DNA of 64,000 nucleotides from the NCBI GenBank assembly GCA_965652925.1, contig CBFGXL010000001.1:23821-87820 (forward strand), in the 5' to 3' direction. Under the pieces are notes generated by a model. The model saw only the letters and a list, made by a program, of their open reading frames with translations. It was not told where the DNA came from and did no database searches. Shown piece after piece: positions 1 through 64,000 of this stretch. Every line of letters starts with the position of its first letter. Within the stretch, counting starts at the first letter, position 1. Source of the stretch: an uncultured bacterium. GTDB lineage: Bacteria; Patescibacteriota; Minisyncoccia; Phycocordibacterales; UBA918. The translations under genes were made by a program, and so were the position numbers.

Positions 1-371
1 ATCTCAATGCCTTCAGCATAAATTGCTGCATTAAAGAAACCATGGTAGCACCCAAAACCAAAAGAACCATCGCATTCTCCCAGTCCTTCCATGTGGTATT
101 CCTCATACAAGAGTTCCCCCAGTATGTGTGTATGCTCATGCTCAGAGCTTTTCTGATTCGTTATTTCTGTGATGATCTGCTCATAAGCTGACTGTGCACT
201 TTGCGTGCTGAAGTGCTTCCGCCATTTTTCCTTCTGTTCGAGAAAAGCTTCATTGCGAGGACGTTCATCATGTATTTCGGTCTTGACATCTGCAGCCCAT
301 AGACCATATGCAACAAGACAAAACAGGATAGTCAGTCCGGCGAGTATAACAAGCACACGTGTATATTTCAT
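1..371 (-). CDS. Partial hypothetical membrane-anchored Cys-containing protein; the N-terminus is in the window and the gene runs past the window start
   Basis: Manual minus-strand translation from ATG at 371: MKYTRVLVILAGLTILFCLVAYGLWAADVKTEIHDERPRNEAFLEQKEKWRKHF...GECDGSFGFGCYHGFFNAAIYAEGIE. The N-terminal TM helix is clear. The ORF stays open to position 1. It abuts the stop of the next gene at 374. Confidence 0.4.
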   Translation of the reverse strand, partial: MKYTRVLVILAGLTILFCLVAYGLWAADVKTEIHDERPRNEAFLEQKEKWRKHFSTQSAQSAYEQIITEITNQKSSEHEHTHILGELLYEEYHMEGLGECDGSFGFGCYHGFFNAAIYAEGIE

Positions 372-373
372 AC

Positions 374-1072
374 TCATTGCGCATTGTAGAGACATGCATT
401 GAGCTCAGAAGTCTGCGTCCATCCACACTGTCCGTTTTGTTGGCGCTCACACACCGCTTCCCTGTAACAAGCGTATTCTTCCCGATACTCACAGGTTGAG
501 GCCAAATCAGGACTATCGCTGCACAGCTGCGAGGAGCAGCCACCGATATAACATGGTCCCAAAGAAGGAGCAGCTGGAGGTGCTGTTTCTATCGCTGTGC
601 GTTTCACTACTTCAAACGTTAACAAATACTCGTCCTCCTTCGCAGTCTCTGTAGACACGCGTTCCGGCATAATACTCAAAAATGTAATTCGTTCGGCTTC
701 AGTTGTAAGAGAGTCACCCAAGGCAAGGGTGTCGGTACTGGTGCCAAGCCCAGAAACTGTCTGCAGGAGAACCTTCGAAGTCCCCGCCCAGATACACTGG
801 ACATCAACTGGGCACCTGCTATCTTCAAGAATCTCGAGCGGAGTAATGCTCACACCGTCGAACTGTGCCATCTGTTTAAGTGGTAGCTCTACACTTCCAA
901 ATGCGCGCACCTCCCGGGCAACAGGATCTTGCTGCTGCGGCGTTTGAGTATTGGAAGGAGGCGTGTCTTGGGTGGGGGCTAGTGCAGGGTCGCTTAAAAA
1001 AACAAAAAAGGTAATTACTATACCTGTAATAAGTATAAAAATGAGGATGAGCGAAACGATACCTGTACGCAT
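374..1072 (-). CDS. Hypothetical membrane-anchored protein with a Pro/Thr/Gln-rich linker and a C-terminal 8-Cys domain
   Basis: 232-aa ORF. N-terminal TM (IVSLILIFILITGIVITFFVF), a PTQDTPPSNTQTPQQQ linker, and a C-terminal CYIGGCSSQLCSD...CEYREEYACYREAVCERQQNGQCGW cluster. No family recognised. Confidence 0.5.
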   Translation of the reverse strand: MRTGIVSLILIFILITGIVITFFVFLSDPALAPTQDTPPSNTQTPQQQDPVAREVRAFGSVELPLKQMAQFDGVSITPLEILEDSRCPVDVQCIWAGTSKVLLQTVSGLGTSTDTLALGDSLTTEAERITFLSIMPERVSTETAKEDEYLLTFEVVKRTAIETAPPAAPSLGPCYIGGCSSQLCSDSPDLASTCEYREEYACYREAVCERQQNGQCGWTQTSELNACLYNAQ

Positions 1073-1097
1073 ATATGCTCAGTATACCATCACCTTT

Positions 1098-1868
1098 TCA
1101 GGCAATGCGGTCTGCATGAAGTATCGTCCCGGTAACTGCCTCACGTTCACCGTGTATGAATGAGAGCACAAGTGCAGCTGCCTCATCAGGAGTGCGTATC
1201 TTCCCTCCCTTTGGATCGTTCTCAATGAGCGCACGAATTTCTTTGGTGATCCATCCCGTATCGGTGGGTCCAGGATCAACCGCATTGATCGTTATGCCAA
1301 GCGTGCGCAGCTCCAGCTCCAGCTGGAGTGTCAACATCTCAAGTGAGGCTTTGGTAATCGCATACGGAAGCTCATCGTTCATCACCCCCAGGGACTGTCC
1401 TGAAGTAAGATTCACAATTCTCCCTCCTGTCTGCTTCGTAAAGTGCTGTGCAAATTCTTTACACAAAAGAGCTGCTGCGCGGACATTCACAGCGTAATGG
1501 GCATCAAGTAGCTGTGCATCAACATCAAAAAATGACTGATGGGTAGACACACAGGCATTATTAACAAGGATATCGATATCTTTGCATGAATGAATTGCCT
1601 CCTCCATCAGGAGTGCTGGGGTCTCGCTTTTACTGAGATCAGCTTCCATAGCAAAGACAGCCTCAGCGCCATATTTTTCAAACTCCGAGGCAAACGCTGC
1701 AGGGTCCTCCTCTCCCCCTTGCAGTTTTCCTTCGACATCGTAAGCACGCCAGTAGGTAAAGAAAATTACCGCACCTTCCTGTGAAAGAGCCTTACAAATA
1801 GCGTATCCAATGCCTGACCTGCGGCCCACACCGGTTACGAGTGCTGTTTTTCCACGCAATGCTTTCAT
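1098..1868 (-). CDS. Short-chain dehydrogenase/reductase (SDR) family oxidoreductase
   Basis: TGVGRRSGIGYAI Rossmann motif (TGxxxGIG), an NNAC segment, and a YAITK catalytic YxxxK. 256 aa. Confidence 0.85.
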   Translation of the reverse strand: MKALRGKTALVTGVGRRSGIGYAICKALSQEGAVIFFTYWRAYDVEGKLQGGEEDPAAFASEFEKYGAEAVFAMEADLSKSETPALLMEEAIHSCKDIDILVNNACVSTHQSFFDVDAQLLDAHYAVNVRAAALLCKEFAQHFTKQTGGRIVNLTSGQSLGVMNDELPYAITKASLEMLTLQLELELRTLGITINAVDPGPTDTGWITKEIRALIENDPKGGKIRTPDEAAALVLSFIHGEREAVTGTILHADRIA

Positions 1869-1949
1869 ATAAAAAATTATACAGACTTTTTGTGTTCCGC
1901 CTAGACAGGGTTATTGTTGTGCTTTAAGCTATGCATAAGGAGGTGTCAC

Positions 1950-2231
1950 ATGGGAACTGGGATACTGCACTGCGACAGCTCCATCCTTCGAGGGGAGCTG
2001 ATCTTTGAGGACAAGGAGCATTTTTATCCGCCTCACCTGCTCGAAGCGTGGAAAAGGAGGCTGCAAGAACGCACCTTCCAGCCCGTTGAATGGCAATACG
2101 TTGACGGCAGATTCGTCCAGTTGTACACAACCGGCGATCCTGACACGGTCACAGACCAGATGCGTAGCGGAGGCCTCGATATTGAGACATTCGCCCGCAC
2201 CTACTTTGCCTCACAGCAAAAGCCGCCCTGA
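1950..2231 (+). CDS. Hypothetical small protein (94 aa)
   Basis: A strong SD (AAGGAGGTG) sits 4 nt upstream of ATG 1950. The ORF is followed by an intrinsic terminator whose stem overlaps the stop codon. No family recognised. Confidence 0.5.
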   Translation: MGTGILHCDSSILRGELIFEDKEHFYPPHLLEAWKRRLQERTFQPVEWQYVDGRFVQLYTTGDPDTVTDQMRSGGLDIETFARTYFASQQKPP

Positions 2232-2244
2232 GCGGCTTTTTTGT
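2219..2244 (+). terminator. Rho-independent terminator (GCCGC-CCTGA-GCGGC plus T6)
   Basis: Hairpin aaagccgccctgagcggcttttttg immediately at the stop of the 1950..2231 ORF. Confidence 0.6.
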
Positions 2245-2341
2245 CGGATATGAACTTTCTTTCATTTCTTCATCTCAATTTCATAAAAACTTCATACACT
2301 CGGGTGTCTGGCTCAACAGATATATTGTAATATTAAGAACT

Positions 2342-3016
2342 ATGCGAATACTCGTGATCGAAGACAACGTAAAACTCGCTGAGTCCATTAAAAAAGGGCT
2401 CGCGAAGAACGGCTACGCTGCTGACTGCATCCACGACGGACAGGAGGCAGCAGAACATTTGTTCATGAACAATCAGGATTATGACGCCGTTATTCTCGAC
2501 CTCATGCTTCCTAACCGCAGTGGTCTTGATATATGCATGGCAGCGCGGGAACGCGGAATCAGCACACCTATCATCGTCCTCACCGCAAAGGACGAGAAAG
2601 CTGACTCCATCGTCCTGCTTAATGCGGGAGCAGACGATTATATGGTCAAACCATTCGCCTTTGAGGAACTTCTGGCGCGCATCCGCGCGGTAACTCGCCG
2701 CCCAAGCGAAACACTTCCAACAGAATTGAGCGTTCACGATGTGCGGCTCAATATCAACACGAGGAAGGTATACGTCGGCAGCGAAGAAGTGGCATTCACA
2801 CTCAAGGAGTTTGCCATACTCGAGCTCTTCATGCGAAACCCAGACCGCGTGCTCACGCGCGAGTTCATCCTCGATCATGTGTGGGATTTCAACTTTAATT
2901 CATTAAGCAATGTGGTAGACGTTCATGTTAAAAATCTCAGACAAAAACTGGCAACTACTAAACAAGGAGATATCATTGAAACAGTTACCGGTGTGGGTTA
3001 CCGCATCAAAGCGTAA
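2342..3016 (+). CDS. OmpR/PhoB-family winged-helix response regulator
   Basis: Receiver domain (MRILVIEDN, DLMLP, LTAKDE) followed by a winged-helix C-terminus (ETVTGVGYRIKA). 224 aa. Confidence 0.9.
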   Translation: MRILVIEDNVKLAESIKKGLAKNGYAADCIHDGQEAAEHLFMNNQDYDAVILDLMLPNRSGLDICMAARERGISTPIIVLTAKDEKADSIVLLNAGADDYMVKPFAFEELLARIRAVTRRPSETLPTELSVHDVRLNINTRKVYVGSEEVAFTLKEFAILELFMRNPDRVLTREFILDHVWDFNFNSLSNVVDVHVKNLRQKLATTKQGDIIETVTGVGYRIKA

Positions 3017-4064
3017 CTATCAAAGCAACATCTTTACGCGCACCTGGTGGAATATCGTCATATTCCATACCTTTTTCGTTCTTGTGATGGTTATTGTCTT
3101 TGGCTATGTTCTCTACTACACCAAGCTCAATCTCTTTACGACCGTCAACAATATGCTTGACGTCATCATCAAGGGCGGGACAGTTGATGCTGCACTCATT
3201 ACCCAGACGTCTCGTGAGCTAGATCAGATCAACTTCCTCGTATTGTGCAGCATGGTGTTCTTTGCAGCCATAACCGGAGTACTTGCTGCACACATCACGC
3301 TCGTCCCTACTCGTAATGAATTTGCGCAACGCAAGAAATTCATCACAGCTGTTGCACACGAACTGCGCACGCCGCTTGCAGTTTTGCGCACCAGCAACGA
3401 AGTTGCTCTATATGATGTACACGACACGCCTGCGGTGCGCAAAACGCTTGAGGAGAATATTGAGGAAACTAAACATATAGCAAACATACTCAACAACCTT
3501 GTCATTTTCAGCCGTGTGGAAAACGAGGAAACGCTTGCCTTTGAGAAAGTAGATCTCAATAAAGTGTTACGCACTGTAGTTAAAAAGCTTGAGAAATTTG
3601 CCGAGAAGCATAAGGTTGCTCTGGCTATACAGGAGGAGAACACCCCTTCAATATCGGCAAACCTCACTGCTATTGAACAAATATTTTATAATCTCATCAA
3701 GAATGCGATTATATATTCAAAACCTCAAGGTGGAACAGTCCTTATTGCACCAACTGCGACAGCAACCCACGTTTCCGTTACCATAACAGACGATGGAATC
3801 GGTATGTCACAGAAGAATCTCAAACATATCTTTGAACCATTTTTCCGCATCAACCCCGACAGTTCCCCCTCAGCAACCGGAACTGGTTTAGGGCTCGCGC
3901 TTGTGCTTGAGATCGTAAAAATACACAAAGGTGTTATTCAAGTTGAAAGCAAAGAGGGTGTGGGGACCTCATTTACGCTGCAGTTTCCTCTTGCCTCATC
4001 AGTACTCATCAGTGAACCGCTTCCACAAAATGAGGGGTCGGTCACTTTCTCATTTGAAAAATAA
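2991..4064 (+). CDS. Sensor histidine kinase (two TMs, HisKA plus HATPase_c)
   Basis: H-box AHELRTPLAVL, N-box NLIKNAIIYS, and G-boxes DDGIGM and GTGLGLALV. The longest ORF starts at ATG 2925 and overlaps the response regulator by 92 nt. A GTG at 2991 is a plausible alternative start. The start is uncertain. Confidence 0.85.
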   Translation: MWVTASKRNYQSNIFTRTWWNIVIFHTFFVLVMVIVFGYVLYYTKLNLFTTVNNMLDVIIKGGTVDAALITQTSRELDQINFLVLCSMVFFAAITGVLAAHITLVPTRNEFAQRKKFITAVAHELRTPLAVLRTSNEVALYDVHDTPAVRKTLEENIEETKHIANILNNLVIFSRVENEETLAFEKVDLNKVLRTVVKKLEKFAEKHKVALAIQEENTPSISANLTAIEQIFYNLIKNAIIYSKPQGGTVLIAPTATATHVSVTITDDGIGMSQKNLKHIFEPFFRINPDSSPSATGTGLGLALVLEIVKIHKGVIQVESKEGVGTSFTLQFPLASSVLISEPLPQNEGSVTFSFEK

Positions 4065-4107
4065 ACCTTCACCAAGTGCTCATGCGTACGGTGCATACTT
4101 TACGCGT

Positions 4108-4725
4108 ATGAGCGCTCGGCAATTTCCTCTGGCCATCAAGTATTGCATATTGGGTGCACTTATTCTGATCGGATTTTATTATGCCGTCATGAGCAACTGG
4201 CATGCAGTATTTATGATTAGTCAGGCATTCTTGTTCAGTCTGATTCCTTCCTTTCTGCAAAAATTGTACGGCGTGCGCACTCCCCGCATCCTTCAGGCGG
4301 GAGTTGTTTTCTTTATGTTTGCCACCATTTTTCTTGGAGAGGTAGCGAACTTTTACGAGCTTTTCTGGTGGTGGGACCTCATCTGGCACACACTTGCGGG
4401 AACAGTGTTTTGCCTTATTGGCTTTATCATCCTTATTCTGACCTACCGCAGGCAAAATGTGCGTCTCAATTCTCTTTTCAGCACAGTGTTTGCTGTCTCC
4501 TTCTCGCTTGCGTCCAGTGTCCTCTGGGAAATACTGGAGTTTGTCATAGATTTAACGTTCGGCACAAATATGCAACCGAGCGGAAGCGACACCATGTGGG
4601 ATCTGGTGGTCGGCCTGTTTGGAGCACTCATCGGTGCATTCAGCGGGTATCGTTATGTGCAGTACCGGGAGTGTATAGGAATGAACGCCATCATTGACGA
4701 TGGCGTTCAGAAGAATATACATTAA
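4108..4725 (+). CDS. Integral membrane protein, about 6 TM, unknown function
   Basis: Hydrophobic helices and a WWWDLIWH motif. The longest ORF (from 3931) overlaps the HK 3' end; ATG 4108 (MSARQF) is the first start downstream of the HK stop. Confidence 0.55.
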   Translation: MSARQFPLAIKYCILGALILIGFYYAVMSNWHAVFMISQAFLFSLIPSFLQKLYGVRTPRILQAGVVFFMFATIFLGEVANFYELFWWWDLIWHTLAGTVFCLIGFIILILTYRRQNVRLNSLFSTVFAVSFSLASSVLWEILEFVIDLTFGTNMQPSGSDTMWDLVVGLFGALIGAFSGYRYVQYRECIGMNAIIDDGVQKNIH

Positions 4726-4736
4726 CCACTGATGCG

Positions 4737-4943
4737 TTATGCAAGACCGTAGGCTTCCCGCACAGCCTTCCACGCAGCGGTGACCGCAACCTCATTGAGC
4801 TTGTGCTCATCATTATATATGCGCTTACTCTCTTGCTGCCTCCATACTCGATCATATGCTCTGGTGAATATTTTCCGTGCATGAGGCGCCGCAAGCAATG
4901 ACTTAAATACTGACTCAGGAAGCTCCTCTTGTGAATACAACAT
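4737..4943 (-). CDS. ChaB-family protein
   Basis: 68 aa. ELPESV...P..A..IF..A....W......EVA...AWKAVREAY resembles the E. coli ChaB pattern (DLPESVKHVLPSHAQDIYKEAFNSAW...AHKVAWAAVKHEY). Confidence 0.6.
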   Translation of the reverse strand: MLYSQEELPESVFKSLLAAPHARKIFTRAYDRVWRQQESKRIYNDEHKLNEVAVTAAWKAVREAYGLA

Positions 4944-5102
4944 AAAACAAAAAACTTTTACCTACTAATGCAACTCTACGTTGCTTTTAGTCCACGTAAG
5001 CATACAAGACCCCCATGAAGAAAGCATGAAATAGCAAGCTCACGCTCTTTTCATGCCTGCTTCATATAATCACCAGTACGTTATCGGCATAAGTCTCAAT
5101 GT

Positions 5103-5612
5103 ATGGAAAATTTAACTGTCGTATACTTCTCACTTCTCAACAATATGTGGGATATTGAGAACCAGCTGGCACTGGAATTGCCTAAAGTAGCAACAAACAG
5201 TACCCATGAAGAACTGCGGACTGTCTTGTATGATCACGCCAAAGAGACACAAAGCCACAAGATACGGCTTGAAGAATTATTGCAGCATCACAACGTGCCG
5301 CTTTCATATGAGCGCGATCTTGCGTTTGAGACCCTCCTTCAAAACGCCTCAGCAAGTGTCGCACTCATCACAGACCAGAACGTCAAAGATGCATTCATCC
5401 TCGCATCAGCGCAGACCATTGAGCATATTGAAATATCACGATATACAACCTTACACCAATGGGCAAAGCAACTTGATGACACACTCGGGTACGAACTGCT
5501 TTACAAGACGCTCATCGAAGAGGAGTCAGCGCTTTCAAAACTATCTGCTCTTGGAGAAGGTACGATCTTTACATTGGGACTCAATGAAAAGGCAGCGGAA
5601 AGCGGCTTATAG
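5103..5612 (+). CDS. DUF892 / YciE-YciF ferritin-like protein
   Basis: 169 aa with the DUF892 pattern (L.DMWDIENQL...L.K.A....H.EL...L..H..ET..H..RLEELL... E.I..YTTL). Likely rubrerythrin/ferritin-like fold. Confidence 0.7.
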   Translation: MENLTVVYFSLLNNMWDIENQLALELPKVATNSTHEELRTVLYDHAKETQSHKIRLEELLQHHNVPLSYERDLAFETLLQNASASVALITDQNVKDAFILASAQTIEHIEISRYTTLHQWAKQLDDTLGYELLYKTLIEEESALSKLSALGEGTIFTLGLNEKAAESGL

Positions 5613-5615
5613 AAG

Positions 5616-6182
5616 TCAGAGACAAAACCGCAGCGGTAGTTCTTGTGCTTTTGTAATCCCGATACGTGTAGTGGTTTTGATCTGCAGAGGATCGACCTTC
5701 TGGTCTGAGTACGCAATAAAGAGCTCAGACGAGACGGAGGTAAGATCTGTTCCATCGTGTGCTCGCGTTATTGCAAGTGCCTGACACACTTTTCCTGGTC
5801 CGTTGGTGAGACCTTCCTGTACCGTTTTCCTACGCAGTCTCATCATATATGGAGTCCCTTGCGTGGGTACAATGCCTCGGATAAGCACAGAGCCGGGCTT
5901 ATCTTCTTTTTGCGTCACCACATCCAAAAGCACATGGTGACGCATGGCGTGGACGTACGCGTGTCCACCTTCCTTGAAGAGGCTCTCGGTGTGTTTCCGA
6001 GGCTTAAACCCATGGGCGGCTTGGTCTTCAAATGGTAAATATGCTTCGGTTTCGCTGATATATCCAGCGAGCACATCCCCTTCCAAGATACGCACAAGGA
6101 TTTTCCCTAAAAGTTCAGGTGCGACCATTTCCGGAGGGCGGTCAAAGAATGAGCGCGGCAACGGATCAAAAGATAAAGCCAT
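5616..6182 (-). CDS. mpg: DNA-3-methyladenine glycosylase (Mpg/AAG family)
   Basis: Mpg family hallmark ETEAYLP.ED.A.H...PRKHTE.LF..GGHAYVH, then GSVLIRG. 188 aa. Confidence 0.8.
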   Translation of the reverse strand: MALSFDPLPRSFFDRPPEMVAPELLGKILVRILEGDVLAGYISETEAYLPFEDQAAHGFKPRKHTESLFKEGGHAYVHAMRHHVLLDVVTQKEDKPGSVLIRGIVPTQGTPYMMRLRRKTVQEGLTNGPGKVCQALAITRAHDGTDLTSVSSELFIAYSDQKVDPLQIKTTTRIGITKAQELPLRFCL

Positions 6183-7273
6183 TATTGCTGTGGAACAAAG
6201 ATCATCGTGCCATAATCCCGGTTGAGATTGAGGCGAAGCATTCCGTTTTCAATGGTGAATGAATTAGTGAGCATCAGATCATTGACATACTCTGACTCAA
6301 GCGACCCCTCGCAATACATTTTTGTTGCAATTGCAGGACTCAGACTCAACACCTCTCTATCTACGAGAAATGTGCCTGACAGCGTATTGCAGTCAGTGGT
6401 ACTTGTATATTCCTCTGTGGGGAGAAATGAAAGTACGAATGAATCGCTTTTGGGTGTTACAACACTACCATCCTTGAGTAAGGTTTGCTGCCATATCCAT
6501 GCATTGTTAAGAATAGGACTAAAAACTTTCTGGTGCACTCTGATGAGATCGTAATCGAGATTTGAACTATACGCTGATCCGTCTTCACCGTAGAGCCGTA
6601 TGGTATCTCCATCAACTACCACATATTCCGCCGTCACTTTATTTGTTTGGGAATCCTGTAGCGCATAAAAGACCTTTCCGTCTTTCTCTGCCTTTACCCA
6701 CACCCCTTCAGTAACCACAGGATCAGATGTCTCCCCTTTGTATACCTCTTTCTTGTGGTACATGCCTTCTGCCGCACCTTCACTGGTGCCACGCAAAGAA
6801 AGTTCTGTCTCTATTCCTTCACACGATGCACAAGGGAGGGTCCCTCGGTACATTGCTATCAGTTTCTCTTCAGTACTCTTCTTCCCCACGACCTCAAGTG
6901 AGTCAGTGATTGAAAAAATACCTTGTATAGGGTACTTCTGCCAGTAGTCAGTGCTGATATTCTCAATAGGTGTAATGACCCCAGATGCAGTGATAAGATC
7001 ACCCTCTACCAATGCCGGAGCCGATTGGGAAAGTAATCCCAGATCAAGCGCATAATATTCACCACTTTGGTTTTTAATGCCCGCAGCACAGTCAGCATTC
7101 TCAACATTTTGGTCTTCCTGTGTGGGTAGACACAGATACTCCCCTTCCATGCTCACCCGTTCTGTGTTTGGTATATCAGCTTGTTTTTCCTGATAGATAT
7201 AATTATTAAGCCAGAAAAATGCTAACACGAGGAGCGTAAGTACTCCTGCAACACTCACTGCAATTTTTTTCAT
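6182..7273 (-). CDS. Secreted or lipoprotein-like hypothetical protein with a C-terminal META/HslJ-like domain
   Basis: Signal peptide MKKIAVSVAGVLTLLVLAF. The C-terminus (TDCNTLSGTFLVD...MYCEGSLESEYVNDLML..SFTIENGMLRLNL) fits the META (DUF306) pattern. TATAAT lies 6 nt upstream of ATG 7273, so the mRNA is likely leaderless. Confidence 0.55.
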   Translation of the reverse strand: MKKIAVSVAGVLTLLVLAFFWLNNYIYQEKQADIPNTERVSMEGEYLCLPTQEDQNVENADCAAGIKNQSGEYYALDLGLLSQSAPALVEGDLITASGVITPIENISTDYWQKYPIQGIFSITDSLEVVGKKSTEEKLIAMYRGTLPCASCEGIETELSLRGTSEGAAEGMYHKKEVYKGETSDPVVTEGVWVKAEKDGKVFYALQDSQTNKVTAEYVVVDGDTIRLYGEDGSAYSSNLDYDLIRVHQKVFSPILNNAWIWQQTLLKDGSVVTPKSDSFVLSFLPTEEYTSTTDCNTLSGTFLVDREVLSLSPAIATKMYCEGSLESEYVNDLMLTNSFTIENGMLRLNLNRDYGTMIFVPQQ

Positions 7274-7307
7274 GCGTGCATTATAGCACTTGTGTATGGG
7301 TAAAAAA

Positions 7308-8993
7308 CTAGGCTTTTGAAGCAATCTTTGCTATCGCATCCTGTGTCTTTGCACATATTCGCCCTTCTGCTTGCAACTTCTTCACTACCTCAAACGACAG
7401 AAGGCTTTCCAGAAGATCACTGCTTGAGGAAGAAATATAGACCTCCTTCTTGTTGTCCAATAACCTTTGTATTGAAGCGGCAAGCATTTCTTCAGCTTCA
7501 TAATCCAGTGAGAACAGATTGCGCAAGCGCACGATAACTGCAGGGATATTGTTGCTGTGTGCAAGTGTCTTAATATTTGCCTCATGCCGAGAACTATCGA
7601 GGTAGCCGAGCGAACCTGCAATACTATACGTAACGAAGGTATATACATCATCCTTGGGAATGTGGAGCGTGCGCCCTTTGCGTATTTCCTTTTTAGAACC
7701 GTCTTTATAGTTGAAGATGATATCGAAATAGCCATGGCTAACACGATCTGCGAAGAACAGAAGTGCCACAACAGCTCCGATCACCACAGCGATACCCGCA
7801 TCTTCAAACACAGTGATTGCCAATACCAAGATGGCGATAAAAAAGCTCTGCTTTTCTTTGTGGTAGAACTCAACAAATTTATGCGTTTCAATGAGGCCAA
7901 GCGCTGTATTGACCAGGAGCGCGGCAATCACCGTCATCGGGATATAGATAAACAGTGGCAGTACCACGAGTGCAATGATTGCCGTAAAGACAGCTGCGAG
8001 TCCTGAGGAAGTTTTATGTGTCGCACCCGCTTTGATATTTGCTCCGGTTCGGATAAATACTCCGGTTGCAGGGAGTCCACCCAAGGCTCCTGAACCCAGG
8101 TTCGACAGACCAAGCCCAAACAGTTCTTTGCGGGCTGAAGACTGCGTCTTTGTCACTTTGTCTGCTATTTGAGCAGTGATGAGCGTCTCGAGAATTGATA
8201 TAAGCGCAACTGTTCCAGCTACACCAATGATCCACTTGATAGCTTCAATGTTGCCAAACAAAGCTGGCGCCTGCTGCCAAGGAACCGATACTACGAGCGT
8301 AGCCTTGAAGGAACCAAATTTATCGCCAAGCGTTATGAGGTCTATTGCGGGCAAAAAATTGCTTTCAATCCACCCGAAGAGAATGCCGATCACCGCAACA
8401 GGTATTACTGCAGGAAGGAACTTAACATAACGCTTCCATACGAGAATAGCGATAAGAAAGATGCCGAACACAGCCAAAGCCTGCAGGTTGGTGTTGTGAG
8501 CGTGTTCGAGGTACAACTCAATATCTCCAATAAAGTGACCTGTTCGTTTCAAAGCAGAAAGTCCTGTTGCATCAAAGAGTTGGGACGCAGCAATCAAAAA
8601 AGCTACTCCAGCTGCGAAGCCGTACATGATGCTTGAAGGAATGTAATACAAAAAGCGATCGGCCTTGAGCGCCCACACACCAAGTATCATGGCTCCTGAA
8701 ACAACAGCGATCATAGGCAAAACAGCAGGGCCCAAGTCTCCGGGGGCAACGAGCGTAGCAGCAAAGAGGACCGTCGTGAGCGCTCCTGCCGCGCCGATAA
8801 CATTGTAATTATTACCACCAAAAATAGCAGCGATCAGTGTCGCCCAGATACCGGTAATAACCCCCGGAAGCGGACCAGCTCCTGAGGCAACAGAAAGTGC
8901 GATGGAAAGCGGTACGGAAATGAGTGCCACAGTAAGACCTGACTTCCAGTTTTCCCTCACTCGTTTTTGAAATGTTGTTATTGCTGTGATCAT
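7308..8993 (-). CDS. SulP-family anion transporter with C-terminal STAS domain
   Basis: SulP N-terminal motif WKSGLTVALISVPLSIALSVASGAGPLPGVITGIWATLIAAIFGG, multiple TMs, and a C-terminal STAS-like segment. The start at the internal ATG 8993 is uncertain; the longest ORF begins with TTG at 9077. Confidence 0.85.
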   Translation of the reverse strand: MITAITTFQKRVRENWKSGLTVALISVPLSIALSVASGAGPLPGVITGIWATLIAAIFGGNNYNVIGAAGALTTVLFAATLVAPGDLGPAVLPMIAVVSGAMILGVWALKADRFLYYIPSSIMYGFAAGVAFLIAASQLFDATGLSALKRTGHFIGDIELYLEHAHNTNLQALAVFGIFLIAILVWKRYVKFLPAVIPVAVIGILFGWIESNFLPAIDLITLGDKFGSFKATLVVSVPWQQAPALFGNIEAIKWIIGVAGTVALISILETLITAQIADKVTKTQSSARKELFGLGLSNLGSGALGGLPATGVFIRTGANIKAGATHKTSSGLAAVFTAIIALVVLPLFIYIPMTVIAALLVNTALGLIETHKFVEFYHKEKQSFFIAILVLAITVFEDAGIAVVIGAVVALLFFADRVSHGYFDIIFNYKDGSKKEIRKGRTLHIPKDDVYTFVTYSIAGSLGYLDSSRHEANIKTLAHSNNIPAVIVRLRNLFSLDYEAEEMLAASIQRLLDNKKEVYISSSSSDLLESLLSFEVVKKLQAEGRICAKTQDAIAKIASKA

Positions 8994-9095
8994 AAAAAAT
9001 AAAAAATACTCTACCCTGCCTTCAAAGCAGATCCTCAGATTGAGAATATGAAAATGAGTCTTTCCGTGAACCGCCAAGGCGGTCCACGGAAGATC

Positions 9096-9758
9096 TCAAA
9101 GAACATCAAGTAACTCCGCGTGGTTGGCTTCATTCCTAGAGAGCCACGCGCTTAACTTGCTCTTGTGGACGCGGATAATGTCCATTTCCCCATTGCCGAA
9201 GTCGAAATGCAGCAGTCCGACAACATTTTTCAGTTCCGGAAAGCCTTTTGCTCTCCAGGTCTGCCGAATGATCTTCTTCGCTTCGGGATATGCTGCAAGC
9301 ACATCCCTGCGCGTTTTTTTTGCCCGGGCGGCGAACCCGCATGGGAAATGAAGAGTCAAGGCGATACTGTCGAGCTTACCGATGATCTGGCCGATAAGGA
9401 TCTGGCCGAGAACATCGGTCGATGCATCTGGGGAAAGCGGTACGTCGCTGGATTTCACTCCATTGACAATAAGCAAGGGGCCACCGAACACCTTTACCGG
9501 TGCAACGCGTCCGCGGGCTTCCGCATGGAACAAAGAGTGGGCTCCTTGATGCATGTGATGCTGTCGCTCAGGATCCGCACACATCAGGCAACCCATTTTG
9601 CCTTTTACGTCTATTTTTGACGGGTCTATCTGTTCGCAGACCCCCTCACGAAGCAACAGATCATGCAGTTCGCGCAAACCTTCGGTTGTACCGTAGGTTG
9701 TGTCCTGCAGAGCTGTATACAAATGGTCGAGGAAGTCTGGCGCCGCATTCGTGTTCAT
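9096..9758 (-). CDS. Hypothetical protein co-oriented with SulP; possibly a divergent beta-carbonic-anhydrase-like protein
   Basis: SD GAGAGG upstream of ATG 9758, and a 19-nt gap to the SulP ORF. It contains C..CADPER and a later HFPCG (HxxCG), reminiscent of beta-CA zinc motifs but non-canonical. The family assignment is speculative. Confidence 0.4.
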   Translation of the reverse strand: MNTNAAPDFLDHLYTALQDTTYGTTEGLRELHDLLLREGVCEQIDPSKIDVKGKMGCLMCADPERQHHMHQGAHSLFHAEARGRVAPVKVFGGPLLIVNGVKSSDVPLSPDASTDVLGQILIGQIIGKLDSIALTLHFPCGFAARAKKTRRDVLAAYPEAKKIIRQTWRAKGFPELKNVVGLLHFDFGNGEMDIIRVHKSKLSAWLSRNEANHAELLDVL

Positions 9759-9919
9759 TCTTGCCTCTCTTTTCTGAACCTGAATTGACCGCCGATGATA
9801 CTACTCCCGCCCTTTACAACTTGCAAGTGAGATATGCACTTTGCCGTGCAAACGTGGAAAAATTAATAAAATAGAGTATAGTCTGGTGGGTTACACAGCA
9901 GCCGGTACGGGGAGGCAAA

Positions 9920-10375
9920 ATGACGTACACACGAGATCACGGCAAGATAGCGCTTCAATATCTCAAGGAGCGCAGTGCGGAGCTGACACATTTTCAGCGA
10001 ATGCGAGGCGCCCTCTTCTTCCACGAGAACCTTCACGCGCTTTTGCAACAGGGCCGAGAATGCCACAGATGCGCGTGCGGACCGCATCTGCCTTACTTCA
10101 GTATCATGCTCGCGTTGCGCATCTACAACGGCGTAGAGAGCGAACCAGACGACCTCTTCCTGTGGATGTGCTATGTCTATGTATTGTACATCCGGCAGCA
10201 CGACATGTTCGACATCGGCGAAAAAGGCCACACGCATATGCGGAACCAGGCTTCTAAGCTTGGGGTGCGTGAACTGGACATGCTCATCTTCTTCAGAGAG
10301 CTTGCTGACGATCTTTGGGAGCTCCGTATGGAGAAACTTGTAGGAAGCCGACCACATATGAGCCTCGCCTCATAG
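9920..10375 (+). CDS. Hypothetical protein (151 aa); the coding strand is ambiguous
   Basis: Strong SD GGGGAGG 4 nt upstream of ATG 9920, a TATAGT -10-like hexamer at 9877-9882, and a hairpin with a downstream T-tract at 10394-10424. A 164-aa ORF on the opposite strand (9863..10357) overlaps in codon-phase. Composition statistics cannot separate the two. Confidence 0.3.
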   Translation: MTYTRDHGKIALQYLKERSAELTHFQRMRGALFFHENLHALLQQGRECHRCACGPHLPYFSIMLALRIYNGVESEPDDLFLWMCYVYVLYIRQHDMFDIGEKGHTHMRNQASKLGVRELDMLIFFRELADDLWELRMEKLVGSRPHMSLAS

Positions 10376-10393
10376 TGGAGATCTTCCACAAGA

Positions 10394-10424
10394 GAATGGC
10401 GCCACATTTCGTGGCGCCATTTTC
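10394..10424. terminator. Hairpin AATGGCGCCAC-atttc-GTGGCGCCATT plus TTTTC; likely a bidirectional terminator between convergent genes
   Basis: 11-bp perfect stem. The T-tract is on the plus side, and the GH18 stop is 3 nt downstream on the minus strand. Confidence 0.5.
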
Positions 10425-10426
10425 AG

Positions 10427-11662
10427 TTAATCGATAAGTTTCCAGATGCCTTTATCCTCTTCCCCGTCGATCTTGAAGATCGCTATACCTTTAAGGCCAT
10501 ATTCTTTTGCAAGTTCGATCTTCTCTTCGATCGCTCCATCATCACTGTATCCAACGTAGCGTACGGTCACGGTCTGACCAGTTGCATTTGCGTACAAGAG
10601 CGCTTTTGCCGCGGCTTCGTTACCTTTTGTAGTTCCTTTTGGAGTTGGAAGCGCATTGAGCACTTTATACGGAGAATTCTTCGGGAAATATGTGTAGCTG
10701 AGCTCCCCTGCCTTGTTGCGTCCCGGCTCAACATCATATTCTTCTGCAACATCAAGGATGTCAGGAACATTCAGTGCACCAATGCGCTTGTAGTTGCTAT
10801 ACCAGTTAGGTGCAACCGTCACCTCATAGTGATACCCGTAGGTAGGAACGCCAAGCAGTATCTTGTCCTCTGGGATATCTTCAAGCGCAAGTTTAATGAC
10901 CTTCTCCACCCAATCTGCGTCTGAAACAGGGAAATAGGGTTCGCCTGCCTTCGATTCATTGAGCTTCAGGTCAGCCCGCTGCTGGTCATAGGCCATGATC
11001 TCAACGCGGTCGCAGTATTCACCAATCGCCTCATAGTCATTTGCATACTCAAGCACCTTCGGTACTTTCTTATAGAGTGACGTTGGGGGTGTTCGTGCCT
11101 CAACCGTACAGGTCAGCAACTTGTCTTCCTCCTCAAGCTCTTCTTTAAGCTCCTTCAAGAAGAGCGAAAAGTGCTCTTTGGTTGAAGAAAGCTTCTCTTC
11201 ATAGTCAATATCAATGCCATCAAAATCATGTTTCTCTACTTCCTTCATGATATTGCTGATGTGCTTTTTGCGGAGCTCTTTATAGCTTAAGTTTGCATGC
11301 ACGCTTCCACCATCGCTTGTCATTACCGTTGGTATCACAAGAACATCTTTTGAACGTGCAAGCTTGATGAACTTCCTCCATTCAGAAGTTGACATTCCAG
11401 CATTGTCCTTGATCGTCCCGTCACTCTGGAGTGTGTATGAGAACGGAAACACGATATCAAGATCCTTTATATTTTTTGTGGCATCCTTAATCCCCTTGGA
11501 ATCAGCCCAATAAGGTATCCAACCAGCCACCTCAAGTGCAACATCATCATCTTCATCTGAAGCAGCAAATGTCAGTATTGGAAATGAATGAAAAATGATA
11601 AGCAGTCCAAGTGCCACAATAAGCACGTGGAAAAGTACTTTTTTTACTAATGTCATACTCAT
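10427..11662 (-). CDS. Glycoside hydrolase family 18 (chitinase-like) secreted or membrane-anchored protein
   Basis: GH18 catalytic motif FDGIDIDYEE (DxxDxDxE), an N-terminal signal/TM, 411 aa. Confidence 0.8.
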   Translation of the reverse strand: MSMTLVKKVLFHVLIVALGLLIIFHSFPILTFAASDEDDDVALEVAGWIPYWADSKGIKDATKNIKDLDIVFPFSYTLQSDGTIKDNAGMSTSEWRKFIKLARSKDVLVIPTVMTSDGGSVHANLSYKELRKKHISNIMKEVEKHDFDGIDIDYEEKLSSTKEHFSLFLKELKEELEEEDKLLTCTVEARTPPTSLYKKVPKVLEYANDYEAIGEYCDRVEIMAYDQQRADLKLNESKAGEPYFPVSDADWVEKVIKLALEDIPEDKILLGVPTYGYHYEVTVAPNWYSNYKRIGALNVPDILDVAEEYDVEPGRNKAGELSYTYFPKNSPYKVLNALPTPKGTTKGNEAAAKALLYANATGQTVTVRYVGYSDDGAIEEKIELAKEYGLKGIAIFKIDGEEDKGIWKLID

Positions 11663-11720
11663 ACAGACGAGAAAATGTAATGACTCTTACAGGCAGTTTA
11701 TTGTATAGTGTAGCTATAAA

Positions 11721-12047
11721 ATGAAATCTGGCATGAATTCTTTTAGCGCTCGCGTCTGGGAACTGGCGCTCTCAATACCCCAAGGCAGGGTCACCACCTA
11801 CGGCGCACTGGCAAAAGCCGCAGGCGGAGGCGCCATGGCAGCGCGAAGCATCACGAGCATTCTTTCTAAAGCACCCAACAGTAAAGCGATACCATTCCAT
11901 CGCATTGTCTACGCCAACGGCAAAGTGTGGCTTAACGAAGAGTACGAAAAGAAGCGCCGCACGCTCTACAAGAAAGAAGGTATCGTCGTAAACAAAGCTG
12001 GGTACATTGAAGATTTTGAGGAGATCTTCTATGACTTCACTGAATAA
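11721..12047 (+). CDS. Alkyltransferase-like (ATL) protein: MGMT-type DNA-binding domain lacking the catalytic Cys (PFHRIV in place of PCHRV)
   Basis: 108 aa. The MGMT C-terminal-domain pattern (TYG.LA...G...AARSI...L...P.....IP.HRIV...G) is present. Phe sits at the position of the alkyl-acceptor Cys. Confidence 0.7.
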   Translation: MKSGMNSFSARVWELALSIPQGRVTTYGALAKAAGGGAMAARSITSILSKAPNSKAIPFHRIVYANGKVWLNEEYEKKRRTLYKKEGIVVNKAGYIEDFEEIFYDFTE

Positions 12048-13182
12048 TAAAATCTTTCTTCCCCATTGGTGACCCGTTGATCAAAAGCGTTATCGAATGT
12101 TTCCCTGGGTACAGCGTGAAAGTTGTCGCGTCTTTCACAAACTTGTGGTTCTTTTCGATAGTAACTGCCTCTCCAGCTTTGAGATGAAGTTTCTTTATCT
12201 TGAATGTCTTCCCTTTGGTTTTTCCATTTGCCTTCACAAAATCGATAGAGTAATCAGCAATGATGGACTCATCTTTCTGTGCACGAATGCCGAAGGAAAA
12301 AGTAAGCACTTCACCGGGAGCGATTTTCTGTGAAGCACGCTTCACAGAAAATCGCTCCACAACAACATCCGGCTCGCTTTTGTGTCCAAGGAGCACAAAC
12401 GCCTCCTTATGCCCTCTCTTAATAAGAGTCCGCAGGCTGTGGCGCATCATCCAGGCAAATTCCGCCTGATCCTGCTTCCCTTCCTTTTCCCAACGCGCGA
12501 GCGTTTCTATTGCTAACGCCGGCTCTTTTTTAGAAATGTCATTGATGTGATTGGCAACCGAACGCGTCACGTAGCGTGTCTTGTCCATGTAGAGCACGTC
12601 AAGAAGCTGTATTGCTTTTGCGCTTTCCAATGTTATGCGTTTGCTCCACGGAAGCAGCGGACGCGTCCCTTCGCTTGCAAGGCGACGCACATGATAGTGC
12701 TTGTGTCTGCTCCATTTCTTAAGCACAGCAAGTGTTTCCTTGGGGTGCTCATTGATGAATGTACGAATAGCATCCTCCATAGAGAACCGCTGCGTGACCT
12801 CTTCTAGTGCCATTAGCGAAAGTGCTGCATGTTCTTTCCTGTTTCCATTTCGTGCAATATATTCTCCTATGGGAGCAAAAATGAATGAACCGAAGTCGTT
12901 GTCTGTTTTTGATGGATCAAGCGGTGCGGGCAATGCCTTGAGGATAACCTCAATTGCCCTTTCATAGTCTCTGGGAAGATGTGTTTCCAAAAGCTCTGCC
13001 ATATAGGTTATACGTTCCTTAAGTTCAAGTGTTGGGAATGCGTCGAGTGCTTCGCGTACGTATGCGACTTTGTTAAAACGAGGGTATGCAGCATGCATAT
13101 ATGAAGCAAAAAGCTCCACCGACTCTCTATTGAAAAGATGATCCTTGAGGCTGAAACTCTTTTTCATCGTATTGCGCGCCAT
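12037..13182 (-). CDS. AlkC/AlkD-like HEAT-repeat DNA alkylation repair glycosylase with a C-terminal beta-rich (Ig-like?) extension
   Basis: YHVRRLASEGTRPLLPW resembles the W/YxRR motif of the DNA_alkylation (AlkC/AlkD) family. The all-helical body and extra C-terminal ~100-aa beta-rich domain are as described for AlkC. The start was taken at MARNT (13182); the longest ORF reaches 13227. Confidence 0.6.
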   Translation of the reverse strand: MARNTMKKSFSLKDHLFNRESVELFASYMHAAYPRFNKVAYVREALDAFPTLELKERITYMAELLETHLPRDYERAIEVILKALPAPLDPSKTDNDFGSFIFAPIGEYIARNGNRKEHAALSLMALEEVTQRFSMEDAIRTFINEHPKETLAVLKKWSRHKHYHVRRLASEGTRPLLPWSKRITLESAKAIQLLDVLYMDKTRYVTRSVANHINDISKKEPALAIETLARWEKEGKQDQAEFAWMMRHSLRTLIKRGHKEAFVLLGHKSEPDVVVERFSVKRASQKIAPGEVLTFSFGIRAQKDESIIADYSIDFVKANGKTKGKTFKIKKLHLKAGEAVTIEKNHKFVKDATTFTLYPGKHSITLLINGSPMGKKDFIIQ

Positions 13183-13369
13183 ATCTAACCAGTATACAGA
13201 ACACGCACATTGTTGACATATCTTCACTGACGTGTTATTTTCAAAGGAACTTAAGAAACTCGTGTGGGGCTCTTGAGATGCAGACTCTCCTATATTTCAG
13301 TAGTAGCGTTTGATTTATTACCTGCACAGCCCGAAGCCATTTTTGGCTTTATAACACAACATAGATAGA

Positions 13370-14773
13370 ATGAATCCTACTCACAACCGACGAAGTCGGA
13401 CCGGCGCTTCTGTGCACCGATCCTCTTCACGCAAAGGAAGTTTTTCACGCAATAAAAGCAGTGTCTCTTCCCCATTTACCCACCGATACACTTCTTCAGC
13501 ACCTCGCAAGGAGCACGGCTCTTCTTCTGCTCCACGCAGAGAATTCAGCGCTTCTTCATCGCGTCACGAAAGCGGACGAAAGCCATACCATGGCGGTTCA
13601 AGTCGATCATGGAGTGCGCATCGCCCTTCACGCAACACAAGCAGCAACCGCCGTGGCGGCCGCAAGATGCCGACCTTCGACCCATCGCAGTTCATCAATA
13701 CGAACCCGGTGAACACTGAAGAAACCGTATACGAAGCAAAGCACAAGTTCACTGATTTTGGACTCGATAAGAAGCTTGCATACACTATTACCGAAAGCGG
13801 TATGACCGTGCCAACCCCAATCCAGGACCAGATCATCCCGATCATTCTTAAAGGTCACGATGTCATTGGCTTGGCTGAGACCGGCACTGGAAAGACCGCA
13901 GCGTTTTTGATCCCACTCATTGAGAAAACCCTCAAAGAATATGGGCGTCAGACATTGATCCTGGCACCAACACGCGAACTTGCGATCCAGATCGAAGACG
14001 AACTCCGCAAACTTTCAAAAGGATTTAAGCTCTTCTCAACCATTTGCGTTGGAGGAACAAGCATCCGTCCGCAGATTCAGGGACTTCGCCGCAAGAACCA
14101 CTTCATCATCGGTACGCCAGGACGCGTCTTGGATCTTATTGAACGTGGGAACTTGCGCCCACAGAACATCCGCACGGTAGTACTCGACGAAGCAGACCGT
14201 ATGCTCGACATGGGATTCATCCATGACATGCGGAAGATCCTTGAAGACATTCCGAAGAACCACGAGACGCTCTTCTTTTCTGCAACTATGTCAAAGGAGA
14301 TCGAGAAGCTCGTAAATGACTTCCTCCACGAACCAGTAACCATTTCTGTAAAAAAGAAGGAGGTTACCAATAGCATCCGCCAAGATGTAGTGAAATACGG
14401 AAACCATAATAAATTCGAGACGCTCGTGGAACTTCTTTCAAAAGATGATTTCAAGCGCGTACTTGTCTTCGGAGCGATGAAGCACAGCGTTGAGAAGCTT
14501 TCAAAGGAGCTGACCCATGCTGGCATTGTGTCTGAATCGATCCATGGCAATAAATCCCACGGACAGCGCCAGACTTCTTTGCGTAAATTCAAAAGCGGCA
14601 ATGCGCGGGTATTGGTTGCAACCGACGTTGCAGCCCGTGGCATTCATGTGGATAGCGTCACGCACGTCATCAACTACGACCTCCCGAACACTTTCGAAGA
14701 TTATGTTCACCGCATTGGCCGTACCGGCCGAGGCAAGGAAAAAGGCATCGCACTGACTTTTATCCAGGAGTAA
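13370..14773 (+). CDS. DEAD-box ATP-dependent RNA helicase with an Arg/Ser-rich N-terminal low-complexity tail
   Basis: Q-motif TPIQ, AETGTGKT (motif I), PTRELA, DEAD, SAT, HRIGRTGR (motif VI). The N-terminal ~100 aa are RS/RG-rich (HRSSSRKGSFSRNKSS...). Confidence 0.9.
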   Translation: MNPTHNRRSRTGASVHRSSSRKGSFSRNKSSVSSPFTHRYTSSAPRKEHGSSSAPRREFSASSSRHESGRKPYHGGSSRSWSAHRPSRNTSSNRRGGRKMPTFDPSQFINTNPVNTEETVYEAKHKFTDFGLDKKLAYTITESGMTVPTPIQDQIIPIILKGHDVIGLAETGTGKTAAFLIPLIEKTLKEYGRQTLILAPTRELAIQIEDELRKLSKGFKLFSTICVGGTSIRPQIQGLRRKNHFIIGTPGRVLDLIERGNLRPQNIRTVVLDEADRMLDMGFIHDMRKILEDIPKNHETLFFSATMSKEIEKLVNDFLHEPVTISVKKKEVTNSIRQDVVKYGNHNKFETLVELLSKDDFKRVLVFGAMKHSVEKLSKELTHAGIVSESIHGNKSHGQRQTSLRKFKSGNARVLVATDVAARGIHVDSVTHVINYDLPNTFEDYVHRIGRTGRGKEKGIALTFIQE

Positions 14774-14777
14774 AAAT

Positions 14778-14812
14778 AAGCCCTGAGCCTACGGCTCAGG
14801 GCTTATTTTTAT
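14778..14812 (+). terminator. Rho-independent terminator after the DEAD-box helicase
   Basis: AAGCCCTGAGCC-tacg-GGCTCAGGGCTT followed by ATTTTTAT. Confidence 0.7.
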
Positions 14813-14908
14813 CTGTAGCCTCTGCCATTATGAGGTTGATATGAAATTTTGTAAGAAAGCCTCAAACCCAACGTCATAAGGCACGATAGCGGAACTCCCG
14901 CCGCTGTC

Positions 14909-15334
14909 GTGTTCTTAAACAGCAGAAGGATTGGATGGTTGCTTACCAAAATCAAGTGGCCGGTGGTTGCGTGCGTACTGGCGGCGGTGCTCTCCCCGAG
15001 CATCTCCGCAGCTCATACACAATCTCCTGTCAGTGCACGGACTGTCGAACAGACCGTACGTGCAACGTTCGCAAACGCCCGGGTGCTCATCAGCATTGCA
15101 CGTTGCGAGTCGCGTTTCCGTCACTACGATGAGAACGGCAACGTGCTCCGCAATGAGCAAGGCTCAAGTGCAACCGGAGTCATGCAGATCATGTCGAGCG
15201 TACACAAAGGCCCTGCTTCAGAGCTGGGGTATGACATCAACACGCTCGATGGCAACCTGGGCTATGCGCTTCACCTCTACAGGACGCAAGGAACAAGCCC
15301 GTGGAACGCATCTAAATACTGCTGGAGTAGTTAG
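14909..15334 (+). CDS. Secreted lysozyme-like / transglycosylase-like (Rpf-type) domain protein
   Basis: Signal peptide, then ARCESRF...NGN....G..ATGVMQI...W.....PW..S.YC. This resembles the Rpf/transglycosylase-like domain pattern (CES..G....G..G..QI...W). Family-level call only. Confidence 0.5.
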   Translation: MFLNSRRIGWLLTKIKWPVVACVLAAVLSPSISAAHTQSPVSARTVEQTVRATFANARVLISIARCESRFRHYDENGNVLRNEQGSSATGVMQIMSSVHKGPASELGYDINTLDGNLGYALHLYRTQGTSPWNASKYCWSS

Positions 15335-15383
15335 ACTCTGGGAGGAGTCGGCAGTTCTTCATAACGCCTTTATTGGCGACCTT

Positions 15384-15413
15384 AAGGGCGGATCAGACCG
15401 ATCCGCCCTTTTC
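15384..15413 (+). terminator. Rho-independent terminator (AGGGCGGATC-agacc-GATCCGCCCT plus TTTC)
   Basis: 10-bp stem about 50 nt downstream of the transglycosylase-like gene. Confidence 0.6.
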
Positions 15414-15512
15414 ATATGCGCTATACTTGAAGCTATGAAAGCAATCATCGGAGCCATCTTGCTATTTGTAGGACTGCTTATTCTCAATGCGTTCTTTTCC
15501 TGATACGAGGAA

Positions 15513-15540
15513 TTGACAAATTAGTCTTATATTGTATAGT
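15513..15540 (+). promoter_or_regulatory. Putative sigma-70 promoter: TTGACA-16nt-TATAGT, with TG just upstream of the -10
   Basis: TTGACA at 15513-15518 and TATAGT at 15535-15540, about 65 nt upstream of the GTG start at 15606. Confidence 0.4.
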
Positions 15541-15605
15541 TAATGTGGAATTCCTGTTCGTCTGAACAGGTCACCGACAAGCACATCAGAGCATAAGGAG
15601 ACACT

Positions 15606-16046
15606 GTGCGCAACGAAAAAATTGAGGAGAAGCTCGCGCTGTTCCAGACGGAGCTCGAGGCGTGGGCTACACGCGAAGAACTGCTACAGGCAGGAGAACG
15701 CATCATCCTTTCCTATGTCATCAGGAAAGAGGGCTCCGAAGCGCTTCTCGATCTTCCAATCGGCGAGTTCTTCACCTTTGCACGGATCACCAGTGCAGGC
15801 GCTCGGCCCGGTGTTGCCACTCGCGTGGTCCACCTCTTGAGGGACTGGGGCATCGATGACTATCGTAAGGTGGACATCACCACCGTCCGTGAACTCGTCG
15901 CCTACGAAGGCAACGAGTTGCTCCTGAGAAGTGTGCACAACTGCGGCAACCTGTCTGTTGCTGCAATCGCCAAGACTCTCGAGCATGAAGGACTGCCGGT
16001 GCCTGAAGACTTGAAGCTCATCGCAGAGAAGTTCTTTCGCCCATAA
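15606..16046 (+). CDS. Hypothetical protein with two helix-hairpin-helix-like segments
   Basis: GTG start with SD AAGGAG 5 nt upstream. ARPGVATRVVHLLRDWGI and NCGNLSVAAIAKTLEHEGL look HhH-like. No confident family. Confidence 0.5.
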   Translation: MRNEKIEEKLALFQTELEAWATREELLQAGERIILSYVIRKEGSEALLDLPIGEFFTFARITSAGARPGVATRVVHLLRDWGIDDYRKVDITTVRELVAYEGNELLLRSVHNCGNLSVAAIAKTLEHEGLPVPEDLKLIAEKFFRP

Positions 16047-16051
16047 GACTC

Positions 16052-16087
16052 GACCCCGACGGTTCAAACCGCCGGGGTCATTTTATT
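16052..16087 (+). terminator. Rho-independent terminator (GACCCCGACGG / CCGCCGGGGTC plus TTTTATT)
   Basis: Hairpin with one stem mismatch, followed by a T-tract. Confidence 0.5.
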
Positions 16088-16120
16088 CTTCGGTGCACTA
16101 CTTTGCGCACATCTGCGGAA

Positions 16121-16618
16121 CTATCCTCGCGGGCCATCGCCGAACGGGAAACTTTTCAATACCCTTTTGCTCTTGAGTGCATCCCTCGCAACAAGTACCA
16201 TACACGATGCATGATGATGTGTCCCCGGTTTAAACTCTCTGCCCTCAACCGTCGAGACGTGCGGGCGGAAGCCTGCCCCTGCCCAGTGTAGGTTCTTCAC
16301 CGTTCCGCCATTCTCGATAATGCGCATGAAGAGTTGTGTGTGGAGCAGGTCAAGTGCACGATCGCGCACAAGCACATAGACGGGTACGTCGTTTTTGGGA
16401 CCGAAAAGGGCCGGCTCGTGGGAGACAAGGCTGATGTACCCTTCGCGAACATCTGCGGCAAGCGTCGCCAGATCAGCTGCAAAAGGACCTTGTTCAGCCA
16501 CTTTTCCCAGCGTAAACCACTGCATGAGCGTACAATGGAGCGGCAAGGGCTCGTCTGGCCCATATACAGTGCCCTCAGGCATATCTTCAATGGGCAGAAA
16601 AACAAGATACTCAGACAT
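16121..16618 (-). CDS. 2H phosphoesterase superfamily protein (LigT / 2'-5' RNA ligase-like)
   Basis: Two H-x-T/S-x motifs: PLHCTLMQWF and RPHVSTVEG, in a ~165-aa protein. Start taken at MSEYLVFLPIED. Confidence 0.5.
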   Translation of the reverse strand: MSEYLVFLPIEDMPEGTVYGPDEPLPLHCTLMQWFTLGKVAEQGPFAADLATLAADVREGYISLVSHEPALFGPKNDVPVYVLVRDRALDLLHTQLFMRIIENGGTVKNLHWAGAGFRPHVSTVEGREFKPGTHHHASCMVLVARDALKSKRVLKSFPFGDGPRG

Positions 16619-16702
16619 CGGAAGTCTCCAAGGAATCAAGGAACTGTTGCCACACTACCGCAAAGACAGCGCAAAGTCTACGACCTGTGGTACTGTAGCG
16701 CT

Positions 16703-17512
16703 ATGAAGCCATATATTGTGCTCGAGAAGAAGGTCGGAGAAACTCCTTTGGAAGTGCTTGAATCTCATAGAGCGGAGCATCCTGAGCTTATTGGGGTTCC
16801 CATGGCATATGCCGGGCGACTTGACCCAATGGCATCAGGAAAACTCTTGGTACTTTTGGGTGAGGAATGTAAAGTGCAGGAAAAATACCACCATCTCGAT
16901 AAAGAATATGTATTTGAAGTTCTCTTCGGGACAGGCTCAGACTCGGGCGATGTGCTTGGGCTTTTGGAGCTCGGAGGGAAAGGCATTGTTGATGCCCGAA
17001 GCATCAAAGCTGTTTTGAAAAGCCTTACTGGAGAAATCGAACTCCCCTACCCCCACTTCTCTTCAAAGACCGTACAGGGTAAACCCCTCCATACATGGAA
17101 AGTCGAAGGGCGTATTGATGAAGTGACTATCCCAACAAAAAAAACACGTATATATAAGCTCGAACTTTTGGATATACAGTTAAAAACCGGACAGGAAGTG
17201 TATGAATATGCCGCACAAAAAATAGAAACCATCCCCAAAGTGACCGACCAACGGAAGGCTCTCGGCAATGACTTTCGACGTGATGACATACGCGTCTCAT
17301 GGAGACAGTTTCTTGAAGCGAGTGCTGATACGCAATTCACCGTTGCACAACTGCGCTGTATCTGTTCTTCGGGCACGTATATGCGCACACTAGCAGGAGT
17401 GATCGCACAAAGACTGGATACCAAAGGCCTCGCATATGCAATTCACCGGACCCAGATAGGCACCTATATTCACCTTCCGTTTGGATTTGGGTTTTGGACT
17501 AAAATATTTTAA
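16703..17512 (+). CDS. truB: tRNA pseudouridine-55 synthase TruB (short form, no PUA domain)
   Basis: GRLDPMASGKLLVLLGE contains the catalytic Asp motif. The longest ORF's 5' extension (from 16334) overlaps the divergent gene, so the start was set at MKPYIVLEK (ATG 16703). 270 aa. Confidence 0.85.
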   Translation: MKPYIVLEKKVGETPLEVLESHRAEHPELIGVPMAYAGRLDPMASGKLLVLLGEECKVQEKYHHLDKEYVFEVLFGTGSDSGDVLGLLELGGKGIVDARSIKAVLKSLTGEIELPYPHFSSKTVQGKPLHTWKVEGRIDEVTIPTKKTRIYKLELLDIQLKTGQEVYEYAAQKIETIPKVTDQRKALGNDFRRDDIRVSWRQFLEASADTQFTVAQLRCICSSGTYMRTLAGVIAQRLDTKGLAYAIHRTQIGTYIHLPFGFGFWTKIF

Positions 17513-17514
17513 GC

Positions 17515-19497
17515 TCAGTGTTTGCCTAAACTCTGCAGCTGCTTGTATTTACGCAGATAATCATCAACAGTCACCACTAATTCAGCATGACTCCAGATAA
17601 GCGGTGCAGTTGAGAGATGCTCGCCAGTATGCGGATGTATCTGTTCCGGCAATACACCCCCTTTGGTTGCATGGGCACATGTCCACTGCAGTATCTCATA
17701 CGGGCGCTTCAGATCGCTGAGCTTCTTCGCAACAAGAATATGGTATTGGGCCATCCACAGTGTAGTGATCACCCATGGATTTGGACTGCCTGCATCCTGC
17801 AGCGTGTAATAATTGTCCCGCTCATACCGTACATACCCTTCGCTTTGTGAATGTACGCGCAGTTTTTCCTCAACCGTTTTAAATGCTGTCTTGATACGAT
17901 CATCCTCAGCATCCACAACACCAAAATACAATGGGCCAAAAAAACTGCTGAGATCAACCGTCGTGTCATATGTTGCATCCTCTGTTTCAGAAACATGTAT
18001 TTGCTTGATGAACATTTTGATATCGTCGCTGTATAAGTGCTCGAGGATTCCTTCGCGCATGCGTTGCGCCACCGCGCTGTACGTGCGCGCCGATTCTTCC
18101 TTCCCGAGAAGATTTGCAAAGTGAGCGGCAGCAACCAATCCGCCGTACACGCACGAAGCGGTGTATGTTGAAATTCCGAATTTTTCCTCCCAAAGATCAT
18201 ATGAATTTCTCGGGAGCCCATACATTGCCTCAATGAAATCACACAAGAAATTTGCCGCTTTCTCAATAAAAGGATTGTAGAGCGATTCAATGAATTCAAT
18301 GTTCTTGGTGATCTCGTAATGCTGCCACAGAGTAAACAGAGGCAATGCTGTCTCATCTTCTTGGATCGGCAGTTCGGGTACACCATTATGCATCCACGGA
18401 TGCCATGAGCTGCCTAAAGTACCGTCGGCACGGTATTTATGCATGAGATAACCGTCACGCTCAATGCGTTCGCTTAAGAATGTAAAGAAGCGCGCTGAGA
18501 CATCAGTGTAGCCCATGCGGTCAAGCGCATGAGCTACAAAAGCACCATCGCGCGGCCACACGTAACTGTATGTATCACGTCCGTGGTGCAGCATATCCGT
18601 ATCGCTTGAAGCAATGATCGCTCCCCGATTGTCAGTGTGCACCCGGATGGTTGTCAGCGAACGCTTGAAGAGCGTCTGCAGTTCCGATGACAAAAGTGAC
18701 AAATCGCGCTCTTCCTTATCTACCCACGCCTTCCAATAGTTCTTCGTTGAAAGAAGCAGCCTGTCAGGAGATTCTTCCAGCACGTGTGCATTGAGGTCAT
18801 GCACATCAGCAATGGTTTGGCCACAGACCACCCAGTAATCAATTTCAGTATGAGAAAGCGCATCCATTTCGCAGGTAATGCCGATAACAGAATCAACAGA
18901 GCCATGCTCGATCGGATTCTTTTCGAGGACCCCGTCTTGTGCATCATGGTATGTCCCCTCTTTTCCTTCAATCCCGAACAGGCCGATGTTGTAATCAGAA
19001 AAACGCTTCCCTTCATGGAAGGCATTGATCAGGAAGCTGCAGTGACCTTTATAGTGAACGATCGCTCCCACGCGCGGATCATAAAATCCAGTGTCACCTC
19101 TCCGTGACTCGGAAATACGGAATTGTTGAGAGAAAAAAACTTTTATCTCCCGTTTTTCATCGCGCTCATTACCTAAAGTAAATGATCGAATAAAAATATC
19201 TTTTTCATTATGGACCGCATCAGCACTTGAGAGTGTCACTCCAATAGCGTTATTGACTGCATGGAGACTACCCACGACTGTTTCCGCGTCCGAACCCACA
19301 ACAATCTCCCACGAAGGATCATCGAGCCAAAACAATGCACCATCGACATATACACCGATGCGGTGGACGAAATTGCCTGAGGCACCGCTTACATGATTGT
19401 TGTGCCCTACAAATGGAAAATAAAAATCACGAACCTGGCCTTTGTAGTCGAGGCCAACAAGCATATTCCCATTTCCTAAAGTGACGGCGCGAGCCAT
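17515..19497 (-). CDS. Glycoside hydrolase family 15 (glucoamylase / glucodextranase / trehalase-like)
   Basis: GH15 hallmark YSYVWPRDGAFVAHAL, 660 aa with an N-terminal beta-sandwich and a C-terminal (alpha/alpha)6 region. Confidence 0.85.
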   Translation of the reverse strand: MARAVTLGNGNMLVGLDYKGQVRDFYFPFVGHNNHVSGASGNFVHRIGVYVDGALFWLDDPSWEIVVGSDAETVVGSLHAVNNAIGVTLSSADAVHNEKDIFIRSFTLGNERDEKREIKVFFSQQFRISESRRGDTGFYDPRVGAIVHYKGHCSFLINAFHEGKRFSDYNIGLFGIEGKEGTYHDAQDGVLEKNPIEHGSVDSVIGITCEMDALSHTEIDYWVVCGQTIADVHDLNAHVLEESPDRLLLSTKNYWKAWVDKEERDLSLLSSELQTLFKRSLTTIRVHTDNRGAIIASSDTDMLHHGRDTYSYVWPRDGAFVAHALDRMGYTDVSARFFTFLSERIERDGYLMHKYRADGTLGSSWHPWMHNGVPELPIQEDETALPLFTLWQHYEITKNIEFIESLYNPFIEKAANFLCDFIEAMYGLPRNSYDLWEEKFGISTYTASCVYGGLVAAAHFANLLGKEESARTYSAVAQRMREGILEHLYSDDIKMFIKQIHVSETEDATYDTTVDLSSFFGPLYFGVVDAEDDRIKTAFKTVEEKLRVHSQSEGYVRYERDNYYTLQDAGSPNPWVITTLWMAQYHILVAKKLSDLKRPYEILQWTCAHATKGGVLPEQIHPHTGEHLSTAPLIWSHAELVVTVDDYLRKYKQLQSLGKH

Positions 19498-19503
19498 GAG
19501 GTG

Positions 19504-19890
19504 TTACATACTATAATTACGCAGGTGCATCTCCACTATTTTTTGTGCACGCTCCTTCTTCCTGGCAGTACGAAGTGCCTGCGCACACTCACTGTCTCCC
19601 AGCACATGTTCTACCCAGTCAGCGAAATCATTTTTTTCTTTGGTGACGTGATGAATGAATATTTCGTCATCCATAGAGCCGAAAGCGAGCTGCAGATCTG
19701 AGAGGTTTCTGAGAATCTGTCCGTCGCGTGACCAGAAGCATTCGCCATCAATTGCACAGACCATCGCCCGAAAGTCTTTTTTAGGAACTGCTTTTTTGGC
19801 AGCTCCTTTTTTTGCTGTTTTTTTAGCGACGGTCTTTTTTGCCGCTTTTTTTGCTGGTGTGGTCTTGGTTGAAGACGTAGGCATATGCAT
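19504..19890 (-). CDS. Small protein with a histone-H1-like Lys/Ala-rich N-terminus and a globular C-terminal domain
   Basis: MHMPTSSTKTTPAKKAAKKTVAKKTAKKGAAKKAVPKK, then a non-repetitive ~85-aa domain. The first 22 codons overlap the GH57 3' end. The coding strand carries four A6-A7 runs. Confidence 0.45.
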   Translation of the reverse strand: MHMPTSSTKTTPAKKAAKKTVAKKTAKKGAAKKAVPKKDFRAMVCAIDGECFWSRDGQILRNLSDLQLAFGSMDDEIFIHHVTKEKNDFADWVEHVLGDSECAQALRTARKKERAQKIVEMHLRNYSM

Positions 19891-21235
19891 TGCTTAACTT
19901 ACGTGAATAAATGGTTATCAAAGAAGCGACAAAATCAACCGCTTTGCCAAACCAGTCTTTGAGCTGGTGTGCAAACGTCATTTCGTATACCTCCTCCACA
20001 ACACGATCTCCCTCCTTTTCTCTGAGTCGTTTTGCTTCTACTGCATGTTGTACCCTTAATTGTAAATCACACAGTGCATTCATGAAAGCAACATATGCAT
20101 CATATGGGGATTGGTACGGAGAGAAGTATGCATGCACATCTCCATCATTGGACCATTTTGTGCACATGTAGTAGAAGTGATCGGATGTCTGCAGCTTGCG
20201 CCATGTTTCAAGCAACTCTCTGTCTTCAGTGTAGAGCACATCCTTTTCCAGTGCGTAGATGGCCTGTATTGCATCCTTTTGGATATCATTGCCTGTCCAG
20301 GCTGTGAGGTCGCGGTCAGTGTCAGCCCACGTCAGGACACTTGGCACATCAATTTCACCCACAGCGTCATAACTCATGATCGTCTCTGATGGCGTCTTGA
20401 AGGAAGTATCAGGATGCTGTGTGAGCATGTGCGGAAATACCTTCATGAAGTTGAATATGCCGGTGTCTTCCCACTGATGCTCACCAAACGTCTCGTAATC
20501 CATGAAGAGGTTGATGGTATTCCCGTCTCCATGGTGCGCATGGATCCAATTTGCGTACGTTTCGGCCTTCAGCGGATAACTCTCCCATCCCTGATTACCA
20601 AAACGGAATGCCAGATCGTCAGAAAGTTTGTAGTTCTTTAAAAGCACTTTGATACGGTTGCAGCCGACGGGCTTGTAGACATAGTTGGGACTGCGCCAGC
20701 CCAAAACAGGATCCCAACCTTCTGCCATGATGCCCAAGTAGCCATGATCTTCGCACCACTTCGCCAGATCGTTGCGGTACGAAAGTTCCGTGTTGCGAAA
20801 AACGCGGGGAGTGTAGTTAAACAACTTATGTATGCGCTGCGCATGTTGGGCGACCTGCCGCTCGAACTCAGGAACCGAATAAAAGAACGCAAGCGAATGG
20901 TGATAGGTATCAGCAAGTATCTCTACGCGGCCGGTTGCCACCAACTCTTGGAAACTTTCAAGCACATCCGGAGCATACGCTTCAAACTGATCAAGCACCG
21001 TGCCTGAAAAAGAAAGAGCGAACCGAAACTCTTCATGCTCATCCAGAAGTTGCTTGAGCACACGATTCATTGGCCGATATGATTTTTCTGCAACCTTCTC
21101 CACGATCTTTTTGTTATTGAGGTCGCTTTCACTTCCGTCATTGAAGTATTGATTGTCATTTCCGATATCAAATACCCGATATCGCTTGACGCGGTATGGC
21201 TGGTGCACATGAAAATAAGGACAGACCGTGAGCAT
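19823..21235 (-). CDS. Glycoside hydrolase family 57 (alpha-amylase / 4-alpha-glucanotransferase / branching-enzyme type)
   Basis: GH57 signatures CPYFHVHQPYR and MDYETFGEH, 470 aa. Confidence 0.85.
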   Translation of the reverse strand: MLTVCPYFHVHQPYRVKRYRVFDIGNDNQYFNDGSESDLNNKKIVEKVAEKSYRPMNRVLKQLLDEHEEFRFALSFSGTVLDQFEAYAPDVLESFQELVATGRVEILADTYHHSLAFFYSVPEFERQVAQHAQRIHKLFNYTPRVFRNTELSYRNDLAKWCEDHGYLGIMAEGWDPVLGWRSPNYVYKPVGCNRIKVLLKNYKLSDDLAFRFGNQGWESYPLKAETYANWIHAHHGDGNTINLFMDYETFGEHQWEDTGIFNFMKVFPHMLTQHPDTSFKTPSETIMSYDAVGEIDVPSVLTWADTDRDLTAWTGNDIQKDAIQAIYALEKDVLYTEDRELLETWRKLQTSDHFYYMCTKWSNDGDVHAYFSPYQSPYDAYVAFMNALCDLQLRVQHAVEAKRLREKEGDRVVEEVYEMTFAHQLKDWFGKAVDFVASLITIYSRKLSNAYAYVFNQDHTSKKSGKKDRR

Positions 21236-21237
21236 GC

Positions 21238-22449
21238 TTATGTAATGAATTCTACCAAACGCCGGTACAAAGAGATAACTTTAGCGGCAGCATGCTTCCA
21301 GGACAGTCTTTTTATCTCATTTCTCCCTTCGCGAACCAGCTGTTCTCTCAAAACCGGATAGCGAAGCGAGGCGAGTATCTTGTTGGCCATTTCTTCTACA
21401 TCCCAAAAATCAACTTTCAGTACGTGTGATACCACTTCCGAAACTCCAGACTGTTTTGATATGAGTGACGGCGCACCGTGCTGTATGGCTTCCAGTGGCA
21501 CAAGACCAAACGGTTCAGACACTGACGGCATAACCACAAGATCAACACTCTGATACATCCGGTCGCGCTCTTCGTACCACAAGGCTCCTGCAAAAATGAC
21601 ATTATTAGAAAGTCCAAGGGCACCCACCTTGTGCATGATCTGTGCAGTCATGTCTCCCTTGCCTGAGATAACAAACACAACGTTGGGGTCAGTATCAACC
21701 ACTTTCCTCGCCGCCTCGACGAAATAGTCCACCCCTTTTTGAATGGTGATGCGTCCATGATAAAGGACGATCTTTTTGCCCTGTGCTTTTAGTTCGCTCA
21801 ATGCTGGCTCGTGACGCAATGGGTCTTCAACATCACAGCCGTTGTGTACCACTTCCACTTTTTGCGGATCCGCATCGTGTTTGTCTATGATAATGTTCTT
21901 GGTAAAGTTGCTTACCGTCACGATGCAATCGGCCATCGCAAATGCCTCCTTCTCAATCTTGAAAACTTCTGGATCAATATTATCGCTTGCCGCCTGATCA
22001 AACGCTGTTGCATGTACATGGAGCACCAAAGGCTTGCCGGTTGCTTTCTTGGCAGCAACACCAGCAAGGTACGAAGTCCAGTCATGCGCGTGGATGAGGT
22101 CAAACTCTTCTTCTTGTGCAATCTGGGCAGCCTTGTGTGCAAAGGCATGCACTTCTTCAAGGATCGTACGCGAGTAAATCACTCTCCGTCCTGTGGAGTC
22201 ATAAACATCAACACGCGTCTGAGAGCCCAGATATGGAACCAGACCTGAACTCACCTCTCTTGTTTTCACCATCTTCTCGACATCTGCAAAGATAAAACGA
22301 GCATTTCCCTGCACTTTTTGCGAACGTGGAAGTACAAAAATAACCTCAACACCTTCATGGGCGAGTTCACGAGTAAGCCCTTGGCACGCTATTCCAAGGC
22401 CTCCTGTTGTTTCTGGGGGGAAATCCCAGCCAAAGGTAAGTACCTTCAT
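21238..22449 (-). CDS. Glycosyltransferase, glycogen-synthase-like (GT4/GT5 GT-B fold)
   Basis: MKVLTFGWDFPPETTGGLG matches the GS-type nucleotide-sugar binding N-terminus. The C-terminal domain (HGRITIQKGVD...FVISGKG) is GT-B-like. It is adjacent to GH57 and GH15. Confidence 0.8.
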   Translation of the reverse strand: MKVLTFGWDFPPETTGGLGIACQGLTRELAHEGVEVIFVLPRSQKVQGNARFIFADVEKMVKTREVSSGLVPYLGSQTRVDVYDSTGRRVIYSRTILEEVHAFAHKAAQIAQEEEFDLIHAHDWTSYLAGVAAKKATGKPLVLHVHATAFDQAASDNIDPEVFKIEKEAFAMADCIVTVSNFTKNIIIDKHDADPQKVEVVHNGCDVEDPLRHEPALSELKAQGKKIVLYHGRITIQKGVDYFVEAARKVVDTDPNVVFVISGKGDMTAQIMHKVGALGLSNNVIFAGALWYEERDRMYQSVDLVVMPSVSEPFGLVPLEAIQHGAPSLISKQSGVSEVVSHVLKVDFWDVEEMANKILASLRYPVLREQLVREGRNEIKRLSWKHAAAKVISLYRRLVEFIT

Positions 22450-22628
22450 TGTACGTGTAAAACAACACTGCCATGATGCATTTTAGGAAATGTGGTGAGA
22501 GTAGGAAATGCAAGAAGCGCCGCAGTGTTAACCCCAGTCTAGCATGAGCTTTTTCATCAAAACCCCAGTTATACTCTGTTTTTAGGCCATTGACTGACAG
22601 TAATTGCTCTGATACTATTGCCGGCACT

Positions 22629-22808
22629 ATGTCACAAGAACGACTCATACGAATGGTTACCAAAGGCGACGAAAACGGCGTCGGCAAAAACCATGTCTAC
22701 TATACGACCTACAATAATAAGGTTAAAAAGGACCCAAGCAAGAAATACGAAGCCAAAAAATACAACCCAGTTGCAAAAAAGCACACAGTTTACACACAGA
22801 AGAAGTAA
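22629..22808 (+). CDS. rpmG: 50S ribosomal protein L33 (Cys-free, non-zinc form)
   Basis: NHVYYTTYNNKVKKDPSKKYEAKKYNPVAKKHTVYTQKK parallels the L33 pattern (NYTTTKNKRNTP.RLELKKY.P...KHT.H.E.K) with no Cys. A promoter-like TTGACT-17-TACTAT sits at 22590-22618 with -10 ~10 nt from ATG 22629, suggesting a near-leaderless mRNA. The start is uncertain: it could also be 22653. Confidence 0.7.
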   Translation: MSQERLIRMVTKGDENGVGKNHVYYTTYNNKVKKDPSKKYEAKKYNPVAKKHTVYTQKK

Positions 22809-22810
22809 AG

Positions 22811-22838
22811 AAAAAGATCGCCTCACGGCGATCTTTTC
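22811..22838. terminator. Bidirectional rho-independent terminator between convergent rpmG and fba
   Basis: AAAGATCGCC-tcac-GGCGATCTTT flanked by A-run and T-run. Confidence 0.6.
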
Positions 22839-22839
22839 T

Positions 22840-23871
22840 TTACTCCTTTTCCATTGTTGATTCATACGCCCCAGTATCCGCGAGACTATTGAGACGAAGC
22901 CGCTTCAGTAGTGCTTCCTGCGCCGCAGCAATATTCTCATCTCTGCCTTGCCATGTCTTCAAAACCGGTTCCTCAATCCCACGTGAATATGAAAAGGCAA
23001 ACTCCCAAGGTAGATCAGTCCGTTTGCTCTCCTGTTCTGCAATAGCATCAAGATTTGCTGTAGCACGTTCTGGTGTCTGCCCTCCTGAGAGGAAAACAAT
23101 CCCTCCCACATCCTCAGGGACAGCGTTTTTGAATGTACGCAATGTCGCCTCAGCAACCTCCTGAGGATTGGTCTGTTCGGGGTACTCGCTTCCCGCAAGC
23201 ACCATGCTACTTTTAAGAATAAGGCCTTTACAGTCAACTTTCTGTTCTTCAAGTGCGTCAAATACAATCTGTAGTGCTTGGGTGGTCACTGCCTCAGCTC
23301 TATGGAGATCGTGGCTTCCCGCGTGCAACACCTCGGGCTCCACCATAGGGACAATGCCAGCCTCCTGACAGAGAGCTGCATAGCGAGCAAGTAAAAAGGC
23401 ATCAGTGCGGATATTCTGGATAGTGGGGGTTGTGGTACCGATAGTAATAACTGCACGCCACTTTGCTGCACGAGCCCCCATGTTGTAGTACTCCTCCAAT
23501 CGTTTGCCGAGATCATCCAGACCTTGCGTAATCACTTCACCGGGGAAATTCGTATGTGGCACCGTACCCTTATCAACTTTAATGATTGGAATAATGCCCT
23601 TTGATATCAAAAGATCAGCAAAAACAATCCCGTCATCCGTGTGATTGCGAATGGTGCCATCATGCATAATCACCCCGGTTACGTACTGCTCTATGCCCGA
23701 AGTAGTAAAGAGAAGCTGGCGGTATTTTCGTCGCATTTCTGCTTCTTCAGGGACACCAACAGCCTTCAGCTGTTTATTCATTGATTCCGGACTCTGGTCA
23801 GCAGCAAGGATGCCTTTGCCCTTTGCCACTAATGCCGCCGCGATATCATACAGTTTTTGTTGATCAGCCAT
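22840..23871 (-). CDS. fba: Fructose-bisphosphate aldolase, class I
   Basis: GKGILAADQS (class I FBA GKGILAADES motif), the Schiff-base lysine region LILKSSMV, and FLSGGQ. Start at MADQQKLYD. Confidence 0.85.
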   Translation of the reverse strand: MADQQKLYDIAAALVAKGKGILAADQSPESMNKQLKAVGVPEEAEMRRKYRQLLFTTSGIEQYVTGVIMHDGTIRNHTDDGIVFADLLISKGIIPIIKVDKGTVPHTNFPGEVITQGLDDLGKRLEEYYNMGARAAKWRAVITIGTTTPTIQNIRTDAFLLARYAALCQEAGIVPMVEPEVLHAGSHDLHRAEAVTTQALQIVFDALEEQKVDCKGLILKSSMVLAGSEYPEQTNPQEVAEATLRTFKNAVPEDVGGIVFLSGGQTPERATANLDAIAEQESKRTDLPWEFAFSYSRGIEEPVLKTWQGRDENIAAAQEALLKRLRLNSLADTGAYESTMEKE

Positions 23872-23922
23872 ACGCCTAGTGTATCGCGTTTGAAAAGCAA
23901 ATTGGCAGTGCAATGTGAGCAA

Positions 23923-24693
23923 CTACGCACGAATCTTCCACCCGATTCTGAACAAATGAAAAACGAGCGCTCCAAGTCCTATGACTAATCCCAAGATGAC
24001 TGCAAGGCCGAGCATCGGGTCGGCTTCACTTACCCCAATCATGCTGTTGCGGATACCGTCAATGAAATAGAAGAACGGATTGAGAAGTGTGATCTGCTGT
24101 GCCAAACCAGGGAGCATTGTTATTGAGTAGAAGATGCCGCCGAGATAGGTAAACGGCGTAATGATAAAAGTATTGAGCATCTGCAACTGTTCAAACCCTT
24201 CGGCCCAGAGTGCAACGATGATCCCGAGCATGGCGAAAATAGAAGACACTGCAGAGACATAGAAAACAAAGCCCAAAGGATCATTGAGTGTCACAGCGCC
24301 AAACAGTACCCCCACGGCAATGATAAGGAACCCCACCAGCAGTGCCCGGATGATCGCTGCAGATACAAAGCCAAAGATCATTTCAAGATAGGAAAATGGC
24401 GCAATCAAAATCTCTTCAATGCCGCGCGTGAAGCGCATAAAATACAAGGCGGAAGAAGCTGAAGCAAATGACGCATTGATAATCGACAGCATCAATATCC
24501 CCGGGAACACAAATGTGATATAGGGAACGCCATTGATCTCGTCGATAGCTGCACCGATGACGGTTCCAAAAATAAATATATAGAGTGCAGCAGAAATAAC
24601 CGGCGCTACAAGAGTCTGCACAACCACGCGGAATGTGCGCTGCACTTCCCTGCGAATAAACGTTCCAATACCGATCCAATTGATTCCATTCAT
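23923..24693 (-). CDS. ABC-2 type transporter permease
   Basis: 6-TM ABC-2 family signature; 256 aa, directly downstream of the ATPase. Confidence 0.8.
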   Translation of the reverse strand: MNGINWIGIGTFIRREVQRTFRVVVQTLVAPVISAALYIFIFGTVIGAAIDEINGVPYITFVFPGILMLSIINASFASASSALYFMRFTRGIEEILIAPFSYLEMIFGFVSAAIIRALLVGFLIIAVGVLFGAVTLNDPLGFVFYVSAVSSIFAMLGIIVALWAEGFEQLQMLNTFIITPFTYLGGIFYSITMLPGLAQQITLLNPFFYFIDGIRNSMIGVSEADPMLGLAVILGLVIGLGALVFHLFRIGWKIRA

Positions 24694-24696
24694 AAC

Positions 24697-25428
24697 TTAT
24701 ATTCCGTTAGTTGCTGTGGTTGATTTTGTGATCTCAAGATATCGATCCTCGAGACTCTTCCCTTCTGCGAGAAAACTTTCCTTCGTTCCTTCTGCGACGA
24801 TCTTCCCATTATTGATAATTGCAATATGGTTACACAAATATTGTACTTCCTCGAGATAATGTGACGTGAGAATAATTGTTTTCCCGCCTTCGTTCATCTC
24901 TTTAAGGTATTCCCACAGCTGCCGGCGCTGCTCGACATCGACTCCTGCAGTTGGTTCATCGAGAATCAGTAGATCAGGAGTGTGTACCAATGCCCTCCCA
25001 AGCATCACACGGCGCTTGAGTCCTCCGGAAAGTTTCTGAAACTTCACATTGCGGTGCTGTTCGAGATCAAACTGCTTGATGAGCGTCTCAACCTTTTCTT
25101 CGCGTTCTTTCTTGGGTGTGCCGTAGTATCCTGCCATGTAGTCCATAAGTTGCGCAGGGGTAGCGAAGATATCAACATTAAATTCCTGAGGAGAAAGTCC
25201 GACTTTAGTACGAGCCACCTTATAATCTTCAACCACATCAGTACCATCTATAAGAATAGTGCCTGAAGTCGGTTGCGCAATTCCCGTGATGCAGTGAATG
25301 GTAGTTGATTTCCCCGCACCATTGGGGCCGAGCAAACCATAGAACATGCCCTTTTGTATGGTCAGGCTGATACCGTTGACTGCCACTTTATCTCCATATT
25401 TCTTGACAAGATCTTTTATTTCAAGCAT
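24697..25428 (-). CDS. ABC transporter ATP-binding protein
   Basis: Walker A GPNGAGKST, signature LSGGLKRR, Walker B LILDEPTAGVD. Start at MLEIKDL. Confidence 0.85.
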   Translation of the reverse strand: MLEIKDLVKKYGDKVAVNGISLTIQKGMFYGLLGPNGAGKSTTIHCITGIAQPTSGTILIDGTDVVEDYKVARTKVGLSPQEFNVDIFATPAQLMDYMAGYYGTPKKEREEKVETLIKQFDLEQHRNVKFQKLSGGLKRRVMLGRALVHTPDLLILDEPTAGVDVEQRRQLWEYLKEMNEGGKTIILTSHYLEEVQYLCNHIAIINNGKIVAEGTKESFLAEGKSLEDRYLEITKSTTATNGI

Positions 25429-25461
25429 TGGTGTTGCATTTTGCATGTGAGGTAGTTTAAC

Positions 25462-26205
25462 ATGCGCATAATGACTCAAGAAGAGAGATGGCTTTTAGAG
25501 AAGTACGAAGGCGAAAAAACCGAAGGTTTTTTCGCCGACGTAGCACGTCTGCATGAAGGAGTGCCGCTTGCGTACCTTATGGGACATGTACCCTTTTTGA
25601 ATACGACCATCTTCCTTGATTCACATCCACTCATTCCACGAGTTGAAACAGAATACTGGACAGGAAAAGCAATTGAATACATCAAACAAGCAGGGATAGA
25701 GACCCCACGTATTCTCGACCTCTGCGCAGGCAGCGGCTGTATTGGAGTCGCTATTGCGAAGGCACTACCAAAAGCAACAATACATTTTGCCGAGATTGAA
25801 GAAAACCATCACGCAACAATCAGAAAAAACCTTGACCAGAACACTATCAATTCCCCTACTGCTATTTTTGGCGGCCATCTTTTTGAAAATACACAACCTC
25901 CGTATGATTTTATTCTCTCCAATCCCCCATACATACGGAATAACAGCGAACACGTCCAGGAGAGCGTGAAGAAATTTGAACCGGCGATCGCTTTGTATGG
26001 CGGTGAGGATGGGACTGATATCATACAAGAAATTATTGCTAAAACCCGGTTGTTCCTTACGCCTGAAGGAACCCTTTTCATTGAACACGAACCTGAGCAG
26101 ACCTCACTCATTGCTGCATATGCAGAGAAACACAACCTTACGGCTGTTGCTCACAACGACCAGTACAATATTCCTCGCTACAGCGTACTGCGTGTGGCAC
26201 AATAG
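25462..26205 (+). CDS. prmC: Release-factor glutamine N5-methyltransferase PrmC (HemK family)
   Basis: DLCAGSGCIGVAIA SAM-binding motif and the NPPY catalytic motif. 247 aa. Confidence 0.8.
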   Translation: MRIMTQEERWLLEKYEGEKTEGFFADVARLHEGVPLAYLMGHVPFLNTTIFLDSHPLIPRVETEYWTGKAIEYIKQAGIETPRILDLCAGSGCIGVAIAKALPKATIHFAEIEENHHATIRKNLDQNTINSPTAIFGGHLFENTQPPYDFILSNPPYIRNNSEHVQESVKKFEPAIALYGGEDGTDIIQEIIAKTRLFLTPEGTLFIEHEPEQTSLIAAYAEKHNLTAVAHNDQYNIPRYSVLRVAQ

Positions 26206-26211
26206 TAGCGT

Positions 26212-26427
26212 ATGACACCTATGGCTTTTGACGCATTATTAGCAACTGGTCTACAGGCACTTTTCTACATCATCACACTCATATTTGTGTTCTACTCGCT
26301 TTTTATCGCGTATCACTGGTTCACCTACGGCAGCAGCAAAACCATCACGACTCTCTCCTTGGCTATTTATCTTTTGGTAAGTGCCCCTCTTTTTATGACT
26401 ATGGCATTCACACTAAGCGTTCTGTAA
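26212..26427 (+). CDS. Small 2-TM membrane protein (71 aa), hypothetical
   Basis: Hydrophobic ORF tightly spaced between prmC and the next gene. No independent support. Confidence 0.35.
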   Translation: MTPMAFDALLATGLQALFYIITLIFVFYSLFIAYHWFTYGSSKTITTLSLAIYLLVSAPLFMTMAFTLSVL

Positions 26428-26429
26428 GT

Positions 26430-26972
26430 ATGATATTCGAGAAAATTGAACTGGAGGAAGATGAGCAGATCGTTGCAGTTATTCGCCGACACTGGTTTTA
26501 CGTCTTTAAACAAGTTTTCTTCGTTTTTGTGCTCATGTTACTTCCGCTTCTGCTTCCCTTTATGACACAATCATTCCTTGTTTCATCAGAGCAGCTCTCC
26601 CTCTATACTCCGCACCTTTTCTTCCTGTACGCCTTTTGGCTTTTAATATTATGGATGATGCTTGCAATGATCTGGACCGATCATTATCTCGACATATGGG
26701 CGATAACCAACAGACGCATCATCAAGATCGACCAAGTTTCATTGTTCAGACGACAGACCGGCAGTTTTCGGCTGGAAAAACTGCAGGACCTTAACGTTGA
26801 GATCAATGGCATTATAGCGACACTGCTTGATTACGGAACAATCCATGCACAAACAGCAAGCGGCAAGGATGACGAATTCACTGCTTCCTACCTTCCAAAA
26901 CCTCAAGAGATAAAAGCTCTCATACTAAAGGCCTCTGATGCACGGATAGAACGTGCCGCTGCTAATATATAA
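26430..26972 (+). CDS. Membrane protein with a bacterial PH (bPH_2 / YdbS-like) domain
   Basis: N-terminal two TMs, then YLDIWAITNRRIIKIDQVSLFRRQTGSFRLEKLQDLNVEINGI, which fits the bPH_2 pattern. Confidence 0.5.
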   Translation: MIFEKIELEEDEQIVAVIRRHWFYVFKQVFFVFVLMLLPLLLPFMTQSFLVSSEQLSLYTPHLFFLYAFWLLILWMMLAMIWTDHYLDIWAITNRRIIKIDQVSLFRRQTGSFRLEKLQDLNVEINGIIATLLDYGTIHAQTASGKDDEFTASYLPKPQEIKALILKASDARIERAAANI

Positions 26973-26974
26973 AC

Positions 26975-28447
26975 TCAGAACGTGAACCTGCGTACTTTCC
27001 AGTGCTCTCCTTCACGCAAAATCTCACCGAACTGCATTTCTCCGTTTGGCAGGAACAACTTGCTTTCTGTCATACTCCCCGCACTGACTATCGGAATGGC
27101 ATTCCACACCGCACTTACTTTAAGCATCGCATCAAGCTGATACTCAAGCGAAAATGGATCAACGAACCACGAATGGGAGATGGGATGAGCAATGAACGCA
27201 GGATCTCGGAAGTGCTGTGCATGACGTACTCCATAAGGAACCATTGTTTCAAAACAGAACAATATTCCGGGCAAATGTTTGGGGTATCGCGCATCATCTG
27301 AAGCTATCCCTGGCTTGAAACGTGCAAAGTCATTGACTTGCTTCTCCTCCTCACTAGACAGAAAGAATGAAAGAAGAAACCGGTACATGTAGGACAAATA
27401 CTCACCCTGTGGAACAAGGTACCGTTTGTCGACAAAATAGACTCCGTTGTCACGCAGATCATACATATACGAACGCAATACATCAGTCCCTCTGTCATCA
27501 ATAGCCGGACCGCTGTCGACAATAACGATGTCTGTCTTTTCTGTTTGTGCATGAGCCCATGCTATAAGCGCCTCATCTGTAGCAAAACCTTTGCGAAATT
27601 GTGCTTCCTCTGAAAGGATTATTGCATCAGGGTTTTGCCTGAGCGCATATCCAACCGCTTCTTCTAATGCTTCATGTTTTATAAGCGCAGCTCCTTCCTG
27701 TGAATCGAATTGATGATCAAAATACATTTCGATCGCGATCACTTCTGTGCCCGTGTTTTGATTCTTGTGCACAGCAAACGGTGGTACCAGAAAAGAGAGA
27801 ATAACCACCATTCCTGTAAGGACAAGTGCCGCTGCTTGAACTTTCCTCTTTTGATTACACAAAACAAAAGCACCCGTGCCGATCAGTGCTGCTAAATAAG
27901 AAAGTCCATACACACCCGCTAGTGATGCAAACTGCAGCAGATGTGGTTCTTCAGCAAGAAGATATCCGAGGTAGCCGTAGCTGAACCCGACGTTTAAAAA
28001 ACTACCAGGACCAAACGCATAGACAGAAAACAAAAAAGAACGGAATAGCTCAGAAGCGACCCACAACACGGGGACCAAAATTAATAGTCGAGGGACATTA
28101 TTGATGCACATGCGGGCCAAAAGCACAAAAACTCCGCCACTTAACCCCATTGCGATTGAAGTTAAGACCCAGTACACCCCGATGGCAGACAACTGGATGG
28201 CAACGGGCGCATCCGCTAACCACTGTATTGGGAACGTACTCCACACCCAGAAGAAAGAACCTGCATAATGCAGTGTCCCCGTGAGTGTGCCGTAAGCAAA
28301 GAGCTTCAGGACTGAACGTTCAAGCGTGATGCCATAGAGAAGAAATATAAAGGCAGGAATAAAACACCAAAAGCATGATGAGTATATAAACGCGACGGCA
28401 AAAAAAAGACCGCTCAGGGTAAAAACCATCAGTGGATGCATCGTCAT
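26975..28447 (-). CDS. lnt: Apolipoprotein N-acyltransferase (Lnt): polytopic membrane domain plus CN-hydrolase domain
   Basis: N-terminal multi-TM region and a C-terminal nitrilase-like domain, with catalytic Cys in GILFCFETMVP (Lnt CYE-type motif). Start set at MTMHPLMVF (28447) because a terminator for the upstream gene lies at 28496-28542. TATAAT lies 7 nt upstream of that ATG. Confidence 0.75.
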   Translation of the reverse strand: MTMHPLMVFTLSGLFFAVAFIYSSCFWCFIPAFIFLLYGITLERSVLKLFAYGTLTGTLHYAGSFFWVWSTFPIQWLADAPVAIQLSAIGVYWVLTSIAMGLSGGVFVLLARMCINNVPRLLILVPVLWVASELFRSFLFSVYAFGPGSFLNVGFSYGYLGYLLAEEPHLLQFASLAGVYGLSYLAALIGTGAFVLCNQKRKVQAAALVLTGMVVILSFLVPPFAVHKNQNTGTEVIAIEMYFDHQFDSQEGAALIKHEALEEAVGYALRQNPDAIILSEEAQFRKGFATDEALIAWAHAQTEKTDIVIVDSGPAIDDRGTDVLRSYMYDLRDNGVYFVDKRYLVPQGEYLSYMYRFLLSFFLSSEEEKQVNDFARFKPGIASDDARYPKHLPGILFCFETMVPYGVRHAQHFRDPAFIAHPISHSWFVDPFSLEYQLDAMLKVSAVWNAIPIVSAGSMTESKLFLPNGEMQFGEILREGEHWKVRRFTF

Positions 28448-28495
28448 ACCATCATTATACGTCACGTAAATATCCAAAATACTAATAAATTGGAT

Positions 28496-28542
28496 AAAGC
28501 AAAAAGCGGCGCGCAGCATTTCAGAATGAAATACTGCGCGCC
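28496..28542 (-). terminator. Rho-independent terminator (long bipartite hairpin GGCGCGCAG...CTGCGCGCC plus TTTTT on the minus strand)
   Basis: 9-bp GC-rich outer stem with an inner ATTTC/GAAAT helix, followed on the minus strand by GCTTTTTGCTTT. Downstream of the 28547..29098 gene. Confidence 0.55.
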
Positions 28543-28546
28543 GCTG

Positions 28547-29098
28547 TCACCGCATCAGACCGCCCGTGTTAAAGGACGGTCCTGTGATGTCTTCGAAGTA
28601 GAAGAAACGGAGCGTGTTGTCCCCGGGGAACCGGAGAGCAACCCCTGCTGGAGCCATGTCAACAGACCGGAGGAGCAAGTGCGCCGGACGATTGTCCAGA
28701 TCTTCCTTTCTTGGAGGAAGCGTGAAGATGCTCGGCGTTGGCCCCATCACCTCCGTATCGACAGGAATGAACCCGGCGACAATGAGGTTGAGGTCTGAAG
28801 CGAACCAGTCGAACTGAGCCTGGGAATTGAATATCTTCCCCGGCTCCACGGCAGGCCCACCGTCGAACGTGAAGTACAGCCCCTTGCAGAGCCAAAGCTT
28901 GAACGTTCCTTCGGTGGTTTCCTCGACAGAGCCGTCTTGGGCGTATTCAAGCGTTCCGTACTTGCCGGAAAGCTGTGCGACACAGCCGCCGGCAGCACTG
29001 GTCGTCCCTTGCGCGATGTCCTGAGCAGATGCCAGAGAGACACTGGCGAGGCCCAAATTAACCGCAAGGCACAGAGCCAGACAGAAAAGTATACGCAT
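28547..29098 (-). CDS. Hypothetical secreted protein (184 aa) in a GC-richer segment
   Basis: Signal peptide MRILFCLALCLAVNLGLASVSLASA. About 58% GC versus ~47% in the flanking lnt and hisS. No family recognised. Confidence 0.5.
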   Translation of the reverse strand: MRILFCLALCLAVNLGLASVSLASAQDIAQGTTSAAGGCVAQLSGKYGTLEYAQDGSVEETTEGTFKLWLCKGLYFTFDGGPAVEPGKIFNSQAQFDWFASDLNLIVAGFIPVDTEVMGPTPSIFTLPPRKEDLDNRPAHLLLRSVDMAPAGVALRFPGDNTLRFFYFEDITGPSFNTGGLMR

Positions 29099-29257
29099 GT
29101 TCGCCTCCCTTGGCGTTTGCAAAAAACAGATGGCTAAACCAAAAGAGACTATAAATTGATTATATAAATATGTCAAGAGACAGCAAAAAGGGCGGCGCGT
29201 ACTTCTTTCTTTCGAAAGTTATACGCGTCGCCCTATACCTAGACTGCTCTGCATGGA

Positions 29258-29530
29258 TCACCAAACGGTGAGCGTCATGCCGAGGTCGTCCGGCGCGCAG
29301 AGATGCTTGGTTTCCGGAGTTTCCTCCAGAGTGTAGACGTACTTGCCGTCTTCCACCTCCTTGAGGCCGACGTCGCCGCAGAGCACCTGCTCGTTGTCGG
29401 CGATCACCAGCACCATGGGCTTGTCGGCGAGCTTGACCCAATCCAGATGAGTCACTTCGCTGGCATAAACCGGTGCGACGGTGCCGAGCATCAGAGCCGC
29501 ACAAGCGGCAACAACAATGTTCTTGTTCAT
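29258..29530 (-). CDS. Hypothetical small secreted protein (90 aa) in a GC-richer segment
   Basis: Strong SD GGAGGG 4 nt upstream, signal peptide MNKNIVVAACAALMLGTVAPVYA, about 62% GC. Confidence 0.5.
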   Translation of the reverse strand: MNKNIVVAACAALMLGTVAPVYASEVTHLDWVKLADKPMVLVIADNEQVLCGDVGLKEVEDGKYVYTLEETPETKHLCAPDDLGMTLTVW

Positions 29531-29747
29531 TCTTCCCTCCAGGGTTTGTTGAACAGATCAACGATTGATCTTGATAAGTACTATATACCATTATAAACAA
29601 TTTGTCAAGTACTCATCCCTTTAAAGGACTGTGTATAAGGCCAAAACCGCTACAAATTAGGAAAAACGCCCTACTAGGCCATTTTTCAAGGAGTCATACG
29701 GCATAAATTCATTTGCAGAAAAACAAGGCCTCCCATACAATCTTCAT

Positions 29748-30980
29748 ATGAATAAAGAAAAACTCTCAACGGATCCGTACAAGGGAGTCCGCGATTTCTA
29801 CCCTGAAGATATGGCTATACTTCAGTATATTTTCAGTGTATGGTCGCAGACGGCAGAATCATTCGGTTACGAGAGGTATGATGCATCTATATTAGAACCT
29901 GCCGAACTTTACCGCAGTAAAACCAGTGATGAGATAGTCAATGAACAAACCTATACTTTTATTGATCGAGGGGACCGCGAAGTGACTCTGCGCCCAGAAA
30001 TGACCCCGACAGTTGCACGTATGATCGCAGGAAAGCGACGCGAGCTTTCCTTCCCTGTCCGCTGGTACTCGATACCGAATCTCTTCCGGTACGAGCGTCC
30101 GCAACGCGGACGCTTGCGGGAACATTACCAGCTCAACTGTGATCTTTTTGGTGCAGATCACTTCAGTGCTGATGTTGAAATGATCGCACTTGCCTCTCAG
30201 CTGCTGCTTAATTTCGGTGCTGATCCAGACATGTTTGAGATTCGTATCAATGATCGAAGCTGGCTTGATGAAGTATTCTCCAACGAGGGATTCAATGAGG
30301 AACAAAAAAAGCAGATGCTTGCATTGCTTGATCGCAAAGAAAAAATCAATAATTTCAATGAAGAGGCGCTGAAGATCGCCGGCAAGCCATTTGCTCTACC
30401 AGCGAAGCTTGATGAGAACAGTAATCTAGCTCAGGTTATAGATGGCCTCCGGAAACTTGGCATTGAAAATGTGAAGGTGTCACCCTCTACAGTGCGTGGC
30501 TTCACGTATTATACCGGCACGATCTTCGAGATTTTCGATGTTTCAGGAGAGAACAACCGGTCATTGCTTGGCGGAGGACGTTATGACAATCTCACGGGAT
30601 TGTTTGGCGGAAATGCTATCTCAGGGATTGGCTTTGGTATGGGTGATGTTACCATGCGTGATTTCTTGGAGACACATGATCTCCTTACCTCTGGCATCAC
30701 CGCTCCGACACTCATGATCATCCCTACTGATAGTGAATTCAATCTTGAAGGACAACGTCTTGCTCAGGAATTCCGGGCCGCAGGCATAGCAACCGCAGTA
30801 GATATCTCAACAAAAAAGATCGGCAAGAAGATAAGCGACGCGGCTGATGCATTTGTCACCTATGCTTTGGTTCTTGGCGAAGATGAAGCATCTTCGCATA
30901 CTTATGTGGTGAAGAACCTTGGAGAGAAACAAGAATTTTCTGGTACACTTGCTGAACTTATTGCTAACATAGAGGCATAA
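29748..30980 (+). CDS. hisS: Histidyl-tRNA synthetase
   Basis: GVRDFYPED, class II motif 2 FRYERPQRGRLREHYQ, and a C-terminal anticodon-binding domain. TTGCAG-17-TACAAT ends 6 nt before the ATG, suggesting a leaderless mRNA. Confidence 0.9.
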   Translation: MNKEKLSTDPYKGVRDFYPEDMAILQYIFSVWSQTAESFGYERYDASILEPAELYRSKTSDEIVNEQTYTFIDRGDREVTLRPEMTPTVARMIAGKRRELSFPVRWYSIPNLFRYERPQRGRLREHYQLNCDLFGADHFSADVEMIALASQLLLNFGADPDMFEIRINDRSWLDEVFSNEGFNEEQKKQMLALLDRKEKINNFNEEALKIAGKPFALPAKLDENSNLAQVIDGLRKLGIENVKVSPSTVRGFTYYTGTIFEIFDVSGENNRSLLGGGRYDNLTGLFGGNAISGIGFGMGDVTMRDFLETHDLLTSGITAPTLMIIPTDSEFNLEGQRLAQEFRAAGIATAVDISTKKIGKKISDAADAFVTYALVLGEDEASSHTYVVKNLGEKQEFSGTLAELIANIEA

Positions 30981-31555
30981 TGCGATACATCGTTTTTGAC
31001 TTAGAAACTCAAAATATTTTTCAAGATGTCGGTTCAACCGATGTTACTTCGCTTGATATCTCAGTTGCATGCGTCTACGACTCCATTGATGACAAATACA
31101 CTACCGTGAGTGTCGATGAGCTTCATACACTCTGGCCAATAATAGAAAAGGCAGACGCACTAGTTGGATACAACAGCAACCACTTTGATATCCCATTGCT
31201 TAACAAATATTATCCAGGTGACCTCACACACATAAAGAGCATTGATATTCTCGAGTCAATCCGCGCCTCGCTCGGTCGCAGACTTCGACTCGACTCTGTG
31301 GCTCAAGCAACAGTGGGTGCAAAGAAAAGTGCTGACGGACTACAAGCTGTGCGCTGGTGGCGTGAAGGAAAGATCAATGAGATCAAAAAATACTGCGAGC
31401 AGGATGTCCGCGTGACTAAAAAAGTGTTCGACTATGCACTTGCTCATGGACATGTGCTTTTTAAAGACGGATATCGTAAGAGAGAGATACCCATTGATAC
31501 TTCTACTTGGTTGATCAAAGAAGACGCAACACTAACACACTCACTTCCCTTCTAA
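30980..31555 (+). CDS. DnaQ-like / PolB-type 3'-5' exonuclease superfamily protein (YprB-like)
   Basis: FDLET (Exo I-like DxE) and YNSNHFDIPLL (Exo II-like). 191 aa. The start ATG overlaps the hisS stop (TAATG). Confidence 0.6.
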   Translation: MRYIVFDLETQNIFQDVGSTDVTSLDISVACVYDSIDDKYTTVSVDELHTLWPIIEKADALVGYNSNHFDIPLLNKYYPGDLTHIKSIDILESIRASLGRRLRLDSVAQATVGAKKSADGLQAVRWWREGKINEIKKYCEQDVRVTKKVFDYALAHGHVLFKDGYRKREIPIDTSTWLIKEDATLTHSLPF

Positions 31556-31558
31556 TCT

Positions 31559-32368
31559 TTAGCCAAAAAAGAAAACAAACACGACAAAACACGCGAGTAT
31601 GATACGGTACCAGATGAATGGCCATAGCGTGTGTGTTTTAACAAATCGCAAAAGAAAATGTATTGCAAGGAGGCCAGTTATAAATGCTGTGATTGACCCA
31701 ACAAGCACCGTACCCCATGCAACTTGCTGATCAGCGACGATAAGCTCAAGCAGTTTCTTAAGGCCAGCGCCTGTGATGACAGGTAACGCCAAAAGAAATG
31801 CAAACCTCGCAGCTTCGCTTCTGTTTAGACCCATAAGCATGCCACCGGCTATGGTAGCTCCTGACCGTGACATGCCGGGTATTAAAGCAAGCACTTGGAA
31901 AAGCCCTATTTTGAAACCTGAGCTAATGTTCACTTCATTGGTACGCGGAGTTGTCTGATATTTATATTCAGCATATATGAAGAGTATCGAGCCTGCGACC
32001 AAAACTCCTGCAACCAGAAGTGGCGAGCGGAAAGCTGACTCCATAAGCGACTCGAGCATGAGTCCAAAAATCACCGCTGGAATTGTCGCAACCAAAAGCG
32101 CGTAGAGAAGCACTTCTTCTTTTTTATTGACCGGCAAGCGCCCTAGTTTGCGAAGTGCCGTTTGAGTAAGCAGCCAGATATCGGGAAAAAAATAGACAAA
32201 CACCGCGGCGACGGTTGCAAGCTGCAATACTGCATCGAACGCGAGACCTTGTGCATCGTTGAGCCCAAATACTGTACGAGCGAGAATAAGGTGGCCGGTA
32301 GAGGATACCGGAAGGAATTCCGTCAACCCCTGCACAATGCCGAGGATGAAAGCTTCAATCATTGACAT
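31559..32368 (-). CDS. uppP: Undecaprenyl-diphosphatase UppP (BacA)
   Basis: GLTEFLPVSSTGHL and GMSRSGATI signatures. 269 aa, 8 TM. Confidence 0.9.
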   Translation of the reverse strand: MSMIEAFILGIVQGLTEFLPVSSTGHLILARTVFGLNDAQGLAFDAVLQLATVAAVFVYFFPDIWLLTQTALRKLGRLPVNKKEEVLLYALLVATIPAVIFGLMLESLMESAFRSPLLVAGVLVAGSILFIYAEYKYQTTPRTNEVNISSGFKIGLFQVLALIPGMSRSGATIAGGMLMGLNRSEAARFAFLLALPVITGAGLKKLLELIVADQQVAWGTVLVGSITAFITGLLAIHFLLRFVKTHTLWPFIWYRIILACFVVFVFFFG

Positions 32369-32464
32369 AAGTGTATTGTAGCCTTATATAGAGGCATTTT
32401 CCAAGGAAACTGCTGTACAACTGTGGTATACTGCACGTATACAATTAATTATTGAATATATCTT

Positions 32465-33247
32465 ATGGACGAAACTCCGGAAGAAACACAGGCACAGGCC
32501 TCTGAATCATCTGCACCCAAGGCGACACGCCCTTCATTAGCAGTCCCGATTTCTATTGTTTTTGGTTTTGGTTTGGTTGCAGCAGCGATATTCTTCAATG
32601 GAAATCCTCTTCCATTTACCACTCCCAACAACGAGGCTGCGGTTCTTGACTCAGACAACCCAACAACAGGAGAAATACGTCCCGTTGATGAAACAGACCA
32701 TATACGCGGCAATCCGAATGCACCTATTGTTATGATCGAATACTCTGATTATGATTGCCCATTCTGCAAGAACTTCCATGAGACGATGAAGCAGGTTATG
32801 AATACGTATGGTACCGATGGGAAGGTTGCGTGGGTGTACCGGCACATGCCTCTGGAACAACTGCACCCGAATGCGCCATACATAGCACAGGCCTCAGAGT
32901 GCGTTGCTGACCTCGGTGGCAGCGATGCGTTCTGGAAATTCAGCGATCTCGTATTTGGAGAGCGCGCAACAAATGAACCAACTAATACTGCGCGTTTGAA
33001 TGAATTCGCAACAACTGCCGGGGTAAGTGGTACTGCATTTGACGCCTGCATGGCCGAAGGACGAACCACGGCACGTGTAGAAGCCGACTTCGCTGATGCC
33101 CTGAAAGCTGGCGGCAAAGGAACTCCCTATACACTTGTGCTTGTCGGCGGACAGCAGGGTGTTATAAGCGGAGCGCAACCATACTCAACGGTAAGCAAGA
33201 TCCTCGATACACTCATTGCTCAGATCGAAGGTGGAGCACAAGAATAA
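32465..33247 (+). CDS. DsbA-family thiol:disulfide oxidoreductase (membrane-anchored)
   Basis: N-terminal TM and the thioredoxin-fold CPFC active site in YSDYDCPFCKNFH. Confidence 0.75.
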   Translation: MDETPEETQAQASESSAPKATRPSLAVPISIVFGFGLVAAAIFFNGNPLPFTTPNNEAAVLDSDNPTTGEIRPVDETDHIRGNPNAPIVMIEYSDYDCPFCKNFHETMKQVMNTYGTDGKVAWVYRHMPLEQLHPNAPYIAQASECVADLGGSDAFWKFSDLVFGERATNEPTNTARLNEFATTAGVSGTAFDACMAEGRTTARVEADFADALKAGGKGTPYTLVLVGGQQGVISGAQPYSTVSKILDTLIAQIEGGAQE

Positions 33248-33249
33248 CA

Positions 33250-33278
33250 AAAAGCCCTCAGTGATGAGGGCTTTTTGT
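33250..33278. terminator. Bidirectional rho-independent terminator (AAAGCCCTCA-gtga-TGAGGGCTTT)
   Basis: 10-bp stem flanked by A- and T-runs, between the convergent dsbA-like gene and the helicase-nuclease gene. Confidence 0.65.
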
Positions 33279-36200
33279 TATCTCTGTTGCAACATATGGA
33301 CATATGCACAGTAATCGCAGACTTTTTCATCGCAGGCAGATGTTAAGAATTCACCTCCAATGATCTGTTTTACTACGCTGATTATCTCCTGCTGAAGCTC
33401 GTGAATTTCTTCGGCAGTTATCTCAAATCTCTCCTCGTGGATCACTCCTTTGTTGTCCGGTTCAATAAAGGTGAGTACCCCTGTCTTACACACATAACGC
33501 TCATCCCCATACAATGAAAGGAGAAGAGCATAGAAAGTAAGCTGACGTTTGTATTCTCCATTCCCTGTCTGTGTTTTCCCTTCAATGACATTGCGTGTTT
33601 TGGGCTTCCCTGTCTTGTAATCAACAACCTGAATAACTCTTCCCTCGCCATCCATATCCAGCCGATCAAGTTTTCCGGTGAGCGTGAGTTCTGGGAATTC
33701 AGGTATTCCCGTTGGCATAGCAACATGGATGGAGAATTCTTCCACGGTATTCAAAGGGAGGGAGCTCGCCATGTGAGGTATATAGGAAAGCAAGGATTGC
33801 AGGCCTTTTTCATGTAGCTGAGTATACTCCTCCTCCGATAACGGAAGTTTCAACAGCGCAAGCTCAAGGTAATGCTTTATCTCCGAATCGCTCGGCATTT
33901 CCCCTTTTTTTGTGTGTGTGGCAGTCACCTTTTGCATAACTTCGTGTACGGCTGTCCCGAACAGAAGTGGCAGATCCTGCACCTCAGGTATCCGCAACAC
34001 ATTACGATAAAGATAATTCCATGGACTCTGCAAGTAATTATTGAGTGCGGTTGCTGAAAGCCCTCTTTCTTTGAGCATATGCTGCAGAAATGCCGGATCA
34101 ACCTGCGCTTTAACTTCAACCGCGGACAATGAGGCAGTAGGGCTGAATCGTGATTCGACCTCTTCAGTTGCAAGTGCTTTCATATGCTCAGACGCTATTT
34201 CACAAAGAAGCCTTGAGACAAGGAGTTTTTTCCCATCGCTGTTTGTATGAGCGTACGAAAGATGAAGCGATTCCTTTGCACGCGTCATAGCAACAAACAG
34301 AAGCCTCCGTTCATCGTCATAAGGGTCAAAGATCTCCGCGTCAATGTGTCGATTAAGCGGGACATCAAAGTATGTTCTGCGTACTGCCCCACCCCAATTA
34401 GAATCATGCACATGCGGGACAAAGACGTGCGAAAACTCAAGTCCTTTAGATTTATGAGCAGTCATAACCTGCACGGCATGTGCCTGTGTGGCAAGATATG
34501 GAGCATTCAAGGGAAGTTTATATTGGAAATATGATGTGAGCGAATCATGTACATCTTTCAGTGTGGCATGTTGCTTCTGAAGAGACAACGCCTCAAGCTC
34601 ATCATATAAGCGGCGAATGACTCTCCCATGCTCAACAGGGTCCGCGACTAACGCCATCTTCAACAATCCACTTTCTTGCAGCAGATATTCCAGGACACGG
34701 GCGGGGCTTTGTGTCATCTGACGCCTCTGAGCTTCTGCAAGCACCTGTGCTATTCGGGTAAATTTCTCTGGTTCTGCTACACCAAGTGTTCGCAATTTTA
34801 CCTCATCAGAAATCAAGCTCCACAACGATACGGAAAAATTGCGCGTAGTGAGCACTTTCAACAGATCATCTGTTTTTATTTCCCAATGTGCTCCATGCAA
34901 TAACGTAAATAAGGGCTTCTGTGAATCCACCTGCACCACTGCACCGATAAGATTAAAAACTGAAGTGGTCAGCGGGTGCTGCAGAATGTCTCCATCTGCA
35001 GTTGCTTCAACGGCAATACCCTTCTTGCGTAAAAGCGATGCAAACTGTTCGACCTCCCTGTTGGTACGTACAATGACAGCAATTTCTTCGCTCTTTACGC
35101 CACTATTGATACACCTCACAATAGTGTCCACCACCCAAGCATCCTCAACTATCTGATGAGAGAACGCCGCACTTACCACCTCACCTTTCGCTTCTGGCTG
35201 TGCCTGAAGCGGAATGCGCAATTCAGCTGCAGGTCCTTCCCCTGCCCTGATAAGGCTAAAAGCAGCGTCAAGAATGGTCTGACCTGATCTGTAGTTGTGG
35301 GTGAGTGCTACAGTCTTTGTGTGTGAGAAGGAATCTTCGAAATAAAGAAAATTCTCCAGAGATGCTCCTTGAAAACGATAGATCGCCTGTTTCTCATCAC
35401 CTACCACAAAGATGTTTGGGGTGTCATGGTATGCACACAGCAATTCCAAAATGCGATTCTGACTACCATTCACATCCTGATGTTCATCGGCGTGAATATA
35501 GTGATATTGCTCCTGCAGGTCCAGAAGCATGTCAGCATTCTCTTCGAGTGCCTTGATCGTTTCAACGATCATATCGTCGAAATCAAAAAGACGCTGCTCT
35601 TGAAGCAATGCTTCATAGAGTCGATAGACCAACAACAGTTCTTTGTTCTTTTCGATACTTTTCTCCTTCTTCTGGTATTCGCCACGAACCTTTCCTTTAT
35701 GGGCTCCCTTAGTGTGCATTTTCTCAATACCTGCAAGCGCATGCTCTTGCGTAGCGATGATAGATGCAAGACCATCAGGACTGATATTCTCCTGTTTCAT
35801 CGACGATAATATGCGTAAAAGGGGTGTGACATAGTATGAAGGGTCCCCGACGGGACGGAGCAGACGGAAACTGTTTGACTGCAGAATGCTCTCAATAAGA
35901 TCAATCTTCTCAAGGTCGGTCGCTGCTCTTCCGCCTATGATCCGTGTGTACGCATCGGGATAGGTGGAAATGAGCTGCTGGCAGAAACTATGAAAAGTTG
36001 CGATCTTAACGCGATACGCCCGCGTACCTGCATACAGTGCAAGACGTTCTCGCATAGCTGAGGCCCCTGACTCAGTAAAGGTGAGCGCAAGTATGTTTTC
36101 TGGCTGTACCTGCGTTTCAAGCAGTATCTTGGCAATGCGAAGCGTGAGTATCTGTGTCTTCCCTGTGCCCGGTCCCGCAATAACCATCACCGGCCCTTCA

Positions 36201-36298
36201 ATGGCATCAACCGCAGCCCTCTGTTCAGTATTCAAGGCATTGTATGCCCGTTTAAATGCCTCAGAAAGCTCCTCACCTTTGCGGTCGGTTTTTTGCAT
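33278..36298 (-). CDS. UvrD/PcrA-family SF1 helicase fused to a C-terminal PD-(D/E)xK nuclease with a Cys cluster (AddB/Cas4-like)
   Basis: N-terminal AGPGTGKT (Walker A) and UvrD motifs. The C-terminus has GKLDRLD...VVDYKTGK (PD-D/ExK) and SACDEKVCDYCAY. Start at MQKTDRK (36298); the longest ORF reaches 36370. About 1007 aa. Confidence 0.8.
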   Translation of the reverse strand: MQKTDRKGEELSEAFKRAYNALNTEQRAAVDAIEGPVMVIAGPGTGKTQILTLRIAKILLETQVQPENILALTFTESGASAMRERLALYAGTRAYRVKIATFHSFCQQLISTYPDAYTRIIGGRAATDLEKIDLIESILQSNSFRLLRPVGDPSYYVTPLLRILSSMKQENISPDGLASIIATQEHALAGIEKMHTKGAHKGKVRGEYQKKEKSIEKNKELLLVYRLYEALLQEQRLFDFDDMIVETIKALEENADMLLDLQEQYHYIHADEHQDVNGSQNRILELLCAYHDTPNIFVVGDEKQAIYRFQGASLENFLYFEDSFSHTKTVALTHNYRSGQTILDAAFSLIRAGEGPAAELRIPLQAQPEAKGEVVSAAFSHQIVEDAWVVDTIVRCINSGVKSEEIAVIVRTNREVEQFASLLRKKGIAVEATADGDILQHPLTTSVFNLIGAVVQVDSQKPLFTLLHGAHWEIKTDDLLKVLTTRNFSVSLWSLISDEVKLRTLGVAEPEKFTRIAQVLAEAQRRQMTQSPARVLEYLLQESGLLKMALVADPVEHGRVIRRLYDELEALSLQKQHATLKDVHDSLTSYFQYKLPLNAPYLATQAHAVQVMTAHKSKGLEFSHVFVPHVHDSNWGGAVRRTYFDVPLNRHIDAEIFDPYDDERRLLFVAMTRAKESLHLSYAHTNSDGKKLLVSRLLCEIASEHMKALATEEVESRFSPTASLSAVEVKAQVDPAFLQHMLKERGLSATALNNYLQSPWNYLYRNVLRIPEVQDLPLLFGTAVHEVMQKVTATHTKKGEMPSDSEIKHYLELALLKLPLSEEEYTQLHEKGLQSLLSYIPHMASSLPLNTVEEFSIHVAMPTGIPEFPELTLTGKLDRLDMDGEGRVIQVVDYKTGKPKTRNVIEGKTQTGNGEYKRQLTFYALLLSLYGDERYVCKTGVLTFIEPDNKGVIHEERFEITAEEIHELQQEIISVVKQIIGGEFLTSACDEKVCDYCAYVHMLQQR

Positions 36299-36376
36299 AA
36301 AATACAGTGTACTACAAAAAACACCGGAGCTCATAGAGGCAGTTCCGATGTTTTTTGATGTACTGTGCAAGCAAAG

Positions 36377-37651
36377 TTAGAAAAGTATGTACTGGATATA
36401 CCACACAAGTATGCCGGCAGCGTAACCAATCGCAGCAGGGATAGCTGCTATCTTCAGATATTGTTTGAAGCTCAGCTCTTTGACCATTCCCATAGCCACA
36501 ACCCCCGCTGCTGACCCAATAACGAGCATCGAGCCACCGGTTCCCACACAGAGCGCAAGTAACACCCAGAGCCGAAAATCAGTTGTTTGAAGGATATCGA
36601 GTGCTGCAGCAGTAAGTGGGATATTGTCTACAATCGCGGAAAAAACTCCTAAAAGGACACTTCCTGCAATGAGGCGTGAAACTGCCGGGTCTTCACCGAA
36701 GAGACTAGCCGATATCTGGTCCAGTATACCGAGATAACTTAACGCTCCTACTGCAAAGAGGATACCAATGAAGAAAAGCAAACTGGTGATATCAAGCTTT
36801 GCAAGCAATTTCTCAATGTCCATTGAAAGATGAGACTCTCTATTCGCTGTGGTGTTCGCAAATAGCCCAATGATCAGTCCAACAACACCAACTCCAAAAA
36901 GCATCCCCATAAACGGCGGCAAACCAACGAGGTGCGCAAGCGGGGGTAATGAGAAAGAGAGGAATGCCGCTGTTATGACAAATTTCTCCGAAGATGAAAG
37001 TGCTACTGTCTCGTGAGTTACCGGCTTTTCATCAACGCTATCGCCCTTGATCTGCCGCACCAAGAGGAAATTGCTAACCAAGACAACCGCAAGTGATGGG
37101 AGAAAGCCCCACATAATGATCTCAAGCGCTGTGAACTTGCCTGCAAGCCAGATCATGATGGTAGTCACATCCCCCACCGGAGAGAATGCACCGCCGGCAT
37201 TTGCAGCAATAACAATTGCTGCAGCTGCAATGAGGAGATTGTTGCCTTTAAAGAAGCGTCGAGCGATTTGAATCATCACGATTGTCGTTGTGAGGTTATC
37301 AATAACCGCAGACAGAAAGAAAGCGATGCCTGTGATAAGTATAAGCTGCTTGCGATCATCCAAACCAAGCGCAAGCAACTTAATTCTTAACAGATCAAAG
37401 AAACGGTAGTGAACAAGCACCTCAACCAAAGTCATTGCTGCAAGCAGGAATACAACCAATGAGAACGTCTCGGCTGACAAATGACTGATAGCCTCCTCAA
37501 TAAGGTGATGATCAGCACCGGTAAGTGCCAAGGCGCCCCACAAAATAGCAGCGAGAGCAGTCGCAGTGAGAGACTTATTGACCTTCCAGTGATGCTCGAG
37601 GGTTATCAGAATGTAGCCCGCAATAAAAATAACACTAGCAAACAGAATCAT
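36377..37651 (-). CDS. Ion-transporter-superfamily permease (NhaD Na+/H+ antiporter / ArsB-like)
   Basis: 424 aa, about 11-12 TM, with SAVIDNLTTT and SAIVDNIPLT repeat motifs typical of NhaD/ArsB/CitMHS-type transporters. Confidence 0.6.
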   Translation of the reverse strand: MILFASVIFIAGYILITLEHHWKVNKSLTATALAAILWGALALTGADHHLIEEAISHLSAETFSLVVFLLAAMTLVEVLVHYRFFDLLRIKLLALGLDDRKQLILITGIAFFLSAVIDNLTTTIVMIQIARRFFKGNNLLIAAAAIVIAANAGGAFSPVGDVTTIMIWLAGKFTALEIIMWGFLPSLAVVLVSNFLLVRQIKGDSVDEKPVTHETVALSSSEKFVITAAFLSFSLPPLAHLVGLPPFMGMLFGVGVVGLIIGLFANTTANRESHLSMDIEKLLAKLDITSLLFFIGILFAVGALSYLGILDQISASLFGEDPAVSRLIAGSVLLGVFSAIVDNIPLTAAALDILQTTDFRLWVLLALCVGTGGSMLVIGSAAGVVAMGMVKELSFKQYLKIAAIPAAIGYAAGILVWYIQYILF

Positions 37652-37765
37652 ACGTAATCGATTTTAAGAAAAATAAAATTATACACAGGCGTGTACTACC
37701 TGGTGACGATATGCACAGAAAAACAAAAACTCTTCTTGATACCAATGTGAATGTTCACATGTGTA

Positions 37766-38230
37766 CTAGAAGAGCTCTTGATTTTCCAAATAAGCAATAC
37801 CGGTCTTGTTGCGTGCTTCAAGAGTAGGCATGAGGCGTCGCGCACTTTTATCGCGAAGCATCTGCATTGCTTCCTCAGGAGCAGCAAACTTGTATTCAAG
37901 CAACCGTGGAGGCAGCTTGATCTTTGTCTTCATCTCCTCCGTGAAGACCCCACCATCAAAGATGAACATGATATATTCCTCAGAACTACCACGGTAATCA
38001 ATACTTAAAAGGCGGTCTGGACCGGTCATTTCAACACCAATCTCAGCAAACATCTCTCGGCGAAAAGCATTACTTGGTGATTCTCCTATCTCAACATAGC
38101 CGCCAGGAAATATCCATCCTTCCTTATAGCTCGGTTTGACAATAAGTACATTCCCGACCGTATCGGTAATGAGACCAGCAACCACAACGTCTTTTGATGC
38201 TTGATGCTTCACGCCACAAATATAGCACAA
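37766..38230 (-). CDS. NUDIX hydrolase
   Basis: Nudix box GGYVEIGESPSNAFRREMFAEIGVE (GX5EX7REUXEEXGU). Non-ATG start (TTG at 38230, or GTG 12 nt downstream). Confidence 0.8.
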   Translation of the reverse strand: MCYICGVKHQASKDVVVAGLITDTVGNVLIVKPSYKEGWIFPGGYVEIGESPSNAFRREMFAEIGVEMTGPDRLLSIDYRGSSEEYIMFIFDGGVFTEEMKTKIKLPPRLLEYKFAAPEEAMQMLRDKSARRLMPTLEARNKTGIAYLENQELF

Positions 38231-38284
38231 AAAAACAAATCGTCCATTTGAATACCAGGGATAGCCAATTCTCCAAAAATAGTA

Positions 38285-39139
38285 TTAAAATCGTCCGTCG
38301 TCCAGATAAAGTTCGTAGAATGTCGCCACAAACAGCGGCAATATAAGGGCAAGCAGCAGCTCTTCAATGGGTACTATCTCTCTGAACATTGAAAAAGAGA
38401 AGATGTAGTCATTCGTATAAGCAAATACCTTGTGCGTGTTCCCAACTGCAAGTACCACTCCGCACACAAGCGGAGTCCACGCAATTAAGCAAAAAGAGAA
38501 AAGTTTTTCTGTAAAACGCAATGAGAATGACTTATGAACTGCAAGCGCAGCAATACTTGATGCTGCAAAAATACCGATAACCCATAGGTATGAATGGCTG
38601 AAGAATATTCCGTCGAGTACATAGCGATGGAGTGCCAGAAGACCAAGCACACTCAGCACAAACACTCCAAAAGCCACGAAACGGACCCGGGCACTTGATG
38701 TCGTGTACGTCCCGTCGTCAAAGAAGAGTTCGTACAGTAGCGCCAAGAAAAGTGTCTGTAACACTGAAGAGAGCAATATTTCAACCGGCACTAAACCGAA
38801 AATGCGCAGTTCATCAACTCCGATGGTATACCAAATGCCGTAGATGTGAGCGACACCCTCAAGAAGCAGCCCCATACCCGCACCAAAAACAATTACCGCA
38901 ATGATGACCGCCCCCGGGGCTGCAGAAAAACGAGCAAGAGCGTACGAGGGCAAACCGAAAAGCACTAAAGTGGTGAGAAGAAGCCCGGCTTCGAAGCTAT
39001 ACAGTGCATATGTGGCAAGAGCGTAGTACAAAAACGCGCAAAAACCGAGAAGGACATTTCTATGCATATAGAATATTGTAGCACCAACAAAAAGGCCGAG
39101 GACGAAGTCCTCGGCCTTTTTGTGAAGAAGCGAATACAT
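38285..39139 (-). CDS. Polytopic membrane protein with two internal repeats resembling the lycopene-cyclase domain (CrtYcd-like)
   Basis: Two repeats each ending in an acidic motif: LVPVEILLSS...LYELFFDDG and IVPIEELLLA...FYELYLDDG. Function unknown. Confidence 0.4.
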   Translation of the reverse strand: MYSLLHKKAEDFVLGLFVGATIFYMHRNVLLGFCAFLYYALATYALYSFEAGLLLTTLVLFGLPSYALARFSAAPGAVIIAVIVFGAGMGLLLEGVAHIYGIWYTIGVDELRIFGLVPVEILLSSVLQTLFLALLYELFFDDGTYTTSSARVRFVAFGVFVLSVLGLLALHRYVLDGIFFSHSYLWVIGIFAASSIAALAVHKSFSLRFTEKLFSFCLIAWTPLVCGVVLAVGNTHKVFAYTNDYIFSFSMFREIVPIEELLLALILPLFVATFYELYLDDGRF

Positions 39140-39170
39140 GCAGCTTCTTCAAGGAGTGCAACTTTTGATC

Positions 39171-40487
39171 TTAATACGATTTAAGTCTTCGTGCTTTTTC
39201 ATGCTGCCGAATCTTCTCGAGCGCTTTTGCTTCGATCTGCCGAATACGCTCTCGGGTCACTCCAAACTCCTTACCTACCTCTTCCAGTGTGTGGTACGTC
39301 CCGTCAAGAAGACCATGTCGCATCTCGAGAATTTTGCGCTCTTTCTCAGAAAGCGAATCGAGGATCTCCTGGATCTGGTCTGTGAGAATACTATGTGCAA
39401 CTTCCTGATCGGGAGACGTGATCTTATCATCAGCAATGAAGTCAGAGAGTCGCGATCGATCATCGTCATCCCCAATAGGAAGTTCAAGTGAGATAGTGTC
39501 TTGGCTGATCTTCTCGATCTGATAGATCTTATCAACTTCTACTCCCATTTCTGTAGCTATCTCCTCAGGCATAGGGTCTCGACCGAGATCCTGTGAAAGT
39601 CGGCGGGACACCTGCTTATACTTCGCCATGGTTTCCACCATGTGCACTGGGATACGGATAGTGCGTGACTGGTCAGCAAGCGCACGAGTGATTGCCTGGC
39701 GGATCCACCAGGTTGCATAAGTCGAGAATTTAAATCCCTTTGTATGGTCGAACTTATCAACTGCTTTAAAGAGACCAAGGTTCCCCTCTTGAATGAGGTC
39801 AAGCAACGTAAGATCAGGACTTCGCCCGACATATTTCTTTGCGATCGACACCACAAGACGGAGGTTCGCACGTGCAAGCAAGTTACGTGCTTCCTCATCA
39901 CCTTCGACGATGCGTTTTGCAAGTGTACGTTCTTCTAGCGCCGTCAGAAGCGGATACTGCCCGATCTCACGAAGATACATCTGTATAGAGTCATAGCCGC
40001 TTTCATTGCGCTTGTATGAGTTTTTGCGTTCGAGCAATTCAACACTCGGGTCTTCTCCCAGCATACCCCCGCTTTGAAGGACATCAATTCCTGCCACACC
40101 AAAACGTTCGTACATCTCATCAAGAAATGGTACGTCTTTTTCTATCTGTGGAAAGTATTTGAGGATCTCGTCGAACGTGATGTACCCTCGCTCTCTACCT
40201 AACCGCATCAATTCTCCAGCCTTTGCCTCGAGTATCTTCTGATTTTTGGTTAATTTCAGCGGTGCTGCCTGCTTCTTAACTGCCGCCTTTTTAGGGGCAG
40301 CTTTCTTCACCGGAGCTTTCTTTGCTGATTTCTTTACACTTATTTTCTTCCCACTTTTTTTTGGCTTTGTTTTGTTGGCTTTTGCAGTATTTTTAACTGC
40401 TTTCTTAGCCACTTTTTTTATTGCCTTTTTAACGACTTTTTTGGTCGTTTTTTTTGTTGTTTTTTTGGTTGCCTTTTTTGCAGCCAT
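39171..40487 (-). CDS. rpoD: RNA polymerase sigma-70 (primary sigma factor) with an ~80-aa N-terminal Lys-rich tail
   Basis: Region 2 ([31 protein letters not shown]), region 3, and region 4 ([24 protein letters not shown]). The N-terminus is [25 protein letters not shown]... Confidence 0.9.
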
Positions 40488-40528
40488 AATGGGACAACTA
40501 TACAGTAATTCTTTAAAAAATCTAGGCC

Positions 40529-42295
40529 CTAGGCGAAGTGTTCGGCAGTGACTTTTTTGGCATTCTGATCTTGCTGTATACGGGATATTTCGCGTATGTA
40601 TTCCAGCACTTTAGCCTCATCACCTTCCGCCTCGCTTTGTTTAAGCTGTTCCTTAAATTCCTGGATTGCCTCTCTGGCAAAGAGGCGGGATAATTCGTTG
40701 AGCTTGTCAGCGATATCCTCCGACAGTTGCCTGTGCGGCGTGTCGTGCAAGTATGTTTCAAGCGTAAAGAGGAGACCGCTTTTGAGCTCCGCAGAAAGTT
40801 CACTTTCGATCTGGGACAGCTCTTGTTGCGTTATCTCATAAAATGCATCCGAGATAGATTTCTGCATTTTTTGGTCGGCAAGTGTGGAAAGCACCGCAAA
40901 ATATTTTACAAGCTCCTCCTTTCTGCGGGTCCGGTCCGTAGCATCTTCTTCCTTCGCCGAAGCAATCGGAGTTTCTACAGCGCGAACCTGCTCCTTTACA
41001 GCACCTTCTTTTGCCTGTTCGGAAAGCCGCACCACCTCATAGTGAATTGCATCTTTGCTCGTTGCAATGCGTTGCGCGATCACTCCTTCAAAATGATCCT
41101 GGTCTATTTTATTCGCTATTTTTGCAAGAAGTGGCAGCACCTCTTCTCGTACACGAAGTTTCAGTGTGCGATCATCTTTTTTTTCTGACTCAAGTACATC
41201 TAAAAGATATTCAACAATACTTTGAGCCCCTCCGACGATCTTGCGCAACTTTCCCACATCTTCGCGCACCATGTCTGCAGGATCCTTTCCTCCGATCATG
41301 TTCGCTACTTTGATATCAATCCCTCGCGGCAGCATGATATCAGCGGCGCGCTTTACTGCGGCAATGCCAGCTTTGTCTGCATCTAATGCAAGGACCACTC
41401 TGTTGGAAAGGCGCTGCAGAAGCATGACATGATGTGGAGTCAAAGCAGTACCCGAGACAGCAACTGTATTGGTATATCCTGCCTGATGTGAAAGCACAAC
41501 ATCAAATTGGCCTTCAACCACAAGCGAAAAATCCAAGTGCCGTATGCCCTGTTTTGCTTTGTCGTACCCGAACAGTATCTCCGATTTATTGAAAAGCTCT
41601 GTCTCAGGTGAATTCACATACTTCGGCGCTTCGCTATCTTTGCTGAGGATGCGCCCGGAGAATGCAACTACCTTCCCATTAGCATCACATATCGGAAACA
41701 TGATGCGATCACGAAAAAGATCGTAAGGTTCCTTCCCTCCGTCTGCCCCTTTGATGAGACCGGCCTTCAGGAGTTCGTGTTTTGTAAATCCCTTACTTTC
41801 AAGATGCTCCTTTAGCTCTCTCCATCCATACTGTGGAGGGCCAGGCGCATATCCGATTCGCCATTTTGCAATAGTCTCTGCAGTTACGCCTCGATCAGTT
41901 AAATATGGAAGCACTTCTTCACTTTTATGACGGTACTCTTCGAAGAACCTCGTCGCTTCTTCAAGCGCATCATAGAGCCTGTCACGCTCAGATTTTTTCT
42001 TTGGATCTTCAGCTACGAGTTCAACCCCCGCCTTTGCTGCAAGAATTTTTAATGCCTCTTTGAAATCTACCCCCTCCATTTTCTGGATAAAGGTGAAGAT
42101 ATCTCCTCCCTGCGACGAAGAAAAGCAGTAGTACATGCCTCTGTCAGGGGACACATAAAACGACGGCGTACGTTCGTTAGTGAACGGAGATTTTCCCTTG
42201 AAATTTTTCCCCGCCTGATGAAGTTCCACATATGAGGAAACGACATCAACAATACTCAAGCGTTCTTTTATGCGTTCAACTGAGTCGGAAGCCAT
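40529..42295 (-). CDS. dnaG: DNA primase DnaG (TOPRIM), with a degenerate N-terminal zinc-binding domain
   Basis: [17 protein letters not shown] and ALDADKAG. The N-terminal region aligns to the CHC2 zinc finger, but the ligands are replaced: KSPFT for CPFH and YCFSSS for HCFGCG. Confidence 0.9.
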
Positions 42296-42319
42296 AGTAT
42301 GGCTATTTTACACCAAAAA

Positions 42320-42366
42320 CACATAAACAGCCCGGCTTTGAACCGGGCTGTTTATGTGTTTTTTTC
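42320..42366. terminator. Strong rho-independent terminator (16-bp stem CACATAAACAGCCCGG / CCGGGCTGTTTATGTG) between rpoC and dnaG
   Basis: Perfect 16-bp inverted repeat with loop ctttgaa, followed by a T-run on both strands. Confidence 0.7.
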
Positions 42367-42373
42367 GGAATTT

Positions 42374-45300
42374 TTATTCCTTTTCCTGTATATCCGAGAT
42401 CATTTGAGACTTCTGTGATCCTTTGAAGCCTGTTCCCGCTGGGATGAGCTTTCCAATGATCACGTTCTCCATAAGTCCTGCGAGGTTGTCGTTGCTTCCC
42501 TTCACTGCTGCGTTTATGAGAACACGTGTCGTGTTCTGGAATGATGCAGCCGAGAGGAATGACTTTCGTGAGAGTGAAGACTCAGTAATACCCATGATAA
42601 GCTTGGTAGCCTTCGCAGGATCCTTTCCTGCTTCAGTAAGCTCTTTGTTCGCTTCAACAAAGATCCACTCCTCGACGATCTCACCTGGTGTGAAGTGGCT
42701 GTCTCCAGAGTTAGTGATCTTCACGCGACTCATCATTTGCTTCACAATAAGCTCGATGTGCTTGCGGGCAATAGTCACTCCCTGAAGCTCGTAGATCTTG
42801 TTGATCTCAGAAATGATGTATTCCTGTGTCTGCTCCTTCGTGCCGTATTTGAACATGTCGGGCAAGTATGCAGAACCGTCAGTAAGCAGCTGTCCGGCCT
42901 TCACATTTTCTCCCTTTGAGACAATAACGGTTCGTCGGTAGTTCGCCTCGTACTCGATGATATCGCTCTTCTTTGGAGCATACTTCGAATCCTTGGCAGG
43001 AACCACAACGATGATCTTCTCCTTTCCTTCAGTGCGGATCTCGCTTACGAAACCGTCGGTCTTTGAGATCACCGCAGGGTTCTTTGGCAGACGCTTCTCG
43101 AAGACTTCCTCCACACGAGGAAGACCCTGTGTCACGTCTCCACCCACTGCTGAAGTACCTCCCGCGTGCTTGGTGTTCATCGTGAGCTGTGTTCCCGGCT
43201 CACCAATCGCCTGTGCGGCTACAGTACCGACTGCCTCTCCGATATCAACGAGACTGTTGGTTGTGAGATCAACTCCATAGCACTGCTGACAGACTCCGCG
43301 GAGCGTGTTACAGGTCATAGGAGAACGAACAACAACTGATTCTGCGCTCGATCCTTCAACAGCAAGTGCATCCCGTCGTGTGAGCATATGCCCTTTCTTA
43401 AAGAGGACAGTGCCTTCTTTATCCACTATATCAGAAGCAAGTACGCGGCCCTTGATCGCCTTTGAGAAAGCAATCTGGATACCAGAAGCACTGAGTCGGC
43501 CAATAGTTACCCCCTCCTTTGTCTTACAATCAGCTTCTGTAACAATTGCATCCTGTGCAACTACGAAGAGACGGCGGGTAAGATAACCAGCTTTAGCGGT
43601 CTGAAGCGCTGTGTCAGCAAGACCCTTACGAGAACCGTGAGTAGTGATGAAGTACTCGATCGGCGACATACCTTCCTTCATGGAAGAGATAACTGGGAAT
43701 TCGAGTGTCTCTCCCCGCGTGTTAACGATAAGTCCTTTCATACCGATCATCTGCGCGATCTGACGCATAGAACCTCGCGCACCTGACTTCCAGAGGTCGT
43801 ATGCTGAACCATTTGGGTTCATACGATCAGGGATCACTTCCTCGAGTGCACTCTTTGTTCGGTGCCAGATCTCGATGATCATGCGACGACGTTCATCTCG
43901 GGACAGAAGTCCTTGTTCAAAATGTTCAATGATCGCACGTTCTTCTTCACGAGCCTGAGCAATGATCTCTGGTTTCTCTTTCGGCACAACCACCTCGTCG
44001 ATTCCCCAGGTTGTTCCAGAGACGGTTGCATATTTGAAACCGAATTTCTTGATCTTGTTGACTACTTGCGGTACGACATCTACACCCTGGTCGTCGATGA
44101 GATCAAGTACAACACCGAAGAGATCGCGCTGTGTTACAAGCTGGTTGATGTACGGATGATCTGATGGCAAGACACTATTGAAGAGAAGTCGGCCTACTGA
44201 TGTCTCAAAGAGTTCGCCATTAAACTGAGCATACTTTGGTGTATCGGTAGCGAGTACTTTGATCTTTGCACGGAAGTCGACAATGCCGTAATCGTAGGCA
44301 TTGATCGCATCGTTAGGAGATGCAAAGAACTTGTTCTCGCCCTTTGCTCCTTCGATGATCTTGGTCATCCAGAAGGAACCGAGTGCCATATCCATGAGCG
44401 ATTCAGAAACAACCGGCTCGCTTGAACCTGGCTTCAGAACGTTCTTGTTTGCAGAGATAATCTCACGCGCTTCAAGCTGCGCTTCGTCTGAGAGCGGCAC
44501 GTGTACTGCCATCTGGTCTCCGTCGAAGTCAGCGTTAAACGCCTTACAAACCAATGGATGCACTTGGATAGCATTACCTTCGATCAGTACTGGGCGGAAT
44601 GCCTGGATACCCTGTCGGTGGAGCGTCGGTGCGCGGTTCAAAAGTACATGCTTCTGAGAGATCACTTCTTCGAGAATTGCCCATACTTCTGGAACTCCGT
44701 CCTCAATGAGGCGTCCTGCTCCACGAATGTTGTACGCGAGTTCTTGTCGGAGAAGCTTTGAAATGACGAATGGACGGAAGAGCTCAAGCGCCATGTGTTT
44801 TGGAAGTCCGCACTGGTCGAGCTCGAGGTCCGGACCGATAACGATCACGGAACGTCCGGAATAGTCCACGCGCTTACCCAAGAGGTTCTGGCGGAAGTAT
44901 CCTTGCTTGCTCTTGAGGTAGTCAGAAAGTGATTTCAGAGGGCGGCGCTGTGCCTGACTCATCGCTGAGTATGCAGTGTTGCCGTGGCGAATTGAGTTAT
45001 CAATAAGGGCATCAACTGCTTCTTGCAGAATACGTTTTTCGTTTCGCAAGATCACGTCAGGAGCCATGATGTCTATAAGCTTCTTCAGACGATTGTTTCG
45101 GTTGATCACACGGCGGTAGAGGTCGTTGAGATCTGATGAAGCGTGCCGTCCGCCTTCAAGCGCAACCATTGGTCGCAATGCTGGGGGGATAACCGGAATA
45201 CGGTTGAGGAACATCCATTCTGGACGCACCCCTGAGTGGATCATGCCGCGCACAAGATTGAGACGCTTGTCGAGTTTTGCGCGTTCAGCAACTCCAGCCT

Positions 45301-46033
45301 TTTCACGTTCAGCCTCCAACTGTTCTTTGAGCTTCCCGAGATCAATGTTCTTGAAAAGTTCATAGATAGATTCAGCACCGATCTTTGCCTCGAAAAGCGT
45401 CGAATACTTCACTGAGAATTTATGGAATGAAGTCTCATCGAGCACCGTGCCCTGCATAAGACTTTCAATCTCATTTTTCGTCTCGGTCATACGCGTCTTT
45501 AGCGCCTCACGAGCTTCCTCATTCTGCAGTTCCTTGAGTTTTGATTTGTATTCGGTATCGAGCTCCTTCAGAAGTCGTGCACGCTCCTCTTCAGAGACTT
45601 TTGTAACGATGTACCCTGCAAAGTAGATAACCTTCTCTACTGCAGCAGCAGTGATTCCCAAGATCAACGCTATGCGGCTTGGTACTCCACGCAAGAACCA
45701 GATGTGTGACACTGGCACACAGAGTTCAATGTGGCCCATGCGCTCACGCCGAACAATAGCGCGGGTTACTTCTACCCCACACTTTTCACAAACAATACCC
45801 TTGTAGCGGATACCGCGATACTTCTTACAAGAACACTCATAGTCCTCAACCGGTCCAAAGATGCGCTCGTCGAACAAACCGTGCTTTTCAGGGCGCTGTG
45901 TTCGGTAGTTGATGGTCTCAGGCTTGGTTACCTCGCCGAATGACCACTCGAGGATCTTGTCAGGAGAGGCGAGCTTCAGGCTCACTTCGCTGAATTGAGT
46001 AGGAACTCCCCTCTTTTGTGTATTTGGATTCAT
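42374..46033 (-). CDS. rpoC: DNA-directed RNA polymerase subunit beta'
   Basis: Zinc-finger [20 protein letters not shown], catalytic [14 protein letters not shown], 1219 aa. Confidence 0.97.
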
Positions 46034-46052
46034 ACTTTAATTTTATTGAGGA

Positions 46053-49000
46053 CTAATAATTTCGTTCTTCACGTTCTTCACGCTTGAGGTCGACATCCAG
46101 TGAGAGTCCGCGAAGCTGGTTAACAAGTACATTGAAGGCTGCAGGTGTGTGCGGATGTGCGATCTTCTCACCGCGAACAATCGCATCAAATGCTGCTGAA
46201 CGTCCAACGATATCGTCTGACTTGATGGTGAGCATTTCGCGAAGCGTATACGCTGCTCCGTATCCCAAGAGTGCCCACACTTCCATTTCTCCGAATCGCT
46301 GTCCTCCGATCTGCGCCTTACCTCCAAGCGGCTGCTGGGTGATAAGTGAGTATGGGCCAATTGAGCGCATGTGGATCTTGTCCTCCACCATGTGGTGAAG
46401 TTTCAGGATATACATGAAGCCAACAGCAGTTCGCTGTTCAAATTCTTCACCCGTGCGTCCGTCACGGAGCTGAATCTTTCCATCTTCTGGAATACCCGCC
46501 TCCGCAAGTTCCGCCTTGATCTCTGTTTCAGTTGCTGAGGCAAATGGCGGGACGATCGCCTGATAGCCAAGCGTATTTGCAGCCATTCCAAGGTGGAGTT
46601 CAAGAATCTGTCCCAGGTTCATACGAGATGGAACTCCCAAAGGTGTGAGGATGATATCTACCGGGCGTCCATCTTCCATGTAGGGCATGTCCTCTTCAGG
46701 GAGAATACGGGAAATAACTCCCTTATTACCGTGACGTCCTGCAAGCTTGTCTCCCACTGATACGTTACGTACCTGAGCGATCGTGATATGGATCTTCTTG
46801 ATCACACCGCTTTCAAGCTGGTCGCCGTTCTCGCGTGAGAAGATCTTCACGCCGATAACGCGTCCTCGCTTTCCTGCTTCGAGTCGGAGTGAAGAGTCCT
46901 TCACATCCTTTGCCTTCTCTCCGAAGATAGAACGCAAGAGTCGCTCCTCAGGCGTAAGTTGCGCCTCGCCTTTTGGCGTTACCTTACCAACAAGAATGTC
47001 GCCAGGTCGCACCTCAGCACCGATACGGATGATACCGTTCTCATCGAGATTGCGGAGCTTAAGCTCGCTTACGTTTGGAATGTCTGGAGTAGTTACTTCA
47101 GGTCCAAGCTTAGTGTCGCGCACTGAGACATCGAGCTCATCAAGGTGAATGGTCGCAAACTTGCTGTTTTTAACCAATCGCTCTGAGATAATAATCGCGT
47201 CTTCATAGTTCGCTCCGTTCCAGCTCATGAATGCAACAAGCGCATTCTGGCCCACGGCCATCTGACCCTGGTCTGTTGACGAGGTGTCGGCAAGAAGATC
47301 TCCTCGCTTTACTTTATCTCCGACAGTAACTGCAGCACGGTGATAAAACGCTGAGAAATCGTTGGTTCTCTGGAAAGTAGTGAGTGTGTATTCATGCTTC
47401 TTTCCTTCTTTGTTCTTAACCACGATGTGGCGCGCATCAGCTTCGATAACCTCACCTGCTTCTGCAGCAACGATCACACGTCCAGTATCCTTTGCGGCCA
47501 TACCTTCTATGCCGGTTGCAACAATCGGCGCCTCAGGAACGATGCATGGCGTAGCCTGCTTCTGCATGTTTGAACCCATGAGTGTACGGTTCGCGTCGTC
47601 ATGGTTGAGGAAAGGGATCATTGATGTTGCAACAGAGAATGCCTGATTGGTTGCGATATCCATGTAGTCGATCTCCTTCTTTGAAGCGAGAAGTGGCTCA
47701 CCGTTTCGTCGGGCTTCCACAATATCCGGTTTGATCTTACCTTTATCATCCACCTCTACCGCAGCATGTGCGATCACGAACCCCTCTTCTTCGTGGGCAT
47801 TAAGATAAACAACTTCTCCAGTTAATACGCCTTTCTCCACCTTCACATAGGGAGTTTCGATAATGCCGAATCGGTTTACTCGCGCATACATAGAAAGACG
47901 CAAGATCAAACCGATGTTCGGTCCTTCTGGAGTGTGAATTGGGCAGAGTCGCCCGTAGTGGCTTGGGTGCACGTCGCGCACTTCAAATCCAGCGCGCTCA
48001 CGTGTGAGTCCGCCTGGTCCAAGCGCTGAGAGTGTTCGGAGTCCTTCAAGCTCTGCAAGAATGTTCTGCTGTGGCATGAACTGTGAGAGCTGGTTGGTGG
48101 TGAAGAATTCCTTGATCGCAGCCTGGAGCGGTCGTGGATTGATGATCTGCATCGGCAGACTCGTCTCCGCTTCAATGGTAGACATACGATCCTGAATATT
48201 TCGCTTCATGCGAGTCATACCAACGCGTACGCGCTGCTGAAGCATTTCGCCAAAGTAGCGAACACGTCGGAAGCCGAGGTGGTCGATGTCGTCAGGCAAT
48301 GCGCCTGGCTCGTGATTGAGCTTGATGATATTCGAGATAATAAGACGCAGATCTTCAAGCGTGATTGTACGCTCATCTGTTGCCTTCTTGTCAGTAGGGC
48401 GACCATTGCGCTCGTTGAAGTGGTGTCGTCCGATCTCAGAGAGATCGTAGCGGTCTGCAGAGAAGATGGAATTCACGAATTCCCGTGCATTCTCCACCGT
48501 TGCAAGATCCCCGTCACGCAGACGCTTGTAGATCTCAATGTACGCATCATCAGCGGTTTTTGAAGGATCCTTTGCAAGTGTTGCCTTAATATATTCTGCG
48601 CCACGCTCTACATCCTTGAAGAGATTCACCATCTCTTTCTCGTCAGACAGTCCAAAGACCCGGAGGAGTGAGGTTACCGGGATCTTCTTCTTTCGATCGA
48701 TCTTAATGTAGATAACACCATCAGCTTCAGACTCGATCTCAACCCATGCTCCACGAGCAGGAATGATCTTTGCACCAAAATGAGTGCGGCCCTTCAGCTC
48801 TTGCGCAGTGAAGAACACGCCATATGACCGCGCAAGCTGCGGAACGATCACGCGCTCGACACCATTGATGATGAATGTTCCATGCTCTGTCATGACCGGG
48901 ATATCGGTCATAAATATCTCCTGATCCTTTTCGCTCTCAAATGTCTTGTTTTTCAAGACTACTGTTGCACGAAGCGGAGCATCGTATGTGAGCTTGTTCT

Positions 49001-49265
49001 CCTTTGCATACGCCGGAGTACATTTTGGATTCCCCAATTCATATTTCTTGAACTTGAGTTCAAACTTCTTGTCCGAATAATCGGCGATAGGAGAAAACTC
49101 CTGGAAGATCTGCTTTAGGCCTTCCTCGACGAACCACTTGAATGATTCACGCTGTGGCTCGATGAGATCAGGCAGTTCAACGAGCGGGTCCTTTGCGAGC
49201 TTGAATCGCTTCTGAGGCATCGCTCCCACAGAAGCATACTCCTCAGCCTTTGGCTTTGTATTCAT
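46053..49265 (-). CDS. rpoB: DNA-directed RNA polymerase subunit beta
   Basis: Conserved beta-subunit regions throughout (e.g. [38 protein letters not shown]). 1070 aa. Confidence 0.97.
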   Translation of the reverse strand: [1070 protein letters not shown]

Positions 49266-49527
49266 ATATTATGATTACGAATGATTAGGTGGCAGCATAA
49301 ACACAAAAACCACGCACAATGCGTGTTCTTTTTTGTATTTATTTTTGCACGGTTACTAATGGCATCACAAAAGTGATTTTTTATGAAGATGTTCTTGCTC
49401 CACCTCCACTTCCTCTCCCCACCAACTTGCATCTAGCAATCCGTAACTCACTCCTTAGACTTGCGTTGTGGCCGGCATTGTACAGAAATTCTGGAAAAGA
49501 GTCAATGGGTTTACTGTTAAAATACGC

Positions 49528-49553
49528 AAAAACCTGCATTTCTGCAGGTTTTT
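49528..49553 (-). terminator. Rho-independent terminator (AAAAACCTGCA-tttc-TGCAGGTTTTT) at the end of the rpsP-trmD operon
   Basis: 11-bp stem with flanking A- and T-runs, 19 nt downstream (minus strand) of the DUF4870 gene. Confidence 0.55.
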
Positions 49554-49571
49554 GCCTCCCTCTGTCGAGGA

Positions 49572-50027
49572 TTACTTAAGCAGGCGGAACTTGCCGATAA
49601 CTGGCAACTCTTTCATCTGACCCTGTGCAGCATTGATAATGCCAAAGATCGCGAGCACCAGGAATGCAAGATTGAGAAGCGGCAAAAGGAATACGCCCAT
49701 CATGTAGAGAATCATGACAAGCATATTGCCAACCACATAGAGTGCGGCCCAGCCAATAAGCAGAATGAGCTGCTGATTTGCATGGAAACGCGCGAATGCA
49801 TTGTTCTTTGATGATTCTTGTAACAATGGCAAGAAGAAGAGAAACGGCAAAATATATCCCAAGATAGCATACAACTTATGCTCACTCACATCATCGTTTT
49901 GGGCAGCTTCAGCAGCTTTTGGCTCTTCAGAGACAGGCGCAGCTTGTGTCTGCGTATTGTTCTGCATTTGCTCACCTTCAGTCTGTGGAGTAGCTGCTGT
50001 CTCCATCGAATCACCTTGATCGTCCAT
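49572..50027 (-). CDS. DUF4870-family membrane protein
   Basis: LYAILGYILPFLFF...FARFHANQQLILLI matches the DUF4870 pattern. An N-terminal acidic/Gln-rich tail. Start at MDDQGDS. Confidence 0.5.
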   Translation of the reverse strand: MDDQGDSMETAATPQTEGEQMQNNTQTQAAPVSEEPKAAEAAQNDDVSEHKLYAILGYILPFLFFLPLLQESSKNNAFARFHANQQLILLIGWAALYVVGNMLVMILYMMGVFLLPLLNLAFLVLAIFGIINAAQGQMKELPVIGKFRLLK

Positions 50028-50085
50028 ATTATGAAATTTAAACTGTATAACCCTCACTTTTCTAAAGTGCTTTTATTTTAACACA

Positions 50086-50766
50086 TCAGTTTGTATTGTC
50101 TTGTCGGTACTTCTCTATCTGTGCATGGTTTCCAGAAAGGAACACCTTGGGCACTGTATGTTTTTTTGCTTTATATATAAGCGTTTCTGGACGGGTGTAC
50201 ATTTCACCACTTGAGATACGCTCCTCTTCCAGCGATTCAAACGTCCCCAATACCCCGGCGACCTGCCGAGACACACTATCAATGATCGAAAGTGCCGGCA
50301 GCTCTCCGCCGGTGAGCACATAATCCCCAACAGATACTTCTTCTGCTTTCAAGATCTTCTTCACACGCGAATCAATTCCCTCATATCGCCCTGAGATAAG
50401 TACGATGTGCTCATACTTCCCTGCCAACTTCTTCGCCATGGCAGTGTCGAACTTCTTTCCACGCGGGGACATAATGAGCGTCTTTATTTTCTTCTGATCT
50501 TTCTTGCGCCCGACTGCTTTTTCCCACGCGCGCAGAATTGGTTCGGCATACATCACCATGCCAGGGCCTCCGCCGTACGGCTTATCGTCCACCTTCTTGT
50601 GCTTGTTCTTCGCAAAATCGCGCGGATTGTAATAGCTAATGGCAATTTTTTTGCCGCGCACTTTTGCTCCCTTACCCTTATCGGTTTTCTGCGCACGTCC
50701 AAGTACCCCCGCATCAGTGTAGGTCTGACAAATCTCTGGAAAGAGTGTAATGACGTGAAAGTGCAT
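50086..50766 (-). CDS. trmD: tRNA (guanine37-N1)-methyltransferase
   Basis: VDDKPYGGGPGMVM and SGRYEGIDSRV signature motifs. Confidence 0.9.
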   Translation of the reverse strand: MHFHVITLFPEICQTYTDAGVLGRAQKTDKGKGAKVRGKKIAISYYNPRDFAKNKHKKVDDKPYGGGPGMVMYAEPILRAWEKAVGRKKDQKKIKTLIMSPRGKKFDTAMAKKLAGKYEHIVLISGRYEGIDSRVKKILKAEEVSVGDYVLTGGELPALSIIDSVSRQVAGVLGTFESLEEERISSGEMYTRPETLIYKAKKHTVPKVFLSGNHAQIEKYRQDNTN

Positions 50767-50768
50767 AT

Positions 50769-51206
50769 CTATTTAGTCTCTTTTAGTTCATCACGAATTT
50801 TCATCCATAGTTTCCCCATCCTGTTTTCCCCCGACCCATCTGCTCCAGTCCCCCAGTAATAATCAGTTGGATAAACCTTGAGGAGTTCCCGGTCACCCGA
50901 TTCCAAAAGAATCTCCTTGATATCTGGATGCTGAGCGAGTTTGGCACGGAAAATTTTTTCCATCAACGCATCTTTATCATGATGAGAATCGAGCTTCCCA
51001 TCTTCCTTAAATTTTTGAGCAATGCGCCATGCATCTTTAGGACTTGTTGTTTTCTCCACCAATTCACGAACCTCAGGCACCATACGCAGTGCTTGATATG
51101 CGTGCTCAGCAGTTTTGTATACTTTCCCGTCAATTTCCACTTCATGAGCAGAAAAAGGTGAAAGATAGTGCCAACTATCTTCAACAAAGTTTATAGACTC
51201 AACCAT
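50769..51206 (-). CDS. NADAR-domain protein (YbiA-like)
   Basis: F..H.....F....V.IDGKVYKTAEHAYQA.....WRIAQKF...L...LLESGDRELLKVYPTDYYWGTGADGSGENRMGKLWMKIR matches the NADAR/DUF1768 pattern. Confidence 0.7.
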   Translation of the reverse strand: MVESINFVEDSWHYLSPFSAHEVEIDGKVYKTAEHAYQALRMVPEVRELVEKTTSPKDAWRIAQKFKEDGKLDSHHDKDALMEKIFRAKLAQHPDIKEILLESGDRELLKVYPTDYYWGTGADGSGENRMGKLWMKIRDELKETK

Positions 51207-51272
51207 CCTTGAATGCTAACACAAAACCCGCCAGTGCGGGTTTTGTGTGTGTTTGATTTCCTCTAAATAAGA

Positions 51273-51638
51273 CTATATCTTGAGGTCATCAATGGCCTGG
51301 TCGAGTGACTTTGGCCCGGTTGGCATATCATTGCCTGCACCCATATCTGCTGATCCTGTGTCTTGCGCGAGCGCAATGCGTGGCCCTGTTCCCCCTTCTG
51401 GCTCGTTGATCTTGAGATTCACGCGAGCCTCATTCTTCATGCCAACAACACGGAGGAGCGTGCGGATCGCTTTGGCAGTATTGCCCGAGCGTCCGATGAT
51501 CTTCCCCATGTCTTCTGCATGGACATCAAGCGTCAACAGAACGCCCATTTCATCTACGGTACGAGTTATATGTACGCTGTCTGGATGGTCTACGAGTGCC
51601 TTAACTACTGTCTCTAGAAATTGCTGATCTTCTTGCAT
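51273..51638 (-). CDS. KH-domain RNA-binding protein (KhpA / YlqC / UPF0109-like) with a C-terminal disordered tail
   Basis: LVDHPDSVHITRTVDEMGVLLTLDVHAEDMGKIIGRSGNTAKAIRTLL: KH fold with a GxxG (GRSG) loop. In the canonical position after rpsP. Confidence 0.7.
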   Translation of the reverse strand: MQEDQQFLETVVKALVDHPDSVHITRTVDEMGVLLTLDVHAEDMGKIIGRSGNTAKAIRTLLRVVGMKNEARVNLKINEPEGGTGPRIALAQDTGSADMGAGNDMPTGPKSLDQAIDDLKI

Positions 51639-51784
51639 AGTACGTTTGTATTGAGAACTTTATGACTGATAAGCGTCCGTCACTTCTCTTTCAGTAACGT
51701 TGCCATATTCAATAGTACAAAGAATTCCCCGTACACGTCAACAGCGCGCGGTGCAATGCACCGCGCGCTGTTGAAATAATGGCT

Positions 51785-52198
51785 TTATGCCGCAACCTCT
51801 TCTTTTTCTCCTTCAGCTGGCTCTGCAGGAGCCTCTTCTACAGCAGGAGCTTCTGCCGCAGCGGCTGCTGCCTCTGCAGCGGCCTTCTCCTCAGCTGCTT
51901 TTTTTAGTGCTTCCTCGTCAACAATTGGAGACTTGCGTGATAATGCATTGATCTTCTTGCCTTCGATCACTTTCTTGCTTACCAGCATATTGTGGAGCGT
52001 CACAGATGGCTGTACACCCTGTGCGAGCCAATGCTTCGCTTTTGCCTCATCAATCTGGAACGTACCCTGCTTAGGGTTGAACGAACCAAGAAGATCCACA
52101 TGCTTATTGCTTTTTGGACCTGTTCGCTTGTCAGTTACCACTATACGATACGAAGGATCGTTTTTGCGGCCAACTCGTTGTAATCGCATCATTAACAT
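51785..52198 (-). CDS. rpsP: 30S ribosomal protein S16 with an Ala/Glu-rich C-terminal extension
   Basis: MLMMRLQRVGRKNDPSYRIVVTD matches the S16 N-terminus. The C-terminal ~50 aa are AE-rich low complexity. Confidence 0.85.
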   Translation of the reverse strand: MLMMRLQRVGRKNDPSYRIVVTDKRTGPKSNKHVDLLGSFNPKQGTFQIDEAKAKHWLAQGVQPSVTLHNMLVSKKVIEGKKINALSRKSPIVDEEALKKAAEEKAAAEAAAAAAEAPAVEEAPAEPAEGEKEEVAA

Positions 52199-52363
52199 AA
52201 GTGGCTGAAACTGTATCAAAACTGCGTAAAAAGTCAATCACAGCCACAGACTCAGCCGGGGCAACAGCCCATATATAATGATTTCTATGAAGAACATGAG
52301 AAATAATCCCATAATTGTGTATAGTAGTGGCAAGAGTAACGTACAAAACTCCTCTTCATTACT

Positions 52364-54316
52364 ATGAACAAAAAAACAACATATCAGGGTCCTATTATGG
52401 TCCGGGCTAAAGGAACGGGCTTTTTAACTGTCGAGGGCCTTACTGAAGATGTCATTATCGCACCCGAAGCCCTCTCATTTGCGCTCGATGGCGACATCGT
52501 TGAGGTGGAACTGCTCAAGCAAATCTCCGGCAAACGGCAAGAAGGACGGGTTACCCGTGTGATTGAGCCTGCCCATGAGGAACTTATCGGGACAGTCAAA
52601 AAAAAGAAGGGAGGAAAGGGATTCTACCTCTCACCCGATAATTACCGCATACACGTCCGCCCTGAACTCCCAGAAGCCACAGAGCTCGACGAGGGCATGA
52701 AAATAGTGGCAAAAATCACCAAGTGGTCTGATCCGCTTAAGGATCCGATAGCTGCGATAACGGAAACAATAGGAAAAGCTGGCGATCACGAAACTGAAAT
52801 GCAAGCAATCATCCGATCAGGTGGTTTTTCTGAGAATTTCCCAGAGGCAATAGCAAAAGCTGGGCAGGAACTCTACGCGGCGAAGGAGCAGATCTTTGCC
52901 GATGCGGTTGAAGCAACCACAGGTGAGCACCCAGAGAGGCGCGATATGCGTGACCGAACAACCATGACCATTGACCCGGCCGATGCGAAGGATTTTGACG
53001 ACGCACTCTCCTTTCATACACTTGAAAATGGCAATTATGAGATTGGCATACACATAGCTGATGTCTCACATTATGTACGAGAACATGACGTCATAGACAA
53101 AGAAGCGGCAGAACGCGGTACATCAATTTACTTGGTTGACCGCGTCATCCCCATGCTCCCTGAAGTGCTCTCAAATGATCTCTGCTCGCTGCGTCCCAAC
53201 GAAGACCGACTTGCTTTTTCGGCAGTATTTGAAATGGACAAAGACGCCCACATACTCCGCGAATGGTACGGACAAACCATCATTCATTCCAATAAGCGCT
53301 TCAGCTACGAAGAGGCGCAAGAGGTTTTAGACACGCAAGCTGGTGTCATGCTTCAGGAACTCAATGTCATGATGTCGCTCGGAAGGATCCTGCGCAAGAA
53401 ACGCTACCAGGAAGGAGCAATCGCTTTTGATCAGCCTGAGGTCAAGTTTAAGCTCGATGAAAATGGAAAACCGATTGCGGTGGTTGCCAAAATTCGCACT
53501 GAAACCATGCTCATGATCGAAGATTTCATGCTTTTGGCAAACCAGAAAGTCTCGGAGCATATCTACAAGCTCTGCAAGGACAAAGGACGCGATGCTGCTT
53601 TCATCTACCGCATTCATGATGTCCCCAACCCTGAAAAGATTGAAGAACTTTCTTTGTTCATCCATGCTCTGGGCTATGAGTTCGAGACCAACCGCGGAGC
53701 AGTGCATGCCAAAGAGATCAATAAGCTTCTGAAAGACATTGAGGGCAAGCCTGAGGAAAATCTCATAAAAACTGCAACCATACGTTCAATGGCGAAGGCA
53801 GTGTACTCCACCAAAAACATAGGTCATTTCGGATTGGCATTCAAATACTACACGCACTTTACCTCCCCTATCCGCCGCTATCCTGACTTGATGGCACACC
53901 GTATGCTCCGCAGGCATTTGGATGGATCAACCATTGGAAAGCAAGAGATGATCCGCTATGAAAAACTTGCTATAAAATCTTCACAACGCGAGATCGAAGC
54001 CGTGAAAGCGGAACGCGACTCTATTAAGTTCAAGCAGGTTGAATTCATGCTCGATAAAGTGGGCCAAGAGTTTGACGGAGTGATAACCGGTGTCACTGAC
54101 TGGGGCATTTACGTTGAGGAAAAAGGATCCAAAGCTGAAGGAATGGTGCGCCTAGGCAGCCTCCGCAACGACTACTTTGTTGTAGATCCGGGGAAATACC
54201 GTATCAAAGGAGAGAAAACGGGGAAAACATATGCACTGGGCGAAGAAGTCCGTATTAAACTTGCGCGTGCAGATCTAGAGGAACGCCAGCTCGACTTTGA
54301 ACTGATAACCCGCTGA
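52364..54316 (+). CDS. rnr: Ribonuclease R (RNB family 3'-5' exoribonuclease with C-terminal S1 domain)
   Basis: RNB motif RRDMRDRTTMTIDPADAKDFDDALSF, a cold-shock-like N-terminus, and a C-terminal S1-like region. 650 aa. Confidence 0.9.
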   Translation: MNKKTTYQGPIMVRAKGTGFLTVEGLTEDVIIAPEALSFALDGDIVEVELLKQISGKRQEGRVTRVIEPAHEELIGTVKKKKGGKGFYLSPDNYRIHVRPELPEATELDEGMKIVAKITKWSDPLKDPIAAITETIGKAGDHETEMQAIIRSGGFSENFPEAIAKAGQELYAAKEQIFADAVEATTGEHPERRDMRDRTTMTIDPADAKDFDDALSFHTLENGNYEIGIHIADVSHYVREHDVIDKEAAERGTSIYLVDRVIPMLPEVLSNDLCSLRPNEDRLAFSAVFEMDKDAHILREWYGQTIIHSNKRFSYEEAQEVLDTQAGVMLQELNVMMSLGRILRKKRYQEGAIAFDQPEVKFKLDENGKPIAVVAKIRTETMLMIEDFMLLANQKVSEHIYKLCKDKGRDAAFIYRIHDVPNPEKIEELSLFIHALGYEFETNRGAVHAKEINKLLKDIEGKPEENLIKTATIRSMAKAVYSTKNIGHFGLAFKYYTHFTSPIRRYPDLMAHRMLRRHLDGSTIGKQEMIRYEKLAIKSSQREIEAVKAERDSIKFKQVEFMLDKVGQEFDGVITGVTDWGIYVEEKGSKAEGMVRLGSLRNDYFVVDPGKYRIKGEKTGKTYALGEEVRIKLARADLEERQLDFELITR

Positions 54317-54552
54317 TATAGACATACGATTATTGTGTTGTACAAAACAGATTTTGTAAGCTCATCTGTAAGGAAGCTACTGCTTCAGCGTCACAATAAG
54401 TGTATGCAGTATCACGAGCACAATACTAAAACCCCCCTTCCTCTCTACCTCATCAATATGGCTGTGCTCTGTTTAATGCGCACCACGTGGGCATATGCTC
54501 TTTGCTCTAGCCGAGATTCCGTTTCTCCCCGGTAATCTGTAAATCTCAAGAA

Positions 54553-54876
54553 ATGAAACCTCGGCTGGATCAAAGTCGGGGTATTTTGTACGAAAACCAG
54601 CATGAGCTCTTTTTCATGGAGGATTATATGCTCGCTGAGGAAACGCGCCCTGTCGTGCAGGAAGCAGAAGTCAGCTTCTATGTCTACTTCATTTCACCCG
54701 AGGATTTCAGACTTGAAGAGTTCCTCGAACTGGTGAATGAACGCTACCCGCTCACCATTGCTCACAAGAGCAAAAGTGGCGTAACGACGGTCACTATGCG
54801 CCTCCGGCCTTCGCACCTGCGCCTGCTTGTAGCGATACTGCCCAAGCACGTGGGTATATCGTACGAGCCTGTCTGA
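54553..54876 (+). CDS. Hypothetical protein (107 aa)
   Basis: ORF followed by a hairpin terminator. No SD, no recognised family. Confidence 0.3.
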   Translation: MKPRLDQSRGILYENQHELFFMEDYMLAEETRPVVQEAEVSFYVYFISPEDFRLEEFLELVNERYPLTIAHKSKSGVTTVTMRLRPSHLRLLVAILPKHVGISYEPV

Positions 54877-54918
54877 GCCTGCACATCACGTTAGTGTTGT
54901 GCAGGCTCTTCTCTATTT
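54875..54918 (+). terminator. Rho-independent terminator (GAGCCTGCACA...TGTGCAGGCTC plus TTCTCTATTT)
   Basis: 11-bp stem overlapping the stop codon of the upstream ORF. It lies between convergent genes. Confidence 0.55.
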
Positions 54919-57180
54919 GGCCACCGCAACAGCTTCCTCAAATTTAACTGATAGGAGTTTTGAGATACCATCGCCCCCCATTGTTACTCCGTAGAGGATA
55001 CCCGCACGACTCATGGTCTCGCGATTATGCGTGATAAGGATGAGTTGTGACTTCTCTGCAAGAGCTTCAATCATGTCACCGTAGCGGCGGGAATTTGCTT
55101 CATCAAGTGCTGCGTCTGTCTCATCGAGTATGATGAACAGAGGCGGATTGACCTGGCTCATGGCGAAAATGAGCGCAATGGATGTGAGCGCCCGTTCGCC
55201 GCCGGAAAGCATATCGAGTCCGCGCACCCGCTTATTGGGAAGTTTCACATCGAGCTCAATTCCTTCCTGTATAGACTCATCGTCCTCCTCAGGAAGCTCT
55301 TCCTCACCTTCCTCAAGCTCATCTTTCGATCTGCGGACCTTCGGCTTCACACGCAACAGTTTTGCCTCTCCTCCACCAAACATGAGAGCAAAAAAGCGGT
55401 TGAACTCGGCAGCTATTTTTTCTATTCCCGTAACAAATTCATTATTAAGCGAAATGGTAAGCTCAGCGATAAGCTCTTCAAGTTTTGTTATGGAAGTTTC
55501 AAGGTCAGCTATCTCGCGCACCAAAAAAGCATCACGCTCTTTAACCTCCTTGTATTCCTTTTCCACATCCTGATCAACGCCTCCGAGTTCCTCAAGGCGT
55601 ATCTTGAGCTTCTCAAGCTCCCTGCGTCGATCTTTCTGTATTTGCCTGTCTTCGTCCACGATCTCTTTATTGCTCACCGCTTTGCCATCTTTGAGTATTT
55701 CAAAGGTGAAATACTTTGAAGCACCGCTACCGATGAGCGCTACTGCTTCCTGCAGCTCGCGCTTGAACTCAGTGCGATCTCGATCAAGTGCTGAGAGCTC
55801 AGCCTCAATACGCGAAATGAGGTTTTCGCATTCGCGTTGCTCTCCTATGATACGGAAAACCTCACGTTCAGCATCCCGGCTTTCTGATTGTTCAGCCTCG
55901 ATTGACCGCCGCACTTCCTCATATTCTGTAGTGAGTGAAGCCTCCTCTTTTTCAATATGTACGATCTCTTTTTCGCAAACCCGCTGCTCTTCATACAGTT
56001 CCTGGAGTTCTTTCTCCTCCTCCTTCGTACTGACTGCAACCGAACCGGAGGCATGCTGCAAAAGCTTGCGCAACATATGCACCAGATCAGCAAAAGACCG
56101 GCGGAGGAAACTAACGTCCTCAACCGTACTCACCTTTTGTGCCGCCAGTTCAACAGCGTCAAGCACTTTCTTAAACTCACTTCCTGGTACAGGAGCAATA
56201 TCTTCCTGAGCAAGTTTTTCTTTCATCTGGGCAATACGGCGCTCCAAAAAAAGTACCTGCCCTTCAACAGAGCCGCTTTTACGCAGAAGTTCCTGCCGTT
56301 GTTTGCGTACTGCAGATATCTGTTCTTCCAAAGCCACCAGCGCCGTACTCTTCTCGTCATTTTCACTGGCAGCAAGGACAGTTTTCGCCTTCGCGAGTTC
56401 TTGTGTTAAGAGCTGTAGCCTATTTTCAGGTTCTTTCTTTTCCCCTGTAAGTCTATCGTGATGAGATGCGATATACGTGTCTTCGCGTTTGAGATATTCT
56501 GCGTAGAAATTGGTCAATTCCTGCCGCAGCTGCAATGCACGCTCGATCTTCTTTATTTGCCGCTCCAAAAACTGCAGATGCGGTGCGACCTCGCGACGCA
56601 ACGACTGCACACGCTCCACGTTCTCACGCGTCTTTTGCAGTTTTTTCTCCGCTTCGCTTTTTTTATATTGGTATACTTTGAGGCCCAGTGCATCTTCGAT
56701 CATTTCTCTGCGCTCCTGATTTGAAGCAGAAAGAATGCGGTCGGCTTCACCTTGCGAAATGATATGGTGGCCCGTTGAACCTATGTTTGCCGCTGACAAT
56801 AATTCCTGCACATCCTTCAGTCGTACCTTTGAGTTATTGATCGAATATTCATTGGTACCGTCGCGATTGACCGTACGTTCAATGAGGATCTCATCAAAGT
56901 CCATCTGGAACACGCGTTTTGTGTTATCAAGGACAACGCTCACCTGCGCGCGATTGCCGCGAGAGACGCTGTCAGAGCCGTTGAAGATGAGGTCTTCACC
57001 TTTCTTTCCGCGCATGGACTTGATTGACTGCTCCCCCAAGACAAACCGAAACGCCTCCGCAACATTCGATTTTCCTGAACCATTTGGACCAACTATTGCA
57101 GTAATAGGCGCACTAAATTCAAGCTCGCTTTTTTTTGCAAAAGATTTAAAGCCACTGATTGTAAGGTGTTTAAGATACAT
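54913..57180 (-). CDS. smc: SMC-family chromosome condensation ATPase, short form (755 aa) with no recognisable hinge
   Basis: N-terminal MYLKHLTISGFKSFAKK...IVGPNGSGKSNVAEAFRFVLGEQSIKSMRG (SMC head with Walker A). C-terminal LSGGERALTSIALIFAM, Walker B ILDETDAALD, and the H-loop. The middle ~500 aa are coiled-coil heptads with no G-rich hinge. Confidence 0.8.
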   Translation of the reverse strand: MYLKHLTISGFKSFAKKSELEFSAPITAIVGPNGSGKSNVAEAFRFVLGEQSIKSMRGKKGEDLIFNGSDSVSRGNRAQVSVVLDNTKRVFQMDFDEILIERTVNRDGTNEYSINNSKVRLKDVQELLSAANIGSTGHHIISQGEADRILSASNQERREMIEDALGLKVYQYKKSEAEKKLQKTRENVERVQSLRREVAPHLQFLERQIKKIERALQLRQELTNFYAEYLKREDTYIASHHDRLTGEKKEPENRLQLLTQELAKAKTVLAASENDEKSTALVALEEQISAVRKQRQELLRKSGSVEGQVLFLERRIAQMKEKLAQEDIAPVPGSEFKKVLDAVELAAQKVSTVEDVSFLRRSFADLVHMLRKLLQHASGSVAVSTKEEEKELQELYEEQRVCEKEIVHIEKEEASLTTEYEEVRRSIEAEQSESRDAEREVFRIIGEQRECENLISRIEAELSALDRDRTEFKRELQEAVALIGSGASKYFTFEILKDGKAVSNKEIVDEDRQIQKDRRRELEKLKIRLEELGGVDQDVEKEYKEVKERDAFLVREIADLETSITKLEELIAELTISLNNEFVTGIEKIAAEFNRFFALMFGGGEAKLLRVKPKVRRSKDELEEGEEELPEEDDESIQEGIELDVKLPNKRVRGLDMLSGGERALTSIALIFAMSQVNPPLFIILDETDAALDEANSRRYGDMIEALAEKSQLILITHNRETMSRAGILYGVTMGGDGISKLLSVKFEEAVAVAK

Positions 57181-57203
57181 CGATATGCTTACTACACTCA
57201 ACG

Positions 57204-64000: not shown

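What the first reader, a model, noticed from the sequence alone, without database searches (positions are those of the whole stretch)
54913..57180. Hinge-less miniature SMC
The head domains are unmistakably SMC (GFKSF, GPNGSGKSN, FRFVLGEQS, LSGGE, DE-Walker B, H-loop). The protein is only ~755 aa, and the central region is uninterrupted coiled-coil heptads with no glycine-rich hinge. Canonical bacterial SMC is ~1150-1200 aa with a ~150-aa hinge needed for dimerisation. This looks more like RecN/SbcC-style architecture with SMC-specific heads. Both flanking genes abut tightly, so it is not a truncation artefact.
Basis: partly seen in the sequence, partly recalled or inferred. Interest (0 to 1): 0.55.

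Follow-up and report, generated by a model that had tools for sequence, protein, structure and literature searches.

The report
Hinge-less half-length SMC of Patescibacteria
This gene encodes a real, conserved chromosome-organising SMC ATPase that has lost the hinge domain and half of its arms. This short form is the normal version across a large group of ultrasmall bacteria, and a few relatives carry a Rad50-style zinc hook at the same spot.

Summary
Window 54913-57180 (minus strand) encodes a 755-aa protein. Its two head halves are canonical bacterial Smc: B. subtilis Smc head E 1e-87, and TIGR02168 scores 538 bits, just under the 567 cut-off.

About 460-510 central positions of canonical Smc are missing, namely the hinge and the distal halves of both arm strands. 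No hinge was found by Pfam, by PDB sequence search or by profile-profile comparison. Hinge-containing positive controls scored E 1e-30.

The predicted arm is about 160-178 aa per strand, roughly half of canonical. It ends in a helix-turn-helix cap of about 58 aa (residues 328-385).

It is not an artefact. Every hit shown in four searches, about 500 clusters down to about 30% identity, lacks the hinge. Named lineages include Paceibacteria, Azam-, Uhr-, Moran-, Magasanik- and Komeilibacteria.

The gene sits in the conserved rnc-smc housekeeping locus, so it is the positional orthologue of smc.

Six related clusters replace the cap exactly with C-x-x-C-[G/A/K]-Q, a Rad50/SbcC-like zinc hook. This argues that the tip is a swappable dimerisation module.

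Prior art is one 2025 paper on a "hinge-less" oceanic SMC clade assigned to Actinomycetes. I found nothing on this radiation.

Presence of ScpA/ScpB and dimerisation through the cap could not be tested.

The parts
54913..57180 (-). Complete CDS of the hinge-less SMC (755 aa plus stop codon)
   Evidence: ORF list and sequence. Pfam SMC_N spans residues 2-740. TIGR02168 scores 537.8 bits.
56680..57180 (-). N-terminal half of the ATPase head (residues 1-167). It includes Walker A GPNGSGKS (57067-57090), the conserved Arg57 and the Q-loop Gln143.
   Evidence: Aligns residue for residue with B. subtilis Smc head 5xg3. These residues are invariant in the deep family alignments.
56200..56679 (-). N-terminal arm strand (residues 168-327): a strongly conserved neck (168-235), then a variable coiled coil with a break at 272-275
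   Evidence: AlphaFold helices 168-271 and 276-327. Conservation profile. Maps to TIGR02168 positions 1-320.
56260..56283 (-). R-x-x-G-R-[IL]-E-G motif (residues 300-307), specific to the hinge-less family; role unknown
   Evidence: G303, E306 and G307 are invariant or nearly invariant in the close family and in the family consensus. Five of the six zinc-hook relatives keep the motif. It is absent at the aligned position of canonical SMCs.
56026..56199 (-). Tip cap that stands where the hinge should be (residues 328-385): loop, helix 333-351, turn 352-355, helix 356-377, loop
   Evidence: AlphaFold model, pLDDT about 70-84. Heptad-spaced hydrophobic stripes, richer than in the adjacent arm segments. 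Region 290-418 is 126-131 aa long in 108 of 110 diverse members. No similarity to the hinge. Replaced by CxxC in six relatives.
55378..56025 (-). C-terminal arm strand (residues 386-601): break at 430-432, joint at 492-511 (55648-55707), and a conserved neck
   Evidence: AlphaFold helices 386-429, 433-491, 512-532 and 537-601. Best Foldseek match is the Smc head with coiled coil and joint, 5XEI. Maps to TIGR02168 positions 811 onward.
54916..55377 (-). C-terminal half of the head (residues 602-755): signature LSGGE (55195-55209), Walker B ILDETD (55114-55131), H-loop His718
   Evidence: Alignment to 5xg3. These residues are invariant in the family.
55273..55347 (-). Disordered acidic insertion in the C-terminal head half (residues 612-636), absent from B. 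subtilis Smc and variable in length across the family
   Evidence: Gap of about 20 residues in the 5xg3 alignment. pLDDT below 50 at 616-636. Gap profile.
58747..59466 (-). rnc (RNase III), the conserved upstream partner of smc and the marker of positional orthology
   Evidence: Pfam Ribonuclease_3 plus dsrm. The same order is seen in L001, L002, L004, L028 and L086. An rnc signature lies upstream of 27 of 56 canonical smc loci.

Best explanation
This is the organism's orthologous smc gene, encoding a working but drastically shortened condensin ATPase.

Shown:
- It keeps a complete ABC-type SMC head, the head-proximal neck and the joint.
- It lacks about 460-510 central positions of canonical Smc: the hinge and the distal halves of both arm strands.
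- What remains is an arm of about 160-178 residues per strand. That is about 24-26 nm by my own estimate at about 0.15 nm per residue, against the ~47 nm reported for canonical Smc.
- The arm is capped by a helix-turn-helix module of about 58 residues.

Inferred:
- Two protomers are held together at the tip by their caps, for example as a four-helix bundle.
- The heads engage on ATP and bind a kleisin at the conserved neck. The complex would therefore entrap and move along DNA like Smc-ScpAB, with a ring about half the usual size.
- The tip is a swappable dimerisation module. Some relatives carry a Rad50-type CxxC zinc hook exactly where this protein has the cap.
For: **Heads are Smc.** B. subtilis Smc head 5xg3 matches at E 1e-87 over residues 1-208 and 524-750. 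TIGR02168 scores 538 bits, against Rad50 54 and RecN 51. Foldseek best hits are Smc head plus coiled coil plus joint, 5XEI at E 1e-29. Catalytic residues are invariant over relatives down to about 40% identity.

**Deletion is mapped.** Query 2-325 aligns to TIGR02168 positions 1-320, and query 353-746 to positions 811-1180. hhalign against 48 canonical SMCs skips canonical positions 394-850.

**The form is real and under selection.** All 120, 150, 120 and 120 best hits of four searches are hinge-less. Region 290-418 keeps its length to within a few residues while its sequence diverges.

**Positional orthology.** The order DnaE, RNase HII, L32, NusB/Nudix, RNase III, SMC, RNase R, S16, KH, TrmD, RpoB, RpoC is kept in the window and, at about 50% identity, on contigs of 0.6-1.0 Mb. 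An rnc signature lies directly upstream of 27 of 56 canonical smc genes.

**The tip is a dimerisation module.** Six clusters (P0135, P0169, P0176, P0183, P0189, P0192; 47-56% identical to the query) replace residues about 329-385 with C-x-x-C-[GAK]-Q, for example SCPVCGQLV. No other of 489 complete members has CxxC in the central 40% of the protein. P0169 lies in the same locus and scores 540 bits on TIGR02168 against 65 on Rad50.

**Cap properties.** The cap helices carry heptad hydrophobic stripes and are more hydrophobic than the flanking arm.

**Experimental precedent.** In B. subtilis the hinge can be replaced by the Rad50 zinc hook, and shortened arms work only at discrete lengths. Natural arm-length modes are 238, 341 and 515 aa, with a possible minor mode at 163 aa (PMC5344682). 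Hook and hinge are also reported as interchangeable in PMC6969161.
Against: - Dimerisation through the cap was not modelled or measured.
- The cap sequence is poorly conserved across the wider family.
- No ScpA or ScpB gene was found in the 64-kb window, in the ±10 kb around four related loci, or in the flanks of distant loci. Whole genomes could not be searched.
- A second, canonical smc elsewhere in these genomes cannot be formally excluded.
- In B. subtilis, arms shorter than about 253 aa were not reported as functional.
Confidence: 0.65

Rival explanations
1. The protein does not dimerise at the tip. It acts as a head-only, ATP-dependent dimer, like RecF or an ABC clamp. The short arm would serve as a lever or as a docking site for other factors, and no closed SMC ring would form.
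For: Cap residues are poorly conserved across the wider family. No dimer evidence could be obtained. No kleisin gene was seen nearby.
Against: Relatives put a CxxC zinc hook, a dedicated dimerisation motif, exactly at this position. The length of the tip region is tightly conserved. The cap helices have hydrophobic stripes beyond what the adjacent arm shows. From general knowledge, all characterised long-armed SMC-like ATPases (Smc, MukB, Rad50/SbcC, RecN) dimerise at the tip.
Confidence: 0.17
2. It is a specialised SMC-like paralogue for repair or defence, in the manner of RecN, SbcC or Lamassu/Wadjet ATPases. The true hinge-containing smc would lie elsewhere in the genome.
For: Its architecture resembles RecN and SbcC. 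It falls below the TIGR02168 cut-off (537.8 against 567.35). NCBI's pipeline often names relatives only 'AAA family ATPase'. Whole genomes were not searchable.
Against: It occupies the canonical rnc-smc position inside a ribosomal/RNA-polymerase housekeeping block on every contig examined. No nuclease, Mre11/SbcD or defence partner is adjacent. Head similarity to Smc is about ten times higher in bits than to Rad50 or RecN. None of the hits shown in the four searches is a hinge-containing form close to this family.
Confidence: 0.08
3. It is an assembly or annotation artefact, or a decaying pseudogene: an internal deletion of a normal smc.
For: Single MAG-derived sequences can carry deletions. 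One relative, L026, is frameshifted, and one database entry, P0250, is a chimera.
Against: The same architecture and length occur in about 500 independent clusters from NCBI, JGI, ENA and Logan assemblies, down to about 30% identity. All catalytic motifs are intact and invariant. The reading frame is open with a conserved C-terminus.
Confidence: 0.01

Closest known systems
Canonical bacterial Smc of Smc-ScpAB (B. subtilis Smc; NCBIfam TIGR02168 SMC_prok_B)
   Same: The head halves align residue for residue: Walker A, Arg57, Q-loop, LSGGE, Walker B, H-loop. The neck and joint are shared, and so is the rnc-smc gene position.
   Different: There is no hinge (PF06470). About 460-510 central positions are missing. 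The arm is about 160-178 aa per strand against about 344. The head carries an extra acidic loop. The score falls just below the curated cut-off.
Engineered B. subtilis Mini-Smc and Smc(Zh), with the hinge replaced by the P. furiosus Rad50 zinc hook (Bürmann et al. 2017, PMC5344682); hook/hinge swaps (Tatebe et al. 2020, PMC6969161)
   Same: Smc heads sit on a shortened arm with a non-hinge dimeriser. The zinc-hook relatives found here (P0169 and others) are natural counterparts of Smc(Zh). The arm length falls near the minor natural mode of 163 aa reported there.
   Different: This form is natural and lineage-wide, not engineered. The window protein uses a helical cap rather than a hook. Its arm is shorter than the shortest functional B. 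subtilis construct reported (about 253 aa).
"Hinge-less" SMC clade from ocean metagenomes (Sussfeld et al. 2025, Environ Microbiome, PMC12153180)
   Same: SMC-type heads, an antiparallel coiled coil, no hinge and no CxxC. That paper also interprets them as divergent SMCs rather than Rad50/SbcC.
   Different: That clade is assigned to Actinomycetes and branches near actinobacterial seed sequences. The paper has no CPR/Patescibacteria link and no analysis of arm length, tip, synteny or zinc-hook variants. Whether the two clades are related could not be tested, because no sequences were available.
Rad50 / SbcC
   Same: Head, antiparallel arm and minimal tip dimeriser. Six relatives of the window protein carry a CxxC-[G/A/K]-Q tip like the Rad50 CPVCG hook.
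   Different: The window protein has no Cys at the tip. The heads are Smc-type (Rad50 profiles 54 bits against a cut-off of 700 or more). No Mre11/SbcD gene is adjacent.
RecN
   Same: A short SMC-like ATPase without a hinge. From general knowledge, it dimerises through the tip of its coiled coil.
   Different: TIGR00634 scores only 51 bits against a cut-off of 408. The head subtype, arm length and genomic context all differ.

Membership tests
Bacterial SMC (TIGR02168 / Smc-ScpAB) | Bipartite ABC-type head with Walker A, Q-loop, signature LSGGE, Walker B and H-loop of the Smc subtype | tested here: met
   SMC_N E 2e-65. 5xg3 E 1e-87 with a residue-level alignment. Foldseek matches to 5XEI and 5XG3.
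Bacterial SMC (TIGR02168 / Smc-ScpAB) | Central hinge dimerisation domain (Pfam PF06470) | tested here: not met
   No hit at E<=10. Not among the families hit by 62 relatives. None in 18 further relatives, while controls scored about 1e-30. No PDB hinge match. hhalign gives probability <=21% and only on arm regions.
Bacterial SMC (TIGR02168 / Smc-ScpAB) | Long antiparallel coiled-coil arm (main natural modes 238, 341 and 515 aa) | tested here: not met
   The arm is about 160-178 aa per strand. This lies near the possible minor mode of 163 aa in PMC5344682.
Bacterial SMC (TIGR02168 / Smc-ScpAB) | Score at or above the curated equivalog cut-off | tested here: not met
   537.8 bits against a cut-off of 567.35. 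The shortfall is explained by the missing 490 profile positions.
Bacterial SMC (TIGR02168 / Smc-ScpAB) | Kleisin ScpA and ScpB partners encoded in the genome | not testable with these tools
   Not in the window or in any held flank.
Bacterial SMC (TIGR02168 / Smc-ScpAB) | Conserved position downstream of rnc (supportive rather than defining) | tested here: met
   Seen in the window and in L001, L002, L004, L028 and L086. 27 of 56 canonical smc loci show the same adjacency.
Rad50 / SbcC | CxxC zinc hook at the coiled-coil tip | tested here: not met
   The window protein has no CxxC and no Cys in the cap. The feature is met in six relatives.
Rad50 / SbcC | Profile membership and an adjacent Mre11/SbcD nuclease gene | tested here: not met
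   Rad50 profiles score 36-54 bits against cut-offs of 700-1087. No nuclease partner lies in the locus.
RecN | TIGR00634 profile membership | tested here: not met
   51 bits against a cut-off of 407.85.
Hinge-less oceanic SMC clade (Sussfeld et al. 2025) | SMC heads, no hinge, no CxxC | tested here: met
   compared with the description read.
Hinge-less oceanic SMC clade (Sussfeld et al. 2025) | Membership of the same monophyletic, Actinomycetes-assigned cluster | not testable with these tools
   No sequences or lengths are in the text or held supplements. The named relatives found here are all Patescibacteria.

The most novel reading that the evidence does not exclude
A whole bacterial radiation runs chromosome organisation with an SMC that needs neither the hinge fold nor, possibly, the canonical closed tripartite ring. 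Either the short arms are joined only by a minimal, fast-evolving helical cap (or a zinc hook), or the protein works with no tip dimerisation and no ScpAB at all. The second case would be a mode of SMC action not yet described.
Probability: 0.15. Interest if true: 0.9.

Novelty: new variant of a known kind. Interest (0 to 1): 0.68.

Why it matters
The hinge is treated as a defining and functionally important part of SMC proteins, serving dimerisation, DNA binding and possibly DNA entry. Engineering in B. subtilis suggested that only dimerisation and a "tuned" arm length matter.

Here nature appears to have done that experiment across a large, ultrasmall-celled radiation:
- The hinge is gone.
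- The arm is cut to roughly half, close to a length class predicted by the periodic arm-length rule.
- The tip carries either a small helical cap or a zinc hook.

This gives SMC researchers a minimal natural SMC of about 750 aa for structural and single-molecule work. It offers a natural test of the arm-length periodicity and of what the hinge is needed for. It also raises the question of whether arm length scales with cell or nucleoid size.

On the practical side, it explains why annotation pipelines label these genes only "AAA family ATPase".

Tried and rejected
- **Cryptic hinge: rejected.** Tested by Pfam at E<=10, PDB phmmer of residues 200-533, Pfam on 62, 8 and 10 relatives with positive controls, and hhalign of the tip profile against 48 canonical SMCs.
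- **Truncation, frameshift or artefact: rejected.** Length and synteny are conserved on independent contigs.
- **Long relative P0250 (1005 aa).** It turned out to be a chimera of residues 1-344 with unrelated sequence.
- **L026.** It looked like an alternative genetic code but is a simple frameshift.
- **Homodimer modelling.** The structure tool gives no coordinates, so cap packing (extended hairpin or fold-back bundle) could not be inspected.
- **afdb50 fold search.** The library was unavailable.
- **ScpA/ScpB.** Pfam and NCBIfam were run on 30 window ORFs and on 10 neighbours in distant loci. Gene tables of L001-L004 were checked. A ScpB-motif regex was run over all held DNA. All were negative. 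This is uninformative, because scpAB is usually not next to smc and whole genomes could not be read.
- **Fold-back bundle idea.** I considered that the conserved GR.EG motif packs against a folded-back cap. This is weakened because zinc-hook relatives, which lack the cap, keep the motif.
- **Literature.** Searches for a hinge-less SMC in CPR/Patescibacteria found nothing. Only the oceanic Actinomycetes-assigned clade turned up.
- **RNA genes.** Rfam and tRNA scans of the window found none.
Full report
**1. The observation**

The minus strand of window 54913-57180 holds an open reading frame of 755 codons from ATG 57180. An in-frame TTG at 57201 would add 7 codons, but homologues start at MYLK. 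Pfam finds SMC_N spanning residues 2-740 (E 2e-65) and nothing for the hinge family even at E<=10. NCBIfam's bacterial SMC equivalog TIGR02168 scores 537.8 bits, just below its 567.35 cut-off. Rad50 and RecN models score about 50 bits. The best solved-structure match is the B. subtilis Smc head (5xg3, E 1e-87), aligned over residues 1-208 and 524-750. The only difference there is an acidic insertion of about 20 residues at 612-636.

**2. Anatomy**

An AlphaFold model built on 86 homologues (mean pLDDT 81.7) gives the following layout:

| Residues | Element |
|---|---|
| 1-167 | N-terminal head half |
| 168-271, 276-327 | arm helices, N-terminal strand |
| 328-332 | loop |
| 333-351 | cap helix 1 |
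| 352-355 | turn |
| 356-377 | cap helix 2 |
| 378-385 | loop |
| 386-429, 433-491 | arm helices, C-terminal strand |
| 492-511 | joint-like break |
| 512-532, 537-601 | arm helices up to the head |
| 602-755 | C-terminal head half |

Foldseek against the PDB returns Smc head plus coiled coil plus joint structures first (5XEI, E 1e-29).

Mapping onto TIGR02168 places residues 2-325 on profile positions 1-320 and residues 353-746 on positions 811-1180. The protein is therefore a canonical Smc minus about 460-510 central positions, namely the hinge and the hinge-proximal halves of both arm strands. A cap of about 58 residues closes the arm. The arm is about 160 residues on the N-terminal strand and about 178 on the C-terminal strand, roughly half the 344 aa of B. 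subtilis Smc.

**3. No cryptic hinge**

- The middle region alone (residues 200-533) finds no hinge chain in the PDB at E<=10.
- Across 62 diverse relatives, SMC_hinge is not among the families hit.
- Eight distant relatives (31-45% identity) and ten more from other lineages have none at E<=0.01. Two canonical SMCs in the run scored E about 1e-30.
- hhalign of the tip profile (residues 290-420, 108 sequences) against the canonical alignment gives only low-probability (<=21%) matches to arm segments, never to the hinge.

**4. Real and widespread**

All hits shown by the searches are hinge-less:

| Search | Hits shown | Identity to query | Length |
|---|---|---|---|
| Single-sequence search | 120 | 68-100% | 753-767 aa (one is a 702-aa partial) |
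| 1.84 billion cluster representatives | 150 | 40-65% | nearly all 690-782 aa |
| Profile search A2 | 120 | about 50% | 739-793 aa |
| Profile search A6, built from distant short forms | 120 | not measured against the window protein | 733-898 aa, plus two of about 1050 aa |

The one long entry (P0250) is a chimera.

Names attached by the sources are Candidatus Paceibacteria/Paceibacterota, Parcubacteria, Minisyncoccia, Azambacteria, Uhrbacteria, Moranbacteria, Magasanikbacteria, Komeilibacteria and "Patescibacteria group". NCBI's pipeline usually calls them "AAA family ATPase".

The heads and about 70 residues of neck on each strand are strongly conserved. The distal arm and cap are not conserved in sequence. 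Their length is: region 290-418 is 126-131 aa in 108 of 110 diverse members.

**5. Orthology**

The window and contigs of 0.6-1.0 Mb carrying relatives at about 50-70% identity share one gene order: DnaE, RNase HII, L32, NusB-Nudix, RNase III, SMC, RNase R (opposite strand), S16, KH, TrmD, RpoB, RpoC. In the window, two pilin-like ORFs are inserted between rnc and smc. In L004, rnc abuts smc directly.

Among the canonical smc loci fetched from unrelated phyla, 27 of 56 have an RNase III signature immediately upstream on the same strand. The short gene therefore occupies the classical rnc-smc position. This argues against a repair or defence paralogue.

**6. The tip**

Both cap helices carry heptad-spaced hydrophobic positions. 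They are more hydrophobic than the flanking arm segments: 26-36% conserved large-hydrophobic positions against 5-15%.

Scanning all 489 complete family members for CxxC in the central 40% of the protein found exactly six, all at the tip. They are P0135, P0169, P0176, P0183, P0189 and P0192, of 663-719 aa and 47-56% identical to the query. In the alignment, C-x-x-C-[G/A/K]-Q (for example SCPVCGQLV) replaces query residues about 329-385 precisely, and the arm on both sides stays homologous.

P0169 is encoded in the same locus: NusB/Nudix, RNase III, SMC, RNase R, S16, KH, TrmD, RpoB (L085, L086). It scores 540 bits on TIGR02168 against 65 on Rad50. These proteins look like natural Smc-zinc-hook hybrids. 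Because the zinc hook is a dedicated dimerisation device, its exact substitution for the cap is the best available evidence that the cap also dimerises the arms. That step is inference.

**7. How it most likely works**

Shown: intact Smc-type ATPase heads, conserved neck and joint, a half-length arm, no hinge, a small helical cap, and positional orthology.

Inferred: homodimerisation through the caps, ATP-driven head engagement, and kleisin binding at the conserved neck. Together these would give an Smc-ScpAB-like ring or rod about half the usual length that loads on and moves along the chromosome.

Experiments in B. subtilis make this plausible. The hinge can be replaced by the Rad50 zinc hook, and the arm tolerates shortening only at discrete lengths. 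Natural arm lengths cluster at 238, 341 and 515 aa, with a possible minor mode at 163 aa (PMC5344682). That survey required a hinge match, so hinge-less proteins were excluded by design. The 160-178-aa arm found here sits at that minor mode. PMC6969161 also reports hook and hinge as interchangeable.

**8. Prior knowledge**

Full-text searches found nothing on a hinge-less SMC in CPR/Patescibacteria. One 2025 paper (PMC12153180) reports an abundant "hinge-less" SMC clade in ocean metagenomes. It assigns the clade to Actinomycetes and describes no CxxC, no mechanism, and no analysis of arm, tip or synteny. Whether that clade is related to this one could not be tested. I therefore rate this a new variant of a known kind rather than categorically new.

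**9. Limits**

- ScpA and ScpB were not found in any sequence held. Whole genomes could not be read, so their presence, and the absence of a second smc, remain open.
- Two features are unexplained. One is the conserved R..GR[IL]EG motif at residues 300-307, which is kept in most zinc-hook relatives and absent from canonical SMCs. The other is the disordered acidic loop in the C-terminal head half.

Noticed in passing
Relatives P0135, P0169, P0176, P0183, P0189, P0192; L085 987-3095 and L086 6429-8537: These look like natural Smc proteins with a Rad50/SbcC-like C-x-x-C-[G/A/K]-Q tip in place of the helical cap. P0169 lies in the same rnc...smc...rnr-rpsP-trmD-rpoB locus. The three tested (P0135, P0169, P0183) score 540-561 bits on the bacterial SMC model. 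I found no description of a natural zinc-hook Smc in the papers searched.
   Followed up: partly
window 57204-58052 (-) and 58075-58563 (-): Two prepilin-type (GspG/ComG-like N-terminus) ORFs are inserted between rnc and smc. The larger one ends in about 20 Tyr/Gly/Ser/Gln/Thr-rich hexapeptide repeats (GQSGYY, SQSGYY, TQTSYY). The insertion is absent in L004.
   Followed up: partly
window 56260-56283 (-), residues 300-307: The motif R-x-x-G-R-[IL]-E-G lies in the N-terminal arm strand about 25 residues before the tip. It is nearly invariant in the close relatives and is the family consensus among hinge-less SMCs, including five of the six zinc-hook ones. It is absent at the aligned position of canonical SMCs. 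Its role is unknown.
   Followed up: partly
window 55273-55347 (-), residues 612-636: A disordered, acidic loop of variable length is inserted in the C-terminal head half relative to B. subtilis Smc (pLDDT below 50).
   Followed up: no
window 59510-60415 (-); also L001, L002, L004, L028, L086: A NusB-NUDIX fusion protein is conserved immediately upstream of rnc throughout the clade.
   Followed up: no
Proteins P0391-P0510: Hinge-less SMCs of other Patescibacteria fall into length classes of about 733-800, 865-898 and 1050 aa. The extra residues lie in the distal arm and tip region. This hints at discrete arm-length steps even without a hinge.
   Followed up: partly
L017, L018, L052, L046: Contigs labelled Bdellovibrionales and Gammaproteobacteria carry Patescibacteria-type short smc. 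One labelled Nanoarchaeota matches over the N-terminal head only, with an rnc signature upstream. These are probably mislabelled or mis-binned MAGs. 'Candidatus Saccharibacteria' labels on several close relatives also look unreliable.
   Followed up: no
L026 3001-5270; protein P0250: One marine MAG has the short smc frameshifted after about 80 codons. One database protein of 1005 aa is a chimera of short-SMC residues 1-344 with unrelated sequence.
   Followed up: yes
window 1-64000: The whole 64-kb window has no tRNA gene and no Rfam family at gathering threshold.
   Followed up: yes
window 54317-54912: A gap of about 600 nt lies between the smc stop and the convergent RNase R gene. It contains only a 107-aa ORF (54553-54876, +) with no family match. 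Related loci have different small ORFs here.
   Followed up: partly
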